Shown in pieces: positions 1-64,000 of a stretch of DNA of 64,000 bases. The position numbers were made by a program, and so were the translations under genes. The DNA is from Alphaproteobacteria bacterium (GTDB taxonomy: Bacteria; Pseudomonadota; Alphaproteobacteria; JAAXGF01): the NCBI GenBank assembly GCA_963555825.3, contig CAUVXB020000001.1, positions 832,001 through 896,000 of the forward strand, in the 5' to 3' direction. Position 1 is the first letter of the stretch. Every line of letters starts with the position of its first letter. Under the pieces are notes generated by a model. That model was not told the origin of the DNA, did no database searches, and saw only the letters and a list, made by a program, of their open reading frames with translations.

Positions 1-506
1 CAGACAGGTTCGTAGGCGACGACGATGTTGGCCGCGACGGCGCCGTCGGGCAGCGAACCGACAAGCTGGCGTTCGACGACGGCGAGCGCCGCGCCGGCAT
101 CGCGCTCGGCCTCGCTCTCGCCGAGGCAGACGATCGCGACGAGCCCCGCGCGATGCGCCGCGGCGGCTTTGTCACGCACCCGGGCGTCGGTTTCGCCGTG
201 GTTGGCGCGCCGTTCTGAATGGCCGACGATGACGTATCGGCAACCGACGTCGGCCAGCATCTCGGCGCTGACGTCGCCGGTGTGCGCGCCCTTCTCGGCA
301 ATCGCACAATCCTGGCCGCCGAGCGCCACCGGACCGTGGCGGAGGACGTCTGCGATCGGCGCCAGTAACGGCGCCGGCGGGCAAATCGCGATATCACAAC
401 CGGGCGGTGACGCGGCCGCCTGCGATTGGATCGCCTCGGCGCGCGCGACGCCCTCGGCGCCGAGCCCGTTCATCTTCCAATTGCCGGCGATCAGCGGTCG
501 TCTCAT
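1..506 (-). CDS. tpiA: Triosephosphate isomerase (5' part; runs off window start)
   Basis: Reverse strand from ATG at 506 reads [14 protein letters not shown], later [21 protein letters not shown] and VVAYEPV, all TIM motifs. Not in the ORF track because its stop lies outside the window. Confidence 0.95.
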
Positions 507-680
507 GGCGCTCGAGGTGGGATGCTTCGTGATGGCCGCTTGTGTAGCATAGCCGCGACCGGCGGCAAAGATGCGCCGCACGTCGGAATTGCGTGTTGCC
601 GCCGAAACGCGACACACCTAGTATTCGCGACCGCGCGACCCGCGCACCGAAATTTACGAAACCGAGGAGACGTTTTCGCC

Positions 681-2570
681 ATGCTGGTCAAGATGCGCAA
701 ATTCGCCGGCACATGGATCATGGCGATATTCTCGTTCATGATCATCCTCAGCTTCGCGGTCTGGGGCGTCGGCGACATCTTCCGCGGCCGCACGTCCAAC
801 GCGGTCGTCACGGTCGGCGACATCGAGATCGCCGACACCGAGCTGTCGCGCGAGTTCCGCCGACAGATGGGCCAGATGCAGCGGCTGTTCGGCGGCACGC
901 TCGACGCCGAGCAGGCGCGCAACCTGGGGCTCGACGACCGGGCGCTCAACACGCTGGTCGCGCGCGCTCTCTACGATCTCGAGTCGGGAAACCTGGGGCT
1001 CGCGGTCGGCGACGATTTCATTAGAGACACCATCCAAAGCAACCCGAACTTCCACAATCAGGTGGGTGTCTTCGACCGCAGCATCTTTGATTCGGTGATC
1101 CGCCAGATGGGCTATGGCGAGCAGCAGTTCATCGCGCTGATGCGCGCCGAGATCATACGCTCGCAATTGCTTGGCTCGTTGGTCTCGGCCGTGCCGACGC
1201 CCAAGTTCGCGGTCGACGCGCTGTATCGCCATCGCGAGGAGCGCCGCGCCGCCAGCTATGTCGTGGTCACGAACGACTCGATCACCGGCCTTGCCGAGCC
1301 GTCTGAAACGGCGCTGGAAACATTCCATGGCGAGAACGCCGCACAGTTCACCGCGCCCGAGTACCGTACCTTCACGTTCATCCACTTGACCGTCGACGAC
1401 GTCGTCGACGAGATCGGTGTCGCCGTGGACGAGGTGCAGGCGGAATACGACGAACGCCGGAACATCTACGTCACGCCCGAGAAGCGCGACGTCGAGCAGA
1501 TACTGCTGCCCGACGAAGCGGCGGCGCGCGCGGCCCACGCCGCGCTCATGTCGGGCGAGGATTTCCTGGCCGTCGCCGAGCGGACGACCGGCGCGACCGG
1601 CGATGCGGTGGCGCTCGGCAAGATAACGCGCAGCGATCTGTTCGAAGAGATCACTGACAAGGTCTTCGCGCTCGGCGTCGACGAGATCGGCGAACCGCTC
1701 GAGAGCCCCTTCGGTTGGCATATCTTCCGGGTCCGGGCGGTCGAACCCGAATACGCCCGGCCGCTCGCCGAGGTGCGCGGCGAGTTGGAACGCGAGATCG
1801 CGCTGCGCGGCGCGGTCGACGTTCTGCACCGGCTGGCCAAACGGCTCGACGACGAACTGGGCAGCGGCGCGACGATCGAAGAGGCCGGCGCGGCGCTCCA
1901 ATTTCCAGTCACGCGGATCGATGGCGTCGACGACGCGGGCCTCGGACCCGACGACGTGCCGGTCGCCGGTTTGCCCACTGTCCGCGAGTTTCTGACGACG
2001 GCCTACGCGACGCCCGAAGGCGACGCATCTTTGCTGATCGAAACCGACGACGGCAGCTATTTCGTGCTGCGCGTCGACGGCGTGACGCTGCCGACGTTGC
2101 GCCCGCTCGACAGCATCCGCGGCGAGGTCACCCAGGCATGGCGTGCCGCCGAGCGCGACAAGCTGGCCGCGGCGCGCGCGACGGAAGCGGCCGAGCGCAT
2201 CAACGGCGGCGCGTCGATAGCGACGGTCGCGGGCGACCTCGGCCTCGACGTGACGGTCGGCGATCCGGTGCGCCGCGATGGCGACGGCGCCGCGCTCCAG
2301 TTCTCCAACGCGCTGGTCCGGGCGCTGTTCTCGGGCTCGATCGGCGATGCGGTGAGCGCCCCGGCGCGCAGCGGCTCGGGTCATGTCGTCGCGCGCCTCG
2401 ACGAGATCGTCGAGGCCGAACCGGGCGGTGATGGCGACGCGCGACGGGCATCGATACGCGCCGAGCTGCAGGGCGCGATGGCCAACGATCTGACCACGCA
2501 ATACCGCATGGCGCTGGAGGCGCGCTACCCGGTCAAGATCAACCAGGGCGCGGTCGACGCGCTGTTCTAG
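681..2570 (+). CDS. ppiD: PpiD-like periplasmic chaperone / peptidyl-prolyl isomerase (SurA N-terminal + parvulin domains)
   Basis: N-terminal membrane anchor (FSFMIILSFAVWGVGD), PLESPFGWHIF parvulin motif, usual alphaproteobacterial position between tpiA and trpE. Start taken as ATG 681. Confidence 0.85.
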   Translation: MLVKMRKFAGTWIMAIFSFMIILSFAVWGVGDIFRGRTSNAVVTVGDIEIADTELSREFRRQMGQMQRLFGGTLDAEQARNLGLDDRALNTLVARALYDLESGNLGLAVGDDFIRDTIQSNPNFHNQVGVFDRSIFDSVIRQMGYGEQQFIALMRAEIIRSQLLGSLVSAVPTPKFAVDALYRHREERRAASYVVVTNDSITGLAEPSETALETFHGENAAQFTAPEYRTFTFIHLTVDDVVDEIGVAVDEVQAEYDERRNIYVTPEKRDVEQILLPDEAAARAAHAALMSGEDFLAVAERTTGATGDAVALGKITRSDLFEEITDKVFALGVDEIGEPLESPFGWHIFRVRAVEPEYARPLAEVRGELEREIALRGAVDVLHRLAKRLDDELGSGATIEEAGAALQFPVTRIDGVDDAGLGPDDVPVAGLPTVREFLTTAYATPEGDASLLIETDDGSYFVLRVDGVTLPTLRPLDSIRGEVTQAWRAAERDKLAAARATEAAERINGGASIATVAGDLGLDVTVGDPVRRDGDGAALQFSNALVRALFSGSIGDAVSAPARSGSGHVVARLDEIVEAEPGGDGDARRASIRAELQGAMANDLTTQYRMALEARYPVKINQGAVDALF

Positions 2571-2571
2571 T

Positions 2572-4089
2572 ATGCAGATATCCCCGGGCCTCGACGCGTT
2601 CACCGCGACCTACCACGCCGGCAAGGCTCAGGTCGCCTGGACGACGCTGGTCGCCGATCTCGAGACGCCGGTCTCGGCGATGCTCAAGCTGGCCGACGGG
2701 CGCGCCAACAGCTTCCTGCTCGAATCGGTCGAGGGCGGCGCGGTGCGCGGCCGCTACTCGATCATCGGCTTGAAGCCCGACCTGGTCTGGCGCGCCACCG
2801 GCGACAACGCCGAGATCAATCGCGACGCCATCGGCGACGCGGACGCCTTCGCGCCCTGCGCCGACGGCGCGCTCGCCTCGCTCCGCGCGCTGCTCGATGA
2901 ATCGCATATCGATCTGCCCGACGAACTGCCGCCGATGGCGGCCGGCATGGTCGGCTACATGGCCTACGACATGGTGCGGCTGATGGAACGTCTGCCGGAT
3001 TCGAACCCGGACGTCATCGGCACGCCCGACGGCTTGTTCCTGCGCCCGACGATCATGGCGATCTTCGACAACATCGAGGACGTCGTGACCGTGGTGACGC
3101 CGGTGCGGCCGGCCGACGGCGTTGACGCCCAGGCCGCCTACGACGCGGCCGACGCGCGCATCGCCGCGGTGGTCGCCGACCTCGGCCGCAGCCTGCCACA
3201 CCCGACCGAGAACGTCGCCGCCGAGGTCGCGGCGGTCGAGCCGATCTCGAACACGACGCGCGAGCGCTATCACGCCATCGTCGAGCAGGCGAAGGCGTAC
3301 ATCATGGCGGGCGACATCTTCCAGGTCGTGCCGTCGCAGCGCTTCTCGGTGCCGTTCACGCTGCCGCCGTTCGCGCTCTACCGCGCGCTGCGCCGGCTCA
3401 ACCCCTCGCCCTTCCTGTTCTTCCTGAACTTCGGCGATTTCGCCGTCGTCGGCTCGAGCCCCGAGATCCTGGTCCGCCTGCGCGGCGAGGTGGTGACCAT
3501 CCGGCCGCTCGCCGGCACCCGGCCGCGCGGCGCCACCGCGGCCGAGGACCAGGCGCTGGCCGACGAGCTGCTGGCCGACCCGAAGGAGCTCGCCGAGCAC
3601 CTGATGCTGCTCGATCTGGGGCGCAACGACGTCGGCCGCTTCGCCAAGATCGGCACGGTCCGCGTCACCCAGCAGTTCGCCATCGAGCGCTACTCCCACG
3701 TCATGCACATCGTCTCCAACGTCGAGGGCGAGATCGACCCGCGCCACGACGCGCTCGACGCGCTGATCGGCGGCTTCCCGGCCGGCACCGTCTCGGGCGC
3801 GCCGAAGGTGCGCGCCATGGAGATCATCGACGAGTTGGAGCACGAGCGGCGCGGCATCTACGCCGGCGCGGTCGGCTATTTCTCGGCGGGCGGCGCGATG
3901 GACACCTGCATCTCGCTGCGCACCGCGGTGGTCAAGGACGGCGTCATGTACGTCCAGGCCGGCGGCGGCGTGGTCGCCGACAGCGACCCCGAGACCGAGT
4001 ACCAGGAGAGCTGCAACAAGGCCCGCGCCCTGATCCGCGCCGCCCAGGAAGCCGTCCGCTACGCGCCGCGTAGCGAGGGGGACGGGTAA
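2572..4089 (+). CDS. trpE: Anthranilate synthase component I
   Basis: Motifs LLESVEGG, GDIFQVVPSQR, NPSP, AEHLMLLDLGRND, FPAGTVSGAPKVRAM. Confidence 0.96.
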   Translation: MQISPGLDAFTATYHAGKAQVAWTTLVADLETPVSAMLKLADGRANSFLLESVEGGAVRGRYSIIGLKPDLVWRATGDNAEINRDAIGDADAFAPCADGALASLRALLDESHIDLPDELPPMAAGMVGYMAYDMVRLMERLPDSNPDVIGTPDGLFLRPTIMAIFDNIEDVVTVVTPVRPADGVDAQAAYDAADARIAAVVADLGRSLPHPTENVAAEVAAVEPISNTTRERYHAIVEQAKAYIMAGDIFQVVPSQRFSVPFTLPPFALYRALRRLNPSPFLFFLNFGDFAVVGSSPEILVRLRGEVVTIRPLAGTRPRGATAAEDQALADELLADPKELAEHLMLLDLGRNDVGRFAKIGTVRVTQQFAIERYSHVMHIVSNVEGEIDPRHDALDALIGGFPAGTVSGAPKVRAMEIIDELEHERRGIYAGAVGYFSAGGAMDTCISLRTAVVKDGVMYVQAGGGVVADSDPETEYQESCNKARALIRAAQEAVRYAPRSEGDG

Positions 4090-4190
4090 CGTCGCCGCGC
4101 CGGCGCGGCGCCCCCCTGAACATCGAAAAGTTAAACGGAAATCGACCCACCCGCCGAGGCTGCATCCGGCCGGTTGTGATCAACGAATCG

Positions 4191-4219
4191 TTGACACATT
4201 CTCTCATGCGTGCTATTCT
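4191..4219 (+). promoter_or_regulatory. Putative sigma70 promoter for the Sel1 gene pair
   Basis: TTGACA (4191-4196), 17-bp spacer, TG-n-TATTCT (4211-4219), 40 bp upstream of ATG 4259. Confidence 0.6.
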
Positions 4220-4307
4220 TGTTTTGTTCCAGTTTATAACTGAGATTCGACACAAGAGATGCGCCGCATCTTCGTATTGGTTCTGAGCGTTCTCGCTGTC
4301 CTCGCTA

Positions 4308-5486
4308 GTGTCCTGATCGATAAATTGATATGATTATGTCTCTATTTGTTTTTAGGAGGCGCGATTGATGGCGAGAGTGGCGGTGACGATCTCTTTGAGC
4401 GATGACGAGCGCGCCGAATTGGAGGCGCTGTCTCGTCGTCGCAAGACGTCGCAGGGGCTTGCGCGGCGGGCTCGGATCGTCTTGGCGGCGGCGGAAGGGT
4501 TGGAGAACAAGGAGATCGCCGTTCGTCTCGAGGCGAGCGCGGACACCGTGGGCAAGTGGCGTCGCCGCTATGCGGCGGAGGGCCTCGACGGTCTGTACGA
4601 CGAACCCCGCCCCGGCGCGCCGCGTCAAATCGGCGATGACGCCATCGCGGAAGCGGTCCGGCTGACGCTGGAAGAGACGCCGCCGGACGCGACCCATTGG
4701 AGCCTTCGCTCGATGGCGCGGGCGAGCGGCCACGCGCCCTCGACCATTCATCGCATCTGGCGGGCCTTCGGCTTGCAGCCGCATCGCTCGGAGACCTTCA
4801 AGCTGTCGAGCGATCCCTTCTTCGTGGAGAAGGTCCGCGACATCGTCGGTCTGTATTTGGCGCCGCCGGATCGTGCCCTGGTTCTCTGTGTCGACGAAAA
4901 GAGCCAGATCCAGGCCCTGGACCGTTCCCAGCCCCTCTTGCCGATGCGCCCCGGGCAGGCGGAGCGGCGCAGCCACGACTACAAGCGCCACGGCACGACC
5001 TCTCTCTTCGCGGCCCTCGACATCGCCACGGGAGAGATCATCGGCAAATGTTTCCCGCGCCATCGGGCCCGAGAGTTCCGCAAATTCCTCGACCTCGTCG
5101 AGGCGAACGTCCCTGCTGATCTCGACATCCACATCGTCATGGACAACTACGGGACCCACAAGACCAAGGCGATCCGCGACTGGTTCGCCAAACGGCCGCG
5201 CTGGCAGGCCCATTTCACACCCACCAGCGCCTCCTGGCTGAACCAGGTCGAGCGCTGGTTCGGGCTGCTGACCGACAAGCAGATCAGGCGCGGCGTCCAT
5301 CGCTCCACCAAGGAGTTGGAGCGCACCATCCTCGACTACATCGACACGACAAACCAGAACCCCAAACCCTTCAAATGGACCAAATCCGCCGATGACATCC
5401 TCGGCGCCATCCAGCGCTTCTGCCTCCGAACAATCGAAATCGCTGAACAGCAGGCGAAAATCATGCGAACTTCGGAATCGGGACAC
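4308..5486 (+). mobile_element. IS630 family element, copy 1 (1179 bp)
   Basis: Terminal IRs GTGTCC...GGACAC with TA duplicated (4306-4307, 5487-5488). Same length and translated transposase as the copy at 40264-41442. Confidence 0.95.
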
Positions 5487-5489
5487 TAG
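4368..5489 (+). CDS. IS630 family transposase
   Basis: HTH N-terminus; [25 protein letters not shown] motifs. The stop codon uses the target TA. Confidence 0.95.
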
Positions 5490-6502
5490 GGAGGATGTTG
5501 AAGCACGCGCCCAGACCGCCGGCAACGACTTCGGCTGGAGCGCGGAAGTCGACGCGGCACTAACCGAATTCGAGATCGGCAATACCGACGGAGCAGTCGA
5601 GCAATTGATTCCGCTTGCCGACGCGGGCGATGTCCATGCCCAGTTCCTGCTTGGGCGGTTCTACGAAGATGAGATGGAGTTCAAGGTCAACCATTGCCGC
5701 GCACTCCATTGGTACAAGGAGGCCGCGGCCCAAGGACATGCCGCAGCCACGACCGCAGCGGGCTACTTCTACCTTTCAGGATATTGCAGGCATAAGGACT
5801 ACGACGAAGCGGCCCGCTACTTCGAGCGCGCAGTGATTCTCGGTGATGCCAGCGCGGCTCTGATGTTGACCTATCTCCATCTGACCATCGACTCCGGTCA
5901 CTTCGACCCGCAATCGACCGTAAAGCGCGCCGAAACTGCGTGGGACTTGAGCCAAGAACCCAAGGGTCCCGACTGGGTGGCGATCAATGCCGCCATGGTA
6001 CTAGGACGGGTTTACGGGCGCGGCTATGGCGTTTCTAAAAATTCCGTGAAAGCGGAACATTTCCTGCGCGTTGCAGCGGAACAAGGTTCGCCAGACGCCC
6101 AGTACCAATTGGGCGAGTTTTATCGAGACCGATACGGCCATCCACGCTATCGCGAATCCTGGATGTGGTTGTCACTTGCTGCCCATCAGGGCGATCGGTC
6201 TGCCGTCGACCAGATAGCGCATCTGTCCGACGAAACACGAGTTGAAGCACGGCGGACAGCTATCGCGATGTTCGAGAAAATGATCGAAGACCCGCAGCTT
6301 GCAATCGGCAGGGCGGCCAAGTGGTGCCTCGATCACCAATCGAGCGCGGAGATTTGCCTGCGTTTCGCCTATCGAGACCACTTCGAATGCGATCCGCATA
6401 TCTCACCAGGTTACTTCGAGGCGCGGTATGTAGACTCGATCGCGTACGACGCGTGCCGGCGCGAGGTGTTCGATTCGCACGCAGAGAAGGGCGGAGGCTA
6501 GA

Positions 6503-7439
6503 ATGATATTCGCCCGGCCACTTTGCGCACTTGCATTCGTCGTATTCGCGATCGTTGCCACCGGCACGGCACCCGCAGCCTCACAGTCGGATGAGTTCGT
6601 GCCGCCCTGGAGCGCGGAGGTCGACGCCGCACTCGCATTCTTCGAAAGCGGCGATACCGAAGCGGCGATCGAGCGGCTCGAGCCGCTCGCCGAGGCGGGC
6701 GACGTCGACGCGCAATACATTCTCGGCAGTATCCATGCGCGGGGAATCGGCGTCGCCGAGGACCGCTGCCGCGCTCTCCCATGGTTTCAGCGCGCCGCCG
6801 CGCAAGACGACTCCCGAGCGATCGCATGGTTGGGCGTCTACCATCAATTGGGCGATTGCATGCCAAAGGACTACGACGAAGCGGCGCGCTACTTCAAACA
6901 GGCCGCGGAACTCGGCCAGGCCGGGGCTTACGTCTCGCTTGCTCTTCTCCATAGCGACAAGTCCGAGGGTCTGTACGATCCGATATTGACCATCAAGTGG
7001 GCAAAAAAAGAATGGGACGTAAATAAAGAAACAAATAAAGGATATCATGTTATTGTTGCGGCATTAATTTTAGGGTCTTCATATAAAGTAGGGAAAGGAG
7101 TTTCGGTAAATTTAGAAAAAGCCGCATTTTATTCTTCGTTCGCCGCAAATCAAGGACTTCACTATGCGCAATTCCTTTTGGGGAAAATTTACGAAATTCA
7201 CCGCGACCCCGCGAGGAGGTACACCGAAGGTTACGAGTGGATTTTCCTGGCGGCGTACCAGGGGAACGAGGACGCCATCGCACTGCTGCATCATTTCTAT
7301 GGCAAGGTTCCCGAATGGATGATTACGAATCTACGGAGAGCAGCGCGCGATAGACTGTTCGAGATTGCCGCAAGACCAAGGTCGCAGATCGGAAAGGCGG
7401 CCCAATGGTGCCAATCCCACAAATCGGGCTCGTTCGAAT
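6503..7439 (+). pseudogene. Second secreted Sel1-like repeat protein, C-terminally truncated by IS1595
   Basis: Signal peptide; paralogue of the upstream gene (WSAEVDAAL, KDYDEAARYF, AAxWC). Similarity stops at the IS end at 7440, about 40 aa short of the paralogue's C-terminus. Confidence 0.8.
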
Positions 7440-8544
7440 CTTGCCTATCCGGTTTACACCCACACCCACTAGGGCTAGAATGGGCGCAAACCGGATATAG
7501 GGGAGCGCGCCATGGATGTTCTCGACCGCGCCGATCTCCCATTCCCGCATTCGCTACCCGAGTTCCAGCGACTTTTCCCCGATGATGCGGCCTGCGCCGC
7601 CTACCTGGAGAAAGCCCGCTGGGGAGACGGCTTTGCCTGCCCGCACTGCGGCACGGCGGGAGAGCCGTTCCACTTTGAAAACCGCCCTGGCGTCCTGCGC
7701 TGCCGCAAGTGCCGCCAGAACACCGGGCTGACGGTGGGAACAGTGATGGAGCGTAGCCACACTCCGCTGAACGTCTGGTTCTGGGCCGCTTATCTGGTCG
7801 CCAGTCAGACGCCCGGCATGTCCGCCGTGCAGTTTCAGCGGCAACTTGGTCTTTCGCGCTACGAGACGGCCTTTCAAATTCTCCACAAGCTCCGCTCGGG
7901 CATGGTGCGGCCCAACCAAGACAGGATCGGTGGACAGCCCAAGAACCATGTTGAGGTGGACGAAACCTGGGTTGGCGGGCGAACGCGTGGGGAAGGCCGT
8001 GGTGTTCACCACAAGGTTCTCGTCTCCTGTGCCATCGAGGTGCGTCATCGAAAGCCGGGCACCAAGCTCGACAACCGGAAAGACGGACGCTATGCCGGAC
8101 GCGTTCGGCTCGCCGTCGTGCTCGACCGTAGCGCCGAGTCGCTCTGTGGGTTCGTCGAGAGCACCGTCGCGCCGGGATCGCTGATCGTTACTGACGATTG
8201 GAGCGGCTATGCTGGCCTCGGTAAGCGCGGCTATGAGCACTTCGCTGTTGCCGAGTGTGGTGATCCAGAGGTTGCCGAGCAATACCTGCCGATCATCCAT
8301 CTGGTTTTCGCCAACCTGAAGACGTGGCTGATCGGTATCCACCACGGCGTTAGCCACCAGCACCTACAAGCCTACCTCAACGAGTTCACCTTCCGCTTCA
8401 ACAGGCGGTTCTACCCGTTCAACGCCTTCCGCTCATTGCTCGGCATCGCGGGCGACACCTCTGCTCCAACCTATGCCGAGCTTTACTCGGGAGAGTGGCG
8501 GCACCCTACATGTAGCGGTCATGGGCGTTAACCGGATAGGCAAG
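7440..8544 (+). mobile_element. IS1595 family element (ISSod11-like ends)
   Basis: Inverted repeats CTTGCCTATCCGGTT (7440) and AACCGGATAGGCAAG (to 8544) fit the nnnGcnTATC end pattern. The flanking 8-mers differ, so there is no TSD. Confidence 0.85.
7512..8531 (+). CDS. IS1595 family transposase
   Basis: Zn ribbon CPHC..CRKC; VEVDET, VTDDWSGY, IHLVFANLK, YLNEFTFRFNRR. Confidence 0.92.
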   Translation: MDVLDRADLPFPHSLPEFQRLFPDDAACAAYLEKARWGDGFACPHCGTAGEPFHFENRPGVLRCRKCRQNTGLTVGTVMERSHTPLNVWFWAAYLVASQTPGMSAVQFQRQLGLSRYETAFQILHKLRSGMVRPNQDRIGGQPKNHVEVDETWVGGRTRGEGRGVHHKVLVSCAIEVRHRKPGTKLDNRKDGRYAGRVRLAVVLDRSAESLCGFVESTVAPGSLIVTDDWSGYAGLGKRGYEHFAVAECGDPEVAEQYLPIIHLVFANLKTWLIGIHHGVSHQHLQAYLNEFTFRFNRRFYPFNAFRSLLGIAGDTSAPTYAELYSGEWRHPTCSGHGR

Positions 8545-11099
<2,555 letters not shown>

Positions 11100-11362
11100 C
11101 GCTCAACCCCCTTACAGCCGATAGGATACGCCGCATCGCAAGATTGGGGAATACCGGATGACAAAGGCAATACACGGGCAAAAAGCTGAACCACCAATGT
11201 CGGTTGTGGGTAATCGGCTCAAAGCAGACATGTTCCGCTAATGAGCAGACATTCCTGGCGTTGTTTCGGCGAATTTTCTAACTGAGAGATGATCAACACG
11301 ACCAAGGGTGCAAACGGTGAGTCGGACCCGATTTCCTTGGACACAGAATTGGCTTAATCGAA

Positions 11363-11794
11363 GTGTCCAAGGAGGACCGGAACATGACCGACAATTTTGA
11401 GAACAAAGTTGCTGTTGATGGGCCTGTGGTAAACGAGGGCGAGCTTGGCTCGTCCACGTTTTCCCCGGGCCAGGTTTCGCCGGCAGGCCCGCTGGGACTT
11501 GGCCAGCGGTGGACGGTGACGCGCAAGCGTGAGGTTGCCCTGCGGCTTTTGCGTGGCGAGCCGGTGGAACTTTTGTCGCGGCAGTTGGGCGTGGAGATTT
11601 TCCGGCTCGAGCAGTGGCGTGAGAAGGCGATCGCCGGGATCGATGCCTCGCTCAAGGAACGCAAGGGCGATCCGGTGAAGGCGGAACTGGACATCGCCAT
11701 GAAGCGGATCGGGGAGTTGATCATGCAGGTGGAACTGCTGGAGGCCAAGACGGAGACGTCCGGCCCTTTGGGGCGGCGGAGGTCGCGGCGATGA
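11363..11794 (+). CDS. IS3-like OrfA (HTH)
   Basis: RWTVTRKREVALRLLRGE HTH followed by a coiled coil; ATGA overlap with OrfB. Confidence 0.85.
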   Translation: MSKEDRNMTDNFENKVAVDGPVVNEGELGSSTFSPGQVSPAGPLGLGQRWTVTRKREVALRLLRGEPVELLSRQLGVEIFRLEQWREKAIAGIDASLKERKGDPVKAELDIAMKRIGELIMQVELLEAKTETSGPLGRRRSRR

Positions 11795-12702
11795 GTGCCG
11801 CCACCTCTCCCGGCACGGGTTTGGCCTACGGCCTCCAGCGGGTCTGTGCGGCCTGGGGTTTTGCCCGTTCCTCGTTCTACGCCATGAAATCCCGGCAGCA
11901 GGCCACCGCTGAGCGCCCACCAGCAAAGCGCCGGGGACCGAAGCCCTCGATCTCGGACGAGGCTCTGCTGGTGGCCATCGAGGCCGACCTGGAGGCATCC
12001 CCCTGGGAGGGCGAGGGACACCGCAAGGTCTGGGCTCGGCTTCGGGTCTGTCGTGGCATCCGTGTTTCCCGCAAGCGGGGGCTCCGGGTGATGCGCGAGA
12101 ACAACCTGCTCTCGCCCCATCGCTGCCGCCGCCGTGGCGGAAATCCCCATGTCGGTGAGATCATCACCCATGCCCCCAACCTCATGTGGGGCACGGACGG
12201 CGTTCGGGTGTTCACGGTGGACGACGGCTGGGGCTGGATATTCACCGCCATCGAGCATTGGAACGCCGAGTGCGTCGGCTGGCATGTGTGCAAGCGAGGC
12301 GACCGCTTCGCCGCCCTTCAGCCGATCTCCATGGGGCTTGCGAGGCTGTATGCCTCGACCTCCGCCGGTGCGGCGCGGGGGCTGGCCTTGCGGATGGATC
12401 ACGGCTCCCAGTATCTGTCGGACCACTTCACCAACCAGATCAAGTTCTGGGGCATCCAGCCGTCCTACGCCTTCGTCGAACAGCCCCAGACCAACGGCGT
12501 CGCCGAGAGGTTCAATCGCACGCTCAAGGAACAGATCATCCATGGCCGCATCTACCGCAACATCGCGGAGCTGCGGAACGCCGTCCGCGGGTTCGTCGAA
12601 CAGTACAATGCCCAGTGGATCGTGGAGAAGAACGGCTACCTGAGCCCCGCTCAAGCTCGTCAGGCGTGGCACACCGCGATGTCACTCAGGCCCGCCGCAT
12701 GA
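11791..12702 (+). CDS. IS3-like OrfB DDE transposase (rve integrase core)
   Basis: WGTDG, RMDHGSQY, NGVAERFNRTLK. Confidence 0.92.
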   Translation: MSAATSPGTGLAYGLQRVCAAWGFARSSFYAMKSRQQATAERPPAKRRGPKPSISDEALLVAIEADLEASPWEGEGHRKVWARLRVCRGIRVSRKRGLRVMRENNLLSPHRCRRRGGNPHVGEIITHAPNLMWGTDGVRVFTVDDGWGWIFTAIEHWNAECVGWHVCKRGDRFAALQPISMGLARLYASTSAGAARGLALRMDHGSQYLSDHFTNQIKFWGIQPSYAFVEQPQTNGVAERFNRTLKEQIIHGRIYRNIAELRNAVRGFVEQYNAQWIVEKNGYLSPAQARQAWHTAMSLRPAA

Positions 12703-12816
12703 GACAAACTTGTGTCCAAGGAACCGGGTGCGATACAAAGGGTGCAAACGGCGCGCTTGCGTCGGCGCGCGGGGCGCGTAGGCTGGCCGGCGACATCGAC
12801 GCGACAGGGTAAGGTC

Positions 12817-13725
12817 TTGCGCCGCAACACCGATCTCTTGCCCAGCCTGGCGATCGTCGCCACCGGGCTGCTGTGGGGCACATACTGGATTCCGCTGCGC
12901 GCGCTCGACGCGGCGGGCTTAAGCGGGCCGTGGGCGACCTTCGCGCCGGTCGCCGCCGGCTTGGCGCTGCTCATGCCCGTCGCCGTCGCGCGCTGGCGCC
13001 GGCTGGCCGCCGGCGGCTGGCCGCTGATCGGCATGGGGCTCTTGTGCGGCGCGGCCTTCTCGCTCTATTCCAACGCGCTCTTGATGACCGAGATCATCAC
13101 GGTCATCCTGCTGTTCTACCTGACGCCGGTGTGGGCGACGCTGCTCGCGCGCGTCTTCCTCGGCCAGCCGATTACCGTGACACGCATCCTGACGATCCTG
13201 CTCGGCATCGGCGGCATGGTGGTGGTGCTCGGCATCGACGATCGGATCCCCCTGCCGCGTGGTCTGGGAGACTGGCTCGGCCTGATTTCAGGCATCGCCT
13301 GGGCGCTCGGCTCGGTGATCATCCGCAAGCGCGACGACGTCGCCGCGATCGACAACACCTTCGCCTTCCTGACCGGCGCGACGCTGGTCGCCATCGCCCT
13401 GCCGATCCTCGCCATGCCAGCCGAGGGCGCCGCCGTCGATCCGCTCGCCTTGCCGCTCGGCGCGATCGCACCGTGGCTCGCGCTGACCACGCTGGCCTGG
13501 GCGGTACCGATCATAGTGTTGTTGATGTGGGGCACCCAACGGCTCGATCCCGGCCGCGTCGGCATTCTCTTGATGGGCGAGGTGCTGGTCGGCGCCGTCA
13601 CGGCCGCGATCCTGACCGACGAGCCCTTCGGCGCGCGCCAGTTCATCGGCGGCGGCCTGATCGTCGCGGCGGCGCTGATCGACGTGCTGGCGCAGCCGCC
13701 CGAGGCCGACGCCGCACGGGCGTAA
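12817..13725 (+). CDS. DMT/EamA family transporter
   Basis: About 10 hydrophobic segments, LLWG and LLFYLTPVW motifs. Probable TTG start at 12817. Confidence 0.8.
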   Translation: MRRNTDLLPSLAIVATGLLWGTYWIPLRALDAAGLSGPWATFAPVAAGLALLMPVAVARWRRLAAGGWPLIGMGLLCGAAFSLYSNALLMTEIITVILLFYLTPVWATLLARVFLGQPITVTRILTILLGIGGMVVVLGIDDRIPLPRGLGDWLGLISGIAWALGSVIIRKRDDVAAIDNTFAFLTGATLVAIALPILAMPAEGAAVDPLALPLGAIAPWLALTTLAWAVPIIVLLMWGTQRLDPGRVGILLMGEVLVGAVTAAILTDEPFGARQFIGGGLIVAAALIDVLAQPPEADAARA

Positions 13726-13810
13726 CGTCTCACCGGCGTCGTTGTTTCACGCGAGCGGCCGGGCGGTGTAGGATCGCGACGTCGGTCGGTTGGCGATAAC
13801 GCTGTGGGAG

Positions 13811-16528
13811 ATGTCGTCGGTGATCTATGGCTTGTTGAGCCTCCTCGCGCTCGGTCTTCTGCTGTGCATTCTGGTGGCGCCGATCGTCGCCCTGGTGCGC
13901 ACCGGGCAGTTGCGCCGCGACGTCGACCAGCTGTACCGCGAGATGGTCATGCTGCGCGCCTCGTTCGATGCGGCTCCAGCCGCCGAGCCGCCCGAGGCGC
14001 CGTCCGAGCCCGAACCCGCCGTAGAGCCTGAGCCCGCCGTAAAGCCTGATGAACCGCCGACCGACGACGAGCCGCCGCCCGCAGTGCCGCCGCCCTGCGC
14101 GCCCAAGGAGGCGCTCGAGCAGCGGCTGACCATGCGCTGGCTGGTCTGGCTGGGTGGCGTGACGATCGCGCTCGGCGGCGTGTTCCTGGTCAAGTACTCG
14201 ATCGAGCAGGAACTACTCGGGCCGGTCGGGCGGTGCAGCCTGGGCCTGGCCCTCGGCATCGCGCTGGTCGTCGCCGGCGAGTGGCTGCGCCGCCAGCCGC
14301 TGCAGCGCGCCATCGCCTCGGTGCGGCCGTCGCAGGTGCCGCCGGCGCTGACCGCGGCGGGCATCGCGACGATGTTCGCGGTGACCTACGCGGCGTTCGC
14401 GCTCTATGGCCTGATCTCGCCGCTGGTGACTTTTGCCGCCTTGGCCGTGATCGCGCTCGGCGCCTTCGCGCTGGCGCTCCTGCAAGGCCCTTTCGTCGCG
14501 CTCTTGGGGCTCGTCGGTGGCTTCCTGGTGCCCATGCTGGTGCCGTCGGACGATCCTTCGGCCTATGCGCTGTTCGGCTATCTCCTGGTCGTGCTCGCCG
14601 CCGCGCTTGCAGTGGTGCGTTACATGGCGTGGGGCTGGCTCGCCTGGATCGCACTGGCCGGCGCGATGCTGTGGACCGCGCTCTGGCTGGCTGCGGGATG
14701 GCAGCGCGGCGACGCGCTCGCGCTCGGCGGCTTCCTGATAGCGACAATTTACCTGTTCGTCTTCCTACGGCCGCGCCTCGCGCCTGGGCCGCCGGCGCCG
14801 AACCTGTGGCGCGCGTTCCTCGCCATGGCGCCGCCCGACCGCCTCGCCTGGCTCGCGGCAATCGCCGCGGCGGTCCTGATGTACGCGGTGGTGCGCCAGG
14901 ACGGCTACGGCGTCATTTCGCTGGTCGCGTTGGGCCTGCTCGCGGCGTCGTTCATGGTCATCGGCCGGCGCGAATCGGTGTTCGACGGGCTCGCCATCGT
15001 CGGCGTGGTGGCCGTGGCCGCGGCGCTGGCGACCTGGCATCTGCCCTATGTCATCGAGGACGAGCGCTTCATCTACGACATCCTGGGCACGCGCAAACCG
15101 TTCCCGGGTGCGCCGGTCGTGCCGCCCGAGCTGGTGTCCTACGTCGTCACCGCGGCGGCCTTCGCCGCGCTGTTCGCCGTCGGCGGCTTCACCGCGTTGT
15201 GGCGCGCGGCGCGGCCGGCGCTGTGGGCGGCGGTCTCGGCCGGCGCCCCGCCGCTCATCCTGGCGATCGCCTTTTGGCGCGTCGCGGCGGCCGGCGGTGA
15301 TCTCGCCTGGACCACCGCGAGCCTGGTGCTCGCCGGCCTCGCCCTCGCCGGCGCCGACCGTTGCGCCCGCCACCGCGGCGCGGCCGGCATGGAGGCGGCG
15401 CTGGGCGCCTATGCGGTCGGCGTCGTCGCGGCGGTCAGTCTGTCGGCGACCATCGCGCTCGAACAGGCCTGGCTGACCGTCGCGCTGTCGCTGCAGCTGC
15501 CGGCGCTCGCCTGGATCGACGGCAAGCTCGGCGTCCGCGCGCTGCGCCGCGTCGCCTTCGTGATTGCCGCCATCGTTTTGGCGCGTCTCGCGCTCAACCA
15601 CCAGGTGCTCGATTACCCGTCGGGCGCCGTGCCGGGGCTCAATTGGGTGCTCTACGGCTATGGCATCCCGATGGTCGCGTTCCTCGCCGCCGCCTGGCAG
15701 TTCCGCAGGCGCATCGACGACAACCTGGTGGTCGCGCTCGAGGGTGGCGCGCTGGTCTTCGGTGCCCTCTTTGTCACCCTCGAGATCCGCCATTTCGTGA
15801 CCGGCTCGCTCGATGCGCGCGACTATTCCCTGATCGAGCAGAGCCTGCAGTCGATCGCCTGGCTGGCCATCGGCTACGGCCTCTACCGCCAGCGCCGCCG
15901 GTCCGATCGGGCGGTGTTGCGTTGGGGCTGGCGCATCGTCACCTCGCTGGCGACGGCGCATGTGATCTTGATCCAGGTCGTGTTGTCGAACCCGATGATG
16001 ACCGGCGACAGGGTGGGCGACTGGCCGATCGTCAATATGCTGCTGCTCGCCTATGGTGCGCCAGGGGTCTTCGGCATCCTTTTCCTGCGCGAGGCGCGCC
16101 GCCAGAGTCATGACTGGACCGCCGCCGGCGCAGGCGTCGCCACGGTGGCGCTGTTCTTCGTTGAAATCTCGCTCGAGGTGCGCCGCGCGTTCCTGGGCGA
16201 CGACCTATGTCTCCTGCGCGGTGCGAGCGACGCCGAGTGGTACAGCTATTCGGTCGCCTGGCTGGTCTACGCCGGCATGCTGCTCGCCGCCGGCATCCTG
16301 CGCGGCCATGTCGCGTTGCGCTACGCCTCGCTCGCCATCCTGGCGCTCACCGTGCTCAAGGTCTTCTTCTCGGACATGGATGCGCTGACCGGTCTCTACC
16401 GCGCGCTTTCGTTCCTCGGCCTCGGCGCCACCCTGGTCGCCATCGGCTACCTGTACCAGCGTTTCGTCTTCCCGCAGCAGCAGCCGGCGGCCTCCGCCAC
16501 GACCGAGGACGACGACGCGGCGACGTGA
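13811..16528 (+). CDS. DUF2339-like large integral membrane protein
   Basis: Pro/Glu-rich linker, WLVWLGG..FLVKYSIE, C-terminal YSYSVAW..KVFFSDM..LYRALSFLGLG. Start uncertain (13790-13820). Confidence 0.8.
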   Translation: MSSVIYGLLSLLALGLLLCILVAPIVALVRTGQLRRDVDQLYREMVMLRASFDAAPAAEPPEAPSEPEPAVEPEPAVKPDEPPTDDEPPPAVPPPCAPKEALEQRLTMRWLVWLGGVTIALGGVFLVKYSIEQELLGPVGRCSLGLALGIALVVAGEWLRRQPLQRAIASVRPSQVPPALTAAGIATMFAVTYAAFALYGLISPLVTFAALAVIALGAFALALLQGPFVALLGLVGGFLVPMLVPSDDPSAYALFGYLLVVLAAALAVVRYMAWGWLAWIALAGAMLWTALWLAAGWQRGDALALGGFLIATIYLFVFLRPRLAPGPPAPNLWRAFLAMAPPDRLAWLAAIAAAVLMYAVVRQDGYGVISLVALGLLAASFMVIGRRESVFDGLAIVGVVAVAAALATWHLPYVIEDERFIYDILGTRKPFPGAPVVPPELVSYVVTAAAFAALFAVGGFTALWRAARPALWAAVSAGAPPLILAIAFWRVAAAGGDLAWTTASLVLAGLALAGADRCARHRGAAGMEAALGAYAVGVVAAVSLSATIALEQAWLTVALSLQLPALAWIDGKLGVRALRRVAFVIAAIVLARLALNHQVLDYPSGAVPGLNWVLYGYGIPMVAFLAAAWQFRRRIDDNLVVALEGGALVFGALFVTLEIRHFVTGSLDARDYSLIEQSLQSIAWLAIGYGLYRQRRRSDRAVLRWGWRIVTSLATAHVILIQVVLSNPMMTGDRVGDWPIVNMLLLAYGAPGVFGILFLREARRQSHDWTAAGAGVATVALFFVEISLEVRRAFLGDDLCLLRGASDAEWYSYSVAWLVYAGMLLAAGILRGHVALRYASLAILALTVLKVFFSDMDALTGLYRALSFLGLGATLVAIGYLYQRFVFPQQQPAASATTEDDDAAT

Positions 16529-16605
16529 CGCGGCGACGCTGGCGGGCACCGTCGCCGGCCTGTAGACTTATCCAGCAACCGACCCCTTCCGCGAGCCCGC
16601 ATGCC

Positions 16606-18570
16606 ATGACCCACCCGCAGTTCCCGCATCTCTTCTCGCCGCTCTCCATGCGCGGCGTGACGCTCAAGAACCGCATCTTCTCGACCGGCCACATGACCTC
16701 GCTGGTCACCGACGGCAAACCGAACGACGCTCTGGTCGCCTATCACGAGGCGCGCGCGGTGGGTGGCGCCGGGCTGATCATCGTCGAGGTCGCCGCGGTG
16801 CACTCATCGGCGATCTTCACGACCCACACGATCATGGCGACTTCCGACGACTGCATCCCCGGCTACCGCAAGATCGCCGACGCCTGCCACGCCCACGGCT
16901 GCAAGGTCTTCGGCCAGCTGTTCCACCCGGGCCGCGAGCTGATCGAATCGCTCGACGGCAGCGCGCCGGTCTCCTTTGCGCCGTCGGCGACGCCCAACGA
17001 GCGCTTTCACGTCATGCCGTCGCCGATGTCGCGCGCGATGATCGCCGAAGTCGTCGCGGGTTTCGGCGACGCCGCGCGCCGCATGATCGCGGCCGGTCTC
17101 GACGGCGTCGAGATCGTCGCCAGCCACGGCTATCTGCCAGCCCAGTTCCTCAACCCGCGCATCAATGCGCGCGACGACGACTACGGCGGCTCAGACGAGA
17201 ACCGGCTGCGCTTTCTGCGCGAGGTCGCCGCCGATGTCCGCGCCAAGATCGGCGGCGACGCGGTGCTCGGCATGCGCATCTCGGGCGACGAGAAGAGCGT
17301 CGAGGGGCTCACCGTCGACGAGGTGATCGAGGCCTGCATAGCGCTCGACGGCGACGGCGCGCTCGACTACTACAACGTCATCGCCGGCTCGTCGTCGACG
17401 CTCGCCGGCTCGATCCACATCGTGCCGCCGATGCTGATCGACAACGCCTATGTCGCGCCCTATGCCGCGGGTGTTCGCGCCAAGGTTTCCAAGCCGGTGT
17501 TCGTCGCCGGGCGCATCAACCAACCGCAGATCGCCGAGCAGGTGCTCGAAGGCGGCCAGGCCGATATGTGCGGCATGACGCGCGCCATGATCTGCGACCC
17601 GGCGATGGCCGGCAAGGCCGAGGCCGGCCGCGCCGACGACATCCGCGCCTGCATCGCCTGCAATCAGGCGTGCATCGGACATATGCTGGCCGGCTACTCG
17701 ATCTCCTGCATCCAACACCCCGAGACCGGGCGCGAGCTGGTCTACGGCACCCGCGTGCCGGCCGAACGCGCGCGCAAGGTGCTGGTCGCCGGCGGCGGGC
17801 CGGGCGGCATGAAGGCCGCGGCGGTCGCCGCCGAGCGCGGCCACGACGTGACGCTTTATGAGCGGGGCTCGCGGCTCGGCGGCCAGACGCTCTTGGCCCA
17901 GCTGCTGCCCGGGCGCGCCGAGTTCGGCGGCATCGTCCCCAATCTCACGCGCGAGATGGAGCTGGCCGGCGTCACCGTGGTCAAGAACACCGCCGTCACC
18001 CGAGAGCTGGTCGAAGCGGAAGCGCCCGAGGCCGTAATCGTCGCGACCGGCGCGAGGCCGCGCCGGCCCGAAATCGAAGGCGCCGAGGAGGCGCATGTCG
18101 TCGACGCCTGGCAGGTGCTCGGCGACGAGGTCAACGTCGGCCAATCGGTCGTCGTCGCCGACTGGCGCTGCGACTGGATCGGCCTCGGCCTGGCCGAGAA
18201 GCTGGCGCGCGACGGCTGCCACGTGCGCCTCGCGGTCAACGGCTACATGCCGGGCCAAACCATCCAGCAGTACGTCCGCGATCACTGGATCGGCATCCTG
18301 CACAAGTTGGGCGTCGAGATCATCCCCTACGTCCGGCTGTTCGGCGCCGACGCGGATGCGGTCTACCTGCAGCACACCACGAGCGGCGAGCCGGTGATCT
18401 GCGAGAACGTCGAGACACTGGTCGTCTCGCTCGGCCACGAGAGCGACACCGGCCTGATCGGTGCGCTCGACGGCTACGCCGGCGCGGTGCATGCGATCGG
18501 CGACTGCCGCGCGCCGCGCACCGCCGAAGAAGCCGTCCTCGAGGGCCTCAAGGTGGCTTCGGCGCTGTAA
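16606..18570 (+). CDS. NADH:flavin oxidoreductase (old yellow enzyme TIM barrel + 4Fe-4S + FAD domain)
   Basis: LKNRIF, HGYLPAQFL..RDDDYGGS..NRLRF, CIACNQAC, VAGGGPGG. Confidence 0.9.
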   Translation: MTHPQFPHLFSPLSMRGVTLKNRIFSTGHMTSLVTDGKPNDALVAYHEARAVGGAGLIIVEVAAVHSSAIFTTHTIMATSDDCIPGYRKIADACHAHGCKVFGQLFHPGRELIESLDGSAPVSFAPSATPNERFHVMPSPMSRAMIAEVVAGFGDAARRMIAAGLDGVEIVASHGYLPAQFLNPRINARDDDYGGSDENRLRFLREVAADVRAKIGGDAVLGMRISGDEKSVEGLTVDEVIEACIALDGDGALDYYNVIAGSSSTLAGSIHIVPPMLIDNAYVAPYAAGVRAKVSKPVFVAGRINQPQIAEQVLEGGQADMCGMTRAMICDPAMAGKAEAGRADDIRACIACNQACIGHMLAGYSISCIQHPETGRELVYGTRVPAERARKVLVAGGGPGGMKAAAVAAERGHDVTLYERGSRLGGQTLLAQLLPGRAEFGGIVPNLTREMELAGVTVVKNTAVTRELVEAEAPEAVIVATGARPRRPEIEGAEEAHVVDAWQVLGDEVNVGQSVVVADWRCDWIGLGLAEKLARDGCHVRLAVNGYMPGQTIQQYVRDHWIGILHKLGVEIIPYVRLFGADADAVYLQHTTSGEPVICENVETLVVSLGHESDTGLIGALDGYAGAVHAIGDCRAPRTAEEAVLEGLKVASAL

Positions 18571-18782
18571 TCGCCGGCGCGCAGGCAGCACATTCGCGTC
18601 GTGAACCGGTTCAATAAACGTTAGCTTACGAGCCGAAACGGACGTTCGGTGTGAATGACTGGAAATCGGCCAGAAGCGGCCGAACAGTGCGGTTGGCGGA
18701 TTGGAAAACAATCGTTCGTCCCCAACCGATTGCACTACCGTTCGGGACCGCAAGCGAACAAGTTGGATTCGTCGAGCGACCA

Positions 18783-19895
18783 TCAGACCGGATCGAGCTC
18801 CGGCGGGATGAGGACGAGCTTACCAGTGTGCTTCTTCTCGACGAAGTCACGTTGCGCTTGAACGATGTTCTCCAGAGCATACGTCTCCGCGACGACAGGG
18901 CGAACCTCGCCTCTTTCTATGTAACCGACGAGGTTTTCGAACACGACATCTTCCTGAAACGTGCAGCCGAAGAAGCTCAGATCTTTCAGGTACAGCGTTC
19001 GAACGTCCAATTCCACCATGGGGCCTGCGATTGCGCCGGCTGTCACATAACGCCCCCCGCGGCGGAGGATCTCAAGCAGTGCCGGCCATTGCGCGCCGGC
19101 AACGAGATCGACGACTACGTCAACCGTCTCGCGTCCGAGGGCGGCGACGAGCTTCGCATCGCGCTCAACAACTTGGTCGGCGCCCAGCGCCAGCACCTCG
19201 TCGAACTTGCTACGCCCGCAGACCGCCGTCACCTGGGCGCCGCGGCGCTTGCCAAGCTGGACGGCAGCTGAGCCGACGCCACCTGATGCGCCGGTGATCA
19301 GGACCTGTTCCTCACCCACATTCGCGCGGTGCAGCATGCCCTCCGCCGTCGAATAGGCGCAGGGGATCGAGGCGAGTTCGGCATCTGACCAGTCGCACGC
19401 GACCCGGTAGGTCTCGCGCGCCGGCGCCGTCGCGAACTGGGCGAACGCGCCGTCGCATTCCGAGCCGAAGGTCCAGCACTCGAAAGGGCGATAGTCGACA
19501 GGCGTCCGGAGCATGTTCCTGACAACAACGCGCTCCCCGATTCGCGCTGGATCGACGCCGTTCCCGACATTAACGACACGCCCGCAGCAGTCTGCGCCTT
19601 GGATGCGGGGGAACGAGACCGGGATGCCTGACCAGCTCGCGTCGTCATCCGATGCCGACGCAAACCCGCCTTCTCCGCCAGCATTCGTGTCCGATGTCAC
19701 GGATTTTGAGTACCACGCGATCCGCGTGTTGATGTCGGTATTGTTGACCCCTGCCGCGCGCACCTGAATCAGGACTTCGCCGGTGTCCGGCTTGGGCGTC
19801 GGTACATTGGTGCGATAGTCGAGATTGTCGAAACCGCCATGCCCAGTGAGCAAGACAGCCGCCATCTTCTCAGGAGTTGTCGGTGGATTGGCCAA
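18783..19895 (-). CDS. MDR family alcohol dehydrogenase / quinone oxidoreductase
   Basis: AAGVNNTD, IQGADCCG, ITGASGGVG, HTGKLVL. Confidence 0.88.
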   Translation of the reverse strand: MANPPTTPEKMAAVLLTGHGGFDNLDYRTNVPTPKPDTGEVLIQVRAAGVNNTDINTRIAWYSKSVTSDTNAGGEGGFASASDDDASWSGIPVSFPRIQGADCCGRVVNVGNGVDPARIGERVVVRNMLRTPVDYRPFECWTFGSECDGAFAQFATAPARETYRVACDWSDAELASIPCAYSTAEGMLHRANVGEEQVLITGASGGVGSAAVQLGKRRGAQVTAVCGRSKFDEVLALGADQVVERDAKLVAALGRETVDVVVDLVAGAQWPALLEILRRGGRYVTAGAIAGPMVELDVRTLYLKDLSFFGCTFQEDVVFENLVGYIERGEVRPVVAETYALENIVQAQRDFVEKKHTGKLVLIPPELDPV

Positions 19896-19904
19896 GGCGT
19901 GTGC

Positions 19905-21119
19905 TCAAATTAACAGGACGTCTTCGAACGGCAGGCTACTCATCAGCTCGTGACCGGATGACGTCACGACGAGTTGCTGCTCGAGCTTCACACCTTCATA
20001 CCCCTCGACCTCGCCGGCATAGGCCTCGGCGCAAATGACCATGCCGGACTCCAGTTCCATGTCGGGATACGGCATCCGATGGATCTCGTCCTTCCTGCAG
20101 AGAAGCGGAAATTCGATCTGTACGCCCGCCCCATGTCCGACGGCCTCCTGATAGGCTCTGAACTCCTCCGGCGGCTCAAAGCAGCGCTCGGCGATCTCGC
20201 GGAAAGAAACGCCGGGACGCATGAGGTCCAGATTGTGGTGCAGGGTGTCATAGGCTACGCGATAGAGCCGTTTTTGCGCATCGCTCGGCCTGTCGCCGCA
20301 GAGATAGGCGCGAGAGATATCACCGACATAGCCGAAAGGGCCGACCATATCGGTGTCGAAAACGATCAGCTCGCCATCTTCGACGACCTTTTCGCTCGCG
20401 GACTGATACCAGGGATTGGTCCGCGCACCAGAGGTCAGCAAGCGCGTCTCCAACCACTCCCCGCCATGCTCCACGTTAGTCTCATGCAGGGTGGCCCAGA
20501 GTTGTTGCTCCGTGATGCCCGGTCGCAGGCGTTCTCGAATCCGCCGTGCCCCGAGGTCCGCGACCTCCACCGCAGCGCGCAGACACGTGATCTCCTCATC
20601 GGATTTGATGAGCCGGGCCCGCGCCATGAGGCCGTCGCCGTCGAGCACGCCAAAGCCTCGCTTAACCAACTCGGCACAGGCCGGGGGTGACAGCTTGTCG
20701 ATGGCCACCCGGCGGCTGTCGCCACAGTGCTCGCGCATCAGGGCTTCCAGTTCGGCGCACCAAGCCTCGACGAACGGAGCCTTGGCGTCGAGTTTGTAGA
20801 AGGTTGCGAAGGACGTTGCTGGACGCACGTCGGCGACGAACTCCAGATCATCAGCCGAGATCGGGCAGGTTTTCAGCGCATATTCGAACATAATCGGTAG
20901 GCCATCCGCTGGGACGAATGCGTATCGGACGGGCGTGTAGGACGTCCATAGAAGATTGGCGTTTGTCAGGTTGGTGGCGTAGCGGATATTCTGCGGCTCG
21001 AACAGCACGGCGGCCGCAATATCGCTATGGTGCAGCTGTTGCTGAATGCGTGCAAGCCGATGGCGGCAAAGTGCCCGAAAGTCGATGGCCGCATCGGCCC
21101 GCTCCTTGATAGTTTGCAT
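19905..21119 (-). CDS. M24 (Xaa-Pro peptidase fold) protein, DddP-like
   Basis: NIRYAT, GGEWLETRLLTSGARTNPW, FDTDMVG..DISR, HGAG, EGVKLEQQ. Confidence 0.8.
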   Translation of the reverse strand: MQTIKERADAAIDFRALCRHRLARIQQQLHHSDIAAAVLFEPQNIRYATNLTNANLLWTSYTPVRYAFVPADGLPIMFEYALKTCPISADDLEFVADVRPATSFATFYKLDAKAPFVEAWCAELEALMREHCGDSRRVAIDKLSPPACAELVKRGFGVLDGDGLMARARLIKSDEEITCLRAAVEVADLGARRIRERLRPGITEQQLWATLHETNVEHGGEWLETRLLTSGARTNPWYQSASEKVVEDGELIVFDTDMVGPFGYVGDISRAYLCGDRPSDAQKRLYRVAYDTLHHNLDLMRPGVSFREIAERCFEPPEEFRAYQEAVGHGAGVQIEFPLLCRKDEIHRMPYPDMELESGMVICAEAYAGEVEGYEGVKLEQQLVVTSSGHELMSSLPFEDVLLI

Positions 21120-21184
21120 GTCCAAATCCGGCCCCCACTGGTATGTCTAGTGTCTGTGCACAATAGTATAGTGATCGCTCTACT

Positions 21185-21739
21185 TTGGCAAAGACGAATA
21201 CGAAGATCAAGATCGCCGCAGCCGCCAATCGGCTGTTTTCAGAGCACGGCTTCGCGGAACCGGGCGTCGAAGCGATCCGTGAAGCCGCAGATGTCAGTAT
21301 CCGGACTCTCTACAAACACTATCCATCGAAGAATGCGATGATCGTCGCCGCGCTCGCCTATCGCCACAAGGCGTATCTGGCGCATCTGCGAAAAAATTCA
21401 CCATCCGCCCCAGGCTCGGCGGCGATTGCACACCTGTTCCAGTGCGTGGCGGTATGGATGAGCGGCGATCACGCGCGCGGTTGTCTGTTCCTCCAGGCGC
21501 TCGCCGCCTATCCGGGGAGCACGACGATCATCAATGAGGTTGAGCGAAATAAAAGCGGTGTCAGGGCCGAGATTGCACGCCGTGTCCCTGCTCACAATCA
21601 AGCGATCATCCCGATACTTTTCCTTCTGCACGAAGGCGTGACGGCGGCTGCTTCTAGTGTCGGGGCGAAGGTAGCCGCAGAAAATGCGATCGCGGCGGCC
21701 AACAGGCTTCTTGCGGGAAATGACCTCCCACCAGGGTAG
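21185..21739 (+). CDS. TetR/AcrR family regulator
   Basis: AANRLFSEHGF..IREAADVSIRTLYKHYPSK HTH; GCLF motif. Divergent from the M24 gene. Confidence 0.88.
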   Translation: MAKTNTKIKIAAAANRLFSEHGFAEPGVEAIREAADVSIRTLYKHYPSKNAMIVAALAYRHKAYLAHLRKNSPSAPGSAAIAHLFQCVAVWMSGDHARGCLFLQALAAYPGSTTIINEVERNKSGVRAEIARRVPAHNQAIIPILFLLHEGVTAAASSVGAKVAAENAIAAANRLLAGNDLPPG

Positions 21740-21845
21740 CATTGGCCTTTTTAAGTATCTCACGAGGTCGACTTGAGTTGGAGGGCCGGTTAGCGATCCG
21801 AAAGCAGCCGTTCACGTGGACGACACCAAAGGTCCGCCTCGGGTC

Positions 21846-23529
21846 CAGACTGTGTAAGAACGTTTGCTGCGTGATCTGTACGGCGCGTCTTTGGCTTCGA
21901 TGATCCGTCGCGGCGGGTATTCCGGGATTAAGGATTTTCGCCACTCGTGCGGACCTGTCGGCCGGCTGGCGCCGGTGTGAGCTGCGATTTGGCCGGATAT
22001 GGGCGCAATTTGCGGCGCAGAGAGGCCTATGCGGTCCTCATCGCCGCGATCAGCGGGTCGATGCCCGTGATGTTCATGACGCGCTTGAGATTGTAGGCCA
22101 GCACGTGCAGGGCCATCTCGGTCCTCACCCGTTTCAGCGTCTTCGTCTGGAAATGCGTCGCGCCCATCCAGGACTTGATGGTGCCGAAGGGATGCTCGGC
22201 CGTCTCGCGCCGCCGACGCATCGCCTCCGGGTGCTCGTCGAGCCGCCTCTCGACGGCCTCGAGAACATGCTCGTGCTGCCAGCGGGTGATGCGGCGCTGC
22301 TTGGCCGTGGTGCAGCGATGCTTGATGGCGCATCCCTGACAGGCGTTGGTCCAGTAGCGCCGCATGCTCAGCCCCCTCTCCTGGCTGGTGAAGCGGTAGA
22401 CCAAACGCTCGCCGGCCGGGCAGCGATAGACATCGTCGGCGGCCAGATAGACGAAGTCCTGTTTGCCGAAGCGGCCCTTGGCCTTGGCTCCAGAGGTCAG
22501 CGGCTTAGGCAATGTGACGGTGATGCCGGCCTCATCGCAGGCCAGAATCTCCTTACCGTTGTAGTAGCCGCGATCGGCAACGACATCCAACTCGTCGGTC
22601 TCCAGAGCCGCCTTGGTCCGCTTCGCCATGGCTGAGAGCTGGGCGCGGTCGGTGCCCTGATTGGTCACCTCGTGGGCGACGATCAGGTGGTGCTTGGTGT
22701 CGACGGCGGCCTGAACGTTGTAGCCGACCACGCCGGAACCCCGGCCGCTCGTCGCCATCGAGCGGGCATCGGGATCGCTCAGAGAGATCTGCTGGTCCGG
22801 GCTCGCACGCCGCTCGACTTCAAGCGCCTTCAGGCGCCGCATCTCCTCCTTGAGGATCGCGATCTTGTCGGCCAGACGAGTCGTCTTGGTCGTGCGCGCC
22901 AGCGACGGCTCTTGCCGGTCGGCGCTGTCCAACTGGTCCAGATAGCGCGCAACGCTCTCCTCGATCTGCGCCACCCGCCGCGCCATCTTGGCCCGCGTGA
23001 AGTTCCTGTCCCGGCTGTTGACCGCCTTGAACTTCGAGCCATCGATCGCCACGCTCGCCTCGGCGAACAGCCCGAGTTGCCGGCACAGCGCGACGAACCG
23101 GGCGCAGACCTTGCGGATCGCACGGCCGTTGTCCTTGCGGAAGTCGGCGATCGTCTTGTGATCCGGCGCCAGCCGGCCGACCAGCCACATCACTTCCACA
23201 TTGCGCCCGGCCTCCCTCTCGAGCCGACGGCTCGACTGAACCCGGTTGAGATAGCCGTAGATGTAGAGCTTCAACAAATCGCAAGGATGATAGGCCGGCC
23301 TGCCGGTCGCCAGCGGCTCGACCCGGTCGAACCCGAGGCCGCCAAGATCGAGCTCATCGACGAAGACGTCGATCGCCCGAACCGGGTTGTCGTCGCCGAT
23401 CCAGTCTTCCAGGCGCTCCGGAAACAACGTGCCCTGGCTGCGATCGACACCCTCGACAAAACGCTTCATCAGACCCTCCCGCCAAAGCACGAGAGAATCA
23501 TAACACCATCGACGTTTTTACACAGTCTG
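21846..23529 (-). mobile_element. IS1182 family element (1684 bp)
   Basis: IRs CAGACTGTGTAAGAACG / CGTTTTTACACAGTCTG; GGTC repeated at 21842-21845 and 23530-23533. Confidence 0.9.
22027..23469 (-). CDS. IS1182 family transposase
   Basis: GRPAYHP..LYIYGY..SSRRLE, PDHKTIADFR, IDGSK, VADRGY, EHPFGTIK. Confidence 0.93.
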   Translation of the reverse strand: MKRFVEGVDRSQGTLFPERLEDWIGDDNPVRAIDVFVDELDLGGLGFDRVEPLATGRPAYHPCDLLKLYIYGYLNRVQSSRRLEREAGRNVEVMWLVGRLAPDHKTIADFRKDNGRAIRKVCARFVALCRQLGLFAEASVAIDGSKFKAVNSRDRNFTRAKMARRVAQIEESVARYLDQLDSADRQEPSLARTTKTTRLADKIAILKEEMRRLKALEVERRASPDQQISLSDPDARSMATSGRGSGVVGYNVQAAVDTKHHLIVAHEVTNQGTDRAQLSAMAKRTKAALETDELDVVADRGYYNGKEILACDEAGITVTLPKPLTSGAKAKGRFGKQDFVYLAADDVYRCPAGERLVYRFTSQERGLSMRRYWTNACQGCAIKHRCTTAKQRRITRWQHEHVLEAVERRLDEHPEAMRRRRETAEHPFGTIKSWMGATHFQTKTLKRVRTEMALHVLAYNLKRVMNITGIDPLIAAMRTA

Positions 23530-23631
23530 GGTCGAAAGCAGCGGTTCGGCATTAGGCCTTGGTGCCCTGCAATCGTCCCCTCCCGGCCCGAACCAGGCCT
23601 TCATTAAACCGATTCCCCCTCGCGCCTCCCC

Positions 23632-23660
23632 TTGACAGCCGGGCGACCATCGTGTTTTCT
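23632..23660 (+). promoter_or_regulatory. Putative sigma70 promoter for the riboswitch-cysH transcript
   Basis: TTGACA at 23632-23637, 17-bp spacer, weak -10 TTTTCT; predicted start site coincides with the aptamer 5' end. Confidence 0.45.
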
Positions 23661-23663
23661 CCC

Positions 23664-23720
23664 TTCAGCGCCGATTTGACCGATCAGCTTGCGGGCGCTT
23701 AACAAATACGGCTAAAGCGA
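23664..23720 (+). ncRNA. SAM-II (SAM-alpha) riboswitch
   Basis: AGCGCC-GATTTGACCG..TTGC-G-GGCGCT..AAATACGGCTAAAG matches the SAM-II pseudoknot pattern (P1 AGCGCC/GGCGCT, GATTT loop, 3' GCTAAA). Lies upstream of a sulfur-assimilation gene. Confidence 0.85.
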
Positions 23721-23724
23721 TGGC

Positions 23725-23755
23725 AACCGCCACGCCCCGCCGTGGCGGTTTTTTT
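23725..23755 (+). terminator. Intrinsic terminator directly after the SAM-II aptamer
   Basis: AACCGCCACG / CGTGGCGGTT stem with 6-nt loop, followed by a T run. Confidence 0.85.
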
Positions 23756-23832
23756 ATGCCACGGCACCGATAGCGCCCGCGAGCGACGATCGACCGGCCG
23801 AACCGAATTGTGCTCTCGGGGAGACCGCTACC

Positions 23833-24603
23833 ATGTACGACGACCGCCTCGCCCTGCCCGGCCCGCTGCCCTATTCACCGCTCGATGACCCTGCCGCCGC
23901 GCGCGCCCAGGCGCTGAGCAACACATACGGCCATCTCGATGCGGTCGCGCTGCTCGAGGTCATGATCGGGCGCGAGTTTCCCGGCCGGATCGCGCTGGTC
24001 TCGTCATTCGGCGCCGAGTCGGCGCTGCTCTTGGACCTGGTCGCCGGCATCGACCGCGCCACGCCGGTGATCTTCCTCGACACCGGCAAGCTGTTCCCCG
24101 AGACGCTGGCCTACCGCGATGAATTGGTCGATTGGCTCGGCCTCGGCGACGTTCGCGCCATTCAGCCCCCGGCCGACGTACTCGCGGCGCACGACCCCGG
24201 CGGTGATCTCTGGCGGCGCGATCCGGACGCCTGCTGCGCATTGCGCAAGGTCGCACCGCTGGCCGGGGCGCTGGCCGGGTTCGACGCCTGGATCACCGGG
24301 CGCAAGCGCCACCACGGCGCCGCGCGGGCCACGCTCGACACCATCGAGGCGGTCGACGGGCGCGTTAAGATCAACCCGCTCGCCGATTGGTCGGCCGCGC
24401 GTATCGAGGCCGGGATCGCCGCCCGCGGCTTGCCGCGCCATCCGTTGCAGGACGCTGGCTACGCGTCGATCGGCTGCGTCACCTGCACGCGACCGCTCGA
24501 GCGCGGCGAGGCGGCGCGCGCGGGCCGCTGGGCGGGCCTCGCCAAGACCGAGTGCGGCATCCACCGTGCGCCCAGGGACACACGACCGGATGTGGCGGAC
24601 TGA
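23833..24603 (+). CDS. cysH: Phosphoadenylyl-sulfate / APS reductase
   Basis: SSFGAES, FLDTGKLFPET, CCALRKVAPL, YASIGCVTCT, GRW..KTECGIH. The CC and CxxC pairs suggest the Fe-S (APS reductase) type. Confidence 0.92.
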   Translation: MYDDRLALPGPLPYSPLDDPAAARAQALSNTYGHLDAVALLEVMIGREFPGRIALVSSFGAESALLLDLVAGIDRATPVIFLDTGKLFPETLAYRDELVDWLGLGDVRAIQPPADVLAAHDPGGDLWRRDPDACCALRKVAPLAGALAGFDAWITGRKRHHGAARATLDTIEAVDGRVKINPLADWSAARIEAGIAARGLPRHPLQDAGYASIGCVTCTRPLERGEAARAGRWAGLAKTECGIHRAPRDTRPDVAD

Positions 24604-24870
24604 TCGCGTGGTTGCGGTTGTGGGTAACCTTGGCTGCGATGGCGGACTGGCTCCAGGCGTGTAGCCGCCGCAAGAAACAGGAACTCGGCATCGCCTGAGC
24701 GGCGCGGTTACGCCCCAATAGGTTGATCCCGGCAAGCCATGTCGCGGCATCGCGCCGCGCTTGCACATCAGCATCATAGCCGTCACAATCGCACCGCCGG
24801 ACCGACGCCAGGGCGCCATGTCCGCCCGCCCGATCCGCGCATGCCTCCCAACTGTCGTCGGACCTCGCCC

Positions 24871-25770
24871 ATGCCTCGTCATTCTGCCTGCGCCTACGCG
24901 CTCGCCGCCACGCTCGCGCTCGCCCCCTTGCCGGCGTCGGCGCAGCAAGCCCAACCCGAACCGGGACAGGACCCGGTCGTCGCCACCGTCGCCGGCGACG
25001 CGATTCGCCTTTCCGAGGTCGTCGATTCCAAGTCGCAGCTTCCCCAGCAGTATCAGTCGATGCCGATGGAGGCCATGTTTCCGGCCCTGGTCGAACGGGT
25101 GATCGACATACGGCTGGTCGCCCGGGAAGCGCGCGCCAACGGCATCGCCGACGATCCGGACGTGCGGCGCGAGCTGGCGCAGATCGAAAATCAGATCATC
25201 AGCCAGGTCTTTCTGACGCGCCATATCGACGCGATGATTACCGATGAGGAAGTGCAGGCACGCTACGACGAACACATTGCAGCCCTGCCGCCAGACGAGG
25301 AGATAAGCGCGCGCCATATCCTGCTCGTGACGGAAGAGGACGCGCTGGCGGTCATCGCCAGCCTCGGCGAAGGCGCCGACTTCATCGAGCTCGCCGCCGA
25401 AAAGTCGATCGGCCCCTCGGCCGACCGGGGTGGCGACATCGGCTATTTCGGCCGCGGCAACGTCGTGCCCGAATTCGCCGATGCCGCCTTCGCGCTCGAG
25501 CCCGGACAGACCTCCGAGACACCGGTGCAAAGCGAATTCGGTTGGCACGTCATCAAGGTCGATGACCGACGCGCCGTGGCGCCGCCTTCACTGGAAGAGA
25601 TGCGCGAGCAGTTCGTCACGGAAATCTCGCAACAGCTCATCGCCGAGCTGATCGGCGAGCTGCGCGACGCGGCGGCGATAGAGCGATTCAACATGGACGG
25701 CTCGCCGAAGACCGAGCCCGAACCGGCCGCCGAACCGGAAAGCCAACCCGACGCCGAACCCGCGCCCTAG
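24871..25770 (+). CDS. PpiC/parvulin-type peptidyl-prolyl isomerase (PrsA-like, exported)
   Basis: Signal peptide; SARHILL, GGDIGYF, VQSEFGWHVIKV. Confidence 0.9.
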   Translation: MPRHSACAYALAATLALAPLPASAQQAQPEPGQDPVVATVAGDAIRLSEVVDSKSQLPQQYQSMPMEAMFPALVERVIDIRLVAREARANGIADDPDVRRELAQIENQIISQVFLTRHIDAMITDEEVQARYDEHIAALPPDEEISARHILLVTEEDALAVIASLGEGADFIELAAEKSIGPSADRGGDIGYFGRGNVVPEFADAAFALEPGQTSETPVQSEFGWHVIKVDDRRAVAPPSLEEMREQFVTEISQQLIAELIGELRDAAAIERFNMDGSPKTEPEPAAEPESQPDAEPAP

Positions 25771-25783
25771 CGGCTCACTGCCG

Positions 25784-26980
25784 TCAGACCGCACGCGCCG
25801 CCCGGTTGCGCACCGGGTGGCGGTTGGCGTCCTTGTAGCCGAGCGCGTCCTCGGCAATCAGCACGCGCTGGACGTTGGGCGTGCCCTCGCCGACGTTGAG
25901 CATGTTGACGTAGGCGGTGATCTTCGAAACCGGGTATTCGTCGGCCAACGCGTAGCCGCCATAGATTTCGGCGACAGCCTGCGCCGCCTGCTTGGCGACC
26001 TGGCCGGCGAAATACTTGGCGCGCGACGAGGCGCGGGTCGACGGCGCGCCCCGGTCCATCGTCCATGCCAGGCGCTGCACCATCAACCGCGCTGCCTCGA
26101 CACCCACCGTCATGTCGGCGATCGGCTGCTGGACCATTTGGCGCCGTCCGATCGGCTGGCCGCCGACGACGCGCTCGGCCGCGTAGGCGCAGGCATGGTC
26201 GAGACACGCCTGGGCCAGGCCGACGAGCCGCGCGGAGACCGTCAGCCGACCGTACTCAAGCGCGTTCATGGCAATCTTGAAGCCCTCGCCCTCCGCGCCC
26301 AAGCGGTTCGCCACCGGCACCGCGAAACCGTCGAGGAAGACCGCGCAGCTGCACAGCGACTTCGACAGCCCGGTCATCGGGATCGGTGTCGCCGAGAAGC
26401 CGGGCGCCGCCTTCGGCTCGACGATGAAGGCGGTGATGCCCGCATGGCCGGCATCCGGGTCGGTCTTGGCGAACAGCAGCCCGGTGTCGCAGGCGTCGGC
26501 GAAGGTGATCCACTGCTTGGCGCCGTCGAGCCGGTATGCCTCGCCGTCGCGCCGCGCCCGCGTCTGCATCGCGCCCGCCGGGTCCGAGCCGCCGCCTGGT
26601 TCGCTGAGCGCGAACATGCCGACGCGGCGGCCGGCGATCAGGTCGGGCACGAAGCGTTCGATCTGCGCGTCGCTGCCCCAGTTGTAGATGGTGAACGGGC
26701 AGGTCATCGCCTGCAGGTTCATGGCATAGCCGAACTCGGGCGCCAGCCGGGAAATCTCCTCGGCGACCGTGGCGACGGCGAGGAAGCCCATGGCGCTGCC
26801 GCCGAGGCGCTCGGGAAAGGCGGCGCCGAACAAGCCCGCGGCGCCCATCTTCTCGATGATCGGCCCGGGGAACGCGCCGCGCGCCTCATAGTCGGCCATC
26901 GCCGGCGCGATCTCGGTCTCGACGAAGCGCGCGACGCTGTCGCGGACCTGGGCGATCTCATCGGGCAGAGTGAAGTCCAT
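25784..26980 (-). CDS. Acyl-CoA dehydrogenase
   Basis: FALSEPGGGSD, GAKQWIT, GEGFKIAM, YGGY, GEGTPNVQR. Confidence 0.92.
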   Translation of the reverse strand: MDFTLPDEIAQVRDSVARFVETEIAPAMADYEARGAFPGPIIEKMGAAGLFGAAFPERLGGSAMGFLAVATVAEEISRLAPEFGYAMNLQAMTCPFTIYNWGSDAQIERFVPDLIAGRRVGMFALSEPGGGSDPAGAMQTRARRDGEAYRLDGAKQWITFADACDTGLLFAKTDPDAGHAGITAFIVEPKAAPGFSATPIPMTGLSKSLCSCAVFLDGFAVPVANRLGAEGEGFKIAMNALEYGRLTVSARLVGLAQACLDHACAYAAERVVGGQPIGRRQMVQQPIADMTVGVEAARLMVQRLAWTMDRGAPSTRASSRAKYFAGQVAKQAAQAVAEIYGGYALADEYPVSKITAYVNMLNVGEGTPNVQRVLIAEDALGYKDANRHPVRNRAARAV

Positions 26981-27055
26981 CGCGGGGTTCCGGCCGGTTT
27001 TTGCGTCTGGCAAAGCTAGCACAATCCGCGTATACCGCCGTCCGGTTATGTAATA

Positions 27056-27313
27056 CCAAGGACCAGTGATAAAGACCCATAGAGATCGCGTCCGCTTTTC
27101 GCCGGTGAGGCAAGGGAGCCGCGGGCGATGCAGCGCATCGGCTAGGCTTCCTGACGCCCTCCGGCGATAAGCGGACGCGACCCGAAGGGCGGTTTGCCGA
27201 GGCTCTCGGACGTCGTTGCGCCCGTCTTGCGATGCGCTGCATCGCCGCGACGGGCGCGCCTAGCCGAGAACCACGGCAAGCCGTCTCCATGGGTCTTTAT
27301 CACTGTTCCTTGG
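27056..27313. mobile_element. Putative MITE (258 bp) with ~30-bp terminal inverted repeats and TA flanks
   Basis: CCAAGGACCAGTGATAAAGACCCATAGAGA versus the reverse complement of TCTCCATGGGTCTTTATCACTGTTCCTTGG (2 mismatches); TA on both sides; nested internal inverted repeats; no credible ORF. Confidence 0.72.
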
Positions 27314-27344
27314 TATAATACCAAGGAACAGTGATAGGACAGTC

Positions 27345-29018
27345 ATGACGCAGCGTACTAACCTGCGCACCGGCGGCCAGATTTTGGTCGACGCGCTCAA
27401 AATTCACGGCGTCGACATGGCATTCTGCGTGCCCGGCGAAAGCTATCTCGCGGTGCTCGACGCGCTATACGACGCGCAGGGCGACATCCGGCTGATCACC
27501 TGCCGCCACGAGAGCGGCGCGTCATTCATGGCCGAGGCGTACGGCAAGCTGACCGGCCGGCCCGGCATCTGCTTCGTGACCCGGGCTCCGGGTGCCTGCA
27601 ATGCCAGCATCGGCGCGCATACCGCGCTGCAGGACTCATCACCCATGATCATGTTCGTCGGCCAAGTGGCGCGCGACCAACAGGACCGCGAGGCCTTCCA
27701 GGAGGTCGACTATCGGCGTATGTATGGCGAGCTCGCCAAGTGGGTCGGCCAGGTCGAGAACCCGGCGCGGCTGCCGGAATACATCAGCCATGCGTTCCAT
27801 GTCGCGGTCTCGGGCCGGCCCGGGCCGGTCGTGCTCGCGTTGCCCGAGGACATGCTGACCGAGACCGCCGAAACCGCCGACACCGGTCCCTACACGGTCG
27901 TGCGCCCCAACCCCGGCGCCGCCCAGCTCGACGAGATGCGGCGCCTGTTGGCCGATGCCGAGCGGCCGATGATGATCGTCGGTGGTGGCGGCTGGAGCGC
28001 CCGGGCCGCGACCGACATCGTCGGCTTCGCCGAGGCCAACGACATCCCGACCGGCGTCGCGTTCCGCTGCCAGGACCTGTTCGACAACGACCACGCCAAT
28101 TACGCCGGCGACATCGGCATCGGCCTCAACCCGCCGCTCGCCCGGCGCCTGCGCGAGAGTGACCTGCTGCTCGTCGTCGGCGCGCGGCTCGGCGAGATGA
28201 CGTCCCAGGGCTATACCCTGCCCGCGCCGCCCAACGCGCCGCAGACGCTGGTCCATGTCCACGCCGACGCCGGCGAGTTGGGCCGCGTCTACCAGGCCGA
28301 CCTGCCGATCGCCTCGGGCATGGCCGAGTTCGCCGCCGCCGCGCGGGCGCTCGACCCGGTCGACACAGCAGCCCGGCGCGACTGGGCCAAGGCCGCGCGC
28401 GACGACTACCTCGCCGGTCTCGAGCCGGGGCCGACGCCCGGCCCGGTCGACATGGCGCTTATCATCGCCGCGCTCAGCGCGCGCGTGGCGCCCGACGCCA
28501 TCATCACCAACGACGCCGGCAACTTCTCGGGCTGGGCGCAGCGCTTCTACCGCTTCACGCGCTACCGCAGCCAGCTCGGCCCGACCAACGGCGCGATGGG
28601 CTATGGCGTGCCGGCGGCGGTCGCCGCCAAGGCGGCCTGCCCCGACCGGACGGTGATCTGCTTCGTCGGCGACGGCGGCATGCTGATGACCGGCCAGGAG
28701 ATCGCCACCGCCCTGCAGCACGGCATCGCGCCGGTCATCATCGTGGTCAACAACGACATGTACGGCACGATCCGCATGCACCAGGAGCGGGACTACCCGG
28801 CGCGGGTCCATGGCACGGCGCTCGCCAACCCCGACTTCGCGGCGCTGGCCCGGGCCTATGGCGCCCATGGCGAGACGGTCGAGAAGACCGAGGACTTCGC
28901 GCCGGCGCTCGACCGCGCGCTCGCCGCCGGACGCTGCGCCGTCATCGAGCTGCGCATCGACCCCGAGGCGATCACCACGCGCACGACGCTCGGCGCGATC
29001 CGCGAAAAGGCGCTGGCG

Positions 29019-29033
<15 letters not shown>
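27345..29033 (+). CDS. Thiamine-diphosphate-dependent enzyme (acetolactate synthase large subunit-like)
   Basis: [37 protein letters not shown] ThDP motif. Confidence 0.9.
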
Positions 29034-30470
<1,437 letters not shown>

Positions 30471-30512
30471 GCGGTTGGCCTCCCGGTTGCGTGAGTTTCG
30501 TTGTATCAGCGA

Positions 30513-30596
30513 TCACAGCGCGTCGGCGGTCGCATCGACCTTGCCGCTGCGGATTTGCACGACGTGCGTGAGCTCGGAGACGAAGATCCGGCCGTC
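30513..30596 (-). pseudogene. P-II (GlnB/GlnK) C-terminal remnant
   Basis: [22 protein letters not shown] resembles the P-II C-terminus GDGKIFV..VIRIRTGE..AL; immediately upstream of glnA. Confidence 0.75.
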
Positions 30597-30805
30597 GACA
30601 GCACGTTCTTCTTGCGCACCATGCCGCCGTAAAACAACACCAATCGGGGCACGGTCATCATCAGCACGAGCGCCGTGGCGACCAGCATCCACGCCGTATC
30701 CCCGCTGTCGAGCTTCGGCGCATTTGCCTGGGCGAACGCCGGGGTAGCATTGACCAGGGCCGCGGCTATCACGCCATACCGAAGAGACCGCAAAATTTGT
30801 ACCAT
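30594..30805 (-). pseudogene. amtB: Ammonium transporter N-terminal remnant
   Basis: Signal peptide then [38 protein letters not shown], the AmtB first helix; similarity ends at about 30594. Confidence 0.88.
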
Positions 30806-31216
30806 CTGGGAAGCCTCTTGATTTTCGCCTGCCACGGACGGAAACGAGACGTCGCGGCCAGCGGGCGACACCGCCGCCCGGGCCTACAATTTCCACAACC
30901 GAAACGTCAAACCTGGCCGCAAACGACTATAAAACAGCCGCCTATGCGGCTAACTTCGCGCCGATGCGCCCCCATGGGCGCGCCGACGGCTATCGATCGC
31001 CCCACGCTTAGTTGTTTTTGGCAACGCCCGATTGAAGCATTTCGCGGCAATCTGTTGCGGCATTGTGGCGATTGATACGGATTCGCAAACGTCATTAATC
31101 CCCGAACTATATCCGATCATCGACGGGGCGGTAAAAAGTCGATTCCTCATGAGAGTCGGCTGGATTATAATTGAGTCGGACCCGATTTCCTTGGACACAG
31201 AATTGGCTTAATCGAA

Positions 31217-31648
31217 GTGTCCAAGGAGGACCGGAACATGACCGACAATTTTGAGAACAAAGTTGCTGTTGATGGGCCTGTGGTAAACGAGGGCGAGCTT
31301 GGCTCGTCCACGTTTTCCCCGGGCCAGGTTTCGCCGGCAGGCCCGCTGGGACTTGGCCAGCGGTGGACGGTGACGCGCAAGCGTGAGGTTGCCCTGCGGC
31401 TTTTGCGTGGCGAGCCGGTGGAACTTTTGTCGCGGCAGTTGGGCGTGGAGATTTTCCGGCTCGAGCAGTGGCGTGAGAAGGCGATCGCCGGGATCGATGC
31501 CTCGCTCAAGGAACGCAAGGGCGATCCGGTGAAGGCGGAACTGGACATCGCCATGAAGCGGATCGGGGAGTTGATCATGCAGGTGGAACTGCTGGAGGCC
31601 AAGACGGAGACGTCCGGCCCTTTGGGGCGGCGGAGGTCGCGGCGATGA
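31217..31648 (+). CDS. IS3-like OrfA
   Basis: Same translation as 11363-11794. Confidence 0.85.
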   Translation: MSKEDRNMTDNFENKVAVDGPVVNEGELGSSTFSPGQVSPAGPLGLGQRWTVTRKREVALRLLRGEPVELLSRQLGVEIFRLEQWREKAIAGIDASLKERKGDPVKAELDIAMKRIGELIMQVELLEAKTETSGPLGRRRSRR

Positions 31649-32556
31649 GTGCCGCCACCTCTCCCGGCACGGGTTTGGCCTACGGCCTCCAGCGGGTCTG
31701 TGCGGCCTGGGGTTTTGCCCGTTCCTCGTTCTACGCCATGAAATCCCGGCAGCAGGCCACCGCTGAGCGCCCACCAGCAAAGCGCCGGGGACCGAAGCCC
31801 TCGATCTCGGACGAGGCTCTGCTGGTGGCCATCGAGGCCGACCTGGAGGCATCCCCCTGGGAGGGCGAGGGACACCGCAAGGTCTGGGCTCGGCTTCGGG
31901 TCTGTCGTGGCATCCGTGTTTCCCGCAAGCGGGGGCTCCGGGTGATGCGCGAGAACAACCTGCTCTCGCCCCATCGCTGCCGCCGCCGTGGCGGAAATCC
32001 CCATGTCGGTGAGATCATCACCCATGCCCCCAACCTCATGTGGGGCACGGACGGCGTTCGGGTGTTCACGGTGGACGACGGCTGGGGCTGGATATTCACC
32101 GCCATCGAGCATTGGAACGCCGAGTGCGTCGGCTGGCATGTGTGCAAGCGAGGCGACCGCTTCGCCGCCCTTCAGCCGATCTCCATGGGGCTTGCGAGGC
32201 TGTATGCCTCGACCTCCGCCGGTGCGGCGCGGGGGCTGGCCTTGCGGATGGATCACGGCTCCCAGTATCTGTCGGACCACTTCACCAACCAGATCAAGTT
32301 CTGGGGCATCCAGCCGTCCTACGCCTTCGTCGAACAGCCCCAGACCAACGGCGTCGCCGAGAGGTTCAATCGCACGCTCAAGGAACAGATCATCCATGGC
32401 CGCATCTACCGCAACATCGCGGAGCTGCGGAACGCCGTCCGCGGGTTCGTCGAACAGTACAATGCCCAGTGGATCGTGGAGAAGAACGGCTACCTGAGCC
32501 CCGCTCAAGCTCGTCAGGCGTGGCACACCGCGATGTCACTCAGGCCCGCCGCATGA
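31645..32556 (+). CDS. IS3-like OrfB DDE transposase
   Basis: Same translation as 11791-12702. Confidence 0.92.
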   Translation: MSAATSPGTGLAYGLQRVCAAWGFARSSFYAMKSRQQATAERPPAKRRGPKPSISDEALLVAIEADLEASPWEGEGHRKVWARLRVCRGIRVSRKRGLRVMRENNLLSPHRCRRRGGNPHVGEIITHAPNLMWGTDGVRVFTVDDGWGWIFTAIEHWNAECVGWHVCKRGDRFAALQPISMGLARLYASTSAGAARGLALRMDHGSQYLSDHFTNQIKFWGIQPSYAFVEQPQTNGVAERFNRTLKEQIIHGRIYRNIAELRNAVRGFVEQYNAQWIVEKNGYLSPAQARQAWHTAMSLRPAA

Positions 32557-32610
32557 GACAAACTTGTGTCCAAGGAACCGGGTGCGATACAGGCTGGATT
32601 ATAATTGTGC

Positions 32611-34215
32611 ATGTTTACTTTACGCGACCGACGGACTGGGGAATTGTTTGATCGCTGGTCCGATTTCGGGGACAAACGTCGGCGCCTGATGGAGCAATCC
32701 TGGGCCGGGGTTTTTCGGAACCATCTGCTTGTCGAACTTCCGGTTGACGATCTTTGCCGTCACCTTGATGAACGCATGGGCCGACCATCGAAGGATCTAC
32801 ACGTTGTCATCGGGGTCTTGCTTTTGCAGCAGCTGCACGATCTGAGCGATGCAGAGACCGTCGAGGCCCTGGCCTTCAATATGGCGTGGCACTATGCCTT
32901 GGACGTGCGCAGCGAAGCGGACAGCTATTTCTGTGAGAAAACCCTGCGCAACTATCGCCGTCTGTTTATCGAACAAGGTCTCGATGAATTGCTGTTCCGG
33001 TGTTTGACGGATCGGCTGGTGCAGGGGTTCTCTGTCGATACCAGCCACCAACGCATGGATTCGACGGCCCTTCGTTCGGCAATGCGGGCGCTGACACGAC
33101 TTGGTATCGTTGTTGAGAGCATCTCGAAGTTTGCCCGTGAGCTTGAGCGATATCATCCCGGTCTGCACGAGCAGATCAGCAAGGAGGTGATCCGCCGCTA
33201 TGTCGATCGCGAGGGTAATGGCGCGTTCGCGAATACGGCGCCGAGTGTTTCAAAACGGCGCCTCGGCGAAGCGGGTCAGTATCTCCTAGCCCTGGTGCTG
33301 CAATTCCGTGACACGGCGGCGGCAAAGCTTTCCAGTTTTGCGATCCTGGAGAGGGTTCTGCGCGATCAGTTCGAGATCGTTGATGATGAGTATGGCGATC
33401 GTGACGCAACGCGCGCCGCGATTCGAGATCCAAAGGATGTGCCGTGCGATACCGTCGGCAATCCGGCCGACCCGGACGCGAGCTACAACGCGCACAAGGG
33501 TCAAGGATACATGGCGCAGATCGTCGAAACCTATTGTGAAGATGTCAGTAACGAGGCGGTTGCCGCGACACCGGACCTCATCACCCACGTGGAGGTCCAC
33601 AAGATGACGGTGCATGACGGCCATCGCTTAGCCGATGCGCTGGATGATCTGAGCGAGCGCGCGCTGACGCCGGCGGTGATGCTGGGTGATTCACATTACG
33701 GTTCCAGTGACAACATGGCTCTGACGCGCGAACAGAACATCAATCTCGTGGCGCCCGCACGACCGCCGAAAGGCGCCGTCTCGGGACGGTTGACGTTGGA
33801 GGATTTCACTCTCAACGAAGAAGGCTTGGTCTTGCGCTGTCCCAATAACGTCGAACCGGTTTCAGCCTCGCTCGCCAAAGCCAAGCTGCAGGCCCGTTTC
33901 GACCTCTCCATCTGCCAAAAATGTCCCGATATACTGCGATGTCCCGTGCAGGCGGCCAAGCGTGACGGCCAATTTTCCCGCTTTCAATATACCCCGGCCA
34001 GGGCTGCCAACCAAAAGCGCCGGCTTTATGAACAAAGCGATGCCTTCCGCAACGTCTACAGATGGCGGGCCGGCATAGAAGCGACCATGTCGCGATTAAA
34101 GTACCAGATGAACCTGGCTCACCTACGCATTCGCGGCATGCCGGCCATGCGCTACGTGGTCAATCTGCGTGCCCTCGGCCTCAATATCCGACGCTGCGCG
34201 GCAATCGCACCATAA
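32611..34215 (+). CDS. DDE transposase (DUF772-like N-terminus, IS1182/IS4-like)
   Basis: MGRPS..LSDAETVE, QRMDST, DPDASY, LGDSHYGS, Cys cluster, YRWRAGIEATMSRLK. Family assignment is tentative. Confidence 0.88.
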   Translation: MFTLRDRRTGELFDRWSDFGDKRRRLMEQSWAGVFRNHLLVELPVDDLCRHLDERMGRPSKDLHVVIGVLLLQQLHDLSDAETVEALAFNMAWHYALDVRSEADSYFCEKTLRNYRRLFIEQGLDELLFRCLTDRLVQGFSVDTSHQRMDSTALRSAMRALTRLGIVVESISKFARELERYHPGLHEQISKEVIRRYVDREGNGAFANTAPSVSKRRLGEAGQYLLALVLQFRDTAAAKLSSFAILERVLRDQFEIVDDEYGDRDATRAAIRDPKDVPCDTVGNPADPDASYNAHKGQGYMAQIVETYCEDVSNEAVAATPDLITHVEVHKMTVHDGHRLADALDDLSERALTPAVMLGDSHYGSSDNMALTREQNINLVAPARPPKGAVSGRLTLEDFTLNEEGLVLRCPNNVEPVSASLAKAKLQARFDLSICQKCPDILRCPVQAAKRDGQFSRFQYTPARAANQKRRLYEQSDAFRNVYRWRAGIEATMSRLKYQMNLAHLRIRGMPAMRYVVNLRALGLNIRRCAAIAP

Positions 34216-34372
34216 AAAACGAAGCCAAGGAGAAGCCAAGGGTAGGTAATATCAGGTTTTATCCACCAGCAACGCGGAGACAGGCAAATATTCTTCACCG
34301 AACCGCAAAGACCTGTACAAGCACGCCATCGGCCAACAACTTTTTACCGCCCCGTCGATCATCTCACATCAC

Positions 34373-35854
34373 TCAATCCGGGCTAACTGATAGGTTTGAG
34401 CCGTCACGCCGAAGCGCGCGGCCGGTACGCGCGCCCGTCGCCGCGCCCGATTGCCAGGCGATCGTGCCGTTGACGATGACCGTCTCGATGCCGGCGGCCG
34501 GCTGGATCGGGTCGTCGAAGGTGGCGCGGTCGATCACCGTTTCCGCGTCGAACACCGTGACGTCGGCGAAGGCGCCTTCTGTGATCGTGCCCCGGCCGGC
34601 GAGCCTGAACACCCCGGCCGGCACGCCGGTCATGCGGTGCACCGCTTCTTCGAGCGGGAACAACCCGAGATCGCGGCAATAGTGGCCGAGCACGCGCGGG
34701 AATGTGCCCCACAATCGGGGGTGCGGCTTCTCGTCGTGCGGCAGGCCGTCGGAGCCGATCATCGCGCGCGGGAAGGCGATGATGCGCTGCAGGTCGGCCT
34801 CGTCCATCGAAAAGTAAATGGCGCCGGCCGGCATCAGGCGCTCTGCGGCCGCATCGCGCGTTAGGCCCCAATCGGCGGCGATCTCACCCAGGTCGCGACC
34901 GGCGCAGTCGGGGTGCGGCGTCGACCAGGTGACCAGCACGCGCTCGCTCTTCTCGATGAAGTCGGGCAGCAGCGATGTCGAGCTGGCGATGTAGGGATAG
35001 ACGTCGAGGTCGAGCGTCTGTCCCTGCTGGGCGGCGGCAATGTGCGGCAATGTCTCGCGCGTCCGGCCCCAGTTCTGACGACCGTTGCACTTGTGGTGCG
35101 AGATGACGACTCGGACGCTAGCGCGCCGGCCGGTCTCGACGGTCTCCTCGATCGACTCGATGACGCGGTCGCCCTCGTCGCGCATATGCGTGGTGTAGAT
35201 CGCGCCGGCCGGCGCCAGACGTTCGGCCAGCGCCACCACCTCGTCGGTCGGCGCGGCCATGGCGGTCGGATAGGCGAGCCCGGTCGAGAGCCCGATCGCG
35301 CCGGCGTCGAGCGCATCGTCGAGCGCCTCCGCCATGCGCGCGATCTCGTCGGCAGTTGCCGGCCGCGCGAGGTCGTCCATCGCCGCGGCGCGCAGCGTCG
35401 AATGACCGACCAGGCAGGCGAGATTGACGGCCGGCGGTTCACGGTCGAGCGTGTCGAGATAATCGCCAAAACACGCGAAGCGGTACCAGTCGCGGTCGCC
35501 CAACAAATCCATCGGCGGTGGCGGCGCGCGGTCGAGCACCAGCGGCGCGAGGCTGACCCCGCAGTTGCCGACGACCACCGAGGTGACGCCCTGGCTCACC
35601 TTGGGCGTCATGCCGGGATTTGAAAGCGCGAGCCGGTCGTCATGGGTATGCGCGTCGATGAAGCCCGGCGCGACGATGCGCCCCGCGGCGTCGATCGTGA
35701 CGTCGGCCGCAGTACCGCCGAGGTCGCCGACGGCGGCGATGCGGTCGCCGCTGATCGCAACGTCGGCGCGACAGCGCGCGGCACCGGTGCCGTCGATCAC
35801 CTCGCCGCCCCGGATCAGCACGTCACAGCGTTCGAGTTTCTTGCCTTCCATCAC
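34373..35854 (-). CDS. N-acyl-D-amino-acid deacylase (D-aminoacylase)
   Basis: PGFIDAHTHDD, GNCGVS, THMRDE, SDG..PHPRLWGTFPRVLG. Confidence 0.9.
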   Translation of the reverse strand: MMEGKKLERCDVLIRGGEVIDGTGAARCRADVAISGDRIAAVGDLGGTAADVTIDAAGRIVAPGFIDAHTHDDRLALSNPGMTPKVSQGVTSVVVGNCGVSLAPLVLDRAPPPPMDLLGDRDWYRFACFGDYLDTLDREPPAVNLACLVGHSTLRAAAMDDLARPATADEIARMAEALDDALDAGAIGLSTGLAYPTAMAAPTDEVVALAERLAPAGAIYTTHMRDEGDRVIESIEETVETGRRASVRVVISHHKCNGRQNWGRTRETLPHIAAAQQGQTLDLDVYPYIASSTSLLPDFIEKSERVLVTWSTPHPDCAGRDLGEIAADWGLTRDAAAERLMPAGAIYFSMDEADLQRIIAFPRAMIGSDGLPHDEKPHPRLWGTFPRVLGHYCRDLGLFPLEEAVHRMTGVPAGVFRLAGRGTITEGAFADVTVFDAETVIDRATFDDPIQPAAGIETVIVNGTIAWQSGAATGARTGRALRRDGSNLSVSPD

Positions 35855-35906
35855 ACCTTCATATCGCTCCTGGCTTGATTATGGAACGCCAGCGACGAAA
35901 GTCGAC

Positions 35907-36680
35907 TCAACCGCCCTGCAGTTCGGCGAGGAAGGCACGGATGCGCTTGGCGTTGATGCCGACGTCGCTGCCGCCGACGCGTGACTTCGAGCGGATGTCG
36001 ACGCGGCTGCCCTCGCCCGTCAGGGTCACGCGGATCACCACGTCGTCGACAAAACCGAACCAGAAGGATGTGTCGCTCGCCTCGATGCGGCCTTCGTCGG
36101 GTGCCGCGGCGACGATCTCCCAGCCCTGCCCGCGCGCCGCGGCGAGCGCGCGCTCATAGGCGGTGATCGGCGCGACGGCGAGCAGCGCCGGGCCGATATC
36201 GGGATAGGCCCGGTCCTGCTGCACGGCCACCGCTCGTCCTGCGTAGCCGGGCGGGTTCGGCGCGCCGGCGCGCAGCGGCAAAATGGCGACGAAGGCGGGC
36301 GGGTCGGCGGTGTCGGTGGTGATGTCGTGGATCGCCGGCACCTCCCGCGCCGCCTCGCGCCAGCTATAGGGGATGTTGGCGATCGCGATGCCGAGGATGA
36401 TGCCGGCGAGCGCCAGCGGGAGGGATTTGGCATTGCGCTGGATCAGCACAGCGACCGCGCCGGCGAGCGAGACGGCGGCGCCGGCCAGCCCGATATAGAC
36501 CGCCCAGCGCAGCATGGCGAATCCAACGCCGAGACCCCACAACTGCACGCGATAGCCCGGCCCGGCGGCCACCAGAACGAGGGCCGCAACGATTGCCACC
36601 GCGAGGCCGAGCAGCGCGATCTTCGAGCGCTGCCGGCCGCCTTCAGCTACCGCATCTCCCACGACCAGCCCTCCCATCAC
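35907..36680 (-). CDS. DUF1499-like membrane protein
   Basis: Three TM helices then IHDITTD, FWFGFVDDVVIRV, VDIRSKSRVGGSDVGINAKRI. Start uncertain. Confidence 0.82.
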   Translation of the reverse strand: MMGGLVVGDAVAEGGRQRSKIALLGLAVAIVAALVLVAAGPGYRVQLWGLGVGFAMLRWAVYIGLAGAAVSLAGAVAVLIQRNAKSLPLALAGIILGIAIANIPYSWREAAREVPAIHDITTDTADPPAFVAILPLRAGAPNPPGYAGRAVAVQQDRAYPDIGPALLAVAPITAYERALAAARGQGWEIVAAAPDEGRIEASDTSFWFGFVDDVVIRVTLTGEGSRVDIRSKSRVGGSDVGINAKRIRAFLAELQGG

Positions 36681-36798
36681 CGCCTGAAAACTGTAGTCTA
36701 GGAAACCCGGCGGCCCGAGTCGAACCGCGACCTCGCACCGTTGGCCAATCTTGTGTTACCTGTTGGCGTCAAAGAATGCGCAGTAGGGGTGCGGCGCC

Positions 36799-38001
36799 AT
36801 GGAGCAGATCATCACCATTCGGAATGGCGAGTGCGTGACGCCGACCTTCTCGGCGGCCGAGATGGGCGCACGGCTCGCCACGCTGCGCGCCCATATGGCC
36901 GAAAACGACATCGGTCATGTGCTGTTCACTTCGTATCACAGCATCAACTACTACGCCGATTTCCTCTACTGCTCGTTTGGTCGGCCCTACGCGCTGGTGG
37001 TGAACCAGGACAAGTCGATCACGATTTCGGCCAATATCGACGGCGGCCAGCCGTGGCGCCGCAGCTTCGGCGACAACGTCATCTACACCGACTGGCAACG
37101 CGACAATTACTTCCGCGCGATCCAGCGCGAGATCGCCGATGGCGGCCGGCTCGGCATCGAGCTCGACCACATCACCGTGCAGAACTTCAAGAAGCTGGGC
37201 GACGCGCTGCCCGGCTCGGAATTCGTCGACATCGCCGCCGCCGCCATGCGCATGCGCATGGTCAAGTCCGACGAGGAGATCGCGCTGATCCGCCACGGCG
37301 CGCGCATCGGCGACATCGGCGGCGCGGCCTGCGTCGAGGCGATCGCCGTTGGCGTGCCCGAGCACGAGGTCGCGCTCGCCTCGACCCGCGCCATGGTGCG
37401 CGAGATCGCCAAGACCTACCCGCACGCCGAGCTGATGGATAGCTGGACCTGGTTCCAGTCGGGCATCAACACCGACGGCGCACACAACCCGGTGACCTCG
37501 AAGCGCATCGCTCGCGGCGACATCCTCAGCCTCAACTGCTTTCCGATGATCGCCGGTTATTACACCGCGCTCGAGCGCACGCTGTTCTGCGAGGCGGCCT
37601 CGGACCGGCACCTCGAGCTCTGGAACATCAACTGTGACGTCCACCGCCGCGGCCTCGCGCTGATCCGCCCCGGCGCGCGCTGCTGCGACATCGCCGCCGA
37701 GCTGAACGAGATCTACCTCGAACACGACGTGTTGCAGTACCGCAGCTTCGGCTACGGCCACTCGTTCGGCGTGCTGTGCCACTACTACGGCCGCGAGGCG
37801 GGGCTCGAGCTGCGCGAGGACATCGAGACCGTGCTCGAGCCCAACATGGTGATTTCGATGGAGCCGATGATCATGCTGCCCGAGACCATGCCGGGCGCCG
37901 GCGGCTACCGCGAGCACGACATCTTGGTGGTCACCGAGGACGGCGCCGACAACATCACCAAGTTCCCCTTCGGCCCCGAACACAACATCGTCGCCAAATG
38001 A
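36799..38001 (+). CDS. Creatinase (creatine amidinohydrolase)
   Basis: FLYCSFGRPY, WFQSGINTDGAHNPVT, NCFPMIAGYYTALERT, GHSFG..HYYGREAGLELREDI. Confidence 0.92.
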   Translation: MEQIITIRNGECVTPTFSAAEMGARLATLRAHMAENDIGHVLFTSYHSINYYADFLYCSFGRPYALVVNQDKSITISANIDGGQPWRRSFGDNVIYTDWQRDNYFRAIQREIADGGRLGIELDHITVQNFKKLGDALPGSEFVDIAAAAMRMRMVKSDEEIALIRHGARIGDIGGAACVEAIAVGVPEHEVALASTRAMVREIAKTYPHAELMDSWTWFQSGINTDGAHNPVTSKRIARGDILSLNCFPMIAGYYTALERTLFCEAASDRHLELWNINCDVHRRGLALIRPGARCCDIAAELNEIYLEHDVLQYRSFGYGHSFGVLCHYYGREAGLELREDIETVLEPNMVISMEPMIMLPETMPGAGGYREHDILVVTEDGADNITKFPFGPEHNIVAK

Positions 38002-38555
38002 GGCGCAGCGCGCCCGACGTCCTGTTGGCTACCGAACGGCTGACGCTCCGCCGCTTCACCGCCGCCGACGCCGGTGACCTCCAGGCGCTGGATTCGGATC
38101 CCGAGGTCATTCGCTACAGCAGCGACGGGCTGAGCGGCGTGCCGCGCGACCGCGCTGCGACGTCGGAGAGGCTCGAGGAATTCATCGCCCGCTACGACCG
38201 TGACGGCGCCTCCGCCTTCTGGGCCGCCGAAGATCGCGCGAGTCGCGCCTTCCTCGGCTGGTTCCAGTTCACGCCGACTGACAATCAGGGCGAGGCCGAA
38301 CTCGGCTTCCGCCTCGTCAGGGCGGCGTGGGGCCACGGGCTGGCCACGGAAGGTGCGCGGGCCCTGGTCGAGATGGGTTTCCGCGACCTCGGCGTCACGC
38401 GCATCGTTTCATCGGCGCTCGCGGCCAACGCCGCCTCGATCCGGGTGATGGAGAAGGCCGGGTTGCGCCTCGCGCGCGAGTTCACCCACGAGCCCGGCGG
38501 CCCAGCGCTCGAATACGCGCTGACGCGGGGTGAATTCGCGGCGTCGGCGCCCTAA
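37998..38555 (+). CDS. GNAT (RimJ/RimL) N-acetyltransferase
   Basis: TERLTLRRF, WGHGLATEG, NAASIRVMEKAG; ATGA coupling to creatinase. Confidence 0.88.
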   Translation: MRRSAPDVLLATERLTLRRFTAADAGDLQALDSDPEVIRYSSDGLSGVPRDRAATSERLEEFIARYDRDGASAFWAAEDRASRAFLGWFQFTPTDNQGEAELGFRLVRAAWGHGLATEGARALVEMGFRDLGVTRIVSSALAANAASIRVMEKAGLRLAREFTHEPGGPALEYALTRGEFAASAP

Positions 38556-39373
38556 CCCTTGGTCGCCACCGCGTAGATGACGTTGGTCTCGATCTCGCGC
38601 ACGTCGTGCTCGCGCAGCCAGCCGACGGTCTCGCCGCGCACGCGCGCGACGTGCAGCGGGTCCATCTGCTCGACCCTGCCGCGCGCGCCCGAGCCGAGCA
38701 CGATGGTCCACCAGTCCTCAGGCCGGCTAAGCGTCTGGACGCCGTCCTCTGTGGCGATCTCGGCGTGCGGAATGCCGGCCTCGCGCAGCACCTCGGCGAG
38801 CGTCTCGGGATCGCTCAGACGATCCCACGGCTTATCCGTCGCGTAGAGGTCGGGACGCTCGCGCCTGACCGCTTCCAGCCAGACCGAGCCGATCGGCTCG
38901 AACCGGCGCGGCCCCCAATTCGTGATGGCGAGCTTGCCGCCCGGGCGCACCATGCGCCACAGCTCGCGCACCTGGTCGGCGATATCGGCCGCGAAGAAGA
39001 TGCTGAAGACGCTGATTACGGCATCGAACGCGCCGTCGGCGAAGCCCAGGTCCGCCATGTCGCCGAGCCGGAACTCGACGTTGATCAGCCCGCGGTTGGC
39101 GGCCTTGTCGCGGCCCAGCTCGAGCAGCCGCTCGGCGAGGTCGACGCCGATGACGTGCCCCCTCGGGCCGACGATCTCGGCCGCCGGCAGCGCCGAGGCG
39201 CCCGAGCCACAGCCGACGTCGAGCACCTCGGCGCCGGGCGCCAGGCCGAGCCGGGTGACCGTGCGCCGGCCGTAGCGCGCCCAGAACGCCAGCGGGTTGT
39301 CGTCGTAATGATCGGCGGCGACGTTATAGACGTTCGCGGCCTTGGCCTTCTCGGGGTCGGTCGGTCCGCCCAT
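38552..39373 (-). CDS. Class I SAM-dependent methyltransferase
   Basis: VLDVGCGSG, GVDLA, FDAVIS, VRPGG. Confidence 0.88.
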   Translation of the reverse strand: MGGPTDPEKAKAANVYNVAADHYDDNPLAFWARYGRRTVTRLGLAPGAEVLDVGCGSGASALPAAEIVGPRGHVIGVDLAERLLELGRDKAANRGLINVEFRLGDMADLGFADGAFDAVISVFSIFFAADIADQVRELWRMVRPGGKLAITNWGPRRFEPIGSVWLEAVRRERPDLYATDKPWDRLSDPETLAEVLREAGIPHAEIATEDGVQTLSRPEDWWTIVLGSGARGRVEQMDPLHVARVRGETVGWLREHDVREIETNVIYAVATKG

Positions 39374-39529
39374 GGCTGGGCCCCTCGACGATGTGGATAG
39401 CGACCTCCGATCGTAGCAGAATTCCGGCCACGCGGATTGCTCGGGCCGCGCCTACACGAAGATGTGACGCGGCGCAGGCCTCGAAGCGCGCCATAATCGG
39501 CTGACGAATGTGGAATTGGAGGTGCGGCC

Positions 39530-40264
39530 ATGACAGGGGCAAGGGCGCTGGCAGGCGCCGTGGTCACCGTCGGCCTGCTGGCGCAGGCGGTCCTTGCGAA
39601 CCCCGCCCGGGCGGACGAAACGATCGAGGCCTTCCTGGCCCGCGTCGAGGCGGCCTATGCCGCGCCCGACCCGGCGGCCGCGATGGCCGAGCTCTTTCAT
39701 CTCGAGGGCGTCGATGCGGAGACGCGCGAAACTTACGACACGAGACTGATTCCTCACTTGCTGCGCGGGCATGACGCGCCGACCGTCGGCACCGAGCCGG
39801 TGCCCGACGATTTCGACCCGCTCTACGTGCTGAACGGCTATGAATACCGCCCCAACCTGGCGCCACTCGGCTACGTGGTGATCGACGGCACGACCAAGGC
39901 GGTCTACGGCCGGCGCGACGATGGTCGCTACTACTTCGTCGGCACGACCCGCACGGCGGTCAACCCCGACGGACCGCCCGACCGCATGCTGCAGATGATG
40001 CTGGTCGGTCAGGCCAGCCCGCCGGTCAACTACACCGGCCATTGCGACGTCATGCAGAGCAACGGCAAGATCAAGCGCATGGAGCTCGAGGACAACGGCC
40101 ACGGCAACACCACCGCGATCATCATGGGCCAGTACATCGAGCGCTGCGAAGTGACCAATGATTCGGCCCGCGGCTCGCTTTGGCTCAGACTCCAGGAGGG
40201 CGAGGAGACGGTCTTCGACGAGCGCATCGAGACGCCGGCGACGCGGCTCAGCTACCGCCGCTAG
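39530..40264 (+). CDS. Hypothetical exported protein
   Basis: Signal peptide ending ARA-D, host-like codon usage, GGAGG RBS. Its TAG stop is the IS630 target and remains intact. Confidence 0.7.
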
Positions 40265-41382
40265 TGTCCCGATTCCGAAGTTCGCATGATTTTCGCCTGC
40301 TGTTCAGCGATTTCGATTGTTCGGAGGCAGAAGCGCTGGATGGCGCCGAGGATGTCATCGGCGGATTTGGTCCATTTGAAGGGTTTGGGGTTCTGGTTTG
40401 TCGTGTCGATGTAGTCGAGGATGGTGCGCTCCAACTCCTTGGTGGAGCGATGGACGCCGCGCCTGATCTGCTTGTCGGTCAGCAGCCCGAACCAGCGCTC
40501 GACCTGGTTCAGCCAGGAGGCGCTGGTGGGTGTGAAATGGGCCTGCCAGCGCGGCCGTTTGGCGAACCAGTCGCGGATCGCCTTGGTCTTGTGGGTCCCG
40601 TAGTTGTCCATGACGATGTGGATGTCGAGATCAGCAGGGACGTTCGCCTCGACGAGGTCGAGGAATTTGCGGAACTCTCGGGCCCGATGGCGCGGGAAAC
40701 ATTTGCCGATGATCTCTCCCGTGGCGATGTCGAGGGCCGCGAAGAGAGAGGTCGTGCCGTGGCGCTTGTAGTCGTGGCTGCGCCGCTCCGCCTGCCCGGG
40801 GCGCATCGGCAAGAGGGGCTGGGAACGGTCCAGGGCCTGGATCTGGCTCTTTTCGTCGACACAGAGAACCAGGGCACGATCCGGCGGCGCCAAATACAGA
40901 CCGACGATGTCGCGGACCTTCTCCACGAAGAAGGGATCGCTCGACAGCTTGAAGGTCTCCGAGCGATGCGGCTGCAAGCCGAAGGCCCGCCAGATGCGAT
41001 GAATGGTCGAGGGCGCGTGGCCGCTCGCCCGCGCCATCGAGCGAAGGCTCCAATGGGTCGCGTCCGGCGGCGTCTCTTCCAGCGTCAGCCGGACCGCTTC
41101 CGCGATGGCGTCATCGCCGATTTGACGCGGCGCGCCGGGGCGGGGTTCGTCGTACAGACCGTCGAGGCCCTCCGCCGCATAGCGGCGACGCCACTTGCCC
41201 ACGGTGTCCGCGCTCGCCTCGAGACGAACGGCGATCTCCTTGTTCTCCAACCCTTCCGCCGCCGCCAAGACGATCCGAGCCCGCCGCGCAAGCCCCTGCG
41301 ACGTCTTGCGACGACGAGACAGCGCCTCCAATTCGGCGCGCTCGTCATCGCTCAAAGAGATCGTCACCGCCACTCTCGCCAT
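40261..41382 (-). CDS. IS630 family transposase
   Basis: Same translation as copy 1. Confidence 0.95.
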
Positions 41383-41442
41383 CAATCGCGCCTCCTAAAA
41401 ACAAATAGAGACATAATCATATCAATTTATCGATCAGGACAC
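40264..41442 (-). mobile_element. IS630 family element, copy 2 (1179 bp)
   Basis: Inverted copy of 4308-5486; TA at 40262-40263 and 41443-41444. Confidence 0.95.
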
Positions 41443-41445
41443 TAG

Positions 41446-41482
41446 AGCATAATTCGATCGATCGGAATCGATCGGATTATGC
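41446..41482. repeat. Palindrome following CTAGA (REP/MITE-like)
   Basis: GCATAATTCGATCGAT-CGGA-ATCGATCGGATTATGC, a 16-bp stem with one G-T pair. Confidence 0.6.
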
Positions 41483-41687
41483 CAGCCTGCGACCGCAGGC
41501 CGCCGACCGTTCGGCCAGTCTTTGTGGGATATAGATTGGCCTGCGCGGCGATTGAGCGCAGGTCAGCTTTACGCGAGTCAAAGCTGACCGGACAATGAAG
41601 TAGAATACCCGTCAAAACATATCCAATTGGGCGGCCACCGATTACAATGGCGGCGTCTGCCATCGCAGCGCGCAGTGGAGCCCGACC

Positions 41688-42566
41688 ATGAACCTAGACC
41701 ATGTCACCGTGTTCGGCGGGAGCGGCTTTCTCGGCCGGCGCCTGGTCGAAGCGCTGGTGCGGGCCGGCGCGACGGTCCGCGTCGCAGGACGCAACCCGAC
41801 TTCTTCCAACGACGTGGAGGCGGTCCGAGCCGACGTCTGCGACGCCGCGTCGGTGGCAAGCGCGGTCGCGGCGGCGGACGCGGTCGTCAATGCCGTCGGC
41901 TACTACGTCGAGAGTGGTGGCGTGACCTTCGACGCGGTCCACGGCGTGGGCGCCGGTACCATCGCGCGCTGCGCCGCCGAGGCCGGCGCCGGACGCCTCG
42001 TGCACCTCTCGGGCATCGGCGCCGACGCGACCTCGCGGTCGGCCTACGTGCGCTCGCGCGCGGCCGGCGAGACGCGGGTCCGCGAGGCCTTTCCCGATGC
42101 GACGATCCTGCGGCCCAGCGTCATTTTCGGGCCCGGCGACGCGATGGTCACCGCGCTCGCCGCGGTCCTCCGGCGCCTGCCCGTGGTGCCGCTGTTCGGC
42201 CGTGGCGAGACGCGGCTGCAACCGGTCTTCGTCGGCGACGTCGCCGACGCGGCGGCGCGCGCGCTCGCGATGGCCTATACGGCGGGCAAGACGTATGAAC
42301 TGGGCGGCCCGGATGTCTACAGCTATCGCGCCCTGCTCGAGCTTCTGTGCACATCGCTCGGCATCCGCCGCCGGCTGATGCCGATGCCCTTCGCCCTGTG
42401 GGAAATTCAGGCGGCGGTCGCCTCGCTGCTGCCGCGGCCGCCGCTGACGCGCGATCAGGTGACGCTGATGCGCCATGACAACGTGGTCGCCGAAAACGCG
42501 CTCGGCCTTGACGATCTCGGCATCACGCCGACGGCGCTCGAGGCGGTGCTGGGGACCTATCTCTAG
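41688..42566 (+). CDS. Complex I NDUFA9-like NAD(P)-dependent SDR/epimerase
   Basis: VFGGSGFLG, YVRSR, ILRPSVIFGPGD, LQPVFVGDVA. Confidence 0.88.
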   Translation: MNLDHVTVFGGSGFLGRRLVEALVRAGATVRVAGRNPTSSNDVEAVRADVCDAASVASAVAAADAVVNAVGYYVESGGVTFDAVHGVGAGTIARCAAEAGAGRLVHLSGIGADATSRSAYVRSRAAGETRVREAFPDATILRPSVIFGPGDAMVTALAAVLRRLPVVPLFGRGETRLQPVFVGDVADAAARALAMAYTAGKTYELGGPDVYSYRALLELLCTSLGIRRRLMPMPFALWEIQAAVASLLPRPPLTRDQVTLMRHDNVVAENALGLDDLGITPTALEAVLGTYL

Positions 42567-42656
42567 GCCGCCTTATCGAAACGAAGCGGCTTTTGACTTG
42601 GATCAACGCGCGGCGCTCGAGCGCAGGTCACCAAAGGTGACCACAGAAAAAAACGC

Positions 42657-43331
42657 TCACCCGGCCAGGTGGCCGGCCTTGACGTAAAAGGTGCAGCCGG
42701 GGCCCGAGTAGACCTCGTGGCGGCTGCCGACCGGGTAGCGCACCCAGCTTCCGGGCCCGTAAGCACCGTGTTCGTCCTCGATGGCGCCGTCTATGACGAA
42801 CAGCTCCTCGCCGCCCGGGTGGTCGTGGTCGGGGAAGGTCGTGTCCGGCGCGAAGCGCACCAGCCGCATCGCCTCCGGATAGCCCGCCTCCTCGTAGAGC
42901 GGCATCGCCGTGACGCCCGGCACCGGCCGCGCCTGCCATTCGGCGCTCGTGGTGTCGACGGTGATCTGTCGGCGCGCCGTGCCCGGGTACTGACGCAGCT
43001 TGACGAACAGCGCGCAGCCCTGGCGCGAGAACGGCGCATGGCTGAAGCCCTCGGGGTTCAACAGGTACGAGCCGGCCGGATAGTCGCCGTGTTCGTCCGA
43101 GAAGACGCCGTCGAGCACCAGGATCTCCTCGCCGTCGGGGTGTGGATGCTCGGGAAAGGCGCTGTCGGCGTCATAGCGCACCACCGCGGTGACGCGGCTT
43201 GCTTCCGCCGCGCCCGCGAGGTCGAGCCGTTTGCGCCAGACACTCGAGCTCGGGCTCGCCTGCCAGTCGACCTCGGCGGTATGCACGATCGCGAGCTTCG
43301 AGAAATCGGCGTTGATGGTGGTCTCGGTCAC
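42657..43331 (-). CDS. ChrR-like bicupin protein
   Basis: Two cupins (HPHPDGEEILVLDG; HDHPGGEELFVIDG); GTG start at 43331 with AGGAG RBS. Confidence 0.87.
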   Translation of the reverse strand: MTETTINADFSKLAIVHTAEVDWQASPSSSVWRKRLDLAGAAEASRVTAVVRYDADSAFPEHPHPDGEEILVLDGVFSDEHGDYPAGSYLLNPEGFSHAPFSRQGCALFVKLRQYPGTARRQITVDTTSAEWQARPVPGVTAMPLYEEAGYPEAMRLVRFAPDTTFPDHDHPGGEELFVIDGAIEDEHGAYGPGSWVRYPVGSRHEVYSGPGCTFYVKAGHLAG

Positions 43332-43408
43332 GTTTGAACTCCTTCGCTGCTGACGATCCAAAATAGTGCCCCGACGCCGCCGGGACCACCTCGGAGTCGA
43401 GCAATTGA

Positions 43409-44131
43409 CTAAGCGTCCAATATCAGCCCCGGCAATTCCGCGATCGAGGCGATCCGCGCGCAATCGACGTCGGGCCAATCGCCGTAAGGGTCGATCAGCA
43501 TGGCGTGCAGGCCCGCGCCGCGGGCGCCGATGACATCGACGTCGTAGATGTCGCCGACGTGCAGTACCTCGCCGGGCGACGCACCGACGAGGGACAAGGC
43601 GTGATCGAAGATGCCCCGGTCGGGCTTCTCGATGCCGATGACATGCGAATCCACGACGCCCGCCACGAAGCCGCTCAAGCCCTGACGGTGGACGATGCCC
43701 GCGGCGCAGCCGTCCGAGTTGCTGACCACGACGACCGGCAGGCCCGAGCGGCGAAACGTCTCGAGCGTCTCCCTGACACCGGGCAGCAGGGTCGACCACA
43801 GGCGGTGCGATTGGCCCGGCAGGTGCAACACCGTCGCCAAATCCGCGGCGAGGCCATCGCGTTCCCGATTGGACATTGTCGCCACCGACACGACGCCCCC
43901 GAGCACGGTCGTCAGGTAGCGTCGGAAGGCATCGGCGCCCTCGGCCCTGCCCGCTTGCCGAACGGCCTCGGAGACGCGCGGCCGCGCCGCCGCCTCGGCG
44001 CGTTCGAGTTCGCTCTCGGTTGCAGCCACCCCACGCCGCTCCAGCTCATCGCACAGCCAGGCGAAATCGACCGACACCAGGGTGTTGCCGAGATCGAGGA
44101 ACAGCGCGGAAAGTCGGTCGAAGGGGATCAT
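43409..44131 (-). CDS. HAD family hydrolase
   Basis: LDLGNTL, VVSN, EKPD, HVGD..D. Confidence 0.88.
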   Translation of the reverse strand: MIPFDRLSALFLDLGNTLVSVDFAWLCDELERRGVAATESELERAEAAARPRVSEAVRQAGRAEGADAFRRYLTTVLGGVVSVATMSNRERDGLAADLATVLHLPGQSHRLWSTLLPGVRETLETFRRSGLPVVVVSNSDGCAAGIVHRQGLSGFVAGVVDSHVIGIEKPDRGIFDHALSLVGASPGEVLHVGDIYDVDVIGARGAGLHAMLIDPYGDWPDVDCARIASIAELPGLILDA

Positions 44132-44152
44132 CGGCTTGGTACTCTACCGTGG

Positions 44153-45235
44153 TTACAGCCCGGCCATGCGCAGGCGGAAGGGTTTTTGCAGCGCGTCCAA
44201 GCCCAGACCGTAGCGCACCATGGCGTTGCGCGCGACGATCGCGAGCGGATTTCGGAGCGCCGCCAGGCGGAACTGCCAGTCGCTCTCGCGCACGACCCGG
44301 GCGCCGGCGGTACGGCGCGCGTCGCTATAGCCTTCGAGGCCGCCCGCCATGATCCGCGCGGCGAGCTCGGCGGCGTCCTCGATGCCGAGGTTCATGCCGC
44401 GGCCGCCGGCCGGCGAGTGGATGTGCGCGGCGTCGCCGGCCAAGAAGCAACGCCCCGCGCCGTAGCTCGCGACCTGGCGCAGGCTGACAGTGAAGTCGGT
44501 GTGCCACAGCACCTTGCGCACGACGCTCGGCGCCGGCAGCAGCGCCAGCGCATTGGCCTTGTTGGCGACCGCGCGGTAGCGGCCGCGGCCCATGGCGATG
44601 ACGAACAGGACGGCGCCGTCGTCGTGCATGAAGAGATTGCCCTCGCCCTCGCCGAACGGCCATTCGAGCAAAATATCGGCGAGGTTCCAGCCCGCCGGGT
44701 AGCGCTCGCCGGCGAAACCGATGCCGAGTGCGGCGCGCACCGTCGAATGCGCGCCATCAGCGCCGACGACGGCATCGCAGCGGGCCTCGGTGGTCCGGCC
44801 GCCGTGGACCAGCCGGATGTCGACGCCGCCGGCGTCCTGGGCGAGACCGGTAAGTTCGGTCTGGCGCTCGACATCGACGCCGTGGTCGGCAAGCGCGGTC
44901 TCGAGGATCGCCTCGGTCTCGTCTTGCGGCAGGGACAAGAGGTAATTGTAGCGGCAGTCCATGCGCTCGAAGTCGATCGTCGTCAGGAGCCGCGTGTAAT
45001 GGCGCAGGTTGATGCGGTAGACCGGCAGCCCCGCCTCGATGAGCCGCGTCGTGACGCCCGAGTGGCGCAGCAGCTCGAGCGAGCGCGCGTTGATGCCGAC
45101 CGCCTTCGAGAGCGTGTTGCGCTCGGCCAGCTTGTCGACGATGCGCACTGCGGCGCCGCGCCGGGCGAGTTCGAGCGCCGCCGTCAGCCCGACCGGGCCG
45201 GCGCCCACCACCAGGACATCGGGTGCCATCGCCAT
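44153..45235 (-). CDS. FAD-dependent monooxygenase
   Basis: VVGAGPVG, GADGAHSTVR, LAGDAAHIHSPAGGRGMNLGIEDA. Confidence 0.9.
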   Translation of the reverse strand: MAMAPDVLVVGAGPVGLTAALELARRGAAVRIVDKLAERNTLSKAVGINARSLELLRHSGVTTRLIEAGLPVYRINLRHYTRLLTTIDFERMDCRYNYLLSLPQDETEAILETALADHGVDVERQTELTGLAQDAGGVDIRLVHGGRTTEARCDAVVGADGAHSTVRAALGIGFAGERYPAGWNLADILLEWPFGEGEGNLFMHDDGAVLFVIAMGRGRYRAVANKANALALLPAPSVVRKVLWHTDFTVSLRQVASYGAGRCFLAGDAAHIHSPAGGRGMNLGIEDAAELAARIMAGGLEGYSDARRTAGARVVRESDWQFRLAALRNPLAIVARNAMVRYGLGLDALQKPFRLRMAGL

Positions 45236-45323
45236 CGTCCTTCCTCGTGCTCCGCCTTGCCCCAGAGCGCTCCGGTCAATACCTTAACAGGCCTCTTAGG
45301 CAAGCGTGATAGCGAGGGGCGCC

Positions 45324-46802
45324 ATGTCGGAATTCGATCTGGTCATCAAGGGCGGCACCGTGGCGACGGCCGCCGACACCATCCGCTGCGACATCGGCGT
45401 GCGCGACGGCCGGGTCGTCGAGCTGGCCGCCGAGATATCCGGCGGCGCCGAGACGATCGACGCGACCGGCAAGCTGGTGCTGCCCGGCGGCGTCGACAGC
45501 CATTGCCACATCGCCCAGTCGGGCTCGCTCGGCGTCGAGACCGCCGACGACTTCCGCTCGGGCTCGATCTCGGCGGCCTGCGGCGGGACGACGACGATCA
45601 TCCCGTTCGCCGCCCAGTACAAGGGTCAGTCGCTGCGCGAGGTCGTCGCGGCCTATCACAAACGCGCCGAGGGCGACGCGGTGATCGACTACGCCTTCCA
45701 CCTGATCATCTCGGACCCGACCGACCAGGTCATCGGCCAGGAACTGCCGGCCTTGATCAAGGACGGCTACACCTCGTTCAAGGTCTACATGACCTATGAT
45801 TCGCTCAAGCTCGACGACCGCCAGATGCTCGAGGTGTTGGCCACCGCGCGGCGCGAGGGCGCCATGGTGATGATCCACGCCGAGAACCACGACGTCATCG
45901 CCTGGCTGACCGAGCGCCTGCTGGCAACCGGCCATGGGGCGCCCAAGTACCACGCCGTCGCGCATGCAGCACCTGCCGAGCGCGAGGCGACCCACCGCGC
46001 CGTGACGCTGGCCGAGATCGTCGACGTGCCGGTGCTCATCGTGCATGTCTCGGCGCGTGCCGCGATCGACCAGATCCGCGAGGCCCAAACGCGCGGCCTC
46101 AAGGTCTATGGCGAGACCTGCCCGCAGTACCTGTTCCTGACCGCCGACGATTTGGACCAGCCGGGCTTCGAGGGCGCCAAATACGTCTGCAGCCCGCCGC
46201 CGCGCGATGAGGCCAACCAGGAGTTCGTCTGGAACGGAATTACGAGCGGCGTCCTGAGCGTCTTTTCGTCGGACCACGCCGCCTACCGCTACGACTCGGT
46301 CGATGGCAAGAAGGTCAAGGGCGAGGACGGCCACTTCAAGACCATCCCCAACGGCGTGCCGGGCATCGAGCTGCGCATGCCCCTGCTGTTCTCGGAAGGC
46401 GTCGGCAAGGGGCGCATCACGCTGGAGGAGTTCGTCGCCATCACCGCGACCAACCCGGCGCGCATATACGGCCTCTATCCGCGCAAGGGCACGATTGCGG
46501 TCGGCGCCGACGCCGACATCGTCATCTGGGACGCCGAGCGCGAGGTCACCATTACGCACGGCCTGCTGCACGACGCGATGGACTACACGCCCTACGAGGG
46601 CCGGCGCATCAAGGGCTGGCCGGTGCTGACGCTGTCGCGCGGCGAGGTCGTGTGGGACGGCAAGGCGCCGCGCGGCACGCCCGGCCGCGGCGCCTTCCTG
46701 CCCTGCGATCTGCCCGAGCCGGCCAAGCCCTTGGGCCGCTTCGTCGCCGGCTTCGACGCGGTCGGCGGCCGGTTCGTCGAGAACGGGGACGAGGCGCCAT
46801 GA
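45324..46802 (+). CDS. hydA: Dihydropyrimidinase / D-hydantoinase
   Basis: PGGVDSHCH, GGTTT, SFKVYMTY, HAEN, GETCPQY, SDHA, PNGVPGIE. Confidence 0.9.
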   Translation: MSEFDLVIKGGTVATAADTIRCDIGVRDGRVVELAAEISGGAETIDATGKLVLPGGVDSHCHIAQSGSLGVETADDFRSGSISAACGGTTTIIPFAAQYKGQSLREVVAAYHKRAEGDAVIDYAFHLIISDPTDQVIGQELPALIKDGYTSFKVYMTYDSLKLDDRQMLEVLATARREGAMVMIHAENHDVIAWLTERLLATGHGAPKYHAVAHAAPAEREATHRAVTLAEIVDVPVLIVHVSARAAIDQIREAQTRGLKVYGETCPQYLFLTADDLDQPGFEGAKYVCSPPPRDEANQEFVWNGITSGVLSVFSSDHAAYRYDSVDGKKVKGEDGHFKTIPNGVPGIELRMPLLFSEGVGKGRITLEEFVAITATNPARIYGLYPRKGTIAVGADADIVIWDAEREVTITHGLLHDAMDYTPYEGRRIKGWPVLTLSRGEVVWDGKAPRGTPGRGAFLPCDLPEPAKPLGRFVAGFDAVGGRFVENGDEAP

Positions 46803-48226
46803 CGACGACCTGCATCCGATCCGCCGCCTGGGCCGCCTGCTGGGACGGCGCGCGCCACGTCTACAAGCGCGACGTCGACGTCGCCTTCACCGACGATGCG
46901 ATCGTCCATGTCGGGCCGGGTTTCGCCGGCGACGTCGAGATCGAGGTCGACGGCCGCGCGCGGTTCGTCATGCCCGGGCTGATCGACATCCATTCGCACC
47001 CGATGACCGAGCCGGCCCAGAAGGGCGTGCGCGAGGAGCACGGCGTCGCGGCGATGTACGGCTCGAGCCTCTATGAGCGCTCGGTCGCGTTTCATCTCGA
47101 CGAGGAGGGTCGCCGCGCGGGCATCGAGGTCGCCTATGCCGAGCTGTTGGCCTCGGGCGTCACGACGCTCGCCGACCTGTCGTCGCCGTTCGACGGCTGG
47201 CTCGACTTCCACGCGCGTAGCGGCATGCGCGTCTACGCGGCGCCCAACTACGCGACCGCGCTGTGGCGCCTGGAGAACGACCAGGAGATTCTGTTCGACT
47301 GGAACGAGCAGCGCGGCCGCCAGCAGTTCGAGGCGGCGCTCGCGCTGATCGCCGAAGCCGAAAACCACCCCTGCGGCCGCCTGCGCGGCATCGTCTATCC
47401 GGCGCAGATCGAGACCTGCTCGGAAGGCCTGCTGCGCGATTCGATCGCCGCGGCGCGCGACGCCGGCCGGCCCTTCACCACCCACATCGCCCAGTCGGTG
47501 CCCGAGTTCCTGCTGATCACGCGCAAGCACGGCATGACGCCGATCGAATACGCCGCGGAACTCGGCCTGCTCGGCCCCGGGACGATCCTCGGCCACGCCA
47601 TCTTCATCGACGAACACTCGTGGCTCCACTGGTCGACGCGCCGCGACTTAGGCCTGATCGCCGACTCGGGCTCGGCGGTGGCGCATTGTCCGACACCCTT
47701 CTCGCGCTACGGCCAGACCCTGGAGGACCTCGGGCGCTACATCCGCGCGGGCGTCACCATGGGCATCGGCACCGACTGCTCGCCGCACAACATGCTGGAG
47801 GAGATGCGCTCGGCCGCGATCCTCGCGCGCGTCACGGCGGGCGACCTCGAGACGGTCTCGACGGCCGACGTCTTCCACGCCGCAACGGTCGGCGGCGCGA
47901 CGGCCTTGGGCCGCGACGACCTCGGCCGCCTGGCGCCGGGCGCCAAGGCCGATATCGTCGTGGTCGATCTCGCCGACGTCACCATGCAGCCCGCGCGCGA
48001 CCCGCTGCGCAGCCTGATCTACACGGCGGCCGAACGCGCCGTCCGCGACGTCTACATCGACGGCCGCCAGGTGGTCGCCGATGGCACGGTCCTCACCCTC
48101 GACCGCGCCGACGCCGCGGGCCGCCTCGCCGAAGCCCAAGCCCGCATGCTCTCGGCAACGCCCCAGCACGACTGGAAAGGGCGCGGGGCCGAGGAAGTCT
48201 CGCCGTTGAGCTTACCGGTGGGGTGA
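46799..48226 (+). CDS. Amidohydrolase (chlorohydrolase/deaminase-like)
   Basis: MPGLIDIHSH, TTHIAQ, GHAIF, GTD, GAKADIVVVD; overlaps the hydA stop. Confidence 0.87.
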   Translation: MTTTCIRSAAWAACWDGARHVYKRDVDVAFTDDAIVHVGPGFAGDVEIEVDGRARFVMPGLIDIHSHPMTEPAQKGVREEHGVAAMYGSSLYERSVAFHLDEEGRRAGIEVAYAELLASGVTTLADLSSPFDGWLDFHARSGMRVYAAPNYATALWRLENDQEILFDWNEQRGRQQFEAALALIAEAENHPCGRLRGIVYPAQIETCSEGLLRDSIAAARDAGRPFTTHIAQSVPEFLLITRKHGMTPIEYAAELGLLGPGTILGHAIFIDEHSWLHWSTRRDLGLIADSGSAVAHCPTPFSRYGQTLEDLGRYIRAGVTMGIGTDCSPHNMLEEMRSAAILARVTAGDLETVSTADVFHAATVGGATALGRDDLGRLAPGAKADIVVVDLADVTMQPARDPLRSLIYTAAERAVRDVYIDGRQVVADGTVLTLDRADAAGRLAEAQARMLSATPQHDWKGRGAEEVSPLSLPVG

Positions 48227-48300
48227 GCCCTTAGGGATCAACAACCGCAGCCAGGGCCAAAGATCGGTTGTTTGCCGCTGCGCGATGGACGCAGCTTGGT

Positions 48301-51091
48301 TTACTTCGGTGTTCCGCCCTCGCCAACCACGACGAACGGTGCCCAGAACATGGGGTGGGCGAAATGATCTTTCCCCTCGGTCGCCATCATCGCCAGCATG
48401 GAACGGCGCAGCGCCTCTGCGCGACCGACGCCCGGCGCCTTCGCCATCTCGTCGAGCATCCCGGTGGTGATGGCGACAGCCGCCTCGGAGTTCACGGACC
48501 AGTGCGAGACCAACAGTGCCCGTGCCCCGGCGTAGAAGAACGCCTTGGCGAGGCCCGACAACCCCTCGGCCCCCGGCGTGCCGTCGGCGGCGGCGGTGTT
48601 GCAGGCCGACAGGATCACCCAGTCGGCGTCGAGGTCGAGGGTGGCGATCTCGCTCGCCGTCAGCAGGCCGTCATCGGCCTCCGAACCCTCGTCGGGCGGC
48701 GTCAGCACCAGGGCTGGCTCGGCAACGCCCTTGAGATCACCGGCGACGAGGCCGTGGGTGGCGAAGGCGAGAATACGGTAGCTGGAGAGGTCCATGGAGC
48801 GCGCCTGCGTCTCGGTGGCGCGCTCCTGCAAGTAGACTGCCGTGTCATCGGCGCCCTGGGCCAACGCCAGCGACTTGATCTCGCCCGCCGTGTCGGGCAG
48901 CCGGGCCAGGTCCCGCACCGCACCGACATCGGCCACGACGCCGCGTGTAAACAGCGCAGCGACATCGATGCCCCGGCCCTTTCCAGGATCGCCCTTGAGC
49001 TTGGGGTCGCCGAAGCCGATGAATGGACGCGACGCCAGCGTGGCCTTGGCGAAGCGGCGCAGGGCGCGCAGCGACGAGACCGAAGGCAACACGGTCATGG
49101 CGTATTTCTTCGCCAGCCATTCGACATCGCGATAGGCCGAGAACTTCCGCACCCGGCCCTTGGGCTGCTCGGTAATCAGTACGCCAAGTGGCAGGCTCTG
49201 GAGCGCCCCATCGGGCACCACGAAGACGTGGCGCGCGCCTTCGAGCATCGGCGCGGCTGGAGCGAAGATTTGCTGGTAGAGCGCCACCGCCTCATCGACA
49301 TCGAAGGGCCGGACGTCGCCCAGGCTGCCGACGCCGAACTGATCGAGGCCAGCGCGCACGGACGTGACCGCATCCTCGATCTCCTGTCTGCCGACGTCGA
49401 GGTGGTGGAACGCCGCGTCGTCATGGCGGATCACCCAGAGGTAGGTTCTGTCGTCCCACACGACGTAGGTCATCAGGGCCTCGACGGGGCCGAGAAGGTC
49501 CTGGGTCTCGGAGAGGGAGAGCGGCCTTGGGCTGGCGAGTTCGGCGAACTCGGGAAAGTCCTGGGCGAGCCGCTCGCCGAGCCCACCGATACTCACGTCG
49601 AGCGCCGCAAGATCGTCGCGAAGCTTCGCCTCCGCCTCGCCGTCTCGCTTCTCGGGCGGCTCGCTGACCGCTTGCACCAGCCGGGCGTCGAGGCGTTGCC
49701 ACTGCTCGACGGCGTCCTGGTAGGCCCGCACGGTCCCCGCAAGCGCGTCATCGCCGGTCGCGAAGCGCGCGCCCATACGGGCGACCGCGCCAGCCGCGCT
49801 GGAGGCCTGGGCGAGTTGCCCAACATCGAAGGCTTCCGCAAACAATTCGGTGCGCCGCTCGGGTTCCTTTTCGATGATGGTCTCGACGATGTTGACGTGG
49901 TTCAAAAAGATGACGCGTATGCTTGTCTGCTCCTTGTGCGCCCCAGACGAGCCTGTCGCGCCCGCCCGTCCGGCACGAACCCGGTAGATGGTCGTCGCTC
50001 GGCGAAATTGATCCATAGCCGCCTCGTAGCGGCCTTGGGCGCGGTACAGCTCGGCAAGATTGTTGATGCTCAGGGCGACATCGGGATGATCCGGCCCGAG
50101 CGCCTTCTCCCGGATCGCCAGCGCCCGCTCGTAGAGCGGTTCAGCCTCATCGTATCGGCCCTGATCGTCGTACAGCGCGGCGAGGTTATTGAGGCCGTCG
50201 GCCACATCGGGATGATCCGGCCCGAGAGCCTTTTCCCAGATGGTCAGCGCCCGCTTGTTGAGCGGTTCCGCCGCCTCGTAGCGGCCCTGCACGCGGTACA
50301 GCGCGGCAAGGTTGTGGAGGCTCAGGGCGACATTGGGATGTTCCGGCCGGAGAGCCTTCTCCTGGATGGTCAGCGCCCGATTGTTGAGCGGCTCCATCTC
50401 CTCGTATCGGCCCTGGTCGTAGTACAGCACGGCGAGGTTATTGAGGCCGTTGGCCACATCGGGATGGTCCGGTCCGAGAGCCTTCTCCTTGATTGCAAGT
50501 GCCCGCTTGTAGAGCAGCTCCGCCGCCTCGTAGCGGCCCTGGGCGCGGTACAGCGCGGCGAGGTTGTTGAGGCTCAGGGCGACATCGGGATGGTCCGGCC
50601 CGAGAGCCTTCTCCTTGATTGCAAGTGCCCGCTTGTGGAGCGGCTCCGCCGCCTCGTAGCGGCCTTGGGCGCGGTATAGCTCGGCGAAGTTGCTGAGGCT
50701 CAGGGCAATATCGGGATGTTCCGGCCCGAAAACCTTCTCATCGATGGCCAATGCCCGCTTGTAGAGCGGTTCAGCCGCCTCGTATCGGCCCCGCTGGTGG
50801 TACAGCCCGGCGAGGTTGTTGAGGCTCGTGGCGACATCGGGATGGTCTGGCCCTAGAGCCTTCTCCCAGATGGCCAGCGCCCGCCTGTGGAGTGGCTCCG
50901 CCGCCTCGTAGCGGCCCTGATTGTGGTAAAGCTCGGCGAGGTTGTTGAGGCTTAGGGCGACATCGGGATGGTCCGGCCCGAATACCTTCTCCCGGATCGC
51001 CAGCGCCCGCCTGTAGAGCGGCTCCACCGCCTCGTAGCGGCCCTGGTCGTTGTACAGCGCAGCGAGGTTGTTGAGGCTCGTGGCGACATCG
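48301..51091 (-). pseudogene. TPR-repeat + CHAT (caspase-HetF) protease, 5'-truncated by the IS cluster
   Basis: 42-aa TPRs (HPDVAxSLNNLA), VPDGALQSLP, FATHG and LSACNT dyad, HPMFWAPFVVVG. The TPR frame runs directly into the IS256 end with no natural start. Confidence 0.88.
50020..51091 (-). repeat. 126-bp tandem coding repeats (about 8-9 TPR units)
   Basis: Recurring ACATCGGGAT/GAGAGCCTTCTC blocks at 126-bp spacing. Confidence 0.9.
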
Positions 51092-51112
51092 GGAGAGCTA
51101 TAACCGAATCTT

Positions 51113-52913
51113 GACGGGGCGGTAAAAAGTTGTTGGCCGATGGCGTGCTTGTACAGGTCTTTGCGGTTCGGTGAAGAATATTTGCCTGTCTCCGCGTTGC
51201 TGGTGGATAAAACCTGATATTACCTACCCTTGGCTTCTCCTTGGCTTCGTTTTTTATGGTGCGATTGCCGCGCAGCGTCGGATATTGAGGCCGAGGGCAC
51301 GCAGATTGACCACGTAGCGCATGGCCGGCATGCCGCGAATGCGTAGGTGAGCCAGGTTCATCTGGTACTTTAATCGCGACATGGTCGCTTCTATGCCGGC
51401 CCGCCATCTGTAGACGTTGCGGAAGGCATCGCTTTGTTCATAAAGCCGGCGCTTTTGGTTGGCAGCCCTGGCCGGGGTATATTGAAAGCGGGAAAATTGG
51501 CCGTCACGCTTGGCCGCCTGCACGGGACATCGCAGTATATCGGGACATTTTTGGCAGATGGAGAGGTCGAAACGGGCCTGCAGCTTGGCTTTGGCGAGCG
51601 AGGCTGAAACCGGTTCGACGTTATTGGGACAGCGCAAGACCAAGCCTTCTTCGTTGAGAGTGAAATCCTCCAACGTCAACCGTCCCGAGACGGCGCCTTT
51701 CGGCGGTCGTGCGGGCGCCACGAGATTGATGTTCTGTTCGCGCGTCAGAGCCATGTTGTCACTGGAACCGTAATGTGAATCACCCAGCATCACCGCCGGC
51801 GTCAGCGCGCGCTCGCTCAGATCATCCAGCGCATCGGCTAAGCGATGGCCGTCATGCACCGTCATCTTGTGGACCTCCACGTGGGTGATGAGGTCCGGTG
51901 TCGCGGCAACCGCCTCGTTACTGACATCTTCACAATAGGTTTCGACGATCTGCGCCATGTATCCTTGACCCTTGTGCGCGTTGTAGCTCGCGTCCGGGTC
52001 GGCCGGATTGCCGACGGTATCGCACGGCACATCCTTTGGATCTCGAATCGCGGCGCGCGTTGCGTCACGATCGCCATACTCATCATCAACGATCTCGAAC
52101 TGATCGCGCAGAACCCTCTCCAGGATCGCAAAACTGGAAAGCTTTGCCGCCGCCGTGTCACGGAATTGCAGCACCAGGGCTAGGAGATACTGACCCGCTT
52201 CGCCGAGGCGCCGTTTTGAAACACTCGGCGCCGTATTCGCGAACGCGCCATTACCCTCGCGATCGACATAGCGGCGGATCACCTCCTTGCTGATCTGCTC
52301 GTGCAGACCGGGATGATATCGCTCAAGCTCACGGGCAAACTTCGAGATGCTCTCAACAACGATACCAAGTCGTGTCAGCGCCCGCATTGCCGAACGAAGG
52401 GCCGTCGAATCCATGCGTTGGTGGCTGGTATCGACAGAGAACCCCTGCACCAGCCGATCCGTCAAACACCGGAACAGCAATTCATCGAGACCTTGTTCGA
52501 TAAACAGACGGCGATAGTTGCGCAGGGTTTTCTCACAGAAATAGCTGTCCGCTTCGCTGCGCACGTCCAAGGCATAGTGCCACGCCATATTGAAGGCCAG
52601 GGCCTCGACGGTCTCTGCATCGCTCAGATCGTGCAGCTGCTGCAAAAGCAAGACCCCGATGACAACGTGTAGATCCTTCGATGGTCGGCCCATGCGTTCA
52701 TCAAGGTGACGGCAAAGATCGTCAACCGGAAGTTCGACAAGCAGATGGTTCCGAAAAACCCCGGCCCAGGATTGCTCCATCAGGCGCCGACGTTTGTCCC
52801 CGAAATCGGACCAGCGATCAAACAATTCCCCAGTCCGTCGGTCGCGTAAAGTAAACATGCACAATTATAATCCAGCCGACTCTCATGAGGAATCGACTTT
52901 TTACCGCCCCGTC
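51113..52913 (-). mobile_element. 1801-bp IS, copy 2
   Basis: Same IRs as copy 1; GAATCTT duplicated (51106-51112, 52914-52920). Confidence 0.94.
51254..52858 (-). CDS. DDE transposase of the 1801-bp IS
   Basis: Same translation as 32611-34215. Confidence 0.88.
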   Translation of the reverse strand: MFTLRDRRTGELFDRWSDFGDKRRRLMEQSWAGVFRNHLLVELPVDDLCRHLDERMGRPSKDLHVVIGVLLLQQLHDLSDAETVEALAFNMAWHYALDVRSEADSYFCEKTLRNYRRLFIEQGLDELLFRCLTDRLVQGFSVDTSHQRMDSTALRSAMRALTRLGIVVESISKFARELERYHPGLHEQISKEVIRRYVDREGNGAFANTAPSVSKRRLGEAGQYLLALVLQFRDTAAAKLSSFAILERVLRDQFEIVDDEYGDRDATRAAIRDPKDVPCDTVGNPADPDASYNAHKGQGYMAQIVETYCEDVSNEAVAATPDLITHVEVHKMTVHDGHRLADALDDLSERALTPAVMLGDSHYGSSDNMALTREQNINLVAPARPPKGAVSGRLTLEDFTLNEEGLVLRCPNNVEPVSASLAKAKLQARFDLSICQKCPDILRCPVQAAKRDGQFSRFQYTPARAANQKRRLYEQSDAFRNVYRWRAGIEATMSRLKYQMNLAHLRIRGMPAMRYVVNLRALGLNIRRCAAIAP

Positions 52914-53001
52914 GAATCTTGTGTACGGCGTTGAAATGAAGGCGGCGTATCCTGGTGATTGTTGATGTCACCACTTGAGCTAAGCCAAGGAAGGATACGC
53001 C

Positions 53002-54246
53002 ATGAAAGAGAATACCGTTGTTGCTTTTCAAAACCCATCTGATTTTCAGAAAGATCCGTTGACGGAAGTCCTACAAGCTGGAGCTCGCGAGTTGTTGGCC
53101 CAAGCCGTTGAGGCCGAGGTCTCCGTGTTTTTGGGTAGCCATGCGGCGCTTGTTGACGCCGCCGGCCGCCGCCGGGTTGTCCGCAATGGATATCTGCCGG
53201 AACGCTTCATCCAGACCGGGATCGGCCCGGTGAGCGTGCGCCAACCCCGTGTGCGGGACCGGGGGGACGGCGCCATCCGCTTCACGTCGGCGATCCTGCC
53301 GCGCTATCTGCGCCGCGCCAAGAGCCTGGAAGACCTTTTGCCATGGCTGTATCTGAAGGGCATTTCCACCGGCGACTTCGGGGAAGCCTTGGCGGCGCTC
53401 CTGGGGAGCTCCGCGCCGGGGCTTTCGGCCTCCACGATCACCCGGCTGAAAGAGGTCTGGGGGGTTGAGGCGGAGCGCTGGCAACGGCGCGACCTCACGG
53501 CCAAGCGCTACGTCTATTTCTGGGTGGACGGCATCTATTTCAGCGCCCGCATGGAGGAAGAGAAGCAGTGCATCCTGGTGATCGTCGGGGCCACGGACAA
53601 GGGACAGAAGGAACTGATCGCCATCGCCGACGGCTATCGCGAAAGTGAGCAGTCCTGGCTCGAAGTTCTGCTCGATCTCAAGCGGCGCGGCCTTGAAATG
53701 GGTCCGCAACTGGCGCTCGGCGACGGCGCGCTCGGCTTCTGGAAGGCGCTCCGCCAAGTCTACCCAGGCGCCCGCGAGCAACGCTGCTGGGTTCACAAGA
53801 CGGGCAACGTCTTGAACAAGCTGCCCAAGGGTCTGCAAAAGAAAGCCAAGGGGCGCCTGCAAGACATCTGGATGGCCGAAACCAGGAAGGATGCCGAGAG
53901 CGCCTTCGACTTCTTCCTGGAAGCCTACGGGCCGAAGTACGACAAGGCCGCGGCCTGCCTGGCCAAGGACCGCGACGTCCTGCTGACGTTCTACGACTTC
54001 CCCGCCGAGCACTGGAAGCATGTACGCACGACCAACCCCATCGAGAGCACGTTCGCCACGGTTCGTCTGCGCACCTACCGGACCAAGGGCTGCCTGTCGC
54101 GCAAGACGGCGATGGCCATGGTCTTCAAACTATGCCAGTGCGCTCAGAGAAAATGGAGAAAACTCGATGGATCGAACCATCTCGCCGAGATCATTCGCGG
54201 CGTCAAATTCGTAGATGGAGAACGCCAGGATCGCGCCGCCGCATGA
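53002..54246 (+). CDS. IS256 (Mutator) family transposase
   Basis: RNGY, YLKGISTGD, WVDGIY, GDGALGFW, QRCWVHK, RTTNPIES. Confidence 0.95.
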   Translation: MKENTVVAFQNPSDFQKDPLTEVLQAGARELLAQAVEAEVSVFLGSHAALVDAAGRRRVVRNGYLPERFIQTGIGPVSVRQPRVRDRGDGAIRFTSAILPRYLRRAKSLEDLLPWLYLKGISTGDFGEALAALLGSSAPGLSASTITRLKEVWGVEAERWQRRDLTAKRYVYFWVDGIYFSARMEEEKQCILVIVGATDKGQKELIAIADGYRESEQSWLEVLLDLKRRGLEMGPQLALGDGALGFWKALRQVYPGAREQRCWVHKTGNVLNKLPKGLQKKAKGRLQDIWMAETRKDAESAFDFFLEAYGPKYDKAAACLAKDRDVLLTFYDFPAEHWKHVRTTNPIESTFATVRLRTYRTKGCLSRKTAMAMVFKLCQCAQRKWRKLDGSNHLAEIIRGVKFVDGERQDRAAA

Positions 54247-54266
54247 TCAGCCCATACACAACTTTT

Positions 54267-56067
54267 GACGGGGCGGTAAAAAGTTGTTGGCCGATGGCGT
54301 GCTTGTACAGGTCTTTGCGGTTCGGTGAAGAATATTTGCCTGTCTCCGCGTTGCTGGTGGATAAAACCTGATATTACCTACCCTTGGCTTCTCCTTGGCT
54401 TCGTTTTTTATGGTGCGATTGCCGCGCAGCGTCGGATATTGAGGCCGAGGGCACGCAGATTGACCACGTAGCGCATGGCCGGCATGCCGCGAATGCGTAG
54501 GTGAGCCAGGTTCATCTGGTACTTTAATCGCGACATGGTCGCTTCTATGCCGGCCCGCCATCTGTAGACGTTGCGGAAGGCATCGCTTTGTTCATAAAGC
54601 CGGCGCTTTTGGTTGGCAGCCCTGGCCGGGGTATATTGAAAGCGGGAAAATTGGCCGTCACGCTTGGCCGCCTGCACGGGACATCGCAGTATATCGGGAC
54701 ATTTTTGGCAGATGGAGAGGTCGAAACGGGCCTGCAGCTTGGCTTTGGCGAGCGAGGCTGAAACCGGTTCGACGTTATTGGGACAGCGCAAGACCAAGCC
54801 TTCTTCGTTGAGAGTGAAATCCTCCAACGTCAACCGTCCCGAGACGGCGCCTTTCGGCGGTCGTGCGGGCGCCACGAGATTGATGTTCTGTTCGCGCGTC
54901 AGAGCCATGTTGTCACTGGAACCGTAATGTGAATCACCCAGCATCACCGCCGGCGTCAGCGCGCGCTCGCTCAGATCATCCAGCGCATCGGCTAAGCGAT
55001 GGCCGTCATGCACCGTCATCTTGTGGACCTCCACGTGGGTGATGAGGTCCGGTGTCGCGGCAACCGCCTCGTTACTGACATCTTCACAATAGGTTTCGAC
55101 GATCTGCGCCATGTATCCTTGACCCTTGTGCGCGTTGTAGCTCGCGTCCGGGTCGGCCGGATTGCCGACGGTATCGCACGGCACATCCTTTGGATCTCGA
55201 ATCGCGGCGCGCGTTGCGTCACGATCGCCATACTCATCATCAACGATCTCGAACTGATCGCGCAGAACCCTCTCCAGGATCGCAAAACTGGAAAGCTTTG
55301 CCGCCGCCGTGTCACGGAATTGCAGCACCAGGGCTAGGAGATACTGACCCGCTTCGCCGAGGCGCCGTTTTGAAACACTCGGCGCCGTATTCGCGAACGC
55401 GCCATTACCCTCGCGATCGACATAGCGGCGGATCACCTCCTTGCTGATCTGCTCGTGCAGACCGGGATGATATCGCTCAAGCTCACGGGCAAACTTCGAG
55501 ATGCTCTCAACAACGATACCAAGTCGTGTCAGCGCCCGCATTGCCGAACGAAGGGCCGTCGAATCCATGCGTTGGTGGCTGGTATCGACAGAGAACCCCT
55601 GCACCAGCCGATCCGTCAAACACCGGAACAGCAATTCATCGAGACCTTGTTCGATAAACAGACGGCGATAGTTGCGCAGGGTTTTCTCACAGAAATAGCT
55701 GTCCGCTTCGCTGCGCACGTCCAAGGCATAGTGCCACGCCATATTGAAGGCCAGGGCCTCGACGGTCTCTGCATCGCTCAGATCGTGCAGCTGCTGCAAA
55801 AGCAAGACCCCGATGACAACGTGTAGATCCTTCGATGGTCGGCCCATGCGTTCATCAAGGTGACGGCAAAGATCGTCAACCGGAAGTTCGACAAGCAGAT
55901 GGTTCCGAAAAACCCCGGCCCAGGATTGCTCCATCAGGCGCCGACGTTTGTCCCCGAAATCGGACCAGCGATCAAACAATTCCCCAGTCCGTCGGTCGCG
56001 TAAAGTAAACATGCACAATTATAATCCAGCCGACTCTCATGAGGAATCGACTTTTTACCGCCCCGTC
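54267..56067 (-). mobile_element. 1801-bp IS, copy 3
   Basis: Same IRs; AACTTTT duplicated (54260-54266, 56068-56074). Confidence 0.94.
54408..56012 (-). CDS. DDE transposase of the 1801-bp IS
   Basis: Same translation as the other two copies. Confidence 0.88.
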   Translation of the reverse strand: MFTLRDRRTGELFDRWSDFGDKRRRLMEQSWAGVFRNHLLVELPVDDLCRHLDERMGRPSKDLHVVIGVLLLQQLHDLSDAETVEALAFNMAWHYALDVRSEADSYFCEKTLRNYRRLFIEQGLDELLFRCLTDRLVQGFSVDTSHQRMDSTALRSAMRALTRLGIVVESISKFARELERYHPGLHEQISKEVIRRYVDREGNGAFANTAPSVSKRRLGEAGQYLLALVLQFRDTAAAKLSSFAILERVLRDQFEIVDDEYGDRDATRAAIRDPKDVPCDTVGNPADPDASYNAHKGQGYMAQIVETYCEDVSNEAVAATPDLITHVEVHKMTVHDGHRLADALDDLSERALTPAVMLGDSHYGSSDNMALTREQNINLVAPARPPKGAVSGRLTLEDFTLNEEGLVLRCPNNVEPVSASLAKAKLQARFDLSICQKCPDILRCPVQAAKRDGQFSRFQYTPARAANQKRRLYEQSDAFRNVYRWRAGIEATMSRLKYQMNLAHLRIRGMPAMRYVVNLRALGLNIRRCAAIAP

Positions 56068-56216
56068 AACTTTTGACAATAGCTCTTCGACATCGTGGCG
56101 GTAGCTCTAAAGTGCAGTAGGGCCGGTTGACGCGGCGTCAAAGTTAGTACCCACTATCGGCCAAGCGCGCAACCGGGCCGGGCCGGCGACCGCGCCCTTG
56201 GGGGAAGGACGCAGCA

Positions 56217-57566
56217 TTGCGCATCCACGACGCCCGTTTCGAGACCGCCGACCGCGACACGGTGCGCGCCTATCAGCTCGAAAGGCTCAAAGCACTGCTC
56301 GCCAAAACCTGGGCGACCAACGACTTCTACCGCGCGCATTGGGCCAAGGCGGGTGTCGACATCGAGGCCATCGACTCGCTCGCCGCGTTCTCGGCGCGCG
56401 TGCCGACCGTCGAGAAGCAGGACTTCGTCGCCGACCAGGCCGACGACCCGCCGTTCGGCCGCCGCCACGCCCACCTGCTGTCGCTCGGCGTGTCCTATAC
56501 GGTATTCATCACCGGCGGCACCACCGGCCAAGGCGTCGAGGTTCACCTGCAGAGCAACGACGACATGAAGGGCACCGAGGAGATCTACCGCTACCAGTAC
56601 ACTTGGGCGGTGATCGCACCCGGCGCCCATACCTTCCTCATGTTGCCGATCACCATGATGGGCGGGGGGCGTATCGAATACGCCGGCGCGGTGGCCTTCG
56701 GGCTCTCGGTCAGCACCGTCGGCAACTATGACGCAGGCCGCAAGCTTGAGCTGCTGCGGCGCTTCCAGCCGACGGCGATCATCGCCAACACCTCCTACTT
56801 CGGCCACCTGGCGGCGGTCAGCGGCGAACGGCCGCCGCTCGATGGACTCAGCCACCTGTTCACCGGCGGCGAAGGCTCGGGACATGCCTATCTCGAGCGC
56901 ATCGAGCAGCAGTGGCAGGCGACCGTCTACGACCGCTACGGCAACACGCAGATGGGCAACGACCACATGTTCAGCTGCGAGGCCGGCATCGGTCCGGCCG
57001 ACCGCCCCGGCCTGCTGCACAACGTCGACCCGCTGGTCTACACCGAGGTGATCGACCCCGACACCGGCCGCCATGTCGCCGACGGCGAGGCCGGCGAGCT
57101 GGTGCTCACCAACCTCTACCGCCTGGATGCGCCGGTCGTGCGCTGCCGGGTGCGTGACCGCGCCGTCTACCACGAGGCACGCTATTGCGGTTGCGGGCGG
57201 CCCTTCGCCGGCGTCGAGGTCGCCTCGATCAGCCGGACCGACGACATGAAGAAGGTGAAGAACGTCAATATCTGGCCGCAGGCGGTCGAGAATGCCTTGT
57301 TCGCCGAGCCCCGGGTCGAGGACTTCGAGATCGTGTTGACCTCCGACGCGCGCGAGGCCGACACCGCCACCGCCCGCATCATGCCGCGCGAGACGCTGGC
57401 CGACGGCGACGCGGCGGGGCTCGCGGACCGCCTCGGCGAGGCCCTGCGGACGCGCGTCGGCATCCGCTTCGACGTCCAGATCATCGAACCCGGCAGCCTC
57501 GATCGTGGCGATTTGAAAGTGAGGCGCTGGAAGGACGAACGCATTCACCGGCATTCTACCGGCTGA
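56217..57566 (+). CDS. Phenylacetate-CoA ligase (PaaK) family adenylate-forming enzyme
   Basis: YQLERLK..FYR, TGGTTG P-loop, YDRYG, GELVLTNL, RTDDMKKVKNVNIWP. Confidence 0.85.
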   Translation: MRIHDARFETADRDTVRAYQLERLKALLAKTWATNDFYRAHWAKAGVDIEAIDSLAAFSARVPTVEKQDFVADQADDPPFGRRHAHLLSLGVSYTVFITGGTTGQGVEVHLQSNDDMKGTEEIYRYQYTWAVIAPGAHTFLMLPITMMGGGRIEYAGAVAFGLSVSTVGNYDAGRKLELLRRFQPTAIIANTSYFGHLAAVSGERPPLDGLSHLFTGGEGSGHAYLERIEQQWQATVYDRYGNTQMGNDHMFSCEAGIGPADRPGLLHNVDPLVYTEVIDPDTGRHVADGEAGELVLTNLYRLDAPVVRCRVRDRAVYHEARYCGCGRPFAGVEVASISRTDDMKKVKNVNIWPQAVENALFAEPRVEDFEIVLTSDAREADTATARIMPRETLADGDAAGLADRLGEALRTRVGIRFDVQIIEPGSLDRGDLKVRRWKDERIHRHSTG

Positions 57567-57620
57567 TCCCAGAAATTTGACAATAGGCGTTCGGTGTTAT
57601 ACATCCTATGATGATATGAT

Positions 57621-58031
57621 ATGTCAATTAAGACGCCTGAACACACGTTGGAATTTCTGTTGGCATTCGACGGTCGCAGGCATTGGTACGGGGGTGGTTA
57701 CCACATCCGGTTCGAGATCAAACGCATCGCCGCAACCCCGATCCGGCCCCACGGATTGCGATATTCCTTCACGCTTCACGGGCCGGACAACAAACGCCTG
57801 ATTGGGTTCGACAACGCACATCCAGTGAGCCCGAAGGGCTCGCGGTTCAACCCGAAAGCCGTTGCCGCCGACCACTGGCATCGTAACGAAACCGACGACG
57901 GAAGACCTTATGACTTCATCGACGCCGAACATTTGATCGAAGACTTCTTCAACGAAGTCGAGCGTGTTCTGGTCGCGCGCGGAATTCCGGTTGAGACGGT
58001 TTCTGTCGAGGCAGAAAGGAAAAAGGAATGA
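57621..58031 (+). CDS. DUF6516/TumE-like putative toxin
   Basis: PHGLRYSFTLH..RLIGFDNAH..DHWH..Y.F..LIEDFFNEV; small, lower GC, coupled to an HTH gene. Confidence 0.72.
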   Translation: MSIKTPEHTLEFLLAFDGRRHWYGGGYHIRFEIKRIAATPIRPHGLRYSFTLHGPDNKRLIGFDNAHPVSPKGSRFNPKAVAADHWHRNETDDGRPYDFIDAEHLIEDFFNEVERVLVARGIPVETVSVEAERKKE

Positions 58032-58405
58032 AGAGGAACAGGGTTATGAGCCACCGGGTCCTCAAGGAAGAAATGAAGGCGGTGGCGCGTGGCAAAATCA
58101 AGGCGCCCTCGGACGCGGCGGCGCGAAGCTTTAATTCCGTCGAAGCCCTGGTCCGGCTGCTGACACCGGGGAACCGATACCTGCTGTCGGTGATCCGCGA
58201 CCGAAAGCCCAAGTCGATCGCCGAATTGGCGAAGCTCACTAACCGCGCCGCCTCGAACCTGACGCGCACCCTGGCAAAGCTGGAAGGCGCCGGATTCGTC
58301 GAGATGAAGACCGAAAATCGCCGTAAAGTGCCGACGGTCGGAATCGGGAAAATCCTTATCGAGATCGACCCCTATTCCGAGAACGACCGGCTGGAAATAG
58401 CATGA
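58028..58405 (+). CDS. Winged-HTH regulator, putative antitoxin (HVO_A0114/TumA-like)
   Basis: RLLTPGNRYLL..PKSIAELAKLTNRAASNLTRTLAKLE; ATGA overlap with the upstream gene. Confidence 0.78.
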   Translation: MKRNRVMSHRVLKEEMKAVARGKIKAPSDAAARSFNSVEALVRLLTPGNRYLLSVIRDRKPKSIAELAKLTNRAASNLTRTLAKLEGAGFVEMKTENRRKVPTVGIGKILIEIDPYSENDRLEIA

Positions 58406-58418
58406 GGAGCAGCGCCAT

Positions 58419-59264
58419 ATGGCCGCCATCGACATCCTGTGCAACCTGTTCACGCCCGCGAGCGTGCGCAAGAACTATTCCGAGAACGAGGAGGAAGCGA
58501 GCCGCTTCGCCCAGGTCGGGCGCACCGACAACCTGATCGGTTACGAGCCCGCCGAATTCATCGCGCGCATGGACGGGCTCGGCATCGACAAGGCGCTGAT
58601 CTGCGCCATCATCACCTGGTCGTACCGCGGCCAGCACCCGATCGAGCAGACCTCCGTCGCGGAGGTCGTCGAGGTCAGCGATCAGTACCCCGACCGCCTG
58701 TTCGGCCTCTACGGCGTCAACCCGATGACAGCGATGGCCGGCGTCGCCGAGCTCGAGCGCGCGGTTGTGGAGCACCGCTTCAAGGGCGTCCACATCCACC
58801 CGCACGGTTTCGACATGGCGCCCGACCACGCCTACTACTTCCCGTTCTACGCCAAGTGCCAGGAGCTCGGCGTGCCGGTCGTCATCTCGATGGGCCACAC
58901 GCTCGACATCATGCCGATCGAGAATGGCCGGCCGATCCGCCTCGACCGGGCCGCGATCTATTTCCCCGACCTCGCCTTCGTGCTGACCCACACCGGCTGG
59001 CCGTGGGTCGAGGAGGCCATCGCGATGGCATGGAAGCACCCCAACGTGTTCCTCGGCACCTCGGCCTATGCGCCGAAATACTGGAAACCGGAAATGGTCA
59101 AGTTCATCAACTCGCACGGCCAGGACAAGGTCATGTGGGGCACCGACTTCCCGCTCATCGACCACGCAGAATCGCTCGGGCAGATCGACGGCCTTGGCCT
59201 GCGCGAGACATCGAAGGCGAAACTCCTGCACGACAACGCCGCGCGCGTCTTCGGGCTGGATTGA
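58419..59264 (+). CDS. Amidohydrolase_2 family protein
   Basis: FKGVHIHP, YFPFYAKC, THTGWPW, MWGTDFP, NAARVFG. Confidence 0.88.
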   Translation: MAAIDILCNLFTPASVRKNYSENEEEASRFAQVGRTDNLIGYEPAEFIARMDGLGIDKALICAIITWSYRGQHPIEQTSVAEVVEVSDQYPDRLFGLYGVNPMTAMAGVAELERAVVEHRFKGVHIHPHGFDMAPDHAYYFPFYAKCQELGVPVVISMGHTLDIMPIENGRPIRLDRAAIYFPDLAFVLTHTGWPWVEEAIAMAWKHPNVFLGTSAYAPKYWKPEMVKFINSHGQDKVMWGTDFPLIDHAESLGQIDGLGLRETSKAKLLHDNAARVFGLD

Positions 59265-59279
59265 CGGAAGGAGAGAGCC

Positions 59280-60026
59280 ATGGCAGAACAGCCGGTCGCC
59301 ATCGTCACTGCGGCGGGCAAGGGCATGGGCGAGGCCTGCGCGCGCGAGCTTAGCGACCGCGGCTACAAGCTCGCCCTGATGTCGCCGTCGGGCGCCAGCA
59401 CGCGCCTCGCCGACGAGCTTGGCGGCATCGGCCTCGACGGCTCGGTCACCGAGACCGACGACCTCGCCAAGCTTGTCGCGATGACCCTCGATGCGCACGG
59501 CCGCATCGACGCCGTGGTCAACAATACCGGCCACGCGCCGGGAACACAGCACACGTCCGGTCCGGGCTACGACCCAGACCTGCCGCAGACGTTGCTCGAC
59601 CTCGACGACGGGGCCTGGCTCGATTGCCTCGACATGGTCGTGCTCAACGTCGTGCGCATGTGCCGGCTGGTGACACCGGTCATGGTCGCCCAAGGCGGCG
59701 GCGCGCTGGTCAACATCTCGACCTTCGGCGCCAAGGAACCCCGGCTGACATTTCCGATCTCGTCGGCGCTGCGCGGCGCGCTCGCCGGCTTCACCAAGCT
59801 TTTTGCCGACGAGTACGGCCGCCAGAACATCCGCATGAACAACGTGCTGCCCGGCTTCATGGAGAACTGGCCGATGGACGAGGCGGTGCGCCGCACCGTG
59901 CCGGCCGCGCGCGCCGGGCGCATGGCCGAGGTCGCCAAGACCGTCGCCTTCCTGGTCTCCGACGACGCCGGCTATATCACCGGGCAGAGCATTTTGGTTG
60001 ACGGCGGCGTCAACCGCGGCGTCTGA
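59280..60026 (+). CDS. SDR family oxidoreductase
   Basis: TAAGKGMG, VNNTG, NVLPG, YITGQSILVDGG. Confidence 0.9.
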   Translation: MAEQPVAIVTAAGKGMGEACARELSDRGYKLALMSPSGASTRLADELGGIGLDGSVTETDDLAKLVAMTLDAHGRIDAVVNNTGHAPGTQHTSGPGYDPDLPQTLLDLDDGAWLDCLDMVVLNVVRMCRLVTPVMVAQGGGALVNISTFGAKEPRLTFPISSALRGALAGFTKLFADEYGRQNIRMNNVLPGFMENWPMDEAVRRTVPAARAGRMAEVAKTVAFLVSDDAGYITGQSILVDGGVNRGV

Positions 60027-60037
60027 TTCGGCCCACC

Positions 60038-61216
60038 ATGGCGATCGAGAAATCAGTCCGCGCCCAGATCATGGCGAGCATCGACCGGCTGTGCCGCGAG
60101 CGCATCGCGCCGCGCGCCGCCGAGATCGACGAAGCGGACGAATTCCCGCGCGATCTTTACGCCGCCGCCGCCGAGCTCGGCGTGTTCGGCCTGTGGATCC
60201 CGGAAGCTTACGGCGGCATCGGCCCCGACACGGTCACGCCGCTGCTGATCGCCGAGCGCATCGCGCGCGACAGCGCCTCGTTTTCGCTCTCGTTCTCGAA
60301 CTGCGGCGACGCGGCTACGCCGATCGTCATCGCCGGCTCGGACGCGGTGAAACGCGCGTATCTGCCTGGCATTGCGAGCGGCGCGCTCATTCCGGTCTTC
60401 GCGCTGACCGAGCCGGGCTCGGGCTCGGACGCCGCCTCGATCGTGACGCGGGCCGAGCGCGACGGCGACGACTACGTCATCAACGGCCGCAAGATGTGGA
60501 TCACCAACGGCTCGATCGGCGACGTCTACGTCGTCTTCGCCAAGACCGATCCGGACGCCGGCCACCGCGGCGTCTCGGCCTTCGTCGTGCCGCGCGGAGC
60601 GCCGGGCTTCACGGTCGGGCGCGACGAGACGCTCTTGGGCCTGCACGGCTCGCCGACCAGCGAGCTGATCTTCGAGAATGTCCGGGTGCCCGCCGGGAAC
60701 CGCCTCGGCGCCGAGGGCGAGGGCTTCAAGGTGGCGATGGTGACGCTCGACGAGGCGCGGCTCAACTGCTCGGCCGTGGCGCTCGGCGTTGCTTCCGCCG
60801 CGCTCGAGCTCGCCGTCGCCTACGCCAAACAGCGCGAGCAGTTCGGCAAGCCGATCATCGAGCACCAGGGCCTCCAGTTCCTGCTCGCCGAGATGACGGC
60901 GCAAGTCGCCGCCGCGCGCGCGCTGTGGGAGAAGGCGATCGCCACGATCGAGCGCGAGCGCTCGCGCGAGGCGAGCGTCTGGGCGGCGCTCGCCAAGCTG
61001 GTCTCGACCGACGCGGCGATGCGCGTGACGACCGACGCGGTCCAGGTGTTCGGCGCCATCGGGCTGGCACGCGCCCAGCCGGTCGAGCGCATGATGCGCG
61101 ACGTCAAGGCGTTGCAGATCTTCGACGGCACCAACCAGATCCAGAAGATGCTGATCGGCCGCCACCTGGAGCGCTACGGCTCGCCGATCGGCGACGCCGC
61201 CGACGTGGACATCTGA
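60038..61216 (+). CDS. Acyl-CoA dehydrogenase
   Basis: FALTEPGSGSD, GRKMWITNG, REQFGKPI, QIFDGTNQIQ. Confidence 0.92.
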   Translation: MAIEKSVRAQIMASIDRLCRERIAPRAAEIDEADEFPRDLYAAAAELGVFGLWIPEAYGGIGPDTVTPLLIAERIARDSASFSLSFSNCGDAATPIVIAGSDAVKRAYLPGIASGALIPVFALTEPGSGSDAASIVTRAERDGDDYVINGRKMWITNGSIGDVYVVFAKTDPDAGHRGVSAFVVPRGAPGFTVGRDETLLGLHGSPTSELIFENVRVPAGNRLGAEGEGFKVAMVTLDEARLNCSAVALGVASAALELAVAYAKQREQFGKPIIEHQGLQFLLAEMTAQVAAARALWEKAIATIERERSREASVWAALAKLVSTDAAMRVTTDAVQVFGAIGLARAQPVERMMRDVKALQIFDGTNQIQKMLIGRHLERYGSPIGDAADVDI

Positions 61217-61237
61217 CGCCGGTTCGACGTTGATATC

Positions 61238-61338
61238 ACCACAGAGACACAGAGACACAGAGACACAGAGATAGAAAAACAAATAAATTGAATGATTTAA
61301 ATGATTTTTCTAATGTTGTTTCTCCGTATCTCTGTGGT
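61238..61338. repeat. CACAGAGA x4 tandem repeat with an inverted partner around an AT-rich spacer
   Basis: (CACAGAGA)4 at 61240-61271; TCTCCGTATCTCTGTGGT at 61321-61338. Confidence 0.75.
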
Positions 61339-61383
61339 TTTTCTAACTTTCCTGCGAACGGGAAATTTATTCGAGAGGACGCC

Positions 61384-62154
61384 ATGGACGAGCCGTTGCT
61401 GTTCGAGATCGACCAAAAGGTCGCGACGCTGACGATCAATCGCGAGCGCCGGCGCAATGCGCTCGACGACACGACGCTGTTCAAGATGCGCGACGCGCTG
61501 GAAGCCGCCAAGCGCGAGCGGGTCGGCGCGATCGTGCTGACCGGCGCCGGCACCGTGGCGTTCTGCGCCGGTTCCGACATCAAGGAGCTGGCGTCGCAGA
61601 GCCCCGACGAGAAGATCGCCCATACCGAGCTCGGCCAGTCGATCGCCGACTTGATCGAGCAGCACCCGGCGCCGGTGATCGCCGCGATCGAGGGCTATTG
61701 CCTGGGCGGCGGGCTCGAGATGGCGATGGCCTGCGATTTACGCATCGCCGGCACGGGCGCGACGCTCGGCCTCCCCGAGGTGCGCCGCTTGAGTGCATTG
61801 CCGAGCTGGGGCGGCACGGTGCGCCTGCCGCGCATCGTCGGCGTCGGGCGCGCCCGCGAGGTCATCATCTTCGGCCGCACGCTGACGGCGGAAGAGGCGC
61901 TCGACTGGGGCCTGGTCAACCGCGCCTCCGCGGAGGGCGAGGCCTACGCCGACGCGCTGACGCTGGCGCGCGAGTTCGCCGCGGAAGTCGACCCGGGCGC
62001 CGCGGCGATGGCCAAGCGGCTGGTCACCTACGGCTGGGCCGCGCCGACCGCGACCGGGCGCTACATGGAATACCTCGCCGACATCAGCCAGCTCGCCTCC
62101 GACGCGCTGCAGACCGCCGCCGATAAGTTCTCCGACAAGAGCAAGGGCGATTGA
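61384..62154 (+). CDS. Enoyl-CoA hydratase/isomerase family protein
   Basis: AFCAGSDI, IAAIEGYCLGGGLE..CDLRIA, GLPE; ATG 61384 with GAGG RBS. Confidence 0.9.
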   Translation: MDEPLLFEIDQKVATLTINRERRRNALDDTTLFKMRDALEAAKRERVGAIVLTGAGTVAFCAGSDIKELASQSPDEKIAHTELGQSIADLIEQHPAPVIAAIEGYCLGGGLEMAMACDLRIAGTGATLGLPEVRRLSALPSWGGTVRLPRIVGVGRAREVIIFGRTLTAEEALDWGLVNRASAEGEAYADALTLAREFAAEVDPGAAAMAKRLVTYGWAAPTATGRYMEYLADISQLASDALQTAADKFSDKSKGD

Positions 62155-62369
62155 CGCGCACTGCCGCTCGTGATTGGCTCCATCCATACCCGCCCGTGGC
62201 TATTACTCGGACCTACGTCCCAGGATACCGAAGGGCCTGCATATCGCCGGCAGCAGTCATCGGCTAACCGAGAGAAACTTCGGAAGACGGTAACGTGAAG
62301 TCCATTTCGATGTTGGACTTCTGAAGACAAACACTGCTAAACAAAGAGACAACCTACGAGGGTAGGCGT

Positions 62370-63837
62370 ATGCGATTTGTAGTGGTTCCTAATACATCTA
62401 ATGTTCCGTCCGAAGGACGAGATATCGGATATCTGTGGACCGACAACTGGAATGACTGGTTCAAATACACAACGCTATATGTGCTGACCTATTTTGGTCC
62501 CGATGGTGAGATGCACGCCTTTGGCCCAGTCAAGATCGGCGAATTCGACATGGCGGAGGGGCAGGCGCGCCCAGACCTGCCTACCCGTTTCGAGGCCCTA
62601 GGCAACCAATTTTTCTCACTGGGCCAGGATGCCTCCTACTACACAGCCATCGCCGACCTCGGAGAGATCATCTCAAACCAATTCCTGACGGCCCTGAAAG
62701 ACGTGGTTGCCAATCCGGGCCTGTTCAAGCGGGCGTTGGACGAGGATGTTATGGGGGTTTCGCTTCTTCGATCTATCACAGTCCGGTCCGTCGAAGGACA
62801 ATTCAGGCGCATACTCGGTGGCGGAGCTGCGCTCACCAACTACAGCTTCCTCTACGAGGGCCCGGAACCCGACGATGAAGATATTGGCCGACTTCTACTA
62901 AATTTCGAGGTGACACCCGATTCTACACCGCCAACAAACGTTCATGTTCTCGTAGGCCGGAATGGTGTTGGGAAAACATACTTGCTAAATGCGATGACTC
63001 GGGCGCTCGTGTTACCGGAAGAGAATCCGGAGGACGATGGCATTTTCACATCGACCGATGACTTCATTACTGAAAACCATGACAGCCCGTTCGCCAATGT
63101 CGTCTCGGTCACGTTCAGTGCTTTCGATGACTTCGCCGTCGTCAGAGAGCCACGGAATGTGTCGAAGAGCATTCGCTATTCGAATGTTGGCCTGCGTAAA
63201 CGGATCAAGGACAAGAACGACAAATGGGTCACGATAACGAGAGAGCCAAAGGACCTTGCTGAGGAGTTTTCCTCAAGCGCAAGACTCTGCGTAACTGGCT
63301 ATAGAGCAGCTCGCTGGCAGCGTGCTCTGACAACATTGCAGGCGGATCCGATCTTCGCCGAAGCTCAAGTCGCGGGACTGGTCGATGTGGAGGATAATCT
63401 CTTCGCTAGACGGGCTCGACGGATTTTCCGCAAACTAAGTTCCGGCCACAAGATTGTGCTCCTCACCATCACCAAGCTCGTGGAGAAAGTTGAAGAGAAG
63501 ACGCTGATCCTGGTGGATGAGCCGGAGGCCCATCTCCATCCACCTTTGCTCTCAGCATTCGTACGCGCGCTCTCGGATCTTCTAATCAATCGCAACGGAG
63601 TTGCAATCGTCGCAACCCATTCACCGGTTGTTCTTCAGGAAGTTCCAGTAAGTTGTGTATGGAAAATCGTTAGACATGGATTGGCCGCCCGCGCCGACCG
63701 CCCGGAAATCGAGACGTTCGCTGAGAATGTCGGCGTCCTGACTCGTGAAGTCTTCGGCCTTGAGTTGACCCGGTCCGGCTTCCACAAGATGCTGACCGAA
63801 GCTTCAGGTGGCCTGGACTCAATCGATAATATCCTAA
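62370..63837 (+). pseudogene. ABC/AAA-type ATPase (AbiEii/PtuA-like, defence-associated), interrupted near its 3' end by IS1380
   Basis: GRNGVGKT, FSAFD, LSSGHK, LVDEPEAHLHPP, ATHSP; lower GC. The tail after 63837 is IS-derived. Confidence 0.75.
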
Positions 63838-64000
63838 CCCGCATTTCCCAAGTATCGTCGATATTCAGTGCGGCGAGAAGGCGATTCTGCTATAAGAATC
63901 ATGAAGTTGTAGCATACATGGAGCGGCGGCTATGGCACACCCGATGGGTGAATCGAAACCGGGGTGCCTTCGGGTCGTTTTTGACCGTCGATTGAAGCTT
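63838..64000 (+). mobile_element. Left end of an IS1380 family element; transposase starts at 63932 or 63944
   Basis: Begins CCCGCATTTCCC; frame reads MAHPMGESKPGCLRVVFDRRLKL, resembling IS1380 transposase N-termini. Runs off the window. Confidence 0.72.

Follow-up and report, generated by a model that had tools for sequence, protein, structure and literature searches.

The window (the whole 64,000-nucleotide stretch of alphaproteobacterial DNA that was analyzed) contains a sandwich in which an IS256-family element, IS256-a, is interrupted within both of its terminal inverted repeats (IRs) by copies of the same insertion sequence, referred to here as IS-A. The components of this locus, with the target site duplications (TSDs) of the two IS-A copies, are as follows.

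48301..51027, - strand: TPR_12/CHAT-domain gene whose 5' part is severed at the IS256 insertion (context, outside the element)
51095..51105, + strand: outer 11 bp of the IS256-a left IR (GAGCTATAACC), severed from the remaining IR by IS-A copy 1
51106..51112, + strand: first copy of the TSD GAATCTT (IR positions 12-18); the second copy is at 52914-52920
51113..52913, transposase on the - strand (element + as defined): IS-A copy 1, 1801 bp, with 18-bp perfect IRs (GACGGGGCGGTAAAAAGT)
51254-52864, - strand: transposase of IS-A copy 1, 536 aa
52914..54266, + strand: IS256-a interior, 1353 bp including both duplicated 7-mers, 100% identical over its full length in 32 genomic copies
53002-54246: IS256-family transposase of IS256-a (NF033543 match, 320 bits)
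54260-54266 and 56068-56074: TSD AACTTTT of IS-A copy 2
54267..56067, transposase on the - strand (element + as defined): IS-A copy 2, identical to copy 1, in the right IR
56075..56085, - strand: outer 11 bp of the IS256-a right IR (reverse complement GAGCTATTGTC)

The first-pass annotation had described two 1801-bp copies, each with its own 7-bp TSD, and the identity of the copies, their coordinates, and their TSDs were verified, as were the strings that it quoted, AGAGCTATAACC at 51094-51105 and GACAATAGCTCT at 56075-56086. The constant offset that it reported also stands, but its value is 11 bp from the IS256 tip (followed by the 7-bp TSD) rather than 12 bp, because IS256-a extends from G51095 to C56085 and the base outside GAGCTAT varies among the other genomic copies. 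At 38 left IRs in the genome, the 11-mer GAGCTATAACC is found directly 5' of the TSD, whereas the base preceding this 11-mer is variable. The sandwich itself is not bordered by an IS256 target duplication (its flanks are GCGACATCGGGA and TTCGACATCGTG), whereas a perfect 8- or 9-bp TSD is present in 18 of the 32 other tabulated IS256 copies, so the window locus must have been rearranged.

IS-A displays the attributes of an autonomous insertion sequence, namely terminal IRs (18 bp, perfect), TSDs (matching 7-mers in 23 of 24 full-length copies), and many near-identical copies with differing flanks; 42 elements or fragments were detected in the genome carrying the window. The best profile match of its transposase is IS1182 (NF033551, 173.9 bits, E = 5.6e-51, residues 42-533 against profile positions 31-487 of 488), a score that does not reach the curated cut-off of 270 bits, and the protein is at most 28% identical to the annotated IS1182 transposases on the plasmids searched. 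It nevertheless has the IS1182-type architecture of an N-terminal DUF772 domain (PF05598, residues 59-130) and C-terminal DDE_Tnp_1_6 (PF13751, 425-531) and DDE_Tnp_1 (PF01609, 325-524) domains, each scoring over its gathering threshold. In an alignment of 25 sequences, down to 56% identity, Asp152 is nearly invariant (≥90%) and lies in a DST motif with the invariant Ser153 and Thr154, while Asp362 (in DSHYG), Glu492, Tyr485, Arg488, Lys499, and four Cys residues are invariant. The D, D, E triad and the Y-x2-R-x3-E-x6-K signature of IS4/IS5/IS1182-type DDE enzymes are both present, and Asp152, Asp362, Glu492, Tyr485, Arg488, and Lys499 are the predicted catalytic residues. An AlphaFold model based on the 25-sequence alignment was poor (pLDDT 61.7, pTM 0.36). 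Judging by its sequence, IS-A is a distant, deep-clade IS1182-like DDE insertion sequence. RNA-guided targeting was considered and rejected, as IS-A carries no GAGCTAT-like word and its non-coding ends have no complementarity to the target; the sole string that IS-A has in common with any target is the 9-mer AAAAGTTGT, shared with one target in same-strand orientation.

In the 6.04-Mb genome, 72 of the 74 IS-A end junctions lie inside a terminal IR of an IS256-family element. Counted by end, 38 of 39 on the left and 34 of 35 on the right use the same IS256-type IR position, which excludes chance, and the insertion point is constant among these IS256-IR insertions, falling between IR positions 11 and 12. 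Among the 33 IS-A elements with both ends, 26 are simply nested in IS256 IRs with matching 7-bp TSDs, 1 is in an 84%-identical IS256 variant, 1 is at a unique site, 3 are tip-IS-A-tip structures, and 2 are mixed. Two IS256 elements are affected, with insertions in three types of IR (IS256-a left IR, 13/38 occupied; IS256-a right IR, 14/43; IS256-b left IR, 10/15), and the two orientations with respect to the tip are split 20:17, consistent with the earlier remark that orientation relative to the motif differs among copies. Certain identical IS-A haplotypes are each found in three target classes, and therefore IS-A must have moved independently between the classes. Occupied IS256 copies often retain their own perfect 8-9-bp TSDs (6 a-type copies and 6 of 8 b-type copies). 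With a single exception, all genomic matches to GAGCTAT-N3-Y-RA-N3-TY are IS256-type tips. The collection of genomic copies called for in the first-pass annotation thus reveals the GAGCTAT-type motif at a fixed distance and its enrichment in IS256 IRs across the genome.

A further copy of IS-A in the window lies outside IS256. Its features are as follows.

31115-21 and 34357-63: TSD GATCATC of IS-A copy 3
31122..34356, + strand (opposite to copies 1 and 2): IS-A copy 3, with its transposase at 32605-34215 on the + strand
about 31172-32591: IS3-family element splitting IS-A copy 3

The rebuilt empty site of this copy is the pseudo-palindrome GAACTAT-ATCC-GATCATC-TCAC-ATCACTC. The look-alike motif noted earlier is real, but the site is single-copy, non-IS DNA and not the end of an IS. 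The core of the motif is apparent in 16 complete non-IS256 sites, in which TSD position 2 is A in 16/16 and position 6 is T in 15/16, position -1 is C in 13/16, and position +8 is G in 10/16. The best half-site scored a mean of 4.56 against a background of 2.33 and the weaker half 2.81 against 1.10, neither mean being attained in any of 5000 resamplings. The IS-A target can be written as the 29-bp pseudo-palindrome GAGCTAT-N3-C/RANNNTY/G-N3-ATAGCTC, with slashes delimiting the TSD; the GARCTATW-type motif proposed originally is recognized, but it is only part of this larger site with its C/RANNNTY/G core. The motif is present at the fixed offset at independent sites that include non-IS loci and other genomes, and the sites of 67-73% identical homologues at non-IS loci carry it as well.

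Of the 16 other-genome records with an identified junction, 12 have IS-A 11 bp inside a perfect GAGCTAT tip, and one further record has GAGATAT; the elements concerned are the same IS-A (97-99% identical at the amino acid level) and 71-88% identical homologues. Flanking open reading frames encoded IS256-family transposases in 3 of the 4 cases tested (302-310 bits). The idea that the transposase recognizes a GAGCTAT-type sequence and cuts at a fixed distance from it thus holds both genome-wide and in other genomes. An Amylibacter metagenome-assembled genome (MAG) carries at least 21 IS-A copies at degenerate versions of the motif, and a search of this MAG returned neither an IS256-family transposase match nor a perfect motif. 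At its 21 loci, ATAGCTC was matched at 5 or more of 7 positions at the right offset in 10 of 40 junctions versus 0.38 expected (p = 4e-12). Tandem arrays of the form IS-A, 7 bp, IS-A occur in two records (L004 and L036), which shows that the outer tip piece alone is retargeted. Tip-IS-A-tip relics are found in the window genome (3 cases), in Jannaschia record L050, and on a complete plasmid of a cultured Microvirga, which carries a 71%-identical IS-A homologue.

The IS256 family assignment of the target elements is supported by their transposases, which score 320 and 310 bits against NF033543 (cut-off, 150). These elements generate 8- or 9-bp TSDs (mostly 9 bp) and have imperfect IRs of ~26 bp, with the left/right alignment GAGCTATnnnCnAAnnTTGTGTAnGG. 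The right IR of IS256-b, GAGCTATGTCC GAAAGTT GGTGACGG, matches the motif as defined and is the exception to its use: no IS-A was found in this IR in any of 16 copies, compared to 10 of 15 for the left IR (Fisher p = 7e-5). Since this IR is unoccupied even though it fits the motif, the motif as written is not sufficient. The true right tip of IS256-b is GAGCTATGTCCGAAAGTT (motif present, occupied 0/16); the string GAGCTATCAGGCGGCGTG, considered as the IS256-b right IR and a motif-less control, was rejected as an internal second GAGCTAT (0/16 occupied). Two other candidate controls were dropped, a 35-copy GAGCTAT repeat, which lies within another repeat upstream of an IS3-type element and is not an IS tip, and an 8-copy GAGCTAT repeat without a family match. 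No informative SNPs dividing occupied from empty IS256-b copies were found. Allele 306C is carried by 7 of 7 IS-A copies in IS256-b versus 3 of 17 in IS256-a (p = 3.5e-4). IS-A lineages are thus structured by IS256 type, and this could reflect temporal waves or, in part, co-mobilization with IS256-b.

Taken together, these data make it very likely that IS-A is an autonomous DDE insertion sequence that chooses a 29-bp target by its sequence and that IS256 IR tips, as near-perfect matches to this target, give rise to the nested copies. The two strand transfers would be staggered by 7 bp, yielding the RANNNTY TSD at a distance of 11 bp from where the strong half-site begins, and the core together with a single strong half-site would suffice. 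The tips of one group of IS256-family IRs (GAGCTAT-N4-RAANNTT-GKTG...) are near-perfect matches, which would explain why nearly all IS-A copies are nested wherever such IS256 elements are present. Random orientation would be expected from a transpososome made two-fold symmetric by the perfect 18-bp IRs. Insertion divides the IR between positions 1-18 and the conserved stretch 19-26, so that the split IS256 end is probably disabled and the element immobilized, while IS256 ends may offer IS-A a "safe harbor." Direct-orientation copies in both IRs, as in the window, could serve as a substrate for homologous recombination, which would delete the IS256 core and leave tip-IS-A-tip relics.

The most serious competing explanation is that a few founder insertions were amplified by the IS256 transposase, which moved whole IS256::IS-A composites via the 18-bp outer IR, so that most copies would not represent independent targeting. 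The perfect IS256-type TSDs bordering occupied composites are consistent with such hitch-hiking, as are the 67% occupancy of IS256-b left IRs versus 0% of right IRs, the tracking of IS256-b by allele 306C, two haplotype pairs that share both class and orientation, and the substitution 10G>A (within the IS-A IR), which occurs in three copies, all beside the IS256-a left-IR interior and in one orientation. However, both orientations are seen at each of the three IR types, identical haplotypes extend over three classes each, and the slight excess of same-haplotype pairs in one target class (7 of 31, versus 3.9 with shuffled labels) was not significant in a permutation test (p = 0.08). The same offset also recurs in many IS256 variants of the 12 other records and the motif at non-IS sites, and the nucleotide-exact target shared by the founders would be left unexplained; amplification of composites as the main source of copies is therefore unlikely, if still deserving of weight. 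It is improbable that the IS-A transposase is recruited by an IR-bound IS256 transposase or an IS256 transposition intermediate instead of the DNA itself. The near-exclusive association with IS256 IRs in the window genome and the unused, motif-fitting right IR of IS256-b, which pure sequence reading does not account for, would fit such recruitment, but the Amylibacter MAG has its many copies without an IS256-family transposase match or a perfect motif, the motif is common to the non-IS sites of that MAG, of the third window copy, and of the 67-73% homologues, and tandem reinsertion took place beside a tip that lacks the IR interior. Bound IS256 transposase, which had been suggested as a guide, is thus not needed, and the site comparisons argue that target choice is a property of IS-A itself, which follows the DNA sequence.

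Random insertion with subsequent selection, and survival only of those IS-A copies that landed in neutral places such as IS ends, could be entertained for a genome that is IS-rich and probably weakly selected and in which other nestings exist (IS256-a within IS-A and an IS3-type element within IS-A). The survivors would then be expected to be scattered along the full length of many IS types and over intergenic DNA, whereas those observed all interrupt a single IR type, between its positions 11 and 12, and their TSDs follow a conserved pattern. The same motif also recurs at non-IS sites, making this explanation very improbable. Even less credible is an assembly artifact, i.e., a repeat mis-join in a metagenome-assembled genome, despite the missing IS256 TSD of the window sandwich and the difficulty of assembling 1.8-kb repeats: some 40 insertions have distinct unique flanks and correct TSDs, and the same junctions appear in independent MAG records and on the complete Microvirga plasmid. 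Logan contigs from public runs show very high word depth of both insertion sequences and loose ends for empty as well as occupied IRs; in four runs these include loose ends with an uninterrupted IR (GAGCTATAAC before 52913) and other IS-A/IS256 junctions. No Logan contig bridging the whole sandwich was found, these contigs being too short to span a nested copy, and a lone "skips 2152" joint (one Logan contig, side 21) was set aside as too weak.

Sequence-driven targeting of IS256 tips by IS-A has parallels among known elements, and the IR-targeting precedents cited in the first-pass annotation are apt, although they differ in enzyme chemistry or in how the target is read. For IS4321/IS5075 (IS1111 group, IS110 family), Partridge and Hall (2003) reportedly described insertion into Tn21-family transposons, within their 38-bp IRs. 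IS4321/IS5075 are not known to produce a TSD and insert in a single orientation. Elements of this type are described as using a DEDD recombinase with a seekRNA/bridge RNA as its guide. IS-A similarly occupies a fixed position within a terminal IR of a second mobile element, in many hosts, with the interrupted element presumed crippled, but it has a DDE transposase, a 7-bp TSD, both orientations, and non-coding ends without target complementarity; it is alike in behavior and not a member of that group. IS231A (IS4 family) prefers the terminal IR of Tn4430, with the consensus GGG-N5-CCC and a TSD longer than that of IS-A. Both are DDE elements whose target, roughly symmetric and defined by sequence or shape, is in the IR of another transposon, and both have look-alike sites elsewhere, but they differ in IS family, consensus, TSD length, and host element. 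In the nearest family, IS1272 (IS1182 family, Staphylococcus aureus) is reported in PMC5678879 to target inverted-repeat structures and to replace hairpin-forming IRs with no TSD. IS-A shares with IS1272 a non-random, IR-related target choice and differs in its 7-bp TSD and defined, non-hairpin sequence. ISPse1 (IS1182 family, Paracoccus) is given in PMC3281130 as 1653 bp long with 16-bp IRs and a 4-bp direct repeat. Compared to the IS1182 family in general, IS-A has the same size class, single DDE ORF (DUF772 plus DDE_Tnp_1_6), and terminal IRs, but scores below the NCBIfam cut-off, makes a TSD of 7 bp, and inserts at a target that is long and specific. A full-text literature search, judged at abstract level, returned no description of the IS-A/IS256 pair. 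IR-targeting insertion sequences are already known as a phenomenon, and the IS-A/IS256 pair is a new variant of it.

Most DDE insertion sequences are loose in their target choice, and long, specific targets are found mainly in the RNA-guided IS110/IS1111 elements or in systems with accessory proteins, such as Tn7. IS-A, a DDE element with a single protein, uses a 29-bp pseudo-palindromic target with nucleotide precision, a trait kept in homologues down to ~71% identity, which makes it a tractable model of protein-encoded target selection by an IS4/IS5/IS1182-type transposase. The colonization, and probable disabling, of one IS family by another bears on what limits IS blooms in host-restricted bacteria. 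A tentative extension is that the IS-A clade might be a specialized hyperparasite of IS256-family elements whose transposase has evolved to recognize, by protein alone, a site with at least ~14 informative base pairs that sets IS256 tips apart. It would disable IS256 ends, erase cores by recombination where directly oriented copies occupy both IRs, and brake IS256 expansions in IS-laden symbionts, and its DDE transposase may perhaps be retargetable. In annotation and assembly, split-IR copies of IS256 and tip-IS-tip relics are prone to being miscalled. The IS-A protein is sporadic among the genomes searched (3 of 401 sampled genomes of the class, the window genome included), and the homologue on the Microvirga plasmid, coming from a cultured organism, makes experimental work feasible.

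The two copies of IS-A (an 1801-bp insertion sequence with perfect 18-bp terminal inverted repeats [IRs], GACGGGGCGGTAAAAAGT, and a single 536-aa ORF) at 51092-56087 are identical in sequence and occupy the left and right IRs of the same IS256 element, IS256-a. The 414-aa ORF of its core belongs to the IS256 transposase family: it matches Pfam Transposase_mut and scores 320 bits with NF033543, whose cut-off is 150. As the first-pass annotation had it, these are two independent insertions, and their 7-bp target duplications (TSDs), GAATCTT and AACTTTT, were verified.

Features of the window (window positions)
31122-34356, IS-A copy 3, in the orientation opposite to copies 1 and 2, TSD GATCATC, divided by an IS3-family element
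48301-51027, minus strand, TPR_12/CHAT gene, disrupted by IS256
51095-51105, IS256-a left IR, outer 11 bp, GAGCTATAACC
51113-52913, IS-A copy 1, 1801 bp, ORF on the minus strand, TSD GAATCTT
between copies 1 and 2, IS256-a core, 1353 bp, 414-aa ORF
54267-56067, IS-A copy 2, 1801 bp, ORF on the minus strand, TSD AACTTTT
56075-56085, IS256-a right IR, outer 11 bp, GACAATAGCTC

The TPR-CHAT gene carries eight 126-bp tandem units (50018-51199), corresponding to 42-aa TPR_10/TPR_12 repeats, and its 5' part is absent at the IS256 junction.

All IS-A ends were located by BLAST in the source genome (G000; contigs C1 and C2, 6.04 Mb; the window is C1 832001-896000), and the pieces were chained into elements. 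The search found 39 left and 35 right ends, and 72 of the 74 junctions adjoin an IS256-type IR at the identical position, the exceptions being both ends of copy 3. Chaining yielded 42 elements or fragments, 33 of them with both ends. The end facing the tip (the outermost IR bases) is the left one in 20 cases and the right one in 17, in line with the earlier remark that orientation varies among copies. The fixed position also stands, but not the proposed 12-bp offset: the base preceding GAGCTAT differs among IS256 copies, so the tip starts at GAGCTAT and the offset is 11 bp. The target elements are two, IS256-a (32 cores at 100% identity) and IS256-b (1378 bp).

Classes of the 33 IS-A elements with both ends
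26/33, simple, nested in an IS256 IR, matching 7-bp TSD
1/33, simple, nested in an 84%-identical IS256 variant, matching 7-bp TSD
1/33, unique non-IS site (window copy 3)
3/33, tip-IS-A-tip
2/33, mixed

IS-A occupancy of IS256 IRs
IS256-a left, tip GAGCTATAACC + TSD GAATCTT, 13/38
IS256-a right, tip GAGCTATTGTC + TSD AAAAGTT, 14/43
IS256-b left, tip GAGCTATAGCT + TSD GAATCTT, 10/15
IS256-b right, tip GAGCTATGTCC + TSD GAAAGTT, 0/16

The rebuilt empty site of copy 3 is single-copy (GAACTAT-ATCC-GATCATC-TCAC-ATCACTC), and its start bears out the look-alike motif noted there before. It was aligned with 15 further complete sites outside IS256: IS-A in other metagenome-assembled genomes (MAGs) accounts for 11, and 73%-identity homologues in one Rhizobiaceae MAG account for the remaining four. 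Within the TSD, position 1 is R in 15/16 sites, position 2 is A in 16/16, position 6 is T in 15/16, and position 7 is Y in 14/16; outside it, position -1 is C in 13/16 and position +8 is G in 10/16. The better GAGCTAT half-site scores 4.56/7 against a background of 2.33 and the weaker, inverted one 2.81 against 1.10, with none of 5000 resamplings as high for either half. The target is therefore a pseudo-palindrome, GAGCTAT-N3-C/RANNNTY/G-N3-ATAGCTC (slashes bound the TSD), of which the previously proposed GARCTATW-type motif with a fixed-distance cut captured a part. IS-A inserts in random orientation, in keeping with this symmetry.

An Amylibacter MAG with at least 21 IS-A loci had no match to an IS256-family transposase and no GAGCTAT-N3-Y-RA-N3-TY site. 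Its IS-A junctions nevertheless keep a degenerate motif at the same offset: 10/40 match ATAGCTC at 5 or more of 7 positions (0.38 expected) and 6 at 6 or more (0.03 expected; p about 1e-12). In this one genome, targeting is thus independent of IS256, which speaks against recognition through bound IS256 transposase, the alternative raised at first. In G000, all but one of the sites matching GAGCTAT-N3-Y-RA-N3-TY are IS256-type tips, and IS-A is confined to IS256 ends for that reason.

The targeting of IS256 IRs is real; copy number may also reflect IS256::IS-A composites moved as a unit, or successive waves of activity. IS256-a TSDs are mostly 9 bp, and perfect IS256 TSDs surround the whole unit in six IS256-a and 6/8 IS256-b elements with IS-A in one IR, an arrangement compatible with either entry into a resident IS256 or composite movement. 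Some linkage is apparent: allele 306C is found in 7/7 IS-A copies in IS256-b and 3/17 in IS256-a (p = 3.5e-4), and 7/31 same-haplotype pairs share a target class (3.9 expected; p = 0.08). However, every one of the six pairings of IR type with IS-A orientation occurs, and the three most frequent haplotypes each occur in three different target classes, arguing for independent movement. The IS256-b right IR matches the motif yet is vacant (0/16 versus 10/15 for the left; p = 7e-5). It reads GAGCTATGTCC GAAAGTT GGTGACG GAGCTAT... (e.g., C1 1814588 and C2 441181); 25 bp inward lies a second, direct GAGCTAT, which overlaps the weak half-site position. Comparable right IRs with other N4 bases carry IS-A in other genomes. 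The second GAGCTAT might conceivably act as a decoy or clash; the vacancy may also stem from amplification, as composites, of units occupied at the left IR. Separately, three IS-A copies (C1 362140, 493416, and 1654569) share G10A within IS-A's own terminal IR, and all adjoin the interior of the IS256-a left IR in one orientation, which hints at spread other than by IS-A's own transposition.

The IS-A/IS256-a/IS-A arrangement in the window lacks an IS256 TSD, so the locus is rearranged. Recombination between its two directly oriented IS-A copies would leave a single IS-A flanked by two IS256 tips; a double insertion would in this way lead to IS256 deletion. Relics exactly of this form were found in G000 (three), in a Jannaschia record (one), and on the Microvirga sp. 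VF16 plasmid NZ_CP069355.1 (locus L054, 2433-4253). The last is a 71% homologue between two 18-bp IS256-type tips, GAGCTATGACG, bounded by a 9-bp direct repeat, ATGGAGTGG, with the IS256 interior absent and no further copy of the GAGCTATGACG tip on the plasmid; it is either a double-insertion relic or a unit mobilised by IS256 transposase. At L004 1444-1451 and L036 1962-1969, IS-A copies follow one another head to tail with just the 7-bp TSD in between, which shows re-targeting of the outer tip and TSD once the IR interior is displaced. Displacement of IR positions 19-26 (TTGTGTAnGG, conserved between left and right IS256 IRs) by 1.8 kb would be expected to disable IS256 ends.

The search for related loci returned 53, with IS-A at 97-99% aa identity in eight other MAG records (labelled Rhodospirillales, Paracoccaceae, Amylibacter, several Alphaproteobacteria, and one Thermodesulfobacteriota bin) and homologues of 52-88% identity in further records. 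At least one junction could be placed in 16 records; at the 11-bp offset the tip is a perfect GAGCTAT in 12 of them and GAGATAT in one more, so the pattern extends to homologues in other genomes. Three of four flanking ORFs tested encode IS256-family transposases, and 3/3 copies in one genome (G192) lie in IS256 IR contexts. The 97-99% identity of the protein across MAGs labelled as different families and, in one case, as a different phylum (L001-L036, L043, L047, L049, and L052) points to recent horizontal spread in one community type, or to binning errors. In Logan contigs from four runs (one labelled sponge metagenome), both ISs have very high word depth, with loose ends for empty and occupied IRs alike.

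The IS-A transposase contains DUF772, DDE_Tnp_1, and DDE_Tnp_1_6 domains. Its top NCBIfam match is IS1182 (173.9 bits, near full length, below the 270-bit cut-off), and identity to annotated IS1182 transposases on plasmids is at most 28%, the Microvirga homologue being the sole closer plasmid relative; we therefore label it "IS1182-like" rather than a confirmed IS1182 member. In an alignment of 25 homologues, the most distant at 56% identity, D362 (DSHYG), E492, Y485, R488, and K499 are invariant, as are cysteines 412, 437, 440, and 446, and D152 (in DST) is near-invariant. From this conservation, D152/D362/E492 would form the DDE triad, accompanied by a YREK-like signature; the four-Cys region is probably a zinc-binding insert. 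A dimeric DDE transpososome could read the two half-sites plus the symmetric core.

Targeting of another element's IR is already known: IS4321/IS5075 reportedly target Tn21-type IRs, and IS231A is said to target the Tn4430 IR. The former are described as RNA-guided DEDD elements; an RNA guide for IS-A was not supported. IS1272 (IS1182 family), likewise IR-targeting, is reported to use hairpin IRs and to generate no TSD (PMC5678879). Full-text literature searches turned up no account of IS256 IRs being targeted by an IS1182-like element.

The IS3-family element in copy 3 has TG...CA ends and an orfB (31645-32556; IS3 profile, 150 bits), and IS-A sequence (GGCTGGATTATAAT) appears to be duplicated over 14-15 bp at its borders (31157-31173 and 32584-32598), far more than the 3-5 bp usual for IS3. 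Another IS-A copy (C2 1792515-1795962) is split at a nearly identical position, where IS-A is similar to the left end of the IS3 element itself (GAGTCGG). At C2 2831924-2835108, IS256-a lies within IS-A with a 9-bp overlap (IS-A positions 240-248); thus, IS256 also inserts into IS-A, at no fixed place. The window has a very high IS-element content and includes a 1185-bp perfect inverted pair (4305-5489 and 40261-41445), a 276-nt direct pair 369 bp apart (8545-9189), and a second copy of the start of the IS3-type element (11318-11617).
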